From Macrostomum hystrix (taxonomy: Eukaryota; Animalia; Platyhelminthes), in NCBI GenBank assembly GCA_950097015.1, contig CATNEN010000039.1:186001-250000 (forward strand): DNA of 64,000 nt, given 5' to 3'. This document shows, one piece after another, positions 1-64,000 of this stretch. The position numbers and the translations under genes were made by a program. Positions within the stretch are counted from its first letter, which is position 1. Each line of letters opens with the position of its first letter. A model generated the notes under the pieces. The model ran no database searches and was not told where the DNA came from. It worked only from the letters and a program-made list of their open reading frames with translations.

Positions 1-378
1 CCGACTGCTGCAACATCTGCGACCCAGCTGCTTCCTCAGCTGCTCGACTTCATCCGAGAGGAAACCGCTATGCAGACTGCCAAGGCTATGCTACCGATCG
101 TGGAGCCACTGCCTACGGCTACCACCGGTAGCGCGATTCGGACGACACCTGCCGTTATTGTAAAACGCCGCCCGGTCGACACATATGTTGCAGCAAGTTT
201 TTCCGCAGCACCGGAGTTTCTAACACGAAGGCGCCTGCGGCCTGTGGCTTCGGTGAATACGTCACAACCAGATGATGAATTGACAATCGCACAGGTCGAA
301 GCTTCTGACGCCAAGCTGGTGAGAATTGCCATTCTCATCCGAGTTGCCTACTTCATTTTAGGTTTTTCACCGAAATGA
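1..378 (+). mobile_element. Possible 3' tail of an LTR-retrotransposon pol ORF (post-integrase low-complexity region)
   Basis: Ala/Thr/Pro-rich frame open from the window edge with KRRPVDTYVA and TRRRLRPV motifs resembling Gypsy integrase tails. No catalytic motif is visible. Confidence 0.25.
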
Positions 379-3300
379 ATTGCATTTCAAGACAGTCCAT
401 ATGTACGAGTATTATTATGTCCCTATTTGCATACCAGTAATAAACCAGAAGCCAGAAGCTGCAAGCATACGTAAATGTGGTAGGCACACGTTTCTGCATA
501 GTCACGATGTAACCAAGACATGTTTACCTTGGAGAGATGCATTATATTTTAAAACTAGCGAACGGGCGCTTTGGGTAAGCATTTGTTAAATAGATTAGTG
601 GGCAAAGTTGAAAAAAATTGGGACCTGTATTGAGTGTGAAATTAAAACACAGACAACCATTCATAAATATCAGGGAGGCAGCCAGACAAAGAGTTAATCT
701 ACTGAAATGAAGATAAGAACGTGAACGTAAAAAAGTGCAGGGAAGTGCATTAATTTTATTATTGAATAGATAAACAGGATAAAAACCGACTGACAGCGAA
801 AAAAATGAAAATAATATAACGCAAATTCTGGTTATGTTTAGAAAAAGAACGTACTGCAGTGCTTAATGCCGCTCTCTAGAACTGCTCTGCCTATCCATTA
901 AGCCAAAAAATGCAGGTGCAGAATCTAAACGACATGTGGGTCAGAAATCGTGTCTGCTGCAATCTTTCTTCCCATCAGTGTCAGGACTTGAGAAAAGCAT
1001 TTAGTGCTGCAATTCAAAATAATTTACCAGCTATACTGTGATCCCATTGTGGAATCTTGGTCAAGCTCAAAATATCATTAGTGCTCCTCGATCGATTACA
1101 GTGCTATGAGCTTAATTTTATTCTAAATTCAAATAGATTTATGGATCTCCGAATCCATTGAATCAATTAACTGATTTTATCATGGCATGAATGTTGGAAC
1201 CCATTTAACTCTCTTGCAGGTCTCACAAAATCAGTCGCCTCGACTGTCGTCTGTCGTCAAGGGTTCGAATCCCGTTGCGACAGACAGCAACCGAAACTCT
1301 CGTGTGCTGGAGATAGTCAGACGGTTGGAGACCTGAAACCGGACAGTGGATTAGGAAAATAAAGCGAATAAAAACTTTCTTACTCACTCTAAGTATAGTA
1401 AATTTGCTATATTTTTCTACTGCATATTGGTGGCGTTTTGCCACTGATGCCAGCTGCACGATCGCTACTTCTCTTGCTACCAGTTTTCCTGTCGCATATA
1501 TTCTCTACTCAATAGTCCAATTGCGGGTTGAATTAGTGGCTGCACAAATCCTGCTTTATTTTACCGCCTGCCTGTTGTCGCCTGGGCCAAGGGCAGTTGG
1601 CTTTACATTTTGAGAGTTGTTGATTATAAGTGTGCAATAAACAGTTCAGGAATACTGAAAAACTACATCTGCTTGTTTTTGTCTGTACTCACTGGCCTCA
1701 ATTCGTTTCCTCCTTGCTGCGGCTGCTCAAATGCTCAGCGCTTTATTCTCCAGTCATTTTTCTGCTCTGTTACAATCTCTGTTGGTCTAACGAGTTTATT
1801 ATATTTTTATCCTATTTTGTACTTTTTTGTCTTGCGCTATCCGCTCTTTGTTCGTTTGCGTTTGCTACTCTCAAGTAGTGCAATTAAAATTAATTTTTAA
1901 GTGCCGGGTGGCATTCCCTGCTTTTAATCTCAGCTGCTAGTCGAACTAAAATTGATTTAGGATGCTAAAAACTTAAATACAAGTTTTTAAAAGTCATAAG
2001 CACTTCTATCTGCCCTGCTGCAGAGAAAAGATTTCTCTGGTGATCAGTTTTTGCTTAGTGGAAAGTAGTGTCTGGGATGATCAAATGTGTGACAAAGACA
2101 GTCTCGCGGCTTGCCGTAGTAGTTAATTACAATCTGCAATATTCTTAGCAAATGTACCGTTTCGTACGTTTGCTAGACTAAACAATTCAGCCTCAAGAAA
2201 ATCTAATCAAGCAGCTTTCAATTTCTTGTTTTTTGTTTTCGGTTAGTGTTAGAGTTGAGGTCAGTCTTCTCTTTCTGCCGATTAAATTTGACTGATAGGT
2301 GATAGGTGATTGGCTGATGCGGATATAACGATGGGAGTTATATACCATTAAACTCCTCCTTTTTTCTCTTCTACTAGTATGGGTTAGCAGAACCTCGCCG
2401 ACACTGCGGAGATAGGAGCACATCGTAATGCATGTAGATACTAGAGGCCGGCTATCTCTTTGCATTGGGGAGGGGTTAACACAGCTGGGATAGGAGGATA
2501 CGCCGGCCTATCTCTTTGCATTGGCTGAACTTAGCACAGGCCTACACGTTTTCCCCTCCCCACTGAACACTAAAGGAGAAGAGGGTTAGTTCAACTCTGA
2601 CGCACTTGCACTGTGGGGGGATAGGCGGCAATGCAAAATTATAGGAAGGATGGCTGAGCCAATCAGGTTAGAGGGTGTGCGTTCTGCCCCACCTGCACTG
2701 GAGCGCAGGCCAGGTAAGATATTTTATTATTCTGCGGTGATATGGCTGTGACTCGCAAGTGGGAAAGCAGATAACAGTGGAAGATGGTCAGGTGCGCTGC
2801 AGAGAGTGGGCCTCACGCACACGGGCTTTTGGTTTCCTGGGGTGTTTGGGCGAAGCCCCCACATTGTTTACCAACTGAAAAACCCTTTTGTTGGTGAGAT
2901 ATTTTGGAGCGGTCGCAACCTTGGGAAAAGCCAAATATATTGGCGGGCCAGGTTAGAGGAGAGAATTGGATAGCGCTAATGAGTGACTCAGTTCAACTCT
3001 GCCGCACTTGCACTGCGGCGGATGAGCAGCAATGGAAAAATATTGTAAAGATTCTTGATTCTATTGATTCTATTTTAGAAGGGATTTTGCCATTGCTAAA
3101 AATCAATTCTGCGTGCCTAAGCGTGCAAGATAGCCAATTCTGTTGATTGCCATAGACATAATCAATCCTGCACGGTTGAGCGTTCAGGATTGGCAATCAG
3201 AATCAAAGCAGCACTCAGAATCAAATAATAATTTTTTTGATCTGAGCAGAGCTGGTCTATATCTCTTTAAATTGGCGTCGCTTAGCACTGGAGAAAATAA

Positions 3301-3759
3301 AGTGTGCTCAAGAGTCGGACGATGCTCAATATCCCGACTAATTAGGTTTTGTGGGGGAATAAACAAGGTGAGAGAGGGTGCAGCGGTCTTGCGGTTTTAA
3401 ATGTACATTCATGTGAGCCATGTGTTTACGCAACTCCATAGCCAGCACCGGCGCGCTTGCAGATAAGCCTCCGCCCCTGGACAAAGCAGGCGGTGTCTTT
3501 GAACTTCGTATACCTGGGGGTAGCTAAAGGTGTGCTAAAGCAAGAACTATTAGAAATCGCTGCGAAAACAAGCCAATAAAGTTGATCTGCGTGTGCCGGG
3601 ACTGAGACAGCAAACAATGACTGGGAGAATTTCATATAAATAAATGCAATTATTAAATTAAATATCTTACAAGCAAATTATTGAATTCGCGCCTAAATAA
3701 AGCTGGTGAATCTTGAGCAGCAAGCTAACGGGCTAATGCAAAAAGTTAAAGTCTAGAAC

Positions 3760-4356
3760 ATGAAGGCTGCGACAAGGAATGCTACATTTGAAGTCTGCAC
3801 CACCTGCAACAAGTGCGTTCTTGGTGGAATAAAGGCAAAGCAGCACGCAAACTGTTCAACGACAAATTGGTTGGCATGCTGGCAATGCGGCATCGTGCAG
3901 CAACTGGTTGGCAGAGGGACAGCAAACCAATTTTTGAAGACTCATGCCAGCCATGCAATGCTAGCAAGGGGCGATGCGGGCAGCAAGGACTGCCGGCGAA
4001 TGATCATGCACGAGGCGCGAAAGCTGAGACAGAGGCATTCGGCAGCCAGTGGAGCTCTTAGCCAAGTCATCCGGGACGTCATCAGCGGCAGTGCCAACAG
4101 TTCTGGAGAGGAATTTCAACATCAGCCACTAAGGGTTCCTGAAATTCGTGGCAAAAGGATGGAGCTTTACGGCTCCAGTCCTATGCTGATTGAGGAGAGC
4201 TCCTTTAATGGTGAAGATGAGCAGCTTCAGGCTGACACGGCTGGTGGCGCACCGAGGGAAATCCACAACTCCAGCCCCGTGCTGATGGTGTAAGGCTCTG
4301 AATGTGCTGGCGAGCATGTAGATGCTGTCCCTGTCAATGATCTACCTGCTCAACCT
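3760..4356 (+). pseudogene. Degraded Cys/His-rich ORF interrupted by the LINE cluster
   Basis: ORF 3760-4293 has CxxC pairs (CTTC, CWQC) and His residues. The same frame continues past the TAA as GSECAGEHVDAVPVNDLPAQP up to the insertion point at 4356. Confidence 0.35.
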
Positions 4357-4754
4357 TTCTTTCTTTTTTTTTCCACGGCGCGCCCGAGCCGGAGAACCGA
4401 TAAGGGCGGGGGCGCTAGAGTCGCCCCATACTGCGCAGGAGCTCGATGACCGCGGCCGGGTTCTCCATCAAGTTCTCGGCCGGGATTCCGCGTAGGGCAC
4501 GGTGGCGGTCGCCTCTTGGGCAATGGAGGACGACGTGTTCAACACTGTCCACCTCGCTGCAGTCGGGGCACAGTGGGGACTCGTCGACGCCGAGACGGTA
4601 GCGGGTTTTTCTGTCGATCATACTGGCGCCCGCGTGTAGTTGGTTGACCAGGACCTGTTGCTTCCGCGGCAGGCCCTGGGGCGGGCTCCAGAAAGGGCCG
4701 ACTGCTGTGGTATCCAGGTCGCGTCGGCAGCGTCGGGCGGCTGCTCTGGCTCTA
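4357..4754 (-). mobile_element. 3' fragment of an Ingi/I-group non-LTR element (CCHC C-terminus, 3' UTR, A-rich tail)
   Basis: The minus-strand peptide ...NQLHAGASMIDRKTRYRLGVDESPLCPDCSEVDSVEHVVLHCPRG...LLRSMGRL* aligns by eye to the C-terminus of the 4644-9101 ORF. The tail is GTGGAAAAAAAAAGAAAGAA, followed by AGGTTGAGCAGG. Confidence 0.9.
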
Positions 4755-4800
4755 GGAGACGACGTCCACGACGTGCCCCTGGAGAGGACTAACGGTCTCC
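4755..4800 (+). ncRNA. HDV-like ribozyme core (own P1 5' strand missing)
   Basis: P2 GGAGAC/GTCTCC, P3 ACG/CGT, L3 TCCACGA, P1-3' (G)CCCCT, P1.1 GG, J4/2 CTAA. P4 is reduced to AGAGGA. Confidence 0.75.
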
Positions 4801-7800
4801 CCAACCACCGAGTCTGCGCAGACTCCGACATCGATAGTGAACTGATACAAGTGCTGCGTCTCCGTGGAGGCAACGCCAACGACAACCCCAGCGCCAAGCG
4901 TCCAAGGACCCGTCGGTCAGCACGCAAGCGCAGAGGGCGCGACCGGAGGTCTCAAGCAGAGCCGACTCAAGAGCTCCGCGCTCTTCAGTTCAATTCTAAC
5001 GGACTGAAGGCCCGCATGACGGAGCTGAGTCATTGGCTCGCGACACACCGCCCGGCCGTCGCCCTGATCCAGGAGACAAAGCTGGTCAAGGACGAGGATT
5101 TCACCCCTCCCGCGAACTACTGCGTCGCCGCTCGGGTCGACGGGATCCCGTACCTCAACGACGCTGAAAGTGTTAACCAGGATGCCCAGCCGCGTCTGGA
5201 TGGTGCTCAACCACGCGCGGCTGACGACCAGCCGGACACCTCCGACGATACCGGCGGACCGTCGATGCGCGTTGCTGGAAGGCTTGTGGCCAGAACTACG
5301 TGTCGCCTCCGGTTCCCAGACGACCGTAGCAACTGGTGCCGAGGCTGTCGCTCCCGCCGCACCGCTTGCTCCGAGCGGGACAACCCGTTCCCACATGCGC
5401 TAATTCAACCGCCAGACGGGGCCAAGCCCAGTGATGCGTTGGGGCGCAATAGGACGGCGTCGCCCCCGGCCGTTAACACCAAGAAACAAAAAAAGACGAC
5501 CGGCAGGGGCGGAGTCATCACCCTGGTGCGCCTCGACGTTCGGTACAGCAACCTTCCGCCTATCCCACAAGACCAGGACAAACTGGACGCTGCTGCTATC
5601 ACCATCCACCCCGTAGGCCGCGCGCCAGTCCAAATTGTCAACGTTTACGCGCCGCCTGCGAGTGCCCAGCGCCACGACAATTGGACACCGAACCTCGCAC
5701 TCCTCCCAACGAATGACACCACGGTGATCGGAGGGGACTTCAACGGCCATGGCAGCTGGGACGGCTGGGTCGATGAGGACGAGAGGGGCCACTCGATCGA
5801 ACACTGGTGCTCTGCTAACCATCTCCAAATTTGCAATGGTGCCGCACACACCCGCAGCAGCCCAAGCAGCGGCTCCCGCAGCTCCCCGGACCTGACGCTC
5901 GCCAGTGAGCGCCTGGCAGCGAACATCGCCAACGGCTGGAGGACGGAGCGTGATATGGGCAGCGACCACCTGCCAATCACGTTCCCGCTGACACGGTTAC
6001 GCCAATGCCGTGACACCCGCCGCCGTACCCGCTGGAGCTTTCGCAAAGCCCAATGGACCGCCTTCCAGCAGCACCTCGATGAACTCCAGGGCCCGCAAGC
6101 CTGGGGCAGCATCGAGCAGCGACACGCCGCGTTTTGCAGTGACATCCTTGAAGCAGCGGCCCTCGCGATACCCCGCGGCAGTCCTTCGAACCACAGGCCA
6201 CCTTTCTGGAACTCCAACTGCGAAAAAGCCCGAGACAACTGCAACCAGAAGCGGAAAGAAGCCGAAGCCATGCCAAATCCTCAGAGCTTAGCCGACTACA
6301 ACCGGGCCAGACACGAGGCGGGAAACACCATCCGCAAAGAACGCCGCGAATACCTCGAAGACCGGGCACAACACCTCACCGTCGGCAGCGACCTCTTCCA
6401 ATTTCTCCGCGCCACGCGAGGCGACAGGGCACCACAGCGCGGCAAGGTGGACATCGCCCGCACTGCGCCAGATGGGTCGGACCTTCGCCCAGCCCGTACC
6501 GATAAAGAAAAAGCGGACACCTTTTGCCAGCACTATGCCTCCGTCGCCAGAGTGCGCCGCCGCAAGACGGACGCTCCCGTCCGGGATGTCGCTAAGATGG
6601 CCCGCAAGAATCCGGTAACCACTGCTGTCCCCTTCTCCATGGCTGAACTCCACGCTGCCATCCGTCGCCTAAAATCAGGCAAGAGCCCAGGTCCTGACGG
6701 CATCCACAATGAGATGCTCAAGCGGCTCAGCACCCGGTTCGACCAACGTTTACTCGACCTAATCAATGCTACCTGGACTAACAAGCAATGTCCGCGCAGC
6801 TGGCGGCTGGCGACCATCATCCCGATCGCAAAAAAGGGGAAGGACCCGAAGCTTGTGGCCTCCTACAGGCCAGTGGCCCTCACGAGCTGCGTTGCTAAGT
6901 GTGCGGAGCGTATGGTGTTACAACGCCTGCAACATGAACTTGAATCTAAGGGCCTGCTCTCGCCGGCCCAAGCTGGGTTCCGCCGCGGACGTAGCACGGA
7001 GGAACAACTGGCGCGTGTCTGCCAAGACATTTTTGACGGCCTCGAGCGCTCCCCGGCCTTCCGGAGCATCCTCAGCTGCCAGGATTTCAAGAGCGCGTAC
7101 GAATCTGTCTGGAAAGAGGCCCTGACCTACAAGATGGTCCGGCTCGGCATCGATGCCAACACGATCAGCTGGACGGTCGCTTTCCTCGAAGATCGCAGAG
7201 CTACGGTGTGCTGGAACGGCACCATGAGCAGCCAACGCACTTTTCGGGAGGGTCTGCCACAAGGGTCGGTGCTGGCCCCGACCCTCTGGAACATCTTCGT
7301 CAACGATCTTGCCACAGACGTTACCGAGGCATCTCCCAACTGCGGAATAAGCCTGTACGCGGACGATTCGGCGCTCCTGGCCACACAACCATCCCTGCTC
7401 AAGTGTGCCGAGGTTCTCCAACCAGCTCTGGATGCCGTGACCAGCTGGTGCTCCCGCTGGAAGATCGAATTAAGTACCAACAAGTGCTGCTACTGCACGT
7501 TCACCCTTGCTCCGAATGAGGTCAATGGGAAGGTCCGGGTCCCGCTCCAGCTCGGCAATGAGCCTCTCAACTTCGACCCGAATCCCAGGTTCCTTGGCTT
7601 GGTTCTCGACGGCCAACTCAACTTCACGGCCCACGCTGCTGATGTCCGTAAGCGCATGAGCCAACGCCGCCGAGCCCTGGCTAGCCTCGCGAGCAGGAAG
7701 GCCTGTGCCTCCCAGAATGTCCTACGCACTGCCTACCTGGCGACCATCCGTGCCGTCGCCGACCATGGCTGCGGCATCTGGGGAGCGAGCGCCGCGCCGA

Positions 7801-9101
7801 GTACCAAATTGTTAATAGAGCAGCAGCAGAACGCTTGTGCGCGCATCATCACCGGATGCCCGCAGCTCACTCGCTCTACGAACCTCCTAGCCGCAGCGAA
7901 CCTACCGCCTTTTGGACACGTGATCCTTGAGCGCGCCGCACTCCTCCGCGAACGCGTCCTCCGCCTGCCAGACGACGTCCCGGCCCACGACTCCGCAGAG
8001 CGCATCACCCGCAGCAGGCTCCTCAATCGCGCTTTTGAAAGTGCCAATCGTCGCCAGGAACCGACCATCAATCCTCTGCTTCTAAATGACTATCGTCGTC
8101 CGTTCCGAGGTTGCTGGCGTCGCGTGGCTCTTGAGCTCACTGAGGCCGCCCATCTTGAGGCCCTTCCACGCGAGCCATACCCGCAGCCGACCCCCGAGAT
8201 CAACTGCCTGATGGACAATCCACGGATCCACTTCAACCTGGCGCTCACCGCTTTGTGCGCCCGCTATCTCCCGACGAGCATCCGACGCGACCGGGCGCTG
8301 AACTTCCTTGCCGATCTCCAACCGACGGACATCGACGTCTGGACCGACGGCTCCGTCAGGGACGGCACCTCGGATGCCTGGGGCGCCGCCGTTATCAACA
8401 CCCGCAGGTGGGGTACCATTATTGCCGCCCCTGCCGGCCGGGTTGCTTGCTCCTTCCAGGCAGAGATATGCGCGATACGGGCGGCCCTCGATTACATCAG
8501 ACAGCTGACGCTGGACCACGGGACGTCGATCCGCATCCATAGCGACTCGCTGGCGGCGCTGGCAGCCCTTGAGCACGGCCCCTGCGAGCAGCGCTCGGCT
8601 GATGGCAGCCTTTGCTGGGCAACGCTGAGCGCCTTTCAACACAGCTGCGAGTTTGTTTGGGTCCCGGCGCACTGCGACATCCCGGGAAATGAGTTGGCCG
8701 ACCGCTACGCTAATCGCGCCCGTCTGGAACGACAGCAGGACAGGCCCATCTCTTTCCAAGCTGCTAAGGCGGCCCTTCGCCGGGCGAGAGCCGCCCTTGA
8801 CCTCGAGGTGCTGGGGCCGTGCTGGCGCTCCACCCCCAAACACCTCAGCCGTACCGAGACGGTCGCCATCAACCAGCTCAGGGCGGGATGCTCGATGCTG
8901 GCCAATTCCACCCGCCATCGTCTCGGCCTCACTGAGGACCCGCTCTGCCGCGACTGTGGCAACCTCGATACTGAAGAGCACATTCTCTTCGAGTGCCCGC
9001 GCGGCGACGGTACCCGTGTTCGCTACGACAACTGGGACGAGGCCCTGCATTTATACCCTGAACAAGTCCTCGCCCTCCTGCGCAGACTGGGGCGCCTCTG
9101 A
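4755..9101 (+). CDS. APE endonuclease - reverse transcriptase - RNase H - CCHC polyprotein
   Basis: APE motifs QFNSNG, LIQETK, GDFNGH, SPDLT, SDHLPI. RT motifs PGPDG, YRPVALTS, QAGFR, GLPQGSVLAP, YADD. RNase H motifs WTDGS, AEICAI, HSDSLA, WVPAHCDIPGNELAD. C-terminal CRDC..EHILFECP. No stops. The first ~37 codons of the track ORF (from 4644) are antisense of the neighbouring fragment. Confidence 0.95.
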   Translation, partial: GDDVHDVPLERTNGLPNHRVCADSDIDSELIQVLRLRGGNANDNPSAKRPRTRRSARKRRGRDRRSQAEPTQELRALQFNSNGLKARMTELSHWLATHRPAVALIQETKLVKDEDFTPPANYCVAARVDGIPYLNDAESVNQDAQPRLDGAQPRAADDQPDTSDDTGGPSMRVAGRLVARTTCRLRFPDDRSNWCRGCRSRRTACSERDNPFPHALIQPPDGAKPSDALGRNRTASPPAVNTKKQKKTTGRGGVITLVRLDVRYSNLPPIPQDQDKLDAAAITIHPVGRAPVQIVNVYAPPASAQRHDNWTPNLALLPTNDTTVIGGDFNGHGSWDGWVDEDERGHSIEHWCSANHLQICNGAAHTRSSPSSGSRSSPDLTLASERLAANIANGWRTERDMGSDHLPITFPLTRLRQCRDTRRRTRWSFRKAQWTAFQQHLDELQGPQAWGSIEQRHAAFCSDILEAAALAIPRGSPSNHRPPFWNSNCEKARDNCNQKRKEAEAMPNPQSLADYNRARHEAGNTIRKERREYLEDRAQHLTVGSDLFQFLRATRGDRAPQRGKVDIARTAPDGSDLRPARTDKEKADTFCQHYASVARVRRRKTDAPVRDVAKMARKNPVTTAVPFSMAELHAAIRRLKSGKSPGPDGIHNEMLKRLSTRFDQRLLDLINATWTNKQCPRSWRLATIIPIAKKGKDPKLVASYRPVALTSCVAKCAERMVLQRLQHELESKGLLSPAQAGFRRGRSTEEQLARVCQDIFDGLERSPAFRSILSCQDFKSAYESVWKEALTYKMVRLGIDANTISWTVAFLEDRRATVCWNGTMSSQRTFREGLPQGSVLAPTLWNIFVNDLATDVTEASPNCGISLYADDSALLATQPSLLKCAEVLQPALDAVTSWCSRWKIELSTNKCCYCTFTLAPNEVNGKVRVPLQLGNEPLNFDPNPRFLGLVLDGQLNFTAHAADVRKRMSQRRRALASLASRKACASQNVLRTAYLATIRAVADHGCGIWGASAAPSTKLLIEQQQNACARIITGCPQLTRSTNLLAAANLPPFGHVILERAALLRERVLRLPDDVPAHDSAERITRSRLLNRAFESANRRQEPTINPLLLNDYRRPFRGCWRRVALELTEAAHLEALPREPYPQPTPEINCLMDNPRIHFNLALTALCARYLPTSIRRDRALNFLADLQPTDIDVWTDGSVRDGTSDAWGAAVINTRRWGTIIAAPAGRVACSFQAEICAIRAALDYIRQLTLDHGTSIRIHSDSLAALAALEHGPCEQRSADGSLCWATLSAFQHSCEFVWVPAHCDIPGNELADRYANRARLERQQDRPISFQAAKAALRRARAALDLEVLGPCWRSTPKHLSRTETVAINQLRAGCSMLANSTRHRLGLTEDPLCRDCGNLDTEEHILFECPRGDGTRVRYDNWDEALHLYPEQVLALLRRLGRL

Positions 9102-9194
9102 GCGCTCCTCCTCCTCGCTGCCTGTAGCAGCTTTGGGGACGGTGGATTCAGAAGAAGAAGAAGAAGAAGAAGCAGCAGTAGCAGGTTGAGCAGG

Positions 9195-9305
9195 GGGGGA
9201 CCGGGCCGACCCGGTGCGTGAGTATACCATCATACCCACGCGGCAAGTGACTCCCTCCACGAGGGGCCCCTGGACGGCACACCACCGTTGCCGACGAAAT
9301 GTCAC
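9195..9305 (+). ncRNA. Complete HDV-like ribozyme
   Basis: P1 GGGGG/CCCCT with G-U at the predicted cleavage site. J1/2 hairpins CCGGG/CCCGG and GCGTG/CACGC. P2 GTGAC/GTCAC, P3 CCC/GGG, L3 TCCACGA, P1.1 GG, P4 CGGCA/TGCCG, J4/2 CGAA. Confidence 0.8.
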
Positions 9306-9492
9306 ACCCTTCAGGGATACTGCGCAAAACGAGGAGATCGACCAGGACGCGTCCGAGGAGCTGAACCTTGTGATGCGTCTCAGGGGCGGGGACGCCACGG
9401 CTGGTGAGCCGAAAACGTCCAGCCGCCCGAGAAGACAGCACAGAAGGGTTAAGAGACCCGGCCCAGAGCTCCTGGTCCTGCAGCTTAACTGT
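9195..9492 (+). mobile_element. 5' fragment of a related Ingi-like element (element 2)
   Basis: Starts at GGGGG after a 12-bp TSD-like sequence. Contains a ribozyme, then ...EELNLVMRLRGG-basic tract-ELLVLQLNC (first APE motif). Breaks into AT-rich DNA at about 9492. Confidence 0.85.
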
Positions 9493-10767
9493 ACAATACA
9501 ATATAATTACAAATAAACCGAGACATTTTATCGCCATTATTCAAGGCTCCATGAATTGAAAAATTATCTTACAATTTTAACTGTACACAAAGTTCAGTGG
9601 AACCACCAAAGTAAACAAACTATTGGCAAGCCCTGACCACCTAGGCGTAGCGCACGAGTGCATCAATGATTATTCAATAATTTAAGAAGCTATTCTGAAC
9701 TTTAGGCCCATGACAGAACGGACCCTAGCAACCGTGGGACAGAAAGTTAAATTATTTTAAACTACTCGCTCGTTTCAAATATTTTGTCGCCATTGTAAGT
9801 AACAAGCCGTTACTGGTATTGTTCTATTGTTTCTACTGTTGGTGAAGTCTTAAAAGTCAAAGTCTTTGAAACTCTTGTATCCATGCCAATAATCTGGCAT
9901 CCGCGTGTGGCCTAACAAAATATGAGGACTTCCTCACTCCCACTCTGATGACGTCTAATGACGACCAAATCAGGTTTACCTCCATTCCGATTGGACAACT
10001 GGGTCCAGACTGTCTAATTGGAGGTAACTGGCTAAAACTAAACAATAAAACGACTACCATAGAGTTCAAAATGCCAACTCAGCACAATTATTACTTTTAG
10101 CTAAGGTCTTCTAAAAGCACGAAAAAATGGAACGACCGGTCCGTCGCATTGTAAAGAAGGAAATCATCCACCTCGTTCTTTACCAAGGACCAGGAAGCCG
10201 GAAGCCCGTCTACCCGAGCCCGAAGACGTACCGGCAGTACATTGTCGACGGCCTAAAGTTTGGTCCAATTTCAAGGAAGCAGGCCATTCAAATGGCGCCT
10301 GTTATGCTCGCCTTTTGGAAGTGTTCCTTTCAAGAGAGGCGACAAAACGCCTTCCAGTGAATTGACCGATTGTCAAAGACTTAACAGTAGAAGTAATCGC
10401 TTTTTACTTACAATGCTTTTTTATTCTATTCTTTTCTATTCGTATCGCTTCCATGCTTCTAATGTTTTTTGTATTTTTACTTTTATTTGAACACTGTATG
10501 TGCTACATTGTGCTAAAAGAACGGAAATAATAATGCTAATCGTTAATTGCTTTTCATAATAAAATGTCTATATGTAATAAGTCATTGTATTTTACAGGCT
10601 AATAAAATGTTTGAGTCGCAAACGAAAATAAACTATCATGTGTGTACTTGTGCAATTGTCTAATAGTTACTTTTCACCGATAGTCACCGATGCATAAAAA
10701 TTCAAATGAGAATTTGCAAGATTTGAAATCTTAAGACAAAGACAGCAGTTTGTGTGCCGTATTATGC

Positions 10768-11195
10768 CATTTGTGCAACATACTACGAAAAACTTACTAC
10801 CTATTGCAAAGCTATGTATAGAAGCTCTAGGTGAGGATGAGGGTTGCTCAAACACATGCATCATGCAACCTAAAACTCCGGACAAGGACAAGGTGGGGAT
10901 TAGGGTTAACCGGTGCTAAGACATGAAAGTGTAACTTTTGGTAAAATAATGGTGTGGCATAATAGAATTCCAAATGTGCAACATACTATGAAAAACTTAC
11001 TATCTATTGCAAAACTATATGTATAGAAGCTCTAGGTGAGGATAAGGGTTGCTCAAACATATGCCACATGCAACCTAAAACTCCCTGCTGAGGGCTGATT
11101 AGCACCATTATACAATTCAGCCTGTCAACGGACAGGGTGGGGATTAGGGTTAGCCGGTGCTAATAAATGAGAGTGTAACCTCTGGTAAAAATAAA
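10768..11195. repeat. Imperfect direct duplication (about 205-250 bp)
   Basis: The blocks tgtgcaacatacta...gaagctctaggtgagga...catgcaacctaaaactcc and ggtggggattagggtta...ggtaaaa each occur twice. Confidence 0.8.
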
Positions 11196-11856
11196 GGTGC
11201 ACGGGATAATTTATAAATGTTAACACAGTTCCCTTTAGTAGCAATTGATCTAAAATTTATCTAAACTTTATTAAAATTTATCTAAAAGGAAACCGCGAGA
11301 TTTTTTAAATCTCACTATCAAATGATCTCACATTTTGGCATAACACGCTTTAATCATTTTCGAAACGTAAAAAACTTACGGATTTTCAGATAAGAATTTA
11401 TAAAGATAAAACAAAAACTGCGCATTCGAAATAGCGCAAGTAACGAATAAAAAGACTGAAATTAGAAAAGTCTGGTATTATTTAAAACATTTCTGTCAAA
11501 ACGCTAATTAAAAACTCTAACTAGTTCTACATTATTTTTATTTTAAATTATGCCTACATGCACGTGCATTTTTATTCGTGAAATCGAAGAAGCAACCGTT
11601 TATTACTTTTCAATACTTTTTAAACAAGCACAAAGGTCTGGCTTAGGTCTGACTTGGAGTAAAAATCACATTAAAATTTTCGCTTATAAGTTTGTATCAG
11701 CAATTAATTATCTATTTGGCCCCTTTGTGCTCTTTTCATTAGGTCAAAATTTACTATACTTGATTTAGGAGATTTTTTGACCATGCTTATTTTGTTCCAA
11801 TTTAATCTGTGAGTTAAATGTGAGTTAAAGGTCCAGCTGGGTTAGGGTTGTAGCTT

Positions 11857-12615
11857 TAGCTTTGCTTTCCACTGCACAAATTGCTAAGCTACAGCTTTTT
11901 ATGCAGCTTAATATTTTTTAGTACAAAGTAATAAGCTTTTATCCAAATATACATTTTTATTAAAGTGCAAAATAGCTGTAGCTTGGCACTTTGAACTTTT
12001 TCAATGTAGCTACTGTCTTCTTCTTATGTGACAATAATTTATAAATTATAAATATAATTACTGAAAAGTAAGCTTTGCTTTTCACTGCACAAATTGCAAA
12101 GCTACAGCTTTTTTGCAGCTTAATATTTTTTAGTACAAAGTAATAAGCTTTTTATCCAAATATACATTTTTATTAAAGTGCAAAATAGCTGTAGCTTGGC
12201 ACTTTAAACTTTTTCAATGTAGCTACTGTCTTCTTGTGTGACAATAATTTATAAATTATAAATATAATTACTGAAAAAGTTACTGAAAAGCTACAGCTTT
12301 TCGCAGCTTAATATTTTTTTGTAAAAATGATATAATTTTTTTAAATATCCATTTTTAAGAATGTGTAAAAAAAGCTGTAGCTTGGCACTTTGGACTTTTT
12401 CAATGTAGCTACTGTCTTCTTATGTGACAATAATTTATAAATTATAAATATAATTACTGAAAAAGTTACTGAAAAGCTACAGCTTTTTGCAGCTTAATAT
12501 TTTTTTGTAAAAAATGATAATTTTTTTTAATATACATTTTTAATAATGTGTAAAAAAGCTGTAGCTTGGCACTTTGCACTTTTGCAATGTAGCTACTGTG
12601 GCAATAATTTATAAA
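11857..12615. repeat. AT-rich tandem repeat, about 4 units of 185-215 bp
   Basis: Recurring gctacagctttt...gcagcttaatatttttt...agctgtagcttggcacttt...aatgtagctactgt. Confidence 0.85.
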
Positions 12616-12889
12616 TGATTAATTTTTTATTGTTTATTGTTTAAAACAAACTATTATTTTTTGTTTGAGGTATAACTATGTAGAATAAATAATTTTAATT
12701 TATATGATTATAAATAAAAATAATAATTCTGAAAATGAAAAATAAATATATAAACTGCTTAAAAGTTTGGAGCTTCTTCTAGATTCTTTTAATAAATATT
12801 TTAGCCTGGTGATTAGATTCATTAGGTATAAATTGGATATACAAAGAATGAGTATTTAGATAACTATAATTTCAATTTTTTTTCAGATT

Positions 12890-15673
12890 ATGGCTGAATT
12901 CCTTAACTGCCCCATTTGTTTTTTAACAAAAAATATGCATGTTGCTAGGTCCGACAACATGCGAAAACATATTATCAATGTCCATAAATTAAACACCGAA
13001 TCTACGAAGTTGGCCATAAAATTTTCAAAACTAAAAAAATATAAAGCAACCGAGCTTTTCATGTGCCCCACATGTGTCCATTTAGGCACTAAAGACTCGC
13101 TGCGAATGCATATAAAGGCGAAACATAATGAAGGAATGCCAAAGAATACAATGGACGAGGCCCAAAACAACGCACAGAGGTATCTCTCAATGTGCACTGA
13201 TTTTTTTCGCAGTGGATGCATGGGCCAGGTGCCTGGGCATCCCAGGAACAGGGCAAGTATTGCTAAATATACTTTGCTAAATATTACCGTGTTTACAAGA
13301 AGTGCATATATTTTAACAGTGATGTATATAAAGTACCAATTTTATTTTACGAACTACGTACAAGAAGCGTGGAGGCAACTAAGATTAAGGAGTAGTCTTT
13401 GTAACAAAAATTCAAACAACTTCCCCCGTATCCAGGCTGCGAAACGTCCACTCATCAACTCGTCAAGTGACCAACCCAACAAACGGACAAAGGTAAGTAT
13501 TTCGGTTCTGCAAACCACTTTTCTAATAATTTTTATACTTTATATAATTTTCTGAAAGCCTGTAGTCACACTTTTTAGAATCAAAATAAATGAATATTGT
13601 AATTGGTTTTCTGTAAGCATTAAGTAACTTTTTCTAGACTATAAAAGTGGTTAGGGTTTTCTAGACTATAAAAGTGTCATCCAAAATCTAAATTTTTCCT
13701 CAATCTTGCTGAAATGCTTTCCCAGTGGCAAACCAATGATGATGTGCCCTGCGAAGGGCCTGTGGTGCCTCTGGTGCCTCAGGTCTCCGGTGACTCGGCC
13801 TCACCTCAGCTGCCATCACATTCCGCCTCGGCCGGTGCCACGACGGTGCCAAGGAATTGTCCAACCGGCCGTGGACATTCACATGAAGCGGTGAGTGTGT
13901 CACAATATTCACGTCATTCCTAAAGAATTTAGCAGGCAGTAAATTCAATGTATTTTTGTGTCAGAAAGTCAAACATTATTTCGCGTAGTAAGTTTTTCAG
14001 GAAGGGCACAATTCTTTTAGTAATCACGTCCAGATCAATACTTGTAACCGGAAGTTTTTAATAAAAAGTATTCAGAACGCGGTCATTAAGATTTTCGAAG
14101 GCAAGAACTTGATTTCAATTTATACTTTATATAATTTTCTGAAAGCCTGTAGTAACACTTTTTAGAATCAAAATAAATGAATATTGTAATTGGTTTTCTG
14201 TAAGCATTAAGTAACTTTTTCTAGACTATAAAAGTGGTTAGGGTTTTCTAGACTATAAAAGTGTCATCCAAAATCTAAATTTTTCCTCAATCTTGCTGAA
14301 ATGCTTTCCCAGTGGCAAACCAATGATGATGTGCCCTGCGAAGGGCCTGTGGTGCCTCTGGTGCCTCAGGTCTCCGGTGACTCGGCCTCACCTCAGCTGC
14401 CATCACATTCCGCCTCGGCCGGTGCCACGACGGTGCCAAGGAATTGTCCAACCGGCCGTGGACATTCACATGAAGCGGTGAGTGTGTCACAATATTCACG
14501 TCATTCCTAAAGAATTTAGCAGGCAGTAAATTCAATGTATTTTTGTGTCAGAAAGTCAAACATTATTTCGCGTAGTAAGTTTTTCAGGAAGGGCACAATT
14601 CTTTTAGTAATCACGTCCAGATCAATACTTGTAACCGGAAGTTTTTAATAAAAAGTATTCAGAACGCGGTCATTAAGATTTTCGAAGGCAAGAACTTGAT
14701 TTCAATTTATACTTTATATAATTTTCTGAAAGCCTGTAGTAACACTTTTTAGAATCAAAATAAATGAATATTGTAATTGGTTTTCTGTAAGCATTAAGTA
14801 ACTTTTTCTAGACTATAAAAGTGGTTAGGGTTTTCTAGACTATAAAAGTGTCATCCAAAATCTAAATTTTTCCTCAATCTTGCTGAAATGCTTTCCCAGT
14901 GGCAAACCAATGATGATGTGCCCTGCGAAGGGCCTGTGGTGCCTCTGGTGCCTCAGGTCTCCGGTGACTCGGCCTCACCTCAGCTGCCATCACATTCCGC
15001 CTCGGCCGGTGCCACGACGGTGCCAAGGAATTGTCCAACCGTCCGTGGACATTCACATGAAGCGGTGAGTGTGTCACAATATTCACGTCATTCCTAAAGA
15101 ATTTAGCAGACAGTAAATTCAATGTATTTTTGTGTCAGAAAGTCAAACATTATTTCGCGTAGTAAGTTTTTCAGGAAGGGCACAATTCTTTTAGTAATCA
15201 CGTCCAGATCAATACTTGTAACCGGAAGTTTTTAATAAAAAGTATTCAGAACGCGATCATTAAGATTTTCAAGGGCAAGAACTTGTAACTTGATCTTGAT
15301 CTTAAAATTGGTTTCTTATATTGGTTTCTTTTCCGTATTGGTTCGTGCATTTAATGTTCAATTTTGTTTCATTTAGGATTTGAAGACGTTTGCGTGTAGA
15401 ACGCACTTTAATTTACTGAATTCTGCGCAAAGTGATCTGGCGCGCAGGATTCAGTACGCTTCAAGCGAATTCGCAAATTGGACAGAAGACGAGAAGGGCC
15501 AGTTTTTACGGGCGTTCAAAAAATTCGGCAAAGAGTTTTCGAAGATCGCCGCCGCCATCCATAGCAAGACTATTGCACAATGTGTGGCATTTTATTATAG
15601 CTCAAAGTATGAGCCTAAATTTAAGAATATGTACGCCGCCAAGAAGCGAGCAGCCAGGCGGAAGCGTCGATGA
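12890..15673 (+). CDS. C2H2 zinc-finger plus SANT/Myb-domain protein (spliced)
   Basis: Predicted exons 12890-13252, 13436-13492, 13726-13890, 14313-14477, 14900-15064, 15377-15673, all phase 0. Fingers CPIC..HIINVH and CPTC..HIKAKH. SANT WTEDEKGQFLRAFKKFGKEFSKIA..KTIAQCVAFYY. Confidence 0.7.
13533..15285. repeat. 587-bp tandem triplication carrying a 165-nt exon
   Basis: Near-identical ORFs recur at offsets of 587 (13706/14293/14880). The third copy has a few substitutions. Confidence 0.97.
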
Positions 15674-15829
15674 ATTACATAATAATTATAATATTATTTC
15701 TTTAAGACAATTTATTTTTGCAAATAATTCAGGTTGCATTTACTTTTAATTTACTTTACTTTTTCTTTGAATATCATATAATATAATATAATAATATATA
15801 ATATTAGTTTTTGTTAGTAGTGTGAAGTT

Positions 15830-16100
15830 ACCCCTTTCAGGCCATGATAAAATGAAGATAGATTAACCTGTCCCACATGTCCCTGACCCGAAGAAGCGAC
15901 GCATCTCAAGGCTGTGTATGGCTCAGTTTATAGACTGGAGTGACGCCACAGACACTCTCAAGCTGATCTGGTACTCATTTTACAACTGGTCAAACATTCT
16001 AATTGTAACTAGCTACAAAGGCATTTCCGACATAGCTTGTATCAAGTTAAGTCGGAAATCGAACCCCCGACCTTCAATTCGGCACCCTAACCACTAGAAC
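15830..16100 (-). mobile_element. tRNA-derived SINE (degraded)
   Basis: Minus-strand A-box-like TCTAGTGGTTAGGG and B-box GGTTCGATTTCC. An AT-rich simple repeat lies near its 3' side. Boundaries are approximate. Confidence 0.5.
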
Positions 16101-17106
16101 GCTACAAGCCTTACCCTAAATGACCCTAAAAAGTAAAAGGGAAAACGTAATCGTTTTTTAGCTTTTTTTATCTTATTTGAAAAACTTTTCTTTTTATTAT
16201 ATTCTTTATGATTTTATCTGATTTGTGACTTTGAGAAATATAAAAAGACAGGGAAATTTATATCATATCTTTGCTTTATTGCAAGAGTCCGCTCAGTCAT
16301 TTTGATGCGCTTATCACTCTACTGAGCGACGATATTTACCCACTGGGGCGCGCGATCTCGTTTCGATCTCGTTTTCCGATCTCGAAACGAGGTCGTGCGA
16401 GTTTCCGGTAAAACTACATCGTTTTCAACCTCGAATGTACATCGAAAACGATGTCAAAATCGATGTCGATTCGAGATGATAGGTAATGGAAGCAGGGTTC
16501 GCTCGATATAGATATTTCGTACTTTGTGATTACGACGTAATCAGCTATAATTGTTTAGTAGTAAACTAGTCTCACGTAGTATTCTACATGTGCATTGTAC
16601 TTATACTTTGCGATTCGATAGCGTTTTGTCATTGTGCCTAATCGTAAGGGCGTTACTTCGGAAGGTTTTAAATGGCAAGCGAATAGGCAAATAAAGAACG
16701 AGGACTTGAACACAGTATGCAAAATCATATGACTCAAAAGGTGAGTAATAGAAAAGCAAACTTAAAAACAGCGCGAAATAACAAAAAACATTTTATTAAA
16801 TATATTAGATAGTAGTCTTATAGAATGGTTTATAGCAACAGCCCCAGTGACTAAAAATGCGTATAAAGAACTTTGCATGTTCAGCTCGATATTTCGGAGC
16901 ACAGGCCAACAAAAGAAGTTGTAAAAAAGAAAAATTAACGGGATGCTTATATGTGATGCCGTAGAAAGTGACTGAGACACACTAATGTGATAAGGATAAA
17001 AACTTTAACTTAATGTTCAACGTTTATATTATTCGTAGATTCGTGGATATCTGCAAAGCCCTACCAAAAACTACAACTATGCAGCACATGTCAGTGTTGT
17101 AATCTG

Positions 17107-18660
17107 TCACTCCTCGATAAGGCCAGTCACGCGCGCGCGTTTGCGAAGAGGCGGGGGTGACTCGTCGCTGTCGCTCTGCAGCACCCAGGCTGCCTGCCGA
17201 GGCGCGCGCACAGTGGCTGCAGCTTTTTCTTCAGATGTCAGGCGCTGGCGGACATCTTGCAGGTAGCGCGCAATGCGAGTTCCAACCGACCAATCAGAAA
17301 CACCGGAATTCGCCATTGCGTCTAGAAATGACCAGAAGAGTAAATGGCAACACGCAAGTAGAAGACTAATACAAAAGGAATACATAACCCAAGGCAAGCA
17401 TGCAGAAATCAATCAACGAAAAAAATATGTACATATGAATATCCATATGCAGGAACTATGGAGAATACGAAGTGCCTACCTTTAATAAGAGGCTTAATAA
17501 TTTCTACAAAGCTGATCTTCAACTTTGGTCTCCCGGATTGTGTGTAGTCTTTGCCTGTCTGGTTGAACTGCGTTTGAAACTGGGTAGTCAGCAAAAAGTC
17601 GATCATTCTGCAGATAGTCTTGTCGGTCGTTCGGCCACCGGTGCGTCTGAGTAGCTCAATCTAAGCAGGAATTAAGGCATGCAATTGATCCATGTACACG
17701 GTCACGGAGATTTAGCTATAGTATTTTACTATACATAAACTATTCACTTCACCAAGAGCTGATTGAACTCACAACTTTCTGTCTTTCTGGTTCATTGCTA
17801 ATGAGATTCTTGAACTCCTCGTACTCTGCTCGATTGCGAAGTGGGAGACCGAATCGCTCACTGCCGTCCAGGTTTGCAGTTGGCAACCCAGACGACCGAA
17901 GTTCCTCCCGTAGCCCTGAGACTGTCTGCTTCAGTTGGGAAATTTCGGACATGCACAAAAGCAGTAAGTGCGTGTGCCCGCGTGCTGAAATCGGATCAAT
18001 ACCCTGCCTTCGGAGAGCAGCTAGATAGGGCTCAATATTGACAGCGAATCTGGTCGATCTGCTGGAGGTTGCATCAATTGAGTCTCCAGGTTGAGTCTCC
18101 CTCAGACTTGGATAGTCTTTCTCCCCGACTGTGTCACGTGTCATTCGCAGTGACGAAGTGTCAGAGGCAGTGGTAGACAATATAGACTGAGCCATTCGCC
18201 ATGCAGGTAGGAGCGGATCAGCATTTGACACTGGGGGAGGATGCAATGTAGCCTCGTCAGACATAGCTTGCTTTGACCCCTGCCGAGGTTCCGCTTCGCT
18301 CTCGGTCTCCGTCTGAATACTATTCAGCGGAGGAACAACATCACGACCAGATTTGTACCGCTTAAAGTAGGTCAATATTTGAGCCAGGTGTAGTTTCTTC
18401 TTGAAGCGCAGATCCATTGCCTTCTTTATTGAATCCTGTAAATCAGAAACGCCTGCAGCAACTTGGATTACCAGGCCCTCCAGCGAGCCAGATTCCAAAT
18501 CAGCCGTCAGAACTATCTCACTGGTGCCAGATTCATGCCAATTCGATGGTGTCCAGTTACAATATGGCTCGGCTAGGTAGATGAAGTCATGTGAAACGAT
18601 TTGAAAGTGATTTTCTGACCGGAAGTAGAGCAGAAAAGCTTTCGAAGTATGCGACGCCAT
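17107..18660 (-). CDS. DUF4806-like transposon accessory protein (3 exons)
   Basis: Exons 18660-17773, 17660-17480, 17321-17107 with GT-AG sites and compatible phases. LPLRNRAEYEEF..IELLRRTGG..FNQTGK..IARYLQDVRQR resembles DUF4806. Lies beside a transposase on the same strand. Confidence 0.65.
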
Positions 18661-19078
18661 CTGTCTGAAATATGGTCCAGTGTAGTGCTCGTAGATGCAT
18701 CATAAACTGTAATTTATTAAGCAGCTTAGCATAGATGCCTTGTACAAGCTTAACATATCTCTTATATATGATGGCTCACTAAAAGTAAAGCTTACTGTAT
18801 AATATAGCAAAAAAGCGAAAATATGGTGAATATAGGGTTTCCCGATCGAATTTGCAAGCTGTGTTCAATAATCTAAATATCTCTCACCCAATAAATAGGA
18901 CTGTGAAAGAACTGTGTACAATAAGAATCAGAAAGTTACTTTTTTAGATTGAAGTGGATATAAAATTGAATAAAGTGGAATCCGTACAGTGGCAATAAAA
19001 GACAATTGCAGGGTGCTGACAAACCGCAATTTAACACTTGATACACATTTACTTTTTTCAAACTTGAGTTCTACCTGC

Positions 19079-19092
19079 TAGGGTTAGGGTTA
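19079..19092 (+). repeat. Short telomeric tract at the transposase truncation point
   Basis: TAGGGTTAGGGTTA. Confidence 0.7.
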
Positions 19093-19708
19093 TGCGCGTG
19101 GTACATGTCTGGTTTCTTTGGATGAAACAGCTGCTTCAAAATCCAGTGAACGAGTCCAAGGATAGCACTGATGAAGCAGACACGGTGGACACCCATGCAT
19201 GTAGTCGAAACCGTTTAACTGGTCCAACACTGACACGCACATAACGCCCAGATAGTTGTCCTTGCCGAGCGGGATGTTGTGCGCCAGTAGTCGCGTGTCT
19301 CGCAAGCTACGCGCGTGCGGTGTAATACAACCGACTGCGTTTGCCAGCGCAACCGCCTCTTCTTTACCACTGACTGGGTACCGATTGGCACCCAACGATC
19401 TCTGCGTCTTCACATAGCAGTTGTCGCAGCCGAACTCTGCATTGTGACGCTTTAGACCGACAACCTCAGCTCTCTGTGGGGCATCCAAGACGAAGAGGTA
19501 CGGGTGCAGTCGAAGAAGACCAGGCGCGTCGCCTTCAGGGCCACCACCTGTGCTGTAGGTGATCCCGATAGACCGGAGCTCATTCAGCTCTCTAACAAGG
19601 CCGGGAAGAAAGGTGGATGTCTTCACCTTCGACTTTGCAGCCCAGAAACCACATACGACGATGAAACGCGACTTCATTGCTTCGTGTACTTCGTTGATAC
19701 TCAAGTAC

Positions 19709-20114
19709 TTGACTTACTTGACTTAGCTGCAGGGGGCATCTTCCGGATGCAGCGAGGAGGCGTTGCCGCCCATTCCGCTAGCCCCTGGCGACCACGGGCA
19801 ACTAGAGCTGCGGTGTCGCGCAGGGGGATCCGGTGGTGCCGGCGTCCGCAGCGCGGTCCTCCTCCGGAGTGTCCAGGAGGTGGAGGGTTGCTCGCCCGGT
19901 GGCCCTCAGGTATCGGACGAGCTGGCAGATGTTCTCAGGCCTGAAAACGTCGGGGAGATCCGGGTTTGGGCCGAGATAGGTGAGCCGGTCCTGAGTGAAG
20001 GCGGGGCAGTCGCAAATAAAATGCTCTGCATCCTCAACATAGGAGAGGCAGAAGGGGCATTCCTCACTGCGGATTTTGCCTTGCAGGAAGCGGGTTAGGT
20101 TAGGGTTAGGGTTA
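19709..20114 (-). mobile_element. 5'-truncated LINE (I/LOA-like CCHC end) with 13-bp TSD
   Basis: TSD GATACTCAAGTAC at 19696-19708 and 20115-20127. The minus frame reads [20 protein letters not shown]...YLRATGR. 3' tail TAAGTCAAGTAAGTCAA. Confidence 0.88.
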
Positions 20115-20115
20115 G
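20092..20115 (+). repeat. Interstitial telomeric tract
   Basis: GGGTTAGGTTAGGGTTAGGGTTAG. Confidence 0.9.
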
Positions 20116-22356
20116 ATACTCAAGTACACTGGGCACATTTCCATCAGCGCGTCTGCAAATACTGGAAAGCCGTCGATTTTCACAGTATACGACAGATCTT
20201 GCTTCAAGTGTAGCCGAATTGAACGCTTGAAATGCCGATACTCGTCGCAACTGGATACTGAGACAAAATTACGATCTTCAGATGACAAATCGACAGGGAA
20301 AGTTACGCTCTGTAGAAGCCGGCACTGTTCAATTAACTGTCTGATTTGCAATTTAAAGTCGGTGGTATAAAACTTGGATACGCCGGCCGGCGACAGTTCC
20401 TTGTTACAATAAGTGCAATTTTCACGGTTCTGAGCCTGCGCTGATGTGACGTCAGCACTACAGGAGGAACAGAACAATCGGGGTGGCGATGTAAAGTCGT
20501 TCGCAAATGCCTGGACTGTTTTCCGTAGTAAATATACACTACCAGGCAGGTTGCTACCGACTGGCACAGCTGCATGGAAGAGGCGAAGCAGGTCAGCTAA
20601 GCAGGTCAGGTTGCACAGAACAGAATAAGGTTCATCTCCGCAAGTCACTGCTTCGCAAACCTCCAACTAAGCCCCGAAATAATCGTGACTTGGAGGGAGG
20701 AACGAGCCAGCGACCATTTAAAAGTGAGGCAGTGACATTAGCCGCTGACCCACTCACCCCGCGCGCCCCCGTATGCCAAGCGAGGAATCCGTACAAACAA
20801 TCACACTCGCAGATTGACGCCGTGACTGCGTACCTGCGTAACGATTTTGCGCATGCGGGCTCGCTTTTTGCTGGTGCTTTTGAGAAATTTACTAGTTTTT
20901 ACTAGGTCACTAGTTTTTAGTGACCTCGGACTGTTCAATTGTCCCTTTGAGGTTTAAGTCTTGTCTGAATTTTCGTTTTTACTTGGTGTACTTTTTTCTC
21001 AGTTTTCTTTACTTTTTTTTCTTCGCTTCGTGCTCTTTGTGCGTACCTGTCTGTCATTTTTGTAGTTAGGTGTAACTTCGCTGGTACGAGCGTATTTTAT
21101 TCTCACCAAGCTTCTCGTCCTTAGGTGTTCCTTGCCCCCTTCACTAACATTGTTAAAGTTAGCGTTAGGTCAAAGGCTTATAACAAATGAGGGGAGGACT
21201 TAAGTCACTTACTGAATAGGTTCAGCAGCGATTGCGATCAGTGAATAAATAAAGAATTGCATGTAACAGGTCATGTGATTTGCATGACTTCAAAAAAGTT
21301 ATTATATAATCATAGCACACCATGCTTGTGAAAGAGTTATTTCTATACATAGTCCCACGCATCATATGCATGAGGTGTGAGCCTGGAGGATTGTACGCAG
21401 AGGAGAAGGGAAGAAGCCCGTAGGCCTTTGCTCTGCTGTGTCCTTGGTGCTGACCAATTAAATCGCGAGGAGAACAAGTCAGGGAATATAGCAAATAGCC
21501 ACTGCACATTGACGCTCGAGTTCAGGAAGGAAAACTGAACCATGCGAACTTAGTGTACATTTAGTTCCCTCCACATCCAGCAGATTGCCTTACCGTGCTT
21601 CTTTCCATTAGCGCGTCGACCGATTCGACCCTCTCTTTTAGCAGAGGCAGACAAATAGCTACTTGGCTCCTCTCGTAGAAATTCATATTATTCTACTACT
21701 CGGCGCTTATGCTTTATCGAGGACAACTCAAGAAAAACGACAGAAAATTCAAGCGAGCCCGAGTGAGACAAGGTAAGAAAGAATGAGAGTTATCTCTCTG
21801 TTCTGCTTGCCCATTTAAAAATATTCTTTAGAAACACCAAACTTTATTCAAGTTGCCAGGTGATATAGAAAATTTAATAAAAGCGAAACAGGAAATCAGG
21901 TTGCTAACAGTAGATTATATTCTTCTAGATGGCGCGTACGGCTCGTGCTAGCAATTTTCTCAGTTATCGCCTCTGCTTTACTCCCCCGAAGTAAATTTAG
22001 AGATGTGACCTAAGCCTCAGCTGCTTGTAACCTTACTAAACCAGTGGGTAGCGTAGGTAGGTACCGCCCAATCAGATGAACACGGAATGCATTTCAAGCA
22101 AGATAAAATGCTTTCTTTTTTGTGGATTCTTAATGTGCTTATGGCTTATGTGCATTCTTAAAAGAGAAGTTTCCCCCTTCAACAGGCTCATTTTCTCATA
22201 AGGTTCCCCTCAAAACAGTCATGTAATTTTCAAACCTTTCGGATCTTAGCCAAGGCTAACAACTCAGCTCATTAGTGTAGCCCAATAATACTAGCTAACG
22301 ACTTCACAGACCTCAACAGCAGGGCAGGCGAAATAGTAGATGCGCTGGAGGCGCCA

Positions 22357-23860
22357 ATGGACAGTCGCCCTGCGAAATTGACCCCACAGAAGCCCAAAGC
22401 CGTCATGGACGAGGGCATTACGGAGCCGGCAGTGTTTGAGTTTCGTGAAGGCTCCACCAGAGACTGCGGCTCCAGTAGCGAGGGCTACGCGACCTCACTC
22501 GGCAGCCTGACGGCCTCCTCGGAGACACTCAGTCTTGCTAGCGATCAACCGGCACTGGGAGATGGTGCGCAGCAAATGGACAGCCTTAGCCTGGCGCTGC
22601 AGGAGCTCCATTACGAGAAGCTGACACCACCGCATCTGCCACCACTAGTCCTTCGATCACAGAAACCCGCAGCGCCCGTCAAGACGCAGCTACAACAGCA
22701 GCGGCGCTCCTCCTCAATGAAGTCACAGAAGACACCACCGGGGACGCCCAATCAGATGAAGAAGGTGGTCCGCTTCGCAGACGCCTTCGGCCTCGACCTG
22801 GCATATGTCAGGCATGTCTTCGACACCGAAAACCCACCCATGATCCCGCCACAGGCCACCCTGGATCTCAAGCTGTCTGACCCAACAGCGGGGTCTGGAC
22901 TTCGGTAAGCTCTTTGTGTTTTTTTACCTTGAGGCTAGCCATCAGTAGATAGCTAAGAAAATATTTCCTGGCTCTGTACACAGGCACATCAGTGGTTGTC
23001 AGATCTGCAGCCATCTGTAGAGGCTAGCTATATTCTTTTATTTCCAATAAAAGTACAAGTCCTAACTAAGCTGGACAACAAGCCCCCAAACTTTCTCTCC
23101 GCGACTGCGCCACAAGCGAATATGGCCTCGTTGTGGACTCGAGCTCAGGGACCTTAGTGCGATAGCCAGACGCCGTATCCACTCTACTAGAAACCCCCTA
23201 GGGCAGCATCTGAATTTGAGTCTAAAGAAAGCTGTAGAAAGTCAGAAAATGTGCAACTTAAGATAAAACTTTATCGTAAGGGTGTAATACTCGCGGTCAC
23301 AGAACTATTTGGAGCGCTGTAGCAGCTACCTACCAGTAAGTAATGAACAGGTCCATGCAGTGAAGGAGTCAATCCTCTGTCCCCGCAGCGATCCTGCCTG
23401 CCCGCAGCCGCCACAGCGGCGACTGTTTGTCAGCCCATGTTTCTCCCAGCCGGGCAGCAGCGCTAGCTTCATGTCTCGGGTGTTGTCTCACCGAGTGCTT
23501 CTGGAGCGGGCTAGTGTCACACAGCCCAGCTGTCGCATTCACGGTCTGGTTCGCGTGGCCAATCTGGGCTTTGAGAAGTCCGTCCTCGCCCGCGCGACCT
23601 TCGATAACTGGCGCAGCTCTATGGACGTGACTGCAGTTTTTGTCGAGGGCTCAAGCACTGGCTCCACGGACCAGTTCGCCTTCTGGCTGCCGCTACCCCC
23701 AGCTTTCACCTTGGGCGACCGTGCCATCCTCTGTGTGCGCTACTGCGTCGGTGGCGAGACCTTCTGGGACAATAACTTCGGCGAGAACTACGCCTTTGAC
23801 TGCTTCGCCGTCAACACCGTTAGCGAGGCCTCCTCACCTGACTGGTCCCGCATCCAATGA
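22357..23860 (+). CDS. PPP1R3: Protein phosphatase 1 glycogen-targeting regulatory subunit (CBM21)
   Basis: RVxF motif KKVVRFADAFGLDL. CBM21 GLVRVANLGFEKSV..TFDNW..TDQFAF..WDNNFGENY. Exons 22357-22904 and 23389-23860 (phase 2). The start codon is uncertain. Confidence 0.92.
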
Positions 23861-25372
23861 CCTGCTGTAGCTCTCCTCCCACACTGTAAAGACTAGTCTT
23901 AAATCGCACCCTCGGCTTATCGGGGGGCACGTCATAGCAGAAAATTTAACAGCAAGCGGCTTGGATTCGGTTTGCCGAAATTAAGCGGGAATGCGATCTG
24001 AACGTCCTTGCATTTTGTTAACCGAAAAAACTATTTTGTTTTAGTGCAAGCTTTTTTGCCCTTGCGTGAGCATTTCTGCTGTTCCAATATCAGCAATTTT
24101 TTCAGTTAGAGTGACTCTATTTCAAGAGTTCAACAGCGACTCATTCAATAAGCTCTTTGCCATAGTGGCCAGCTGCAGCCTCCATACTCGTCTTGCACTG
24201 CCATTCGTCAGTACTTTTCGCATTGGCTAACTAGCTATTGCTTGGTATACTCCAAGGGCCTCTTTTATAAAGCTTGCGTATCCATGAGTTAAAAAAGGGG
24301 TAAAATTTCCATTGCCGAAATAGCAGAAAAGTTTGAACTTATATTTCGAAAGCTTTATTGTAAGAACCCTTAATAAACGACCGGGTCCCTTAGGAAACTC
24401 GGCTTTTCTTTATTTTAAATCATGTTTGTCTTCCTGAACATTTCTTGGCAATCAATTTCCGCGAACGAGATTTTCACCCAAGCTTATGAAATTAAGCTTT
24501 GCTCAGTATACCGATTTTCATGAAACACGTTTAGATATCGAATTTTAGCAGCAGTTTCTAATTTTATATTTTCTGTTGTATTTGCTCATCTCCCTTTAGC
24601 TTCCTTCATTTTCTAGTCTTGCCATTTGTGAGTGCGCTGCGGCCTCGGTTGCCCACGTTTTGTGTGTATCGATGCGGCTTTCCGTCTTTAGCATTATACT
24701 CAACTCGTAACTCTAAATTTACACGCCGAACAGATTTGACGCTACCTCAGTTTTAGGTTTTTGCGACCGTAGATCAATTGCTGTATGGATTCGCCTTTCA
24801 ACTGGCGGATAAAAGCCTGTCTGCTCACAGCTGTAGATGATATCATAATCTGACCAACACAAATATAACATCTGTCAGTACATTGTTGAGTCTGCTGACC
24901 TGCGCTGTACTTTTATCATATCCCAAGCCCCGGCCTTTGTCTTGTTCACTCAAATTAAACTTTGTCTCGCGGAAGTGAAGTTTAACGAGCGAAGTGGGAA
25001 CCGCCTCGTTTCGAATGTCTAGTCACGTAGCATTTTGTGGCTCCTGTCACCATTAAAAAACACATACGTCTGCAACCACATCCAGTCCGCGATACTTCTG
25101 TCTCTTGCATGAATTTCGGCATCTCAGACTGTCACAGACCCAATTACAACGCGCTACTTCAATGACAATCGCCAGCTACCATGTATGCATAACACCTTTC
25201 CAGCTCAAGATTTCCTCCAGCTTCGTGGTAAATCTCAGCTCCATGACAGCTCCAAAAGCAACTACGTACTCACTGTATCATTTCATGAGCAAAATAACAA
25301 TTTTATACCTAAGTAGCGGGGCACACAAAGAACAGGTACTTGAATGACCTGCAAAAAACATAGCTGCCTATA

Positions 25373-25817
25373 TCCTGACACTCACTGACTCTCCTGACAT
25401 TCACTGACTCTCCTGACACTCACTGACTCTCCTGACACTCACTGACTCTCCTGACACTCACTGACTCTCCTGACACTCACTGACTCTCCTGACACTCACT
25501 GACTCTCCTGACACTCAATGACTCTCCTGACACGGACTCTCCTGACACTCACTGACTCTCCTGACACTCACTGACTCTCCTGACACTCACTGACTCTCCT
25601 GACACTCACTGACTCTCCTGACACTCACTGACTCTCCTGACACTCACTGACTCTCCTGACACTCACTGACTCTCCTGACACGGACTCTCCTGACACTCAC
25701 TGACTCTCCTGACAGGGACTCTCCTGACACTCACTGACTCTCCTGACACTCAGTGACTCTCCTGACACGGACTCTCCTGACACTCACTGACTCTCATGAC
25801 ACTCACTGACTCTCCTG
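25373..25817. repeat. 19-bp minisatellite (ACTCACTGACTCTCCTGAC) with 15-bp variants
   Basis: Direct tandem array. Confidence 0.97.
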
Positions 25818-26222
25818 GCAGCCGATAACATGACACACTACCGCGCAGTGTGTTCCAACGAAAAAAATCAAAACTTTTGTTGCCAACTCGAGTTTTATGA
25901 ACTCGAGTTTCTGCAATAAATTATTTAGTTGCATCTGGCTATGGAAGTTCAAGTATCTAAGCTAAAATGCTGACTTTTCGTTTATAGTTAGTTTTACTAG
26001 TTGAATTTAGCAAAGCGATTTACACTTACAACCTTAGTATAATAACTGCTACGAACCATAAAAAACTTACAGTATTAAATTAAGTTAAGCCAAAATAGAA
26101 AACGAGGATTTTGAACGTTTTTAGATGCTTTTTCTGCACTTATTTTTTCCAGCTGTCATAGCTCAGCAGCCCGGCCTAGTCCAAGTCTACGCTTTCCAAA
26201 GCTGTTTCGGAGGCGGAAGCGA

Positions 26223-27029
26223 TCACGCTGACCCAAAGCAGGCCGTCAGCAGGTCTGTCAGCTCACGCCATAACCGCCTGGTGACTCTGTCGCCACCGTC
26301 TGCCTTACCCCCATGACTGGAGTCATTTGCTTCGTCCTTGTCACCTCCTCCGCAAGCATCTGGTAAACTGCAGAAGGCTTCCACTGTCACAGCATCAGAA
26401 GGCTCAGCATTTTCTGCTCTGCCTCTGGGCTTTTCAGTCGTGCAGCGATCAACAGCGCTCAGTGTTTCAGAGAAGGTCATTTTGTCTATGGCAGTGTATG
26501 GAGGTCGCAGCGCGGTGGCTAGGTCGGTTCTTGCCGACTGCCGATCCGAGGGCGCTAAGTCATCCGAGGCAGTTACAGAGGCGAAGCTGGTGGACTCCAC
26601 AGATCGGCTGTCGCTGCTTCGGATGGTGATGCAGATGCTGTGTCTTTTGGCTCCATTCTGGCTAGCAGACATAACCAGAGCTGATGAAACAATGGACCGC
26701 ATAATGGACGAGGCCAGCGCGGTCATTTCGGCCTCCGCTCGAGGGAGGCTGGCCTGAGAAGAGGCCGTTAAGTATCCGCTACTGTGGCTGCTGACTTTGG
26801 TTGAGGCGGTGTTGGCTGCATATCCATACGGTAAATGGGTCCGATTCGACTTTTGCGGACGCCCCGCCCTATGCTGGTGGTACTGCTGCCTCCGCAACAA
26901 CAGGCGGGACTGTTGGCTGTTGTAGCGGAAAGCACCGACCAACTTCGAGGTAGGTGCAAACTTTGATTTCTCAGATTGCTTCTCGCACCTATGGTGCCGA
27001 GCTTCGGCTGCTTTGGGTAATGTTGGCAT
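26223..27029 (-). CDS. Hypothetical Ser/Ala-rich protein or exon
   Basis: 268-codon GC-rich ORF starting at ATG. No recognisable domain. Confidence 0.4.
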   Translation of the reverse strand: MPTLPKAAEARHHRCEKQSEKSKFAPTSKLVGAFRYNSQQSRLLLRRQQYHQHRAGRPQKSNRTHLPYGYAANTASTKVSSHSSGYLTASSQASLPRAEAEMTALASSIMRSIVSSALVMSASQNGAKRHSICITIRSSDSRSVESTSFASVTASDDLAPSDRQSARTDLATALRPPYTAIDKMTFSETLSAVDRCTTEKPRGRAENAEPSDAVTVEAFCSLPDACGGGDKDEANDSSHGGKADGGDRVTRRLWRELTDLLTACFGSA

Positions 27030-27190
27030 TCCTCTGCTGTGTAAATGCTTCGGTTAACTGAAAGTATGCAGACCTTCCAATTAGTAGTAAGATCTGACTT
27101 GGCTCATATTCTCTTATTCTTGAAGTCCGAGCCATAGACATCAGGACGAGAAGAATAGTACGCTCGTAGCAGGAATTGCTTGTTTATTTA

Positions 27191-27268
27191 CACTCAGCAA
27201 AATTGAAAAGTTTCCACCCTCGCGTTTCCACCCACCAAAACGTGGAAAATTTTCAATGTTGCTAAGTG
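27191..27268. mobile_element. Tiny inverted-repeat element (CACT...AGTG, TA-flanked)
   Basis: CACTCAGCAAAATTGAAAAGTTTCCAC ... GTGGAAAATTTTCAATGTTGCTAAGTG. Confidence 0.55.
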
Positions 27269-28775
27269 TATCTACAATATCCATATGTAGATAAGACTGC
27301 ATATTATTTTACGAATTGATGCAAAACTGAGGCAAAATGCTTTTAAGATTGACGACAGACAAAATTCGCTGACGGGTAGACAAATTGCCGCGTGTACTGT
27401 CAGCAGTTCGCATACGTTTGCTGCTCGATGCTCGATGCTAAGAGCTCACCTGCGCTGCATTTCGCTCTTTGAAGGCATTCCTGCCCTAAAAGCCCACCAG
27501 TTCGCGGGCCCATGCACCAGCCCCCGGAAACCGGTACATAAAATCCGGTGCCCCGGACTCTGCCTTTGTTTGCGTCAAGCTCTGGATTGTGCCTTGTTAC
27601 GCTGAAAAAATCCTGAAAGCATACTTCATTCTATTTGGATTGATATAAGACAGTGTAAAGTTCTTCTCCAGGGTTTAGCGGAATGGGCCGCATCTTCCAG
27701 CTGCGTTCCTCCCGGGACCGCCCGGGAGTTGCAAAGTCAACTAAGTCAAGAGCAAATATCATCCTTTATACATATAGAGCAGTCAGACAGTACTTTTTAA
27801 TCTGTTCACCTGAAATAAAGCAATTTTACCAGGCGCGCTTATTACTTGTAATTAACGAGCCTTCGAGAGTTTGAACCTTGATTCTCTCGAAGCTTACCTT
27901 GATCGAGATAGACTCAGCAAAGCAGCTGCGCGAGTGTGTTTCGAATGCAAACTGCTAACTAAAATTCGCGTACTAAAAATCGCCTCTGCCCCAGCCTACC
28001 TTTGGCATGTTTATCTGCACCTGCATCCAACATACGTGTTCATTTATAAGAAGCAGAACAATATTTTCTCGAAACCGAATTGCATGGATTGAAGAGCAAA
28101 ATATAATTAACCTTAGAAGCAACACTGGGTTTCGAATTTACAAAAAAAATCTGAATTGCAGATAAAAATTGTACAAGACACCAAAAATCTTTTTCATGAT
28201 TCTGGATATGAATCTTATACAGTAAAACCTCATGCATTCACGAGTGCCTACTTTATGTCAATTGTAAATTTTATAACAGCTATTGTCGACTCCAGATAGC
28301 TTGAATCTGATTTGATTAGTAAGAGTACATCTGCTTCTGTCTCTCCATGCAGTCAGCCCAAGCAGCACTCCTCAGACTTTGCTTGAAGCAAATATCTGAG
28401 CTGAAATGGCGAGAAACAAGGGTAGAAAACTTTGACTTCAGTGAAAGGGATCGAAATGAACGTTTGGGGAAAACCAACGAAAACCAAATCTAAAGATCAA
28501 TTCAGATCAAATTTTTATTTCGTATGTTGCAAGGGTTTTATGTACAGTTTTACAGCTTGGGCTACAGACTACAGACTACAGCTGATTAGGCCATGGACTG
28601 GGCAGTCGTCATAACCATTCCAATTTCGCTAATTCCTAAAGGAATATTTTTTAAACCGAACACCATCATGACGATTCGCTCAAATCATGCTCACTGTAGC
28701 AGTTGGCAGCTACAACACAGTTGCAATAAAATCCTGCAGGAGACAAGCGCTTGGCGCCCACCAGGCAGTCGGCAA

Positions 28776-31700
28776 TCATTTAGCCTTTCCCTGGCAGAAA
28801 CCTAGCTGGCAAGCTTGGCAGCCGGTCTTGTCGTGCTGCTGGCTGGGGTTTCCAGCCCTACGCCACATCTGCACGTGCTTGCTGCCGATGCTCACCCGAT
28901 AGAGCGTCTGGCCGATGCGCCAAAATACATTGTACAGCACCTGCGGGCGACCACAGGATTGAAAAGCAGCACTTTGTGTAGTTCTCACAATTTCAAATTC
29001 CTAATGTTAATTATTTAAATACTGTTTATCAAATCAGTAAATCAAATCGGTAGATGTCATCAGCAGAATTTTTTGCTTTTTAATCGGATTCGGACACTCA
29101 TGTGCGACTGAAATTAATTATGGGATGATTTTGTTTCATGCAGACGCCGAAAAGTCGACTCATAGGCCTACGGCGCACCTTTTCGATCTCCTCTGGGTAC
29201 CACTGTGGCTCTTCGAAGACCGTGAGGTCGCCCTGGTGGTGACCACGGCTCTCGTGGCACTGCTGCTTAAACAGTTTGAAGCAGAGGTTATAGCCGGGGT
29301 GGAGCAGCACCTCGCTGCTCTGCGGATCCACCAGAGGCACCGGGCTTTCCACGCGGAACAGATGGAACACGATTCGGCCCTTCATGGATGTCCACTCCTT
29401 TGGGCATTGCTGAAGAAGGTTGCATGGTTAAGAAGTATTTCTAGTCATTGCAAAAAGAAAAAAACTAAATATACCTGTGTTTCATTGGTATACCACAACC
29501 TAAATGCCGATTAGCTTACTTTTGCTTACTGAACAAATCAAGGTTTTAACCGCTCCAGCATCTGCAGCAGCTCAACAAGCCGTCGAAACATAACGTACTT
29601 TTGTGTTGGAATCTTTCTCAAAGCAGTCATAAAATTGCAAGCAAAGCAGGTTGAATACAAAATTATTTGAGCAACTCTACCACTCAATCAATTTGGATGA
29701 TTTCGATTTACCGAGCAACGAAATCGAACCTTCGCACCGTCATAAAAGGAGTAGCCCAGCATGGACATCTGCAGTAGCACGGATTGCGGTATGAGCAGCG
29801 CAGTGCCTGGCAGCAGCTGTGGCAGCAGCACCTGCTGCGTGAGCGGTGCCGACGAGCCCCACATACTTCCGTACTCGCCCAATGGGGGTAAGCCGCCCGT
29901 GAGCAGGCGGATCCGCCCCTCTGTCGCGTCGTCCAGTCGACTGAGCCCTGCATTCGACTCCAGCCATACCGCTCCTTCCATCGCGTAGTCTGCTGAGGTT
30001 TGGAGCACTGAAGAGAGCTGGCGGCGCAAGAGCTCGAACTGGCCGTCCCAGATGTTGCGGATCTCTCGGCTGGCATGACAAGATGTGGGGAGTAGCCATT
30101 AGTGGGGCGGGGGCATTAGAGGAGCATGATTACTGGTAAGGGATGATTAAGATTTCGTTGTCAACTCTGACCATGTCGCTGTTTTGTTTATTGTTTGTTT
30201 CCAAAAGCTTCGGGTACATTAATCTGTAAATTTACATTAATATTACAAATATGTGTTGTTTAGCAAAATAATTTTAAAACTTAATTAGTCATTAAAATGC
30301 TTCAAATACCTTCACATGCTACTTCGAGTAATAATATAAATTTTATTATTCGACGAGTATTTCATAGTAAGATACTCGTTTTTGCTGGACTGCAGACGGT
30401 TACTTCAATGAGCTTTATTGAGGCTCATTGAGGCCTATAAGTTAGAAGGATATCATAGGAGTATCATACGTGACAATGTATTTAGACCTACGTTTTAAAA
30501 AACTATATGGCTTGCATTTTCATATTTTCATACTGTAATACGAGAGTAAAAAACTTAAATGCCAGCGACTGGAGACAGAACTAAAGCAGGATTGTGGTTT
30601 TGTCAACTTCTTTACAGGCATGCGGTTTTACTTCTGACTTATTCATTTCCTGAGGTGTGCCACGAGGCCGTCCTTCAGCAGCCCCGGTACAACCAAGTCA
30701 TTGCTAATCGTACGTAGTCATACGATTACCCAGTTAAGCGAATCTTCAACCTGAGTATTGTGATGACAACAGATACCCGAAACATTTTGACTATGGTCAC
30801 GCGTCTAATGGACTTTCGCTTATCCCCAACAGACCAAGAAATAACTTTGAATGGTCGGTTGTACTCATGCTTCTTGTGTCTCAAAATTTTACAATAGCTC
30901 TTTTTACTTGATAAGCCCGCACATCGCGCCAAAATACGAGCGTACTATACATTCCTTTTCCTCTTTCCGATATAGAGTTTATTAGGCCTTTACTTCTCAG
31001 AGATAGAATATAAAAACTAAAAATTAAAAGAATCAAAGCTTGTCTATTATGTGTTGCGTAGTTAAAAAACACCACTAATCCTAATCCTGCTTGAGTGATG
31101 TAACTTAGACAAGCTCCATCACATCCTCGCCATGTGAATTATATCAGATGCAGCTGCTGAGTAGTGAATTATATCAGATGCAGCTGCTGAGTAGTGAATT
31201 ATATCAGATGCAGCTGCTGAGTAGTGAATTATATCAGATGCAGCTGCTGAGTAGTGAATTATATCAGATGCAGCTGCTGAGTAGTGAATTATATCAGATG
31301 CAGCTGCTGAGTAGTGAATTATATCAGATGCAGCTGCTGAGTAGTGAATTATATCAGATGCAGCTGCTGAGTAGTGAATTATATCAGATGCAGCTGCTGA
31401 GTAGTGAATTATATCAGATGCAGCTGCTGAGTAGTGAATTATATCAGATGCAGCTGCTGAGTAGTGAATTATATCAGATGCAGCTGCTGAGTAGTGAATT
31501 ATATCAGATGCAGCTGCTGAGTAGTGAATTATATCAGATGCAGCTGCTGAGTAGTGAATTATATCAGATGCAGCTGCTGAGTAGTGAATGATATCGTCAC
31601 GTCAGCGAATAGATGAGACCAGAATAAGGTAATTTTGAACCGGTAACCTGTTTAAAACCCACCTGATACCTGTCTAATACACTGAAAGAGCTAGGCCATA

Positions 31701-32720
31701 AAAGCTAGTGCTGCTTTTTGTATCTAGGTCGTCGCTTCATTTCTCTGTCCGAGACCCTAGAGAATCGACATTCGGGTTGCCGGAATATCGAAAACTGGGT
31801 CAAATTGTTCATTTCTAGAAAACCAGTCTGTCCTTCAATGAGGCTAGAGTTGGAGGCGGTAGTGTCTGCCAGGGGCGTGCTGAGACCCCGAACTGGACAG
31901 GCTGAGCCAGCCTTACTAAAGTGTCTCCATGGGAGATGAGGTACTTTTTCAGCCTCCCAACCTTTTATGAAACTCTGTCCGTGAGTCATTACGCTTTGCA
32001 AGCACCGACGGGAACTAAAGCTTCAGGCCGTAGTCATATGTAGCGTTTCCCTCTCGAAAAATGCTCCCTCTTGATCTTTAGCTTCAGCTTTCTCTGTGCG
32101 GAGAAATTTATTTTTCAGTTCGACGCGAAAGCAAGTACCATGCATATGTTCTAAATAGACTGGACCATTGGGCTGATATACTTATCCCAAAGTATACACA
32201 CAAGTGCATGGCTGAGACATTCTTTAAAGCTATAGAGCATTTCATTTTCTCGGCTCTCTTTTAGTTTAAAAATTACTTTCATTTAATTTTGACTATTCAT
32301 CTGTTTATATCTCAACTGACTCGGATTGGGAGAAGTCAAAAGTTGATTTCATAAGATGTTAAATTTTAAATCATAAATTTAACATCTATGATCGTTGGAT
32401 TTAATCTACAAATGCTGCTAACATGGCATCACTCAGAGGCTTGACTGCGGCAATGTAACCAGTTGAAAGAATTTTTATGTAACGAGAAGCTAGCAAAGAC
32501 ATTGGACTCACTCTGTGTAGAATCCTACCGGAAGGCTGCCGCCCCCTACGCCTGCACTGTCACCGCTGCTGACGTAATAGCCACTGCTGTAGCCTTCCAC
32601 CTGAAAGGTCTCTGCCGGAATGATGGGCTGCATCTGTACCTGCTGCTGCTGCCGATGATTATAATATTGATGGTGATGGTGATCATGATGATGCTCGCAA
32701 TCATTCCAGGGCTGCATCAT
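28776..32720 (-). CDS. 3CxxC-type zinc-finger protein (receptor-transporting protein-like)
   Basis: Exons 32720-32512, 30069-29712, 29409-29179, 28940-28776 splice in frame to give DGAKVRFRCS|QCPKEWTSMKGRIVFH..LFKQQC..EEPQWYPEEIEK|VLYNV..GNPSQQHDKTGCQACQLGFC*. Confidence 0.85.
31135..31588. repeat. Perfect 30-bp minisatellite, about 15 units (intronic)
   Basis: Unit GTGAATTATATCAGATGCAGCTGCTGAGTA. Confidence 0.98.
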
Positions 32721-33230
32721 GCTGAGTGCTCGAGGTGCGGGAGGCTGCTTCTGTTCCTGCTGCTGCTGGTGGTGCTGCTGCTACTACTACTACTTGTCTT
32801 GAACTGTGGAAGAAAATCAAGAAACTGAAGTTTTGATCTCTGAAAATTCATGAAATAAATATAGCGACTGGGAAATAAATGAGAAAGGACCCAGCACCCA
32901 GGGCTGGGACAAAAATCCGCTGTTTCGCTTGACTCCAACTCTCAGACGCTCGCCAAAGCTAAAGCCTTGCTGCAGTCTCGACTGTAAAGCTGCTAGGCCA
33001 ATGCTATAATCCTCGGGCTCCTAGAATCTGCGCAGCATCACAGCATCGCATTTAAATCGGACAGAGCGGGGCTTCAGGGGTTGGTGGTGTAGGAAGGACG
33101 CTAAGACCTGCGTCCATAAATCCACTGCGCAGTCTTCGTCTTCGCTTGTACGGAATAGCAGAGAGCTGCGGCGGGCCTTTTTTACAGATGCTAGGGCTGA
33201 TTTTTTGCAGAAATATTAGACATGTATGAA

Positions 33231-35520
33231 GAGCACAGATGCACTTCATATGGAGCACATGTGGAGAGCACAGATGTCAATGAAGCACATGTTGAGAGCA
33301 CAGATGTCAATGGAGCTTATGTTGAGAGCACAGATGTCAATGGAGCAACCTGAGAATTGCACAGATGTCAATGGAGCAACCTGAGAATTGCACAGATGTC
33401 AATGGAGCAACCTGAGAATTGCACAGATGTCAATGGAGCAACCTGAGAATTGCACAGATGTCAATGAAGCACATGTTGAGAGCACAGATGTCAATGGAGC
33501 TTATGTTGAGAGCACAGATGTCAATGGAGCAACCTGAGAAGAGCACAGATGTCAATGGAACACCTGAGGAGAGCACATATGTCAATGAAGCAACCTGAGA
33601 AGAGCACAGATGTCAATGGAGCACATGTTGAGAGCACAGATGTCAATGGAGCACATGTTGAGAGCACAGATGTTAATGGAGCACATGTTGAGAGCACAGA
33701 TGTCAATGGAACACCTGAGAATTGCACTGATGTCAATGAAGCAACCTGAGAAGAGCACAGATGTCAATGGAACACCTGAGGAGAGCACAGATGTCAATGA
33801 AGCAACCTGAGAAGAGCACAGATGTTAATGGAGCACATGTTGAGAGCACAGATGTCAATGGAACACCTGAGAAGAGCACAGATGTCAATGAAGCAACCTG
33901 AGAAGAGCACAGATGTCAATGGAACACCTGAGGAGAGCACAGATGTCAATGAAGCACATGTTGAGAGCACAGATGTCGATGGAACACCTGAGGAGAGCAC
34001 AGATGTCAATGAAGCACATGTTGAGAGCACAGATGTCAATGGAGCACATGTTGAGAGCACAGATGTCAATGAAGCACATGTTGAGAGCACAGATGTCAAT
34101 GGAACACCTGAGGAGAGCACAGATGTCAGTGAAGCACATGTTGAGAGCACAGATGTCAATGGAGCACATGTTGAGAGCACAGATGTCAATGGAACACCTG
34201 AGAAGAGCACAGATGTCAATGAAGCAACCTGAGAAGAGCACAGATGTCAATGGAACACCTGAGAAGAGCACAGATGTCAATGAAGCAACCTGAGAAGAGC
34301 ACAGATGTCAATGAAGCAACCTGAGAAGAGCACAGATGTCAATGAAGCAACCTGAGAAGAGCACAGATGTCAATGAAGCAACCTGAGAAGAGCACAGATG
34401 TCAATGGAACACCTGAGGAGAGCACAGATGTCAATGAAGCACATGTTGAGAGCACAGATGTCAATGAAGCACATGTTGAGAGCACAGATGTCAATGGAAC
34501 ACCTGAGGAGAGCACAGATGTCAATGAAGCACATGTTGAGAGCACAGATGTCAATGGAGCACATGTTGAGAGCACAGATGTCAATGGAACACCTGAGAAG
34601 AGCACAGATGTCAATGAAGCACATGTTGAGAGCACAGATGTCAATGGAGCACATGTTGAGAGCACAGATGTCAATGGAACACCTGAGGAGAGCACAGATG
34701 TCAATGAAGCACATGTTGAGAGCACAGATGTCAATGGAGCTTATGTTGAGAGCACAGATGTCAATGGAGCTTATGTTGAGAGCACAGATGTCAATGAAGC
34801 AACCTGAGGAGAGCGCAGATGTCAATGAAGCACATGTTGAGAGCACGATGTCAATGGAACACCTGAGGAGAGCACAGATGTCAATGGAGCACATGTTGAG
34901 AGCACGATGTCAATGGAACACCTGAGGAGAGCACAGATGTCAATGGAGCAACCTGAGGAGAGCGCAGATGTCAATGGAGCAACCTGAGGAGAGCGCAGAT
35001 GTCAATGGAGCAACCTGAGGAGAGCGCAGATGTCAATGGAGCAACCTGAGGAGAGCGCAGATGTCAATGGAGCAACCTGAGAATTGCACAGATGTCAATG
35101 GAGCAACCTGAGAATTGCACAGATGTCAATGAAGCACATGTTGAGAGCACAGATGTCAATGGAGCTTATGTTGAGAGCACAGATGTCAATGGAGCAACCT
35201 GAGAAGAGCACAGATGTCAATGGAACACCTGAGGAGAGCACAGATGTCAATGAAGCAACCTGAGAAGAGCACAGATGTCAATGGAGCACATGTTGAGAGC
35301 ACTGATGTCAATGGAGCAACCTGAGGAGAGCACAGATGTCAATGTAGCAACCTGAGGAGAGCGCAGATGTCAATGAAGCAACGTGAGGAGAGCACAGATG
35401 TCAATGAAGCACCTGAGGAGAGCACAGATGTCAATGGAGCAACCTAAGCAGAGCACAAATGTCAATGAAGCACCTGAGGATAGCAGAGATGTCAATGGAG
35501 CAAGAGATACAGATATTAAT
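33231..35520. repeat. 30/31-bp variant minisatellite, about 75 units
   Basis: Core GAGCACAGATGTCAATG with alternating ends such as GAGCACATGTTGA, GAACACCTGAGGA and AAGCAACCTGAGAA. Confidence 0.98.
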
Positions 35521-36938
35521 GAAACACCGTGATTAGTCCAGCCACTCACAGTATATTTCCGCAGCTATATTTTGTTGGTTGAGCTGCTGCAGATTCAACG
35601 GCTCAGCGGTGGTGGGAAACTACTTCCAGTATTAGGCACGTGAGAAACGGTGAAATTGTACTCGCAATGAAGTCTCCTCTGGGGGCTCGCTAGAGCCTTT
35701 ATGAGCACCAGCGGAAGATTATGCTTTGATGTAGCAAACGTGTCGCCCTTAAAATTCTCGAGCCAATTTAAAAAAAAACTTTTTCTAATTAGACACAGAC
35801 AGGGACGGGCCGCTGGCTGCAGAGAGACGAGAGAGTTGGAAAACTTAATTTCTAGCTGCAAAGGATCGAGCATTTCCATTGGATCTGCCCAGTTGGTTCC
35901 AGCACCAAAGCGACCCATAGGAGACGAAGGCCAAGAAGCGTCTTGGATCTAGCCCCAGCCCGCTCTTCTGATTCTCGGGCCAACGAAGTCTCAGCGATAC
36001 AGACTGAGGTCAAGCAGGATTCATGCAGCAAAATTCGCAGAGAATGGAGACAAAGACCAGGTAGGATTCACAGAACACTATTTTTAAGCTACTGCTAAAG
36101 GGCAATCCGTTAAAAAAATTGCCGCCTCCCTTTTGGACAGCCAGGCTGCTCTGCTGGAAATGCTCAGAAGCAACAATATTTTTTTCATCGTACCGAAGTG
36201 AAGGCGCTGCACCTGCTAAGACTTTAATTAACTCCAAACATTATGAGCGAAAGTGAGAGCAAATGAGCGCAGCTTGAGCATCCTACTGCTAGTAGCAAAC
36301 TACATGTTGTCTCCACATACATGTAAACTTATAATGCACACTTGAATGTCAACTAAAGTCAAGACAAAATTTAGTCCAGTCGCAAAAAGCAGAGCTAAAG
36401 TTATTTTACGAGTAAATTTTGAATAATATCAACAAGACAAAGAACTAATTTGTTACATCAGTTACCTGGTACCTGGTACCTAGTCTTTATTTTCCTTTAT
36501 CAGCAAACCCTAGAGAAGGGGATAAAAATTTCATAGAAATGTGAAAAACAATAGGAAAACAATCAATTCAGAACGATATTCGATGCAAAAGTATTTCTGC
36601 CTAATCAGTTTTTAAACCAAAAAAGCTCTGTCCTATTCTATAAATTGTTTATTGAGTACGTACAAATACATACAAACTTCCAATTACCCAGATTTTTAGC
36701 TACTAGGCCCATATGAATGCTGACTTTTTACATGCCGATCAAAGTAAATACGTAAGTGGAGCCTAGTGGAGCCTCAAGCAGATATGCAGGCTCCATCCAA
36801 GGGCTTCAATCATTTTTTTTCTCTCTCTGTCCGTGTGTGTGTGTGTGTATGTGTGTGTGTGTGAGCTTGTGTATCAGACTAGTTTCTCTAGAAGTTGGAG
36901 ACATTCCAGAGACGATGGTGGACAGAATTTTAAGCACA

Positions 36939-39900
36939 TCAACACAGGCCGAGACCACTGTACTCCTGCACACACAAAACTCGTAGCCGGGTTGCCTCAG
37001 CGTGCTCCGCCAGCCGCATTCGCAGGCGCACAGCCTCCTTAAGCTTCATCAGCTCATCTGGAGTCAGCACCCTACGCAGCTCAGCCATAAGACGACGCCG
37101 GCTACGTACGGCTGACTGTGCCAGCTTCCGAGCCTCGTTCCGCTGCTTTTCGAGCTCGAAGCCGCGCTGGTGCAGCTTTTCTAACTCGCCAGGCGAAGTT
37201 CCGCTTGCTGCATTCAGTTGCTGTAGCTGCCACCGCAGGTGTCGCCCCCGTCTATCGAGCTGACTGCGCAGGCGAGCCAAGGGGCCAAGTCGGTTTAAGT
37301 AGCGATCGTAGCTGTCTAAAGCGCCCGTTGTAGAGCAACGCTCCATAATCATACGGCGCCAGCTGCCAAGAAGCTCGGTTTCTGCCTCAGCTAGTCGTCG
37401 GTGCAGGTCACTCAAGTCCGTCCGCAGCTGCTCCAGTGAGGAGCCTGAATGCTCGAGCAGCTCCTCCGCATCAGGTGGCGCCAGCGGAAGAAGTTGGTCT
37501 TTATCATCGTCATCGTCGCTTACTTCGCTATGAGGCAACGCTGCGGCTTTCGGTTCCGTCAACTCTGAGAAAAGTTGTGATGGAGTCGCCATGGGTGAGC
37601 TGGATGTCTTTGATGAAATGAAATTCGGAGCCACCCGCAACTCATCGTTAAACTCAAAACTTAGCCGTGCAAACGTCGAGACATGTTGCTCTGGTTTCTG
37701 GACACTAGATGGCAGCAGCGGTACCGGTAAAGATGGTGAGTTAATCAGGCGCTTTTGACGTTCAGTTCGGCTCTGCTGATGCTCGCATTGATTAGCTCCG
37801 TCGCAATGCCGCCATAGCCGATAGAACTGGCACGCTAGGTTGGTTCTAGCACAGCCGCAGAGTTTTTGCTTGCACAAGTCCTGATGAAACCTGCAATGAG
37901 CAGCAGCAGTTCCTGTGATATGAAACCATTATTTGGCTGTAGAGTAATTGCTTGATGATCCATCTGAGTCGGAGCTCTTTCAAGAATCAATTTTCAAGTA
38001 AAAAAGCCAGGCGTGTAAAAGCTGTAGATAGATGTAGAAAAATTCTGAGCCAAAATATCAAAGTCTGTTATTTTCTGCAGTTCCCTGCGTAAAAATTAGT
38101 GGATAATTTACCAGAAAATTATTTTTTGTCTTGGCTTGACCCAATTTTGAGCCAAGCCATCGGGAATGTTTGTGAGTCATAGCTAGAGCCGTCTATAGAT
38201 GTTTTAAGAATGAAAATATATAAGGTATGTCACTTGAAAACGTCATGTCACATCACATGCAAATGGAACAATACGCTCGTAGATGAACAGCCCAAAAAAA
38301 TGAGCAAAATGCGGGCTTTCAATTGCGCTCTGACGAGTTCTATCGGGACTTCGGCAACTTCCTTATACTGTCATGTACAGGGATGTTATATACTCGTACT
38401 TCTTGTAGATTACTTATTTTATAGTAAAATATGTGTCAATTTATTCATATTTCAATTAGTTTATGTGCACCTAAGCTAACATCCAAAGAGCTCAGAGAAG
38501 ATCGGCTATGCAATTACCTATAATCTAAGGCTCCTGCAGCCGACCCTGACACGAACGACGAGATTATATCGACTTCAACATCGACAGCTTACTGATGACC
38601 AGCGCATCAACAGGCGGGCACGAGACACGCTTATGACCTATTGACTCTGCGGAAGGAGGTCGAAGAGCTGAGTATCAAGGCGCTGACTCGCCGCTTTACT
38701 CCGCTGCAGTGGAGCTCGACAGGTCTCAGGCTTCTGCTTGTCTACCTCAAGATGAGCTGAGAGTTCTTCCTTTTGTTGTGCATGAGACCATTTTTACCAT
38801 GCACAGTTGTAGGGACAAACCAGGAAGCCCAACCGGACCTATATATTCCGCGACGCCGATAGCTCGCTGATCCTAGCTCACGAGATCTAACCCTACGACT
38901 TCGTCAAGCCCAACTTCAATCAGTCTAGAGCCTGACGGCCTACATTGAGAACGGCAACTTGGTCTTGCCTAAATGTCTTGCTCGCAATTCAAGACAATTT
39001 TACAGCAATCCTGAAGTAGCGATTCCAGCACCTAAATGATGACTGCTCGTTGATTTACCTGATGACGGATTTATGAGCACCAGCAAGCTACGCTCACCAC
39101 TCCCCCCAAAAGATCGGTGAACTCCTTGACACTAACCTCAGTACAGAAAGCTGAGAGTACGATAAAACCGACGGCAGTGGAAAAAATGAAAAGACAGTTT
39201 TGTATTTTTCCTCTTCTCTTTCCTTATTCCTCCCTCCTTTTTCGTGTTGCGGTAACTTTCGCCTCGTCGCCGCTCGTAGCCTCGTGCGTTTCTGTCGTTG
39301 CCACATCTGTCTGCCTTCGCGTTGATGTATTTTTTTGGTCAGGCTGTTGTTTAATATATTAGAAGATCCTTCAGGGGTCTTGGGTTTTTTGACAGAAAAG
39401 GCGCCCGATCAGAATTAGGTACAACTACGAGTATCAAAAGATAGGTAGCCAGCACTTGTCGTCGTTTTGCTTGACTTTGCTTGCTTGGCTCATACTTGGC
39501 TCAGACACGACGTCATTAAATTTTCAGGGGGGGGCAAAAGTGGTCACAAAAACGAGACTACGAGCTAATCCGAAAAAATAAAATAATTTTTCAAGAGCGA
39601 GCTGCAACCTAAGTTAAACACAGAGGGGCAGAGTGAATTAGAATTAGCTCTGTGGGTTTTTTTACTCTGAGAAATGATCCTTCTATGGCGGCTTGAGGTC
39701 ACGATTAGTTTCAGTTCGTCAAACTAGCAGCAAATACGCTCGTATTCCCTAGAATCTGAAGCCATGAGGATTTGGGAAACTCTTGGCTGCTCAAGAAAGA
39801 CATACCGGCGGAGCAGAGTAAATGCGCAACAGATAAAGAAATCGAATTTCCTTGGTCTTCGCCCTCAACCCTTAAATACACGATGGGTATACGCATGCAC

Positions 39901-41560
39901 CTAGCACACCATAAGCTGATAATCTAGTCCTTTTCTGAGCCAAACTCTAATGCCTACCCAGTAAACGGGGAGTCGCGCCGGCTCTTTCTGGGTGGTAGAT
40001 CTGGTGGCCGAAGGTCTGAGGCACAGAAGCTGAACGATCCATGCCGGCCAGCCGGTTTCTGCTGCTGCAGCCGCTGCTGCGCTTGTCTGATCTGCTCGGC
40101 GTATGCAGCTCGAGGGATGGTCGAGTCGCCACTGCTGCCCGCCGGACCTGGCTGCGGCGGCTCCGGCCAGATGGAGGTTGCTGGCGCTGCTGAAGCTGGG
40201 GTCTTTGCGGAGTCTTGGCCTGCCGACTGTCTTCGGCGAGGTGGTGGTGATGGTGGCATTGGCAACATTGGCTTCTGGCCCGTTTTTCGAGGTGGCCTAA
40301 GTAAATAGATTCATGGAGCAAGCGTTTGAGAGTATTCGTTATTCAACTGAGCAAGGTTCTTTTCACTTTCATACCCAATATGATTATTCTTATTATCTTC
40401 ATGTGAGACACTCAAGCGGCAGTGATTTAGAGTACAATGCGGCTGTCATTGGCCTGGAGCCGGGGTGGTAGAGACATTGTGAGCCTGTTGTAAAAGCTCG
40501 GGTAAGGGAGCTCTGCTGGGCCGAGCTTAGCAACAGCTGGGCAGCGCAGCGCAAGGAGAGGCCCCGACAGTGCCTTGAGCTACATTAGAAATATGCACAG
40601 CTAGTGGGAGACGGCGGTGCAAGGCAAAGCGCGAAATGAAGATTGGAACCCAATGAGCAGCAGTGCGCATAGAAGAAAGTCTCGCTTGGCTGGTCGCAAA
40701 CGTTCTGGTCTAGATTGCTGAAAGCTCGTACACATGCAGTCACATTCACATTTACTAGTGCTTTTGCCTTTTTAGTAAGCAAGGGAATAATTATTCACTC
40801 CATGATCTTTCCTAAGACAAGTTGAAGTTCCAACCAGGTAATTCTGAAGTCTTCGTTAACTTTGACATTGTGAAGACCAGGGCAAAATAGTTGTGCCCAA
40901 TAAAGCCAAGACCATAAAGACCATACAGTATATATCTATTTTTCTTATTAGATTGCCGCTTAATTACCTGATGAAGCTGCCCATAGCTCCAAGCATCGCA
41001 GATTCTCGCATGCAGTGTGGAGGCGTTGAATTTGGCCCACTGGTGCTGGCGTGGGCAATGGACACGCTGCCTCGGGGCAGGATTTGACATGCCTTGTCAG
41101 ACGCCGCCGCTTCGATAGCTCCACTGTCTTCTCGAGTGCTGCTGTTTACGTCGTCGTGCAGGGAAGAGTTACTGAGACTCTCATAGACTCCACCTGAGTT
41201 CTCATTTATCGTAGCAAAGCCTGAGTCACGATCGGAGGCGAGGGTAGAGTTTGTGGCAGTCGCAACAGCCACAGCTGATGCCGCAGCAGACTTGGCCAGT
41301 TCGCGAATGACCCTCAGTGCCAAGAAGCCCCCTTGGCTATCGTCGACCGCCTCTCGCAGGGTTACGTGTGTCCTGCGAATAGGCCCGCCGCCTCGTGCCA
41401 ACTGAACACTGAACTGCCTGGTGACTGCACGGCTGCCACCGAAACAGCCGGAACCACTGCTGCTGCGCTGAGGGAGCGGAGGCGGCTTAGGCTGAGACTG
41501 CGCTGCTGCCCTGCGTAAGCCCGACATTTTCCTACAGGAGCGTCGGTTTTTTCTGCTAGT
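36939..41560 (-). CDS. SHROOM: Shroom-family protein (ASD2 C-terminal domain); 5' exons unresolved
   Basis: Exons approximately 41560-40968, 40296-39958 and 37890-36939 join in phase 2. The C-terminus ERCSTTGALDSYDRYLNRLG..LEKQRNEARKL..VLTPDEL fits the ASD2 pattern by eye. An RDSGF motif lies upstream. Confidence 0.65.
38520..39170 (+). mobile_element. Highly degraded LINE relic (intronic)
   Basis: Remnant DFNID and PDGL motifs among stops and frameshifts. Confidence 0.3.
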
Positions 41561-43149
41561 GTTTTTAGGAAACAACAGGCATGCAGCATGTCAGACTTTA
41601 TCCCCGACGTTTAAGAATAAAGAAGCGCACAAAGAAGCACCTATTTTTTTATAGGCAAGATACAGTTAAACATAATAGAGCTCAAGTGGGAACTTACCTA
41701 TAGAATGAATCGGCAGTTCAGCATAGTTTTCAACTGCGAAATATTGCTTAGGGACAGATAGGTAAGATGACTTATGCTAATTTTTTCCTCACTATGCAAT
41801 AGGTGCCATGACAAATTTATCTTACAGCTTAATGCTCAGTTACCAATGGCTGTAAAAATTGACAAGGAATGCACTGTGAACAATTCAAGTAAAACATAAA
41901 AAGTGGATGCGATTTGATACGCTCGTAAGGTCTAAAAATTAGAGCTGGCTGATATTATAGTATCTGCATGATGGGAATCTAAGCATCAATGCATTCCAAT
42001 TTCTTACTCATACTCGTACACACTGGTACTCGTAGAAGTTATTTTGGACGGAAGAGACTTAATCAATGATGCATTGTGAAAGTTAATTATTCATTCATGC
42101 CAGAATAGTAGCCACATAGTGAATTTTCTTAGATGCTAGGATTAGTAGCGCTTCAGTAAAATTCAGCAAGTTTTTGTCTGTCAACAGAAGCAGTTACCGT
42201 TGCATGCAATCCTACATGCTAAATTTAATAACGAGGGTACGACCGTATATTACTGCGTTAAATTTACGTATCTGCTTGTTAATAAATTAATCACAGCGTT
42301 TTCCTTGTGGCAGCGTCGCCAAAAAGTAAGTGATGTAGCTGGTAAATATTATGCAGCTAGTAAAGATGAAAAAACTGTCTTGAAAATCCCTGCTTGCACT
42401 CTATTATTATATTTGGCATGCAGTGCCAGCGAAAACAACAACCCAACCTCGGACTAGACCGTTTTTGGCTGACAGAAAATAGCCAATCACAGCGCAGGAC
42501 GTGCAGGAGGCTTTTCGTAATGTCGATTCCAAAACCAGAATAGTTCTCAATTTCCATGAAATGGAGCAGTTTAACTTCACTGCTTTTACTCCTTGCTCGA
42601 GCCATATTTTACGAGTATATTGTTAGCACTGCTCACTCTTAGGCGCTGCAAAGTTACGAGTAATACTGCTTTATTTCACTGAATTTCAGAACCGACTCTT
42701 GTCGGCGATGCCGAACTAAAAAGCTGCTGGCCTTGGGATTATCGAGTCGTCCAAAGTTATTTCCGTCTGCTCAAAAATTTTATGATCAACCATGTATTTG
42801 AACGTTCGCACTATGTACTCCAAAAAACGAGTCATTTGAAGGCATTGTAATTTTCGATCGCATTTGTGTGGATGCTGGGCGACGTATTAAAAAAATACAT
42901 TTTAGTAGATTAAATGATGGAGCTGTGGCTCAAATTTACATATAAAAAGTTTTGAAGGTGCATGAATTAAATACCTAGGCATATATCTTTGAGCAAAAAA
43001 ACTGTTTCCAAAGACTCTTCAGTTCCCTTGTGCTCCCAGAATTATCTCCTATGTGTGAGCTTTGGGGACCATTACGACCCTCATGGATTAAGGAGCTTGA
43101 CACCACCCTTTAACACCATACCTAACTCAAAGTCCCTCGGTTCCCCCTG

Positions 43150-43350
43150 CTATAGCTACGCTGTTGCGACTGCCCGGTTTCCCAACGACGAGGGACTCTG
43201 GTCTGGTGCGACTGGTGCGAAGCGGGGCAAAGCGGATGCTGGCATCGCTGCCAGTTCGACGCAAGGATGCGCTTACGCCGAGTCACCTGCTTCAGTTTCT
43301 AGGCTGCCTACCGCTGCAGAGCTGCACCGGGGCTGCCGTCTGGAGCCTCA
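43150..43350 (+). mobile_element. DIRS/Ngaro-type tyrosine recombinase fragment
   Basis: LVRLVRSGAKRMLASLPVRRKDALTPSHLLQFL resembles the linker of YR-retrotransposon recombinases. Confidence 0.55.
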
Positions 43351-43439
43351 TCCTGTCTGTCAGGCTGGGGGGCCATGCTGAGAGCCGCAAAACTGTGCGC
43401 AAGCAAGCGCCGGCTGGACGGAAAACAGCAACCAGTGCT

Positions 43440-46400
43440 GGGCGAGACAACACTTGTGGAAATTTACAGTGGAAATCGGAATTGTGCAAGTCAAACATCG
43501 TTTCGTCGTGCTAGAGAAGCTGCACCCAGCACCTGTGATCCTAGGTTGTGACTTCATCGGTCTGCACGACATTTTCATCCATCTTCAAGCAGGCGGCATC
43601 ACTTTCAATCGCTTGAATTTATCAGTACCCATCCGACAAGGCAAGGACGCACCATAAACCTGCAGGCTGGTCTCCGCAGCCTCTGTGCAGATAGAACCAG
43701 GACAACGATGGATCATCCCTCTTAAACCAGCGCAGCTAGCGTCGTGGACGAGATCAGCAGCCCCATGTATTATTACGGGGACGAGACGACAACGCCTTCT
43801 GTTGGCTCGGTACGTTGCCAAGCTGACGGACATCGGCATGGGCCTAGCTGCCATTAACATCGGCGACCAGCCAATCAGCATTAACAGTAGAACTACCAAG
43901 GGGGGAGGATTTCCCCCCCCCCGACAATTTTTTTGCTGCACCCGAACGGAACAATACAAGCGCACGAAACTCAAGAACACGGGCCAACTTTTTGTTGCGC
44001 ATCTTCTGAAACAAGAAACAAGTCGCCAGCTCTTCAGACCGTCGAGATTTTCAATGTTTCTGGCCGAAGGTTCGATTTTTCCCATAAGAGCTAGTGAATT
44101 TCATACACCCCTATACACGAATTTGCACTGCGCCTCAGTGCGGCCTTGCCAGGCCTTCAAAATTTATCAGCATGTCACCCGAATGTGCCTGCACCATCTC
44201 CGTCTTCGATGGTCACCTACCTTTATCTAGACGGAGCAGCTGGAAAAGGCAACCGTCTTAGCTGGAGTCAGCATCGCATCAGCCAAGGAGTCAACTTCAA
44301 CTGCAGTCTGTCTGACTGCTATGGCTGACGCGGCTCAGGTCAACGCCGGGCGGTCAATGCGGAAACAGGACCTTCGGCCTCGCCCCAATTGATAGCGAAG
44401 AGGACAGCAGCAGCGATGAGGCAGCCGACAAAGACCAAGCACCACCGGACAGCAACGTGACACAACCATTTCACAAACTGCAGCTGCGCTACCCAGTCAT
44501 CAGCCCGGTCTTTAGGTAACTGGCCGACGGCAAGTCAAAGTTCAGCGAGCAAGAGCGAGACCGAGTGCCCCCTGAAAGCCTGGTGCTGGCTCAGAAAGCT
44601 CATGAATTGTGCTTTGTGGACGGCACCCTGCACCGACTGTTCAACTCGAAGCCCGTGCCCGTCATGCCCGGCTGCCGTCAACGCGAGGTCATCGACGAGG
44701 TGCACGGCATCGGCCACCTTGGTGAAGTCAAGACGCTGACCAGCTTGAAGATGCGGTACTACTGGCCGAAGATGTCCGAGAGCGTCCGGCTAGTAGTCCG
44801 TTCCTGCGAAGTGTGCCAACGAGCCAAGACACCCGTGATCAAGCGCGCACCGCTGCACTCCAAAACGGCAATAACCGGCTCCTTGCGATCATCGACTAAT
44901 TCAGTAAATGGGTAGAATTGGTGCCGATACCCGACGAGAAAGCAACGACCATCGCCAAGGTACTCTTCAACAACTGGATCGCGCGGTGGGGCGCCCCACA
45001 TGTCCTCCACTTTGATCGGGGCAAGAGCATCGACGGTCGCATCATCCGCAGCATCTGCAACCTGTTGGAGATCAGCAAGACCCGGACGTCCGCTTACCAC
45101 CCGCAGTGTGATGGCCTCGTTGAGCGGTTCCACCGCACACTCCATCACATGTTGCGCTGCCATCTTCAAGGTGTCGACCCACTAGATTGGGAGGACACCT
45201 TGCCGCTCTGCCTCTTGGCTTACAGGAGCAGCATCAACGCGACAACAGGCTTTTCGCCACATTTCCTATTGACTGGCCGGGAGGTCGTGCTGCCGCTGGA
45301 CGTGATCTACAAGCCACCAGAGCCCCCAATGATCGTCGGCCAATACGCAGCAGAAACTATTGACCGGCTGCAGAGCGCCTTCGAGACCGTGCGGAGGTCA
45401 ACGGAGGCAGCTCAGCAGCGTCAGCGGCGTTATTACGACAGGAAAGCCCAGAAGTGGAAGTTCCGCGCCGGCGACGTCGTATGGCTATTCGTACCGCCTG
45501 CTGTACTGTCCAAGACAAACCGCCTGCCACCGAAACATCAGTCACCTTGGACTGGGCCGTTTAAGGTATTGCGCAGGACATCCCCTGTCAACTACCTGGT
45601 GCGGCCTATCAATTACAAGGAGGGCGAGGTCAATGGACGCGTCTTCCACGTCAACAAACTGAAGCGGGCACATCAACGCTGCTTGCAGGATCACGTGCAG
45701 CGCGAAGCTACCAACGACACCAGTAGCGACGTGGTCGACGCCGACTGGGTGCTGTAGATGTGGTGCGTCTGCAGTTGAATTATTGTGTAATCTGCTCTAC
45801 TGAACGTAAATGATTGTGTGATTAGCGCATTTTTCTGGGTGCGCACGGTGTAATTATGCTGCCGTATTTAAAATATTTTTACTCTGGAATCTTACTATAT
45901 ACTTTTACCCAAGTTTTATCTTGTGTCAAAAAGGCATTTTTGGCAAGTGCGTCTGTGATAAAACCCTGCTTAGCACCACACCCATGTATTTTAACCCTCG
46001 TGATAAGGCAATTTTGAGCAGCTGTTGCTCCGTGTGTCCATGAGCGGCCGAGGGGGGTTACTGTAAAATTTTATGCTTGTATTTATTGCAGTTGGCTAAT
46101 ATTCGAGTAACTCTTCATACTCTCTCGTGTATTTTGAATATGCACCGCGTAGTTTTCTGCAAGTTTTTTTGCGTCCGTCTTGCCCAATCGCCGCATTTTA
46201 ATTGTGTGGTTGGTTAGCTGTTTTCGCGCGCGGCTTTGTTTCCAATGACGACATTCTTTGGGGGAGGCTTGTGTAATGTTTAAGGTTTTATTCTTAATTC
46301 GTGCCATTTTACCATTTTACTATTTTGGCTTTTTATTATCTTCCAAATACTTCGATGTATTTTATTGAATATCCTTGAAACTCTTGTCTTTTAGCCTTTA

Positions 46401-46537
46401 GTTTAGCAGCCAAATTGTTTTTACCTGATTTGTTTATTCTCAAATATTGGGCTTATTCAAAACTATTAAACAATAACAATAAATCGTGCGTACGTACGCT
46501 TCGGACTTCTTAGACTTTGCTGGGTAAACATCTTACA
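43440..46537 (+). mobile_element. Degenerate Gypsy LTR retrotransposon (protease tail, integrase, PPT, 3' LTR)
   Basis: VILGCDFI protease end. Integrase zinc domain VH..GHLG..YYWP..CEVCQ and core HFDRG..HPQCDGLVERF, then WTGPF (44565-45757, frameshifted). PPT GAGGGGGG near 46050. No RT is recognisable. Confidence 0.9.
46062..46537 (+). repeat. 3' LTR
   Basis: TGTAAAAT...ATCTTACA termini just after the PPT. AATAAA at about 46479. Confidence 0.7.
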
Positions 46538-46569
46538 CAATTTAACTAAAATTTGACTGTTGACAAAAT

Positions 46570-46706
46570 AACATATTATTATATTATTAAAATATTATTA
46601 TATATATATATTATATAAATTATATATAAATATATATAAATTATAAATTATATATAAATATAAATATATAAATATAAATATATATAAATATATTTATATA
46701 TATATT
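46570..46706. repeat. (TA)-rich microsatellite
   Basis: Nearly pure A/T run. Confidence 0.9.
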
Positions 46707-48304
46707 TCTCTAAACAAAACTTACATTACTAAGAAAGAAAACTTACTAAACTTTAGAAACATATTTATTTTATGGTATTTTTTTAGTTTTTTGTCTATTG
46801 TCTTTTTGCCTAAATACTTTTGGTGACAGTCATTATATAGGCAGTAAAAATCTGAGAGTCAAATTGAGTCAATCAATTTTTTTCACAAAAATTAGGCCAG
46901 TAAAATTTTAAATTTATGATTTATTTTTATTTTTCTCAATATTTTATGATTACCTAAAAACAATAGTATGACCTAAATTTAGAGCTTGCAGCTCCACTTG
47001 TTATTGGTTTGTTAATGTCAATGATCAAGCACTATTTAAGGCCTATTTAGTATTTTTTAGAAGCATCATGCCAAACAGTGGTGATCCATTTATAAGTTAG
47101 CATATTTTGTGTGTACTAACAATGGTCTATACATGATATAAGTATAGTAGCAATTTAAAGACATTGACTTATATTTGACGCTACTGTCCTAGGGCTAATT
47201 AATCCTACTGCTGTTACCAAAGTTGTTGCAAGGTTATTTTACAATATAGGTAATATTTTACTGAATATCACCAAAGTTGTCGTTGTGCTTATATACTTTT
47301 ATTCAAGTACTGTCTTTATGTCAATTTTATGAATGTCTTTAATTATTTGCTTTATGCACTTCTTATTTCAATTCAAATTGGTACCATTTATGTATTTTAA
47401 TCTGGTAGCGTTATATGTTCAATATGGCCGAAATTTATCTTCTATATTCACTTCTATTTATAACCTTACTGTATTATTTCTATAAGTACTCTTTATCGGT
47501 CTTTATCTGTCTTTATCAGTCTTTTATCACTCTTTATCCATTTTATCACTATCAGTCTTTATCACTCTTCAATTTCTCTTCAATCTATATTCAATTCAAT
47601 CGTCAGTTCAATCTTCAGTCTGTCTTGGGATTTACCTGTGGATCTAGATTTACAGCTCTCCCTTACTCTGTTTACTTCTCTTTTGCAATGTCTCTTTCAA
47701 ATAACTTCAACACGAACACTTCAAGATTCAAGCTTTCTTTACTCTGAACTCCGTCAAATGAGGGTTAATTCTTCTCTCTTTCGCTCATGTGTATTTATAC
47801 TGTTTTCACTCCCCTTCTCCACTTCATTATAACTTTTTATATTTTGGTGCATTCAGTGCATCAAAACAAATGCATTTTAACAAATTGAAGTGTATTCAAA
47901 CAAAAATTAGCATATTTCAAAGAAAATAAACATAGCCCTATCTCACTACAATAGGAAAATTAAAGTAGCTGAGATTTGCTTTACACATATTTATATTTTT
48001 ATTAATACCTTTATAACTAGATATTTCAAATGTAGCATGTATCATCATTACTAATCTTAATACAACTATGCCCATAACTTGACCATAATAAATGGTTACA
48101 TAAATATATACAAGCAAGCAAGATGTGACAGTTGGTAAATATAATATTAGTATTTTGTCAGAGCTAAGCAAGAAGAACAGTTAAGATATCTGACATTGTG
48201 GTCATTTATATTCTCTATGTTAATATATTTAGCTGTAGGTAGTATAATTAAAATTTAAATAAACTTGCAGAAGTTCCAAGCGGGGCCACTACTAGCTGCT
48301 ATCA

Positions 48305-51300
48305 ATGAGTGCAGAGCCAAGAACCAAGGAAAGTGGGCTAGGCAGTCATGAACCGACCATGCAGTCTAGTTTCCAGTCAATCAGCGAGTTCTATGCCGGC
48401 AAGGCAGTGCTCATTACTGGCATCACTGGCTTCCTTGGCAAGGTGTTGCTAGAGAAGCTGCTCTGGTCCTGCCCACAGATTGATCGCATCTTTGCCCTAA
48501 TTCGGCCGAAGCGCAGCGAGTCCATCGAGACGCGGCTGGACTCACTGCTGTCGTGCAAGCTCTTCGACCGGCTACGCAGGGACCGGCCCGACTTCCGAGC
48601 TCAAATCTCGCCACTGCAGGTCAGGCTGAATGATATTAGAGTTTTCTTAGATTGACTAATACCTTGCCTGAACTGAGTTGAATGACAAATGTGGACTCAT
48701 ACTGTACTCACCAGGGTGACCTTTTTGAGCCGGGTCTGGGACTGAGCAGTGAGGACACGGAGCTGCTTACTGGCTGCGTTAGTATCGTCTTCCACAGCGC
48801 TGCAACTGTCCGCTTCGACGAGCACCTGAAGATTGCCGTTCAGATGAACCTGGAGGGCCCGAAAAAGGTGGCGGAGCTGTGCGAGCGAATGACCCACCTG
48901 GAGGCGCTAGTGCACGTGTCTACCGCCTATGCGAACTGCGACCGTGGAGTAGTGGAAGAGGCCGTGTACCCGCCTGAGATACATCCACAGAAACTGCTGG
49001 ACGCTATAGAATGGATGGACGATGGCGTACTAGAGCAGGTGTGATTTTGGATGGGACTGAAGCCAATGTGGTGCGGCATATGTTTTGCAAAATCTGGATT
49101 TTTGTTGGTCAAAAAGAAAAGGCTTTAGGATCATTGAAAAAGGAGAATTCTTTTCTTTACTTGACTGAGTCCATCGACTAATGACTAATGACTTTGACTA
49201 ATGACTAATGACTAATGGTCTTTTAGTAGTCCATTAACAGTAGAAAAACCACGGGGTGTATCAAAATACCAACATTTATCTTTTTTCTGTATCCTAAAAT
49301 ATTCCACCAACACGAAATTTCATAATGTAATCATATCGACTATCATTGTTAACTATTTTAGTTTGAATAAATGGTACTTTTTTCATTTCCTAATTACTAT
49401 TGATTCGCTATTCAACCTTATACAGCGCAATGTTTCTTGTTCTTGTCACCGAGGTCTTCGACAAGAATTGCTGAATACCTCGACAATGCTAACTCGGACG
49501 GCTTTGAAAATTAGTTCATCGTAACGGGAGCAAAAATTGAATTGAATCGGTCATTCGGTTTGGGAGCTGTCGTGAAGTATGCAGTTGGTATTTGAAATAC
49601 CCCCGTGGTCTTTCCCAGGTGGAAAAATAGCGTGGCCTTTCTACCGTTAAGCCAATCTCGTGAATCCAGAGTAAATGAAAAGCTAATAAAACGTTGGAAT
49701 TTTGTTCAGCTCTAGATACAACAAGGGTCTATCGAACTATGTAAAATGATTTTTTGTTGGCCGAAATAAACTTAAAAAATCGCACCCGCCGCCATAGTTT
49801 GTTTATCTACAGCAATTCATTTATGACCATCATGTCGTCCTGGTAGGTGACTCCCCGCCTACTGGGCCAGAAGCCAAACACATACACCTTCACAAAGCAG
49901 CTCGCCGAGTTCTATCTGACGGACCGCTTTCCCCAATTGCCTATCGTGATTGTGCGGCCGTCCATTGTCGGTGCCAGCTGGCAGGAGCCGCTGCCAGGCT
50001 GGGTGGACAACTTTAACGGCCCGACTGGCGTCTTCGCAGCAATCAGCAAGGGTTTACTCCGCATGATGCAGGGTGACGTCCGCTGCAAGGCCGACATAAT
50101 CCCAGTAGACATCGCCACAAATATTCTCATTGCTAGCGTGTGGCACTTCCGCCTGTTTGCCAGGCATGCTACCGTTTACAATGCTGGCGTAGGGCCTGGC
50201 AACCAGCTCACCTGGGGCCATGTCGAGCGTATCGCTCCGGAATACTTCATGTGCAACCCAACGCAGAGTGTCATCCGCCTGCCCAAGGCAAGCTTTACCA
50301 CCAACTCGCTGTGGTGTAGCATTAACTGGCTGTTCAACCACCAACTACCTGCTTGCCTCATGGACCTGTGGATGTACGCCTGCGGCCGCAGGGCGGTGTA
50401 AGTTTCTTCACTTCCATTGCCATCCAGAAAGTTCTTAGCAGTAGGAATTCCCAGCTGGTATTCTAGTTCCAAATACAGGATTTCCCTATAACAGTTTTTG
50501 CTGCGCCTGTTTGAATACCAGTAGGCAATTAAAGCTTGGATGAATGCAGACACGTTGTCAACTAGCTGATGTCTTCAAATTTAACGAGGTGCGCGAGGTT
50601 CTCTACTGAGGTGCACTGCTGATCGGCGTACATGTACTAAATAATGGGGGGTCAGACATTGTGGAGAGGTGGTTGGTTACTCTCGTGTTCGTTTGTCTAA
50701 TTTAAAACCGACGAGTTGCAAGTTATAGAACAAATTTTGAGGTGTCAAAAAGTAATACTTCTGAGTTGAAATCTGCTTGCCATGTTATATCAGGTTATGA
50801 AAATCCTTGCGTAGGTAGTGCAAGACGTCTATAGCATTATCCCGCCTCCCTCTTTAGCTTTGTCCGAGTGTCCAACCGAATCAGAAAATCGACCCGGTCA
50901 CTGGACTACTTTACCAGTCGCGAGTGGGTCTTCAACAACACCAATGTGCTCAGCGCTATGGAACGGATGTCCCCATCTGACAGACTTGTGAGCTTACTGC
51001 TTCTAGCTTTTGCCCCTTTCCTGCCAGGGTCTGACTGACCAGCACCTCTGCCAGGGTCTGACTCATTATTGCAGTTTTTTCTGCTAGAATTCACTGACTG
51101 ACGCTCTCATCCTTCGGACAGGCCCCCCTAAAGTTTTTCTCTGTTGCAATTCCTTTGTTGTCTTATTTTGCTTACTTACAAAAATTGATGGCTGAAGTTT
51201 CGAATTGAATTCAAACTTGCAGTTCTTGCCCTCACCACATTCACTTCGGTATAATCTCATAATTACATTTACTTAATCTTACTTATTGCTCTCAGTCACA

Positions 51301-53619
51301 GCCTGTACGATAACTCAACGCAATTATCCTCCTGCCTATAGGAGTTTGACTGCGACGCTTCCAAGGTTGACTGGCGCCTCTACCTGGAGCGCTACTGCAC
51401 CGGTGTAAAACATTACGCGCTGAAGGAGGACCTCGATGACAACGGTTCTGCTAGGGCCCACATCAGGAAGTAAGTGGCACACTTTGGCAACCTCATACAT
51501 GCAGCATCTGTCACTTCCGTTGCAGTCCCGCTCGGACACTCACCGTCTTGGCTCAGTTACACACAGTCTGCCAAAGTCTCACAGATTGACACTCAGGTGA
51601 TACCCGAGCCCCGCCTTGGCTCAGTTACACACAGTCTGCCAAAGTCTCACAGATTTACACTCAGGTGATACCCGAGCAACGCCTTGGCTCAGTTACACGC
51701 AGTCTGCCAAAGTCTCACAGATTGACACTCAGTTGATACCCGAGCCCCGCCTTGGCTCAGTTACACGCAGTCTGCCAAAGTCTCACAGATTGACACTCAG
51801 GTGATACCCGAGCCCCGCCTTGGCTCAGTTACACGCAGTCTGCCAAAGTCTCACAGATTGACACTCAGGTGATACCCGAGCCCCGCCTTGGCTCAGTTAC
51901 ACGCAGTCTGCCAAAGTCTCACAGATTGACACTCAGGTGATACCCGAGCCCCGCCTTGGCTCAGTTACACACAGTCTGCCAAAGTCTCACAGATTGACAC
52001 TCAGGTGATACCCGAGCCCCGCCTTGGCTCAGTTACACACAGTCTGCCAAAGTCTCACAGATTTACACTCAGTTGATACCCGAGCCCCGCCTTGGCTCAG
52101 TTACACGCAGTCTGCCAAAGTCTCACAGATTGACACTCAGGTGATACCCGAGCCCCGCCTTGGCTCAGTTACACACAGTCTGCCAAAGTCTCACAGATTG
52201 ACACTCAGGTGATACCCGAGCAACGCCTTGGCTCAGTTACACGCAGTCTGCCAAAGTCTCACAGATTGACACTCAGTTGATACCCGAGCCCCGCCTTGGC
52301 TCAGTTACACGCAGTCTGCCAAAGTCTCACAGATTGACACTCAGGTGATACCCGAGCCCCGCCTTGGCTCAGTTACACACAGTCTGCCAAAGTCTCACAG
52401 ATTTACACTCAGTTGATACCCGAGCCCCGCCTTGGCTCAGTTACACACAGTCTGCCAAAGTCTCACAGATTGACACTCAGGTGATACCCGAGCAACGCCT
52501 TGGCTCAGTTACACGCAGTCTGCCAAAGTCTCACAGATTGACACTCAGTTGATACCCGAGCCCCGCCTTGGCTCAGTTACACGCAGTCTGCCAAAGTCTC
52601 ACAGATTGACACTCAGGTGATACCCGAGCCCCGCCTTGGCTCAGTTACACACAGTCTGCCAAAGTCTCACAGATTGACACTCAGTTGATACCCGAGCCCC
52701 GCCTTGGCTCAGTTACACGCAGTCTGCCAAAGTCTCACAGATTGACACTCAGGTGATACCCGAGCCCCGCCTTGGCTCAGTTACACACAGTCTGCCAAAG
52801 TCTCACAGATTTACACTCAGGTGATACCCGAGCCCCGCCTTGGCTCAGTTACACACAGTCTGCCAAAGTCTCACAGATTTACACTCAGGTGATACCCGAG
52901 CCCCGCCTTGGCTCAGTTACACACAGTCTGCCAAAGTCTCACAGATTTACACTCAGGTGATACCCGAGCCCCGCCTTGGCTCAGTTACACGCAGTCTGCC
53001 AAAGTCTCACAGATTGACACTCAGGTGATACCCGAGCCCCGCCTTGGCTCAGTTACACACAGTCTGCCAAAGTCTCACAGATTGACACTCAGTTGATACC
53101 CGAGCCCCGCCTTGGCTCAGTTACACGCAGTCTGCCAAAGTCTCACAGATTGACACTCAGGTGATACCCGAGCCCCGCCTTGGCTCAGTTACACACAGTC
53201 TGCCAAAGTCTCACAGATTTACACTCAGGTGATACCCGAGCCCCGCCTTGGCTCAGTTACACACAGTCTGCCAAAGTCTCACAGATTTACACTCAGGTGA
53301 TACCCGAGCCCCGCCTTGGCTCAGTTACACACAGTCTGCCAAAGTCTCACAGATTGACACTCAGGTGATACCCGAGCCCCGCCTTGGCTCAGTTACACAC
53401 AGTCTGCCAAAGTCTCACAGATTGACACTCAGTTGATACCCGAGCCCCGCCTTGGCTCACAGGCTACAGCGCCTGTCGCTGATATGGAACGTGCTACTCT
53501 GCGTGCTCGTGTGGCGTTTTACCCTTAAACGGGTGCCTCTGGCGCACACCATGTGGGTGCTGATGCTGAACTTGGCCATGTCGCTATTCGAGAAGCTGCC
53601 CCGCTTAGCCCGCTCGTGA
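48305..53619 (+). CDS. FAR1: Fatty acyl-CoA reductase
   Basis: ITGITGFLGKVLLEKLL, FHSAATVRFDE, HVSTAY, PNTYTFTK, RPSIV, GWVDNFNGP, plus a C-terminal sterile domain and hydrophobic tail. Exons 48305-48619, 48715-49038, 49847-50397, 50858-50987, 51342-51469, 53463-53619. Confidence 0.95.
49238..49646. mobile_element. MITE flanked by TTAA, in FAR intron 2
   Basis: TTAA|CAGTAGAAAAACCACG ... CGTGGCCTTTCTACCG|TTAA, plus an internal inverted copy GTTGGTATTTGAAATACCCCCGTGG. Confidence 0.7.
51547..53460. repeat. 68-bp minisatellite, about 28 units, filling the last FAR intron
   Basis: Unit CTTGGCTCAGTTACACACAGTCTGCCAAAGTCTCACAGATTGACACTCAGGTGATACCCGAGCCCCGC with a few variable sites. Confidence 0.98.
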
Positions 53620-54978
53620 TCGGCTTGAAGCCTTGCACCCTTAAAACTGCATGATGGAACACTGCGCAGTCGTCTGCGACTTATACTATCCTAGTCTGTT
53701 TAGTACTTTTTACGTTAGTAATATTTTCGGAACTTCATATTTTGATTAGATGTATCCGTATTTACACTTAGTCCTATCTGTCATGTCAGTTTTGCTTTTT
53801 GAGGCTTCTATCCTTTTTTCTTTAAGCGCTCTGCAGCCGTTCACAAAAGTTTCATATTCGTGTTTCCTACAGCCCTGCCGTTACCACTGTCAGTCGTGAC
53901 ACCAGCACAAGCCTTTTGTCGTTTAGTAGCTTTTTGTCCCACTCACTGGAGTTGCAGGACTCTGTTTACTTCATTTTTACTTTCTTTTCCGTTTTTTCTC
54001 CTTGTTATTTTTGTCTAGCTTACTTTTTTATTTGCTTTTTTACCTTTTTACAAGCAGTTGAAATAAACAAAATGAAAATTTGCAACTTTAGTAATACATT
54101 TTGTTCTGATGTTTTGTTACTCGCTACTGTTGAGTAGTTGCTGAGATAGTTTAAAGAATATTTTTAGTAAGCAAGTTGCGCCCCAAACTTTTCTGGTATA
54201 TCTATCTATATCTACTTGTCTCTGAATCCGTTTGCTCTCATTCGATTTTCTCTCGTAGGTCTTACAATTAGATTCTCAAATATACTTTCTTGTCTCTAAT
54301 GCCCATATCTCCTTTTGGTCGAGCTGTCTATCGGATTAATGTTTTCTGCTCGTAATTGTAAGCCAGTCGTCGTCAATCTATTAGTTAAAATCCGTATAAG
54401 TTCGTTGTGTTTTGGCATTTCGTCTGTATTTTCATTCGACAGCCATGCTGAAAAAATGTAGAACTATAGTTATAACGTATAATTAATTATACCTTTAATC
54501 TATTCTGGAATAATTTCATTGTCTTATTGCGCAACTTAAAGTCGGATTCAGTTCTTCAGTTTTTCATTTGCAGTTTTCAGGCAAGTGAAGAAATTACGCG
54601 CATACATTAAAGAATCAAGTATAAATTTAGTTTTAAGAATTGTACTTCTTATCAATGCAGGTAGTAGAGCAAGGAAATTATCGTTGCAAGTTGCAACTGA
54701 GAGAGCATATGCATATCAAATTTAAAAGCTGTGGAGATAAAAATCTGTTGGATCTTTCTGGAAATGTTGCCTTAATCGCAGTCCGTATCACATGAGTAGC
54801 CATAATCTGATACAACAGCACATTGTGAACAATATCATCCAATCAGCGTCCATTTGTATAAAGGGTAAAATCTAATGCTGCTGCGGTCTGCGGTGTTTGT
54901 CGAAAAAAAAATTGTAAACGGCATGCTCTCTAGTTTGTTTACTTGTAGAAACATATACGTACGAGACCTGCTTTTGCA

Positions 54979-55724
54979 TCAGAACTTAAAGGTGCATTTT
55001 TGCTTGAAGTTCGCTGCTGCTTGTGGCTCTCGATGCCTCTTGTTGTGTAGCTGTAGGTGGTCAGAGCGCGTGAACTGCTTCGGGCACAGCTGACAGCGGT
55101 ATGGCCGATCGCCCGTGTGGATCCGTTGGTGCCGGACTAACTCGTCTGACCGTGGAAAAGCCCAGCCACAGTTTGCCCACTGACACGCGAATGGGCGCTC
55201 CTCTATGGGAAGGCAAAAAGGCAGCAATCAGACATGAGTTTTAGTACTTGCATGGTGTTTTAGTAATGCTCGCACCAAAATACTTGCAGATGCCGTCTGT
55301 TTGGATTTTAATCAACTAAAAACTCACCTGAGTGAGATCGCAGATGCGTCTTTAGGTGCGAATTCTTCAGGTATGCTTTACTGCAGCCACTGTGAGGGCA
55401 TATGAAATTCCTCGGTCGCTCGTCCATGGTTGCCGCAGTCGGTGGTCCAGACGAGCAGCAACTGCTGCCGGATTCGCCTGTTCCAATGGTGCTGCACTCG
55501 GACAGGGTGCTCAGACAGTCGTCCAGAGTCAGTAAGCGCTGCCAGTTAGCGTCGCTGTCCATCAGCAGTGTCTCCAACACTTCCTGCCGACAAGAGGCCT
55601 CGGGTAAGAGGTTCCTACCGACCTCCACCTCCTCCCAGTACATCTCGACAGTCTCCGGCCGAGTGCAAGGCTCTTCTTTAATATAGAGCTGATGCTGATT
55701 GCTGCTAGCCTCTATAGAGTGCAT
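54979..55724 (-). CDS. KLF: Kruppel-like factor (three C2H2 fingers)
   Basis: [23 protein letters not shown] | [52 protein letters not shown]. Exons 55724-55328 and 55202-54979. TATA-like TATATAGAAG at about 55840 (minus). Confidence 0.95.
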
Positions 55725-56299
55725 TTTACCCGGACTACTGGCTGCAGAAGTCGCCTAACGACGCTGACGGTTTATTTTATAATATTTACTCTCGGACTCA
55801 AGCACTCGCATTTTGCGGCATGGTGGTCCCCTTCTATATATGCTACTGGGGGAGGGTGCAAAAAACACTGAAGGAGAGAGACAATAACAGAGGGTTGGCG
55901 GTGTGTTTAAAAATGCGTGACCATAGCCAACAATAGCAATGTCACGGCATTACTTGTGTCACGCAGCCAAAATGAAATGCTGAAATTCTGTAATACTTAG
56001 TAGCCTGAAGGAAGTACTAAGTCGCAAGCATTGGTTCGTGACTTCAAGTCCATTTGTGAGATTAAGATACCATCGGGAGTAGAGATTTTCGCTGGCTTCG
56101 AAACATGGATTTGCGAATCGGATTCCGGAGGCCCGCTAGTGATGGCACTCTCCTTATGCCAATTTCAGGCTGCAAGTTGACTCTACTCGCATGTGCACTC
56201 TATACTTATGCCAGTTGCAGGCTGACTCCCCACGGGTTCTTCATCCTGTCATCAATGGCGACTTATATACATACTTCTGCGGGGCATCAAGACGCACAT

Positions 56300-56973
56300 G
56301 GCCGTACCTACCAAGATAGAAATGACCGTGCGTACCCAGATATAAATGACCGTACCGACCAAAAGACCTTCCAAGATACAAATGACCGCACCTTCAAAGA
56401 TACCTTCCAAGATACAAATGACCGTACGTACCCAGATACAAATTACCAAACCTACCAAGATACAAATGACCGCACCTTCAAAGATACCTTCCAAGATACA
56501 AATGATCGCACCTTCAAAGATACCTTCCAAGATACAAATGATCGCACCTTCAAAGATACCTTCCAAGATCCAAATGATCGCACCTTCAAAGATACCTTCC
56601 AAGATCCAAATGATCGCACCTTCAAAGATACCTTCCAAGATACAAATGATCGCACCTTCAAAGATACCTTCCAAGATACAAATGATCGCACCTTCAAAAG
56701 ATACCTTCCAAGATACAAATGATCGCACCTTCAAAGATACCTTCCAAGATACAAATGATCGCACCTTCAAAGATACCTTCCAAGATACAAATGATCGCAC
56801 CTTCAAAGATACCTTCCAAGATCCAAATGATCGCACCTTCAAAGATACCTTCCAAGATCCAAATGATCGCACCTTCAAAGATACCTTCCAAGATACAAAT
56901 GATCGCACCTTCAAAGATACCTTCCAAGATACAAATGATCGCACCTTCAAAGATACCTTCCAAGATACAAATG
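56300..56973. repeat. 36-bp minisatellite, about 17 units, with degenerate 24-bp leaders
   Basis: Unit CCAAGATACAAATGATCGCACCTTCAAAGATACCTT. Confidence 0.97.
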
Positions 56974-58467
56974 ATGGAAATGACAAATGTACCTATACCT
57001 AGATACAAATCACTACCAAGATATAGATGACCATGCATATACTTTGAACAAGGGTACAAATGACCGTACGTGCAAGCGATCTAAATCCCGCTTGCGTCAT
57101 TCAGTGTTGTTTACGAGCGTAAAGTAGTGAATAGGTAAATAACCTAGCGTGGAAACCCTTTACGCACTTCAGGCTTGCTTGGAGAGGCAAGACCTAAATT
57201 TAGATGGAATTTCGTCAGAGCCTACATAGCCACATAGGTGAGTCGGGCCAGGCAAGAGAAGCAGTCGAAACTCTAACTCTTGTTAGCCTCTGTCCAGTCC
57301 GAGCAAGATGGCCCAGGCTGCAAGTCCGAGCTTGCGATGAAAATTTGTTTACCAACTGTAGTGCTCTCTGTTTTCGGCTTCTCTCAGTAACAGCCTCTAT
57401 TACTATACCCTTAGCCTGTAAGCCTGCCCCAAGGCTAAAATTGACAAGCTTTGTCTCATGTTTCCTAAAATAGAATCCTCACTCCTGCCTGCATAAGTAC
57501 ACTTCGTGCCTGCATGTGCTTCTTAACAAATATGTTTGCACGTGCTTACACATATATGGCATGAACTATACGGCTCATACTTTCAAAAATAGCCTATGCG
57601 GCTTTAAAACTGCAGATATAAATCTACTTGGATGAAGCAAGGACAATGGGATCGTATGTTTACATACAAATGGACACAAAATCTGACGATTCCTATATCC
57701 CCTTTCATATTTCCTTATATAGAACTACAGCTTGTGTTTAGGATTTCTTAAATCCATTCCTAAATTATGATGGAATAATGGTTTGAGATTAGTGAGAGTA
57801 ATTTGCCAGAGTCATTAGTGAGACATCTTGGCTTTCACTTAGAGCTTCTAAAAGCCTTCACATTAATCGGTATTTTCAGTAGGATTGTCTCCTTTATTTG
57901 CATGCGGCGGCATTTAATAAGTTCAAGACCCATTGTTTGTGCACGCATAGGACCTCTACTTACCTCTGCTTACCTCTGCTTAAATATGCTCACCACTCTG
58001 GATTGGGTGGCATGTTCCAACGTCACACTGGTTGCAACGCATCTGCGCATAATTACTGCTTTCGAAAAGTATGTTGTATTCTCCTGATGAATCTAAACTT
58101 GCTAGACAGTTTTTAATTCGCGACCCACGTACGAGTACTAATAGCAACGACAACCAACAAAAGTAGCACAACAAACCTCGTTTTAATGGGTGTTTGTGTT
58201 TACACTTGAAACTTCTCTTTACAAATTCTTAGCCTAGCGTGTATCTCACTGCAGTAAACAGCGCCAGTTTCTCACCGTCGGTTTCATGATGGACAGAAAT
58301 TTCAGTGTGTGAGTTTGAGTTTTGGCACTCTTTTATCGGCATTCTATTAACTCATCTCTCGACCCTTCTTCACCTTTCCGCTTAGTATCATCTTTAGATC
58401 GAGGCTTCAGTTTTCGAATTTTGTTATTGTCTTTTTTAACACTACGAAGTTTGCTGACCTTAGGCTT

Positions 58468-59115
58468 GCATCCGCAAATGATTATGTAACTGCAAGCCAG
58501 AATTCAATTCGCCAACGCCTGTCATGAAAGCTGATGTACGCATGCGCAAATGATTATGTAACTGCAAGCCAGAATTCAATTCGCCAACGCCTGTCATGAA
58601 AGCTGATGTACGCATGCGCAAATGATTATGTAACTGCAAGCCAGAATTCAATTCGCGAACGCCTGTCATGAAAGCTGATGTACGCATGCGCAAATGATTA
58701 TGTAACTGCAAGCCAGAATTCAATTCGCCAACGCCTGTCATGAAAGCTGATGTACGCATGCGCAAATGATTATGTAACTGCAAGCCAGAATTCAATTCGC
58801 CAACGCCTGTCATGAAAGCTGATGTACGCATGCGCAAATGATTATGTAACTGCAAGCCAGAATTCAATTCGCCAACGCCTGTCATGAAAGCTGATGTACG
58901 CATGCGCAAATGATTATGTAACTGCAAGCCAGAATTCAATTCGCCAACGCCTGTCATGAAAGCTGATGTACGCATGCGCAAATGATTATGTAACTGCAAG
59001 CCAGAATTCAATTCGCCAACGCCTGTCATGAAAGCTGATGTACGCATCCGCAAATGATTATGTAACTGCAAGCCAGAATTCAATTCGCCAACGCCTGTCA
59101 TGAAAGCTGATGTAC
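58468..59115. repeat. 72-bp minisatellite, 9 units
   Basis: Unit GCAAATGATTATGTAACTGCAAGCCAGAATTCAATTCGCCAACGCCTGTCATGAAAGCTGATGTACGCATGC. Confidence 0.97.
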
Positions 59116-59613
59116 TGGATAATGACCATCTGTGACTGACTTACCAGCCTTGGATTTATTTGCAGGGTGCATCGGCCAGAGCGGATGCAAGTGGAGAGCC
59201 AGCGGTCATCCTGAGGCACTGAACTTGTGCATGCTTCTCCAAGCTAGGCCATAGAGTGTTAGATGCATGACTCATCGAGTGAGATGCAGGTGCGTCGCCT
59301 GTCCTCCAGGGCTCTGCTAAAAGTTTAACCTCTACTTGACTGCAGTTTAGATACCAAATTTAGATCCCACTTGAATCCCCTTTTCCATATGTTCAGATCC
59401 CATCTTACTTGAATCCCCTTTTCCATGTGTTCAGATCCCTGCGAACGCAGGTCAAAGATCGCAGGTCAAGCGTTGAGATTTACTTAATCTTGTTGGAAAA
59501 TATGTGCAACAAAAAGTTCACCCGTGCGCTCTAGAATATCAAGTGCCTTCGTTGCTCCGCTTAGGCGCAATAAAAATATTGTCAAGTGGAAATACGAAAT
59601 ATGCCCATCCGAC

Positions 59614-59821
59614 AGTCTTGGGAGCCTACTGCTTATGGCTTTTGCCTCTTCCCAGCCAGGGTCTGACTGACCAGCACCTCTGCCAGGGTCTGACTGACCA
59701 GCACCTCTGCCAGGGTCTGACGGACCAGCACCTCTGTCACAGTCGAAGATCGCAGGTCAAGCGTTGTGGTGGTGGTGGTGGTGGTGGTGGTGGTGGTGGT
59801 GGTGGTGGTAGTGGTGGTGGT
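59614..59821. repeat. 27-bp repeat (3 units) followed by a (GGT)n microsatellite
   Basis: GCCAGGGTCTGACTGACCAGCACCTCT three times. (GGT)n at about 59766-59821. Confidence 0.9.
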
Positions 59822-59899
59822 AGTTCCGTGTAGCTGGGTCTCAGCGCTGAGGTTCCGGTGGTTGCTGCACTTGGCCAGTCTGGGTCTAGGCAAGGCCTT

Positions 59900-61880
59900 G
59901 CGATCGATTTTATGACAACGATACTATAGAGTGACGGTCACGAAGCGATTCCATGTACAACTTGCTGCACGCTTTTTGGAATGACAGAAAATCACACCGT
60001 TTTCGATCCAGTACTTGATCGCTGCGGATGTCGTTGCTAGCACTAGCACGTGTTCTGCATTCGAGTGGTCTTCTGTGCTTCTGAATTTGATGGTATACTG
60101 ACGAGCACAGCTCAACGTTGAAGTCTACTTGCGGCAATACTCGGGATGTTCTTGTCTCTGCTGCTTGTGGTACCAAACAAGTTGGTATATTTATGGTATT
60201 GGTAAAACCGCTTCAACCCCGAACACTGTGGCTTCCTTCTCCAGCTGGGAGTAGTTAACCTCTGGGAGTAGTTTTGAGTGCTCATGAAGCGTACGCTCGT
60301 AGGCTATTTGCCTCTCATCACCATTTGGCATTATGCGAGATGACGCAGCGGTTCCGTACTTGGAAGCATCTGTTTGCAGTACATGCTGTTTGTTTGGAAA
60401 AAAATTGGCTAGAACTCGGTTAGAAGTCAATGTGTTTTTCACTTTGTCAAATGCTGCTCTGCATTCTTCGCTTCAATGAAATTCTTCATCCTGAGGTGCA
60501 AGAAACGAAGATAGAATCGGAAAAATTGTATATTAGCTGATCATGTCAGTCTGCGATCTGACTTCCGATACATTTGTTGCTTCTAAGAGGATCATTGATT
60601 GTCTTGATTGTTCAGTCCGAATTCTTATAGATATGACGCCGCCCAAGAATTAATTCTGCTGAGCCGAAACTGACACTCGTTTATGTATATTGAAAATATC
60701 CAGTGCGTGTCCTTGCGCAAAGTTTTCTCCACCAAAAATATATACCCGGTCTCCCTTGTCAATTAGCGCTACGAGCTATCAGTTGACATTGTCGACCTGT
60801 TTGCATTATTTGGAACTTTAAGGGAAAATTCGCCCAGAACTGGAAAGAGGATATAGTCTTGCATTTTATTTAGACCACTTTAAGTCAAATCATCTGGCTT
60901 GTATTCTCGTAAAAACATTTTTTTCCGCGCCAGTATCCAGTTGGAAATTTTCTATGTAGCCATTTACTCGCAAGTCGCACGCACACGGTGGTGAGCTTCT
61001 GTAGCCAACCATTTCTGTGGAAAACACGGTTCTAAATTCCGAATACACTTCTGGATCATTGCGGTCCAAATCACCACCAGACTAAATGCGTATTTAGTAG
61101 TATTTAGAAGCCCCAGATCGCCATGCACTGTCTGACGAGCTCTCGAACTGTTGTGCACCTTGCTGGACCTTTCAAGTTTAGAAGAGTTAATCGCTTTGAC
61201 TTACCGTTTCCAGACTCTTTGGCTTTATCCTTGGTTGCGGCATGGATTTAGATGTCTTACTCATCTTATTTGCAGCAAGTTTTATTCCTATTTTAGTTCC
61301 TTAGCTTGCCCAGAGTTCTGCATGTGTATTACAGCTAGTGTTTTGCTGTTTTTTGGGGCGCTCAAAATGATTGCTTCTTTGTTTCTTTGAGTAAGTGAGC
61401 CGACTCCAGTGAAGGATATAGTCACTATTCCTCTCTCTGCTTCTTCTATTGCAATCGCTAGCGACAGTGCAGCAGTCAAACTTGCAGTGCATCTTCTTGT
61501 AGCTATTGCTGTTGGATAATCCTGTTTCTGAGTCCGATTACGAACCTGTCTCTTAGCGCCTCATCCAGAGCTTGTCAAGGCCACGCGTGGCTGCTATAAC
61601 CTCCGCAGACTTGCAACAGAGTGACTCTTTCGTGTGGAACTCTGCTGTGAACGTTAAATCGCTCAACAATTTTCGGCTAAAGTGTTAAAGAAGTGCTCTC
61701 TCAAGCGTCGATCTAATTTACTTGCTCGTCGTAGGCCACATCTTTCGGCTTCTTTGGCGAAAGCAGGTTTTGTAGCAACTGACAACAGTGATTGCCAGTC
61801 ACTGCAGACAGTCCCGGCCGTGATATTAGTAGCTGCATAAGATGGAACAAGTATACTTAACCACGGGGTTCTTCGGTACC
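59900..61880 (-). mobile_element. Decayed Gypsy gag-pol relic
   Basis: Protease FQLDTGA at about 60930-60950. RNase H LQTDASKYG..ERQIAY..NYSQLEKEA (60191-60442). Many stops and frameshifts. Confidence 0.75.
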
Positions 61881-63315
61881 ACTAGTAATTATTTTTAAGT
61901 AGCATAAAATTATACCGTTTATAATCAACTTTCAACTTTCGCTCCTAAGCCTGTTTGTCCTTCTCCAATCACTTATCACTAAAATCACAATTACAGAAAC
62001 TACAATCACAGCTTTGAAAGTATGCGTTTCTAAGAGTTTAAACAAAAGTTGCGCCGTTTTTTATTAAAACAAGATTTTTTTTACAAAGCATGGGAGTTTT
62101 TATCATAGTAAAGAAAAAATGGTGCTTCAAATCGCATTTTTATATAATATTCTTATCTAAAAATAAACTCCATCGTGACAGACTTACTTTTGTGGAATAT
62201 GGTTTTGCTTATTTTTACAATTCTAAATTTTAAGAAGACGCTATTTTACTTATGCTAACTAATGGCTGTGGCTCTTTATTCAGGTGAGTTTTTATAAGTA
62301 TTATTGTGAATTATTCACGTTTTATTCGTTAAAAAGCAAGTTATAAACACATTTAATTGAGGTATACATTTACCTCAGATCACTCGATGGTTCTCTTAAC
62401 GAGTAATAATTCTTAACTCTCATCTAGACTTGCCGGCGATTTATGTATAGTTTACCCAGTGTTCAATAAAACCAGTTTAACTTTATTGTACTGGTGAGTT
62501 TCATATTAGAAACTATTTGTTTCTGACAGAGACTATTAAATAAGTGACTATTAGGATGGATAAATCCTAATAATATACATATTTATACAAAAATAATTCA
62601 TAAATATACATAAATGTAAAACATAAAAACATAAACATAAATACATTATACACATCGTTTGAATTGTAGCCGCTTTAATTCTGTTGGTTCTGAGTGCTTG
62701 GAGGATTTTAGTCTTCTCATATTATTTTAATAAGTGTTACTCATTATTTTTTTTCTTAGCTATGAACAATAATTTGAAGTATCATGTTTTAACTAATTAG
62801 CTATCACTGGCTACGCTATATAAAGTAATTGTTTTTACCAGGACATCCTGGTGCTGTTTTAGGATTCGTTTTCATTGCTTAATAAACCTACTTGCCAGTA
62901 AAAATAAACAATAATCTACGTGAGGGTTCATATATCTAATGTATTTAACAACTTTCAACTGTTTTATTGTTTAAATAATTTAAGTTGCTCAGGAACTTTA
63001 ACGTGTAGGTAAGTAATTATACTGTTAATTAAAAATCCCACAGAAGAATTTTTTTATATAAGTACATACTTTATTTTTTAACTACAAAACTAACACTCAT
63101 GGACACACTTAAGCGTAATTTAGTGATATTAATTTTTTTTATTTCTACTTAAAATTGCTTTTCTTTATTACTTAGTGTGGGTAATAAACTGAGTTTTTAT
63201 GCTCGAAATCTTCTTCTACCTCATTTTTATAAACGTATTATTTATCTGTAAGTACAAATTAAGCATGTGACTTTGTAAAGCATGGGAATGCAGGTTGTCT
63301 CATTTATAAGGAAAC

Positions 63316-63969
63316 ATGCCGGCGCATCTCCTCCTGCTTCTCACAGTAACTGGGAGTCCAAGGGCGTCGGCTAACGCACTCAAGCCGCTCGGTGGCTCAA
63401 AAAACAAAGCAGGCTCGGTTGCAGCTGGAAAGTCTGCCAGCGTCCAAAATGTAATTTCAACACGCCGGGTTGTATTCGGCATCGAGGTGGAACAGGAAAT
63501 CGTGTTCCGTGGCTGGAAGGTTGGCAAGAGCTACACCAGAAAGGTGACTCTGAAAAATGTCATTTTCCAGGGTCAGAAGCTCCACTTTCAGGCGCCAGCG
63601 AGCGAGGTCTTCACTACATTGTACCCTAAGCTTATCACATTAAGCCCCGGTACCTCCTTCGTCATCCCAGTCACCTTCAAGCCGATTGAGCAGCAGGTGT
63701 ACGAAGATGCTCTAGTATTCCAAACAACGGTGAGCTAAAATTTAGATTTTTGCCAAGTAATTTTTAATGTTTTGCTTCATGTTTCTAAAGCGTATTCTAA
63801 AGTTGTCAATTCCGAGACGATAAATTAATTTTCAGGATGGTGGGACATTCGAAGTGCCGCTGCGTGGCCATTTGCCAGAGTTTCGTCTGTTACTACCAAA
63901 GTCTCTGCACCTGGGGGTCGGTGCCACGCACGACAGAATCAGCAGCTGCTTTGAGCTCGTCAATGACAG
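63316..63969 (+). CDS. CFAP65: Cilia- and flagella-associated protein 65, 5' exons (continues beyond the window)
   Basis: FGIEVEQEIVFRGWKVGKSYTRKVTLKN..PKLITLSPGTSFVIPVTFKPIEQQVYEDAL matches the remembered CFAP65/CCDC108 N-terminal Ig-like domain. Exons 63316-63729 and 63836-63969. Confidence 0.85.
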
Positions 63970-64000
63970 GTGATGAGAAAGCAACTGCTCTAACAATGAG

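What the first reader, a model, noticed from the sequence alone, without database searches (positions are those of the whole stretch)
4830..9492. Ubiquitin C-terminus mimic (LRLRGG) before the endonuclease in two diverged retrotransposons: candidate host-DUB processing site
Seen: element 1 encodes DSDIDSELIQVLRLRGG|NANDNPSAKRPRTRR..ELRALQFNSNG (motif 4851-4871). Element 2 encodes EEIDQDASEELNLVMRLRGG|DATAGEPKTSSRPRR..ELLVLQLNC (motif 9367-9390). The flanks are otherwise barely alignable and the RGG codons differ (CGT GGA GGC vs AGG GGC GGG), so the peptide appears to be under selection. Both share the order acidic leader, RLRGG, basic NLS-like tract, first APE motif. Known: ubiquitin ends LHLVLRLRGG and deubiquitinases cut after GG; some accept bare RLRGG peptides. 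Ingi/L1Tc-type elements carry a 2A ribosome-skipping peptide at this same position, and none is present here. Inference: this family may use a minimal ubiquitin-tail mimic instead of 2A, letting a host protease release the RT protein with a defined N-terminus. The released GG-ended leader could also bind ubiquitin-tail readers. No ubiquitin fold lies upstream. I cannot confirm novelty without a literature search.
Basis: partly seen in the sequence, partly recalled or inferred. Interest (0 to 1): 0.9.

Follow-up and report, generated by a model that had tools for sequence, protein, structure and literature searches.

The report
Ubiquitin-tail cut signal in flatworm LINEs
A group of jumping genes in the flatworm Macrostomum keeps the last ten residues of ubiquitin, without the rest of ubiquitin, just ahead of its DNA-cutting enzyme, exactly where related elements carry a viral-type 2A peptide. 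It is most likely a site where a host ubiquitin-trimming protease frees the enzyme from a junk leader, but cutting has not been tested.

Summary
LRLRGG lies at 4854-4871 and MRLRGG at 9373-9390. Each sits 34-45 residues before the first endonuclease motif of a single-ORF LINE (endonuclease, reverse transcriptase, RNase H).

The genome is Macrostomum hystrix. At least seven diverged subfamilies there keep L-x-x-V-[LM]-R-[LI]-R-G-G. So do M. lignano copies and one metagenomic relative. Family B has LHLVLRLRGG, the exact last ten residues of ubiquitin.

At V, R, R, G, G there are 93 synonymous and 0 nonsynonymous pairwise codon differences. The flanks change freely, so the peptide is under selection.

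No ubiquitin fold lies upstream. The "acidic leader" is the translation of a 5' HDV-like ribozyme, supported by compensatory base changes. It has no conserved ATG, yet its frame stays open from base 1.

The motif-bearing families form one clade whose sister and neighbours carry 2A in the same slot. In the census, 30 sequences had the motif, 38 had 2A and none had both. The elements insert into CAG/CAA repeats, in phase with the Gln codons.

Cleavage after GG by a host deubiquitinase is the best reading (about 0.5). It is untested, and deubiquitinases cut foldless LRGG peptides poorly.

This scan reported the same motif before, on another copy in this genome (s1-845632).

The parts
4350..4690 (-). 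5'-truncated 3' end of a related (family C type) element: C-terminal zinc-knuckle part of the ORF (...LRSMGRL*), 3' UTR and an A/GAAA-rich tail. It forms the left flank of element 1.
   Evidence: zf-RVT, weak; same C-terminus and 3' UTR as the full-length family C copy L047
4748..4800 (+). 5' end of element 1 (family A). It is a minimal HDV-like ribozyme without P4: P2a 4755-4760, P3a 4762-4764, L3 4765-4771, P3b 4772-4774, P1b 4775-4780, P1.1 4781-4782, J4/2 4783-4794, P2b 4795-4800. In this copy the P1 5' strand is damaged (GGCTCT in place of GGGGGC).
4842..4871 (+). Ubiquitin-like decapeptide LIQVLRLRGG (8/10 residues identical to ubiquitin's LHLVLRLRGG). The proposed cut lies after 4871.
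4872..4973 (+). Arg/Lys-rich linker of 34 residues (NANDNPSAKRPRTRRSARKRRGRDRR...) between GG and the first endonuclease motif.
4974..5978 (+). AP-endonuclease domain. It carries an inserted CX10WCX2CX6C knuckle at 5301-5369.
6831..7526 (+). Reverse transcriptase domain.
8328..8720 (+). RNase H domain. The ORF runs on through a C-terminal Cys/His knuckle to the stop codon at 9099-9101.
9102..9171 (+). 3' UTR of element 1 and its (GAA)7 tail (9151-9171).
9172..9192 (+). CAG-rich remnant of the target repeat (GCAGCAGTAGCAGG...), lying between the tail of element 1 and the 5' end of element 2.
9197..9305 (+). 5' end of element 2 (family C). It is an HDV-like ribozyme whose P1 5' strand is split, GGG plus GGC, by two hairpins. 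L3 is 9256-9262, P1b 9266-9271, P1.1 9272-9273, J4/2 GACGAAAT, P2b 9301-9305. It is preceded by 4 extra G (9193-9196).
9361..9390 (+). Ubiquitin-like decapeptide LNLVMRLRGG of element 2.
9391..9488 (+). Basic linker and first endonuclease motif (LLVLQLNC) of element 2. The element breaks off here. This copy also has frameshifts in its leader relative to intact family C copies.

Best explanation
The motif is a foldless copy of ubiquitin's last ten residues (beta5 strand plus the LRLRGG tail). It is kept by selection in one clade of single-ORF LINEs of Macrostomum flatworms that target CAG repeats.

The element RNA begins with an HDV-like self-cleaving ribozyme and has no conserved AUG. The reading frame is nevertheless open from the first base. 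Whatever is translated first is therefore a leader dictated by RNA structure, or, on uncut co-transcripts, by the host's poly-Gln codons.

The ubiquitin tail lies between that leader and the basic linker and endonuclease. I propose that a host ubiquitin- or NEDD8-specific protease cuts after GG and frees the endonuclease-RT protein with a defined N-terminus. Sister lineages do the same job co-translationally with a 2A peptide.

Shown: the motif, selection on it, its position, the swap with 2A, the ribozyme fold (by covariation), the open AUG-less frame and the CAG target. Inferred: the cleavage, the enzyme and where translation starts.
For: 1. Conservation. Seven subfamilies in the genome, M. 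lignano PAA56246/PAA91395 and the metagenomic P0001 all carry the motif.
2. Selection. V, R, R, G, G are invariant, with 93 synonymous and 0 nonsynonymous pairwise differences, while the flanks change freely.
3. Likeness to ubiquitin. Family B matches ubiquitin 10/10. The profile's leader part hits every repeat of polyubiquitins.
4. The same slot as 2A. 30 sequences have the motif only, 38 have 2A only and none have both. 2A-bearing LINE families occur in the same genome.
5. Phylogeny. On the endonuclease+RT tree the motif families are one clade (SH-aLRT 100). Its sister, P0188, carries 2A (99), and further 2A lineages surround it.
6. A reason to cut.
   - The leader is a ribozyme. P2, P3 and P1.1 are paired in 60/60 cells, 6 of 10 pairs carry compensatory changes and 0/500 shuffles reach this. 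P1 pairs 6/6 from element base 1 in all families.
   - The leader has no conserved ATG.
   - The ORF frame is the only stop-free frame in 7/7 families.
   - Leader length is 2 mod 3 in all families, over a range of 107-230 nt.
7. The residue after GG is never Pro.
8. Precedent. Ubiquitin inserts in cytopathogenic pestiviruses act as processing signals cut by cellular ubiquitin C-terminal hydrolases (PMC8310069). The L1Tc/ingi clade has a 5' HDV-like ribozyme (PMC4035085), and a 2A peptide in the N-terminal region of its ORF (PMC3708506).
Against: No cleavage has been observed. Deubiquitinases hydrolyse LRGG tetrapeptides 'very poorly', and efficient catalysis needs the ubiquitin surface exosite (PMC7477763). 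Here there is no ubiquitin fold, and the family A leader is too short to hold one. No RNA run was available to show the transcripts, and the runs that could be laid were uninformative contigs. Outside Macrostomum-like sources the motif was not found in 1.84 billion representatives, so its generality is unknown. The ORF shows no protease domain that could cut it in cis.
Confidence: 0.5

Rival explanations
1. The motif is a retained piece of a once-captured ubiquitin coding sequence, or a mimic of one. It would work without being cut, for example as a docking site for ubiquitin-tail-binding proteins or the proteasome, or as a regulator of the protein's turnover.
For: The identity to ubiquitin is up to 10/10. 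There is no fold that would make it a good deubiquitinase substrate. Poor hydrolysis of foldless LRGG is documented (PMC7477763).
Against: Known readers of the ubiquitin tail need a free GG carboxyl end, which itself requires cleavage. The position, exactly in the 2A slot between a junk leader and the enzyme, fits a separator. The strict GG is the hallmark of a scissile site.
Confidence: 0.15
2. The motif is simply the start of the Arg-rich nuclear-import or nucleic-acid-binding tract (a single RGG box). Its likeness to ubiquitin is convergent and has no functional meaning.
For: It is followed directly by a highly basic tract in all families. RGG motifs bind RNA (general knowledge).
Against: The basic tract itself is not conserved in sequence, whereas V-x-R-x-R-G-G and the hydrophobic L-x-x-V upstream are invariant or nearly so. 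RGG boxes normally come as repeats. A 10/10 match to ubiquitin in family B is not expected from a generic basic motif.
Confidence: 0.12
3. The peptide is a new kind of co-translational recoding or stalling signal. It would replace 2A mechanistically, acting in the ribosome exit tunnel, with no protease involved.
For: It replaces 2A at the same position in a sister clade.
Against: It bears no resemblance to D(V/I)ExNPGP. The 2A papers searched do not mention ubiquitin or a ubiquitin-like motif. The exact ubiquitin tail points to ubiquitin-processing enzymes.
Confidence: 0.08
4. The conserved block marks the translation start: ATG or CTG at the [LM] position with a Kozak-like context. Alternatively it is an RNA-level element, not a peptide signal.
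For: The [LM] codon is ATG in families C, F and G and CTG in A, B and E. No other conserved ATG exists in the leader.
Against: Family D uses CTC, which is two changes away from AUG. The residues upstream of that codon (L-x-x-V) are conserved as amino acids. The third positions of the R and G codons vary freely, which rules out an RNA motif. The frame is kept open, and in phase, all the way to base 1.
Confidence: 0.05

Closest known systems
2A/StopGo peptides in the N-terminal region of single-ORF APE-type LINEs (L1Tc, Ingi, CR1, L2, Rex1, Crack; PMC3708506, PMC3894237)
   Same: Same slot: a short conserved peptide between a leader and the endonuclease in LINEs that lack ORF1. The sister lineage and several LINE families of the same genome carry 2A there. 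The L1Tc/ingi clade also has a 5' HDV-like ribozyme (PMC4035085).
   Different: There is no D(V/I)ExNPGP motif. 2A works inside the ribosome without a protease, whereas this motif would need a host protease.
Ubiquitin-coding inserts in cytopathogenic pestiviruses (BVDV Osloss, CP1, CP Rit), used as processing signals (PMC8310069)
   Same: A host ubiquitin C-terminus is placed in front of a replicase protein, so that cellular ubiquitin C-terminal hydrolases create that protein's N-terminus.
   Different: The viral inserts are whole or nearly whole ubiquitin (CP Rit lacks only 3 residues). Here only about 10 residues remain and there is no fold. Here the signal is also a stable, old feature of a retrotransposon clade, not a sporadic recombinant.
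Natural ubiquitin fusion genes (polyubiquitin, Ub-L40, Ub-S27a)
   Same: LRLRGG is followed by a basic protein. The profile of the LINE leader picks up these proteins.
   Different: The similarity stops at 10-15 residues. The host's own ubiquitin genes lie elsewhere in the genome and none was seen next to a LINE.
HDV-like ribozymes at LINE 5' ends (R2, RTE, L1Tc; PMC3774820, PMC4035085)
   Same: A nested double pseudoknot whose cut site is the element's first base. The 5' junctions are variable, with untemplated bases, as described for R2.
   Different: Families A and F have a minimal 54-nt form without P4. Families C, D, E and G have P1 split by two hairpins. Rfam models do not detect any of them.
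Microsatellite-specific LINEs (known from the literature; recalled from memory, not checked here)
   Same: Orientation-specific insertion into a simple repeat, with short target-site duplications.
   Different: The target here is CAG/CAA, and the insertion is locked in phase with the Gln reading frame of the repeat.

Membership tests
APE-type non-LTR retrotransposon (LINE) with RNase H | AP-endonuclease, reverse transcriptase and RNase H domains in one ORF | tested here: met
   Pfam PF03372/PF14529, PF00078 and PF00075
APE-type non-LTR retrotransposon (LINE) with RNase H | Target-site duplication and a simple-repeat 3' tail | tested here: met
   10-bp duplications in L044 and L045; (GAA)n or (GAAA)n tails
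APE-type non-LTR retrotransposon (LINE) with RNase H | Assignment to a named clade (Ingi, Vingi, I, Nimb...) by RT phylogeny with reference elements | not tested
   No named reference sequences were at hand. The tree holds only unnamed database proteins.
2A/StopGo peptide | D(V/I)ExNPGP motif upstream of the endonuclease | tested here: not met
   0 of 30 motif-bearing sequences have it; 38 relatives have it instead
Ubiquitin / ubiquitin-like domain | Beta-grasp fold of about 76 residues, detectable by profile | tested here: not met
   No Pfam ubiquitin hit at E<=10 for seven leaders. The AlphaFold2 model has pLDDT 62, pTM 0.21 and no strands. The family A leader is about 36 codons in all.
Ubiquitin / ubiquitin-like domain | C-terminal LRLRGG | tested here: met
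Ubiquitin-fusion processing signal | GG followed by a residue other than Pro | tested here: met
   N, E, H, D, D, A, D in the genome; D in M. lignano; N in P0001
Ubiquitin-fusion processing signal | Cleavage after GG by a ubiquitin-specific protease | not testable with these tools
   Needs a bench assay. No host deubiquitinase sequence could be obtained for a complex prediction.
HDV-like self-cleaving ribozyme | Nested double pseudoknot (P1, P1.1, P2, P3, optional P4) kept by covariation | tested here: met
   P2, P3 and P1.1: 60/60 cells paired, 6/10 pairs compensatory, 0/500 shuffles, and 30-43% paired when slid. P1 pairs 6/6 in all seven families. P4 hairpins differ in sequence between families (hand reading of the sequences printed).
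HDV-like self-cleaving ribozyme | Cut site at the first base of P1, which is the 5' end of the genomic copies | tested here: met
   Independent copies of families A, B, C and D all start at the G run that opens P1
HDV-like self-cleaving ribozyme | Catalytic C in J4/2 | tested here: inconclusive
   CGAA (families D, E, G, C) or CUAA (A, F, B) lies just before P2b. The comparison with HDV's C75-G-A-A is from memory.
HDV-like self-cleaving ribozyme | Match to an Rfam HDV-type model | tested here: not met
   No hit at E<=5 over 4200-9700. Such ribozymes are known to escape sequence models.
HDV-like self-cleaving ribozyme | Self-cleavage in vitro | not testable with these tools
   Bench assay needed

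The most novel reading that the evidence does not exclude
A retrotransposon clade has swapped the ribosomal 2A trick for a ten-residue, foldless ubiquitin tail. This would mean that some cellular ubiquitin/NEDD8 protease cuts a linear LRLRGG site without a ubiquitin body in vivo. Insertion is phase-locked into CAG repeats and the frame is open from base 1, so the element could also be translated as an in-frame extension of host poly-Gln proteins and then cut itself free. An M. lignano zinc-finger gene carries such a fusion. The new N-terminus (Asn, Asp, Glu or His in 8 of 9 lineages) would be an Arg/N-degron that keeps the enzyme short-lived.
Probability: 0.3. Interest if true: 0.9.

Novelty: new variant of a known kind. 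Interest (0 to 1): 0.78.

Why it matters
How single-ORF LINEs without a start codon make a working protein is an open question. 2A peptides and 5' ribozymes are the two known pieces of the answer. This clade has the ribozyme but has replaced 2A with a piece of ubiquitin. That argues the slot really is a release site, and it would be the first case of a transposable element borrowing the host's ubiquitin-processing enzymes for that purpose.

If the cut is real, it also defines a natural minimal substrate for a deubiquitinase and a compact, host-dependent alternative to 2A for co-expression. Macrostomum lignano can be made transgenic, so the test is direct. I found no paper that joins RLRGG or a ubiquitin tail with retrotransposons.

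Tried and rejected
- **Rfam scan** of 4200-9700 at E<=5: no ribozyme family, only two chance hits.
- **N-terminal homologue search** (residues 1-140): nothing.
- **The look-up of encoding contigs**: closed, so the M. lignano locus could not be read as DNA.
- **Sequencing runs**: no RNA run holds the element. The four runs laid are low-depth contigs of unknown kind and say nothing about 5' ends or expression.
- **Spliced leader as the source of the AUG**: the leader's 3' part (ending ATG) is conserved in the genome, and retro-copies headed by it exist. None is joined to this LINE. This gives no support and no refutation.
- **Start-codon reading** of the [LM] codon: rejected because of CTC in family D and the conserved residues upstream.
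- **Origin from the Ub-S27a junction** (ubiquitin tail plus basic tract): BLASTP and hhalign align only 10-15 residues.
- **Ubiquitin fold in the leader**: no Pfam hit and no AlphaFold2 fold.
- **The same ribozyme descriptor on the 2A-type loci** L028-L037: no hit. The descriptor gives about one chance hit per 64 kb strand.
- **Complex prediction with a deubiquitinase**: not run, because no host enzyme sequence could be brought in by reference.
- It was rerun from the files.

Full report
**What is in the window.** The frame 4644-9101 (+) holds an endonuclease (PF03372/PF14529), a reverse transcriptase (PF00078) and an RNase H (PF00075). LRLRGG is at 4854-4871, 34 residues before the first endonuclease motif (LRALQFNSNG, from 4974).

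After the stop (9099-9101) come a short 3' UTR, a (GAA)7 tail (9151-9171) and a CAG-rich remnant. The 5' end of a second element follows. Its MRLRGG is at 9373-9390, and it breaks off at about 9488.

On the left, 4350-4690 (minus strand) is the 5'-truncated 3' end of a third, related element. The frame that the first list shows from 4644 therefore runs over foreign sequence. Element 1 really begins near 4748-4752.

**Which genome.** The assembly has 220,453,370 bases in 42 contigs. These are exactly the figures published for Macrostomum hystrix (PMC10468722).

**Is the motif more than chance?** Two hits in one window are not significant on their own. Conservation is what counts.
- A six-frame search of the whole genome with the N-terminus of element 1 found about 25 5'-intact copies. 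They fall into seven subfamilies (A to G) whose endonuclease starts are only 45-57% identical. Every one has x-L-x-x-V-[LM]-R-[LI]-R-G-G at the same place.
- Family B reads LHLVLRLRGG, identical to the last ten residues of ubiquitin.
- In alignments of the families, the only invariant residues outside the endonuclease are V, R, R, G, G.
- Among eight family representatives these five codons show 93 synonymous and 0 nonsynonymous pairwise differences. R is coded by CGT, CGC, CGG, CGA, AGA and AGG; G by GGA, GGT and GGC. The ten codons on either side are about 24/28 nonsynonymous.
- This is selection on the peptide, not on the RNA. Decayed copies have lost the motif (RRLRGG in L014, MRLRGR in L021).

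**Outside this genome.**
- A profile of the region searched against 1.84 billion representatives hit polyubiquitins repeat by repeat through its leader part. It found one cluster with the motif in front of an endonuclease: Macrostomum lignano PAA56246/PAA91395.
- A second relative, the metagenomic P0001 (40% identical), reads ...LLSVMRLRGGNSD....
- In M. lignano the element sits in frame in a poly-Gln exon of a C2H2 zinc-finger gene. An uninterrupted paralogue (PAA93933) shows the empty site.
- Proteins that include the AUG-less leader can only enter a protein database if an upstream frame is open. These fusions are therefore a biased sample.

**No ubiquitin fold.** Pfam gives no ubiquitin hit for any of seven leaders at E<=10. 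AlphaFold2 on their alignment gives pLDDT 62, pTM 0.21 and no strands. BLASTP and hhalign align only 10-15 residues to ubiquitin fusion proteins. The family A leader has about 36 codons in all.

**What the leader really is.** All copies of a family start at the same G run. The first 54 nt of families A and F, and 71 nt of B, fold as an HDV-like nested double pseudoknot.
- P1 is bases 1-6 with 29-34 (a G1.U pair at the cut site).
- P3 has 3 bp around a 7-nt L3, U[CU]CACG[AC].
- P1.1 pairs L3 bases 2-3 with the two bases after P1.
- P2 is 9-14 with 49-54, or with 66-71 in B, which has a P4 hairpin.
- CUAA lies in J4/2.
- Families C, D, E and G have the same core with CGAA in J4/2 and P4 hairpins of unrelated sequence.
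Its 5' strand is split as GGG (bases 1-3) plus GGC by two inserted hairpins. Read that way, it pairs 6/6 in all four families.

On the alignment, P2, P3 and P1.1 are paired in 60 of 60 cells. Six of ten pairs carry compensatory changes, 0 of 500 shuffles reach this, and slid controls pair at 30-43%. My descriptor gives about one chance hit per 64 kb strand. Rfam does not see the ribozyme.

The apparently conserved leader peptides (LHEGPLD, MTKCR) are therefore translations of P3-L3-P1 and of J4/2-P2. In the window, element 1 has the core but a damaged P1 strand. Element 2 has the complete split-P1 form (9197-9305).

**The frame through the leader.** No ATG is conserved in any leader. Yet the ORF frame is the only stop-free frame from base 1 to GG in 7 of 7 families, and all 14 other frames have stops. 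The product of the shuffle probabilities is about 7e-6, although the families are related. Counted from the ribozyme's G1, leader length is 2 mod 3 in every family, over a range of 107 to 230 nt. Translation is thus expected to pass through the ribozyme sequence, whether it starts at its very 5' end or upstream on uncut co-transcripts. Where it starts is not known.

**Target.** Of 19 independent 5' junctions scored, 16 have a CAG/CAA run of 2 or more units within 25 nt upstream. These runs are always in the sense orientation. In 13 of the 16 the run is in the Gln phase of the element's ORF (about 1e-4 against one in three).

Two full-length copies show 10-bp target duplications that begin at a CAG/CAA codon boundary. 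A phase-specific first nick plus a fixed 10-bp stagger would explain the lock mechanically. That the ORF uses just this phase is either chance (one in three) or selected.

**The same slot as 2A.** The closest database relatives with intact N-termini carry D(V/I)ExNPGP followed by a basic tract and the endonuclease (P0188, P0003, P0040, P0044, P0160, P0170). Other LINE families in this same genome do too.

| Upstream of the endonuclease | Sequences |
|---|---|
| Ubiquitin tail only | 30 |
| 2A only | 38 |
| Both | 0 |
| Neither | 49 |

On a tree of endonuclease plus RT (40 rows), the ubiquitin-tail families are one clade (SH-aLRT 100). The clade needs a single change of state. Its sister is the 2A-bearing P0188 (99), and further 2A lineages lie around it.

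2A in the N-terminal region of single-ORF LINEs is known (PMC3708506, PMC3894237). The L1Tc/ingi clade also has a 5' HDV-like ribozyme (PMC4035085).

**Mechanism.**
- The best reading is that the motif is a release site. A host ubiquitin- or NEDD8-specific protease cuts after GG, removes the RNA-dictated (or host-derived) leader and gives the enzyme a defined N-terminus.
- The residue after GG is never Pro.
- The precedent is the ubiquitin insert of cytopathogenic pestiviruses, which cellular ubiquitin C-terminal hydrolases cut to make the N-terminus of NS3 (PMC8310069). Those inserts are whole or nearly whole ubiquitin.
- The main objection is biochemical. LRGG tetrapeptides are hydrolysed very poorly, and deubiquitinases need the ubiquitin surface for efficient catalysis (PMC7477763).
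- The ORF shows no protease domain of its own.
- I put the cleavage reading at about 0.5. The rivals are an uncut docking or turnover signal, part of the basic import/RNA-binding tract, an unknown recoding peptide, and a start-codon context.

**Novelty.** No paper in the library joins RLRGG or a ubiquitin tail with retrotransposons. The 2A papers searched do not mention ubiquitin. Within this scan the same motif was reported earlier, on a family B copy of this genome, with the same reading (s1-845632). The minimal ribozyme was also reported before (s1-394537). I reached both from the sequence and tested them here.

**Limits.** There is no RNA evidence. No complex prediction was run.

Noticed in passing
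window 4748-4800 and 9197-9305; loci L004, L009, L011, L015, L016, L018, L022: HDV-like ribozymes form the exact 5' ends of all seven subfamilies. Families A and F have a minimal 54-nt form without P4. Families C, D, E and G have a form whose P1 5' strand is split by two hairpins. Rfam does not detect either.
   Followed up: yes
loci L004-L024, L044, L045, L048: The elements insert orientation-specifically into CAG/CAA repeats. They make 10-bp target duplications that start at a codon boundary, which puts the ORF in phase with the Gln codons (13 of 16 junctions).
   Followed up: yes
window 5301-5369: A CX10WCX2CX6C zinc-knuckle-like insert lies inside the endonuclease domain. It is shared with the 2A-bearing sisters (P0188, P0003, P0040, P0047). 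It may be a DNA-recognition module for the repeat target.
   Followed up: partly
proteins P0036/P0186 versus P0185 (Macrostomum lignano): One paralogue of a C2H2 zinc-finger gene carries the element in frame right after a poly-Gln tract, and it is annotated as a fusion protein. Another paralogue shows the empty site.
   Followed up: partly
loci L028-L030, L034, L036, L037: Other LINE families of the same genome carry 2A peptides (LLLSGDIESNPGP, LLLSGDIEQNPGP) just before the endonuclease. Their leaders also lack an ATG.
   Followed up: partly
loci L055, L056, L058, L072, L078: A dispersed repeat starts with the complete spliced-leader sequence followed by GCTTCAACTCGCTTCG... It is probably a retroposed trans-spliced RNA family. 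The spliced-leader RNA genes themselves lie in tandem units of about 11.7 kb on contigs C15, C17 and C42.
   Followed up: no
residue after GG in all families (e.g. window 4872-4874 and 9391-9393): The residue that cleavage would expose is N, E, H, D, D, A, D (plus D in M. lignano and N in P0001). Eight of nine are destabilising in the Arg/N-degron pathway. This is a post-hoc observation.
   Followed up: no
window 3760-4293 (+): A Cys-rich 177-residue ORF with an ATG start and no family match lies upstream of the minus-strand fragment. Its nature is unknown.
   Followed up: no
window 35599-35612: The third match to the degenerate RLRGG pattern encodes RLSGG and is unrelated.
   Followed up: yes
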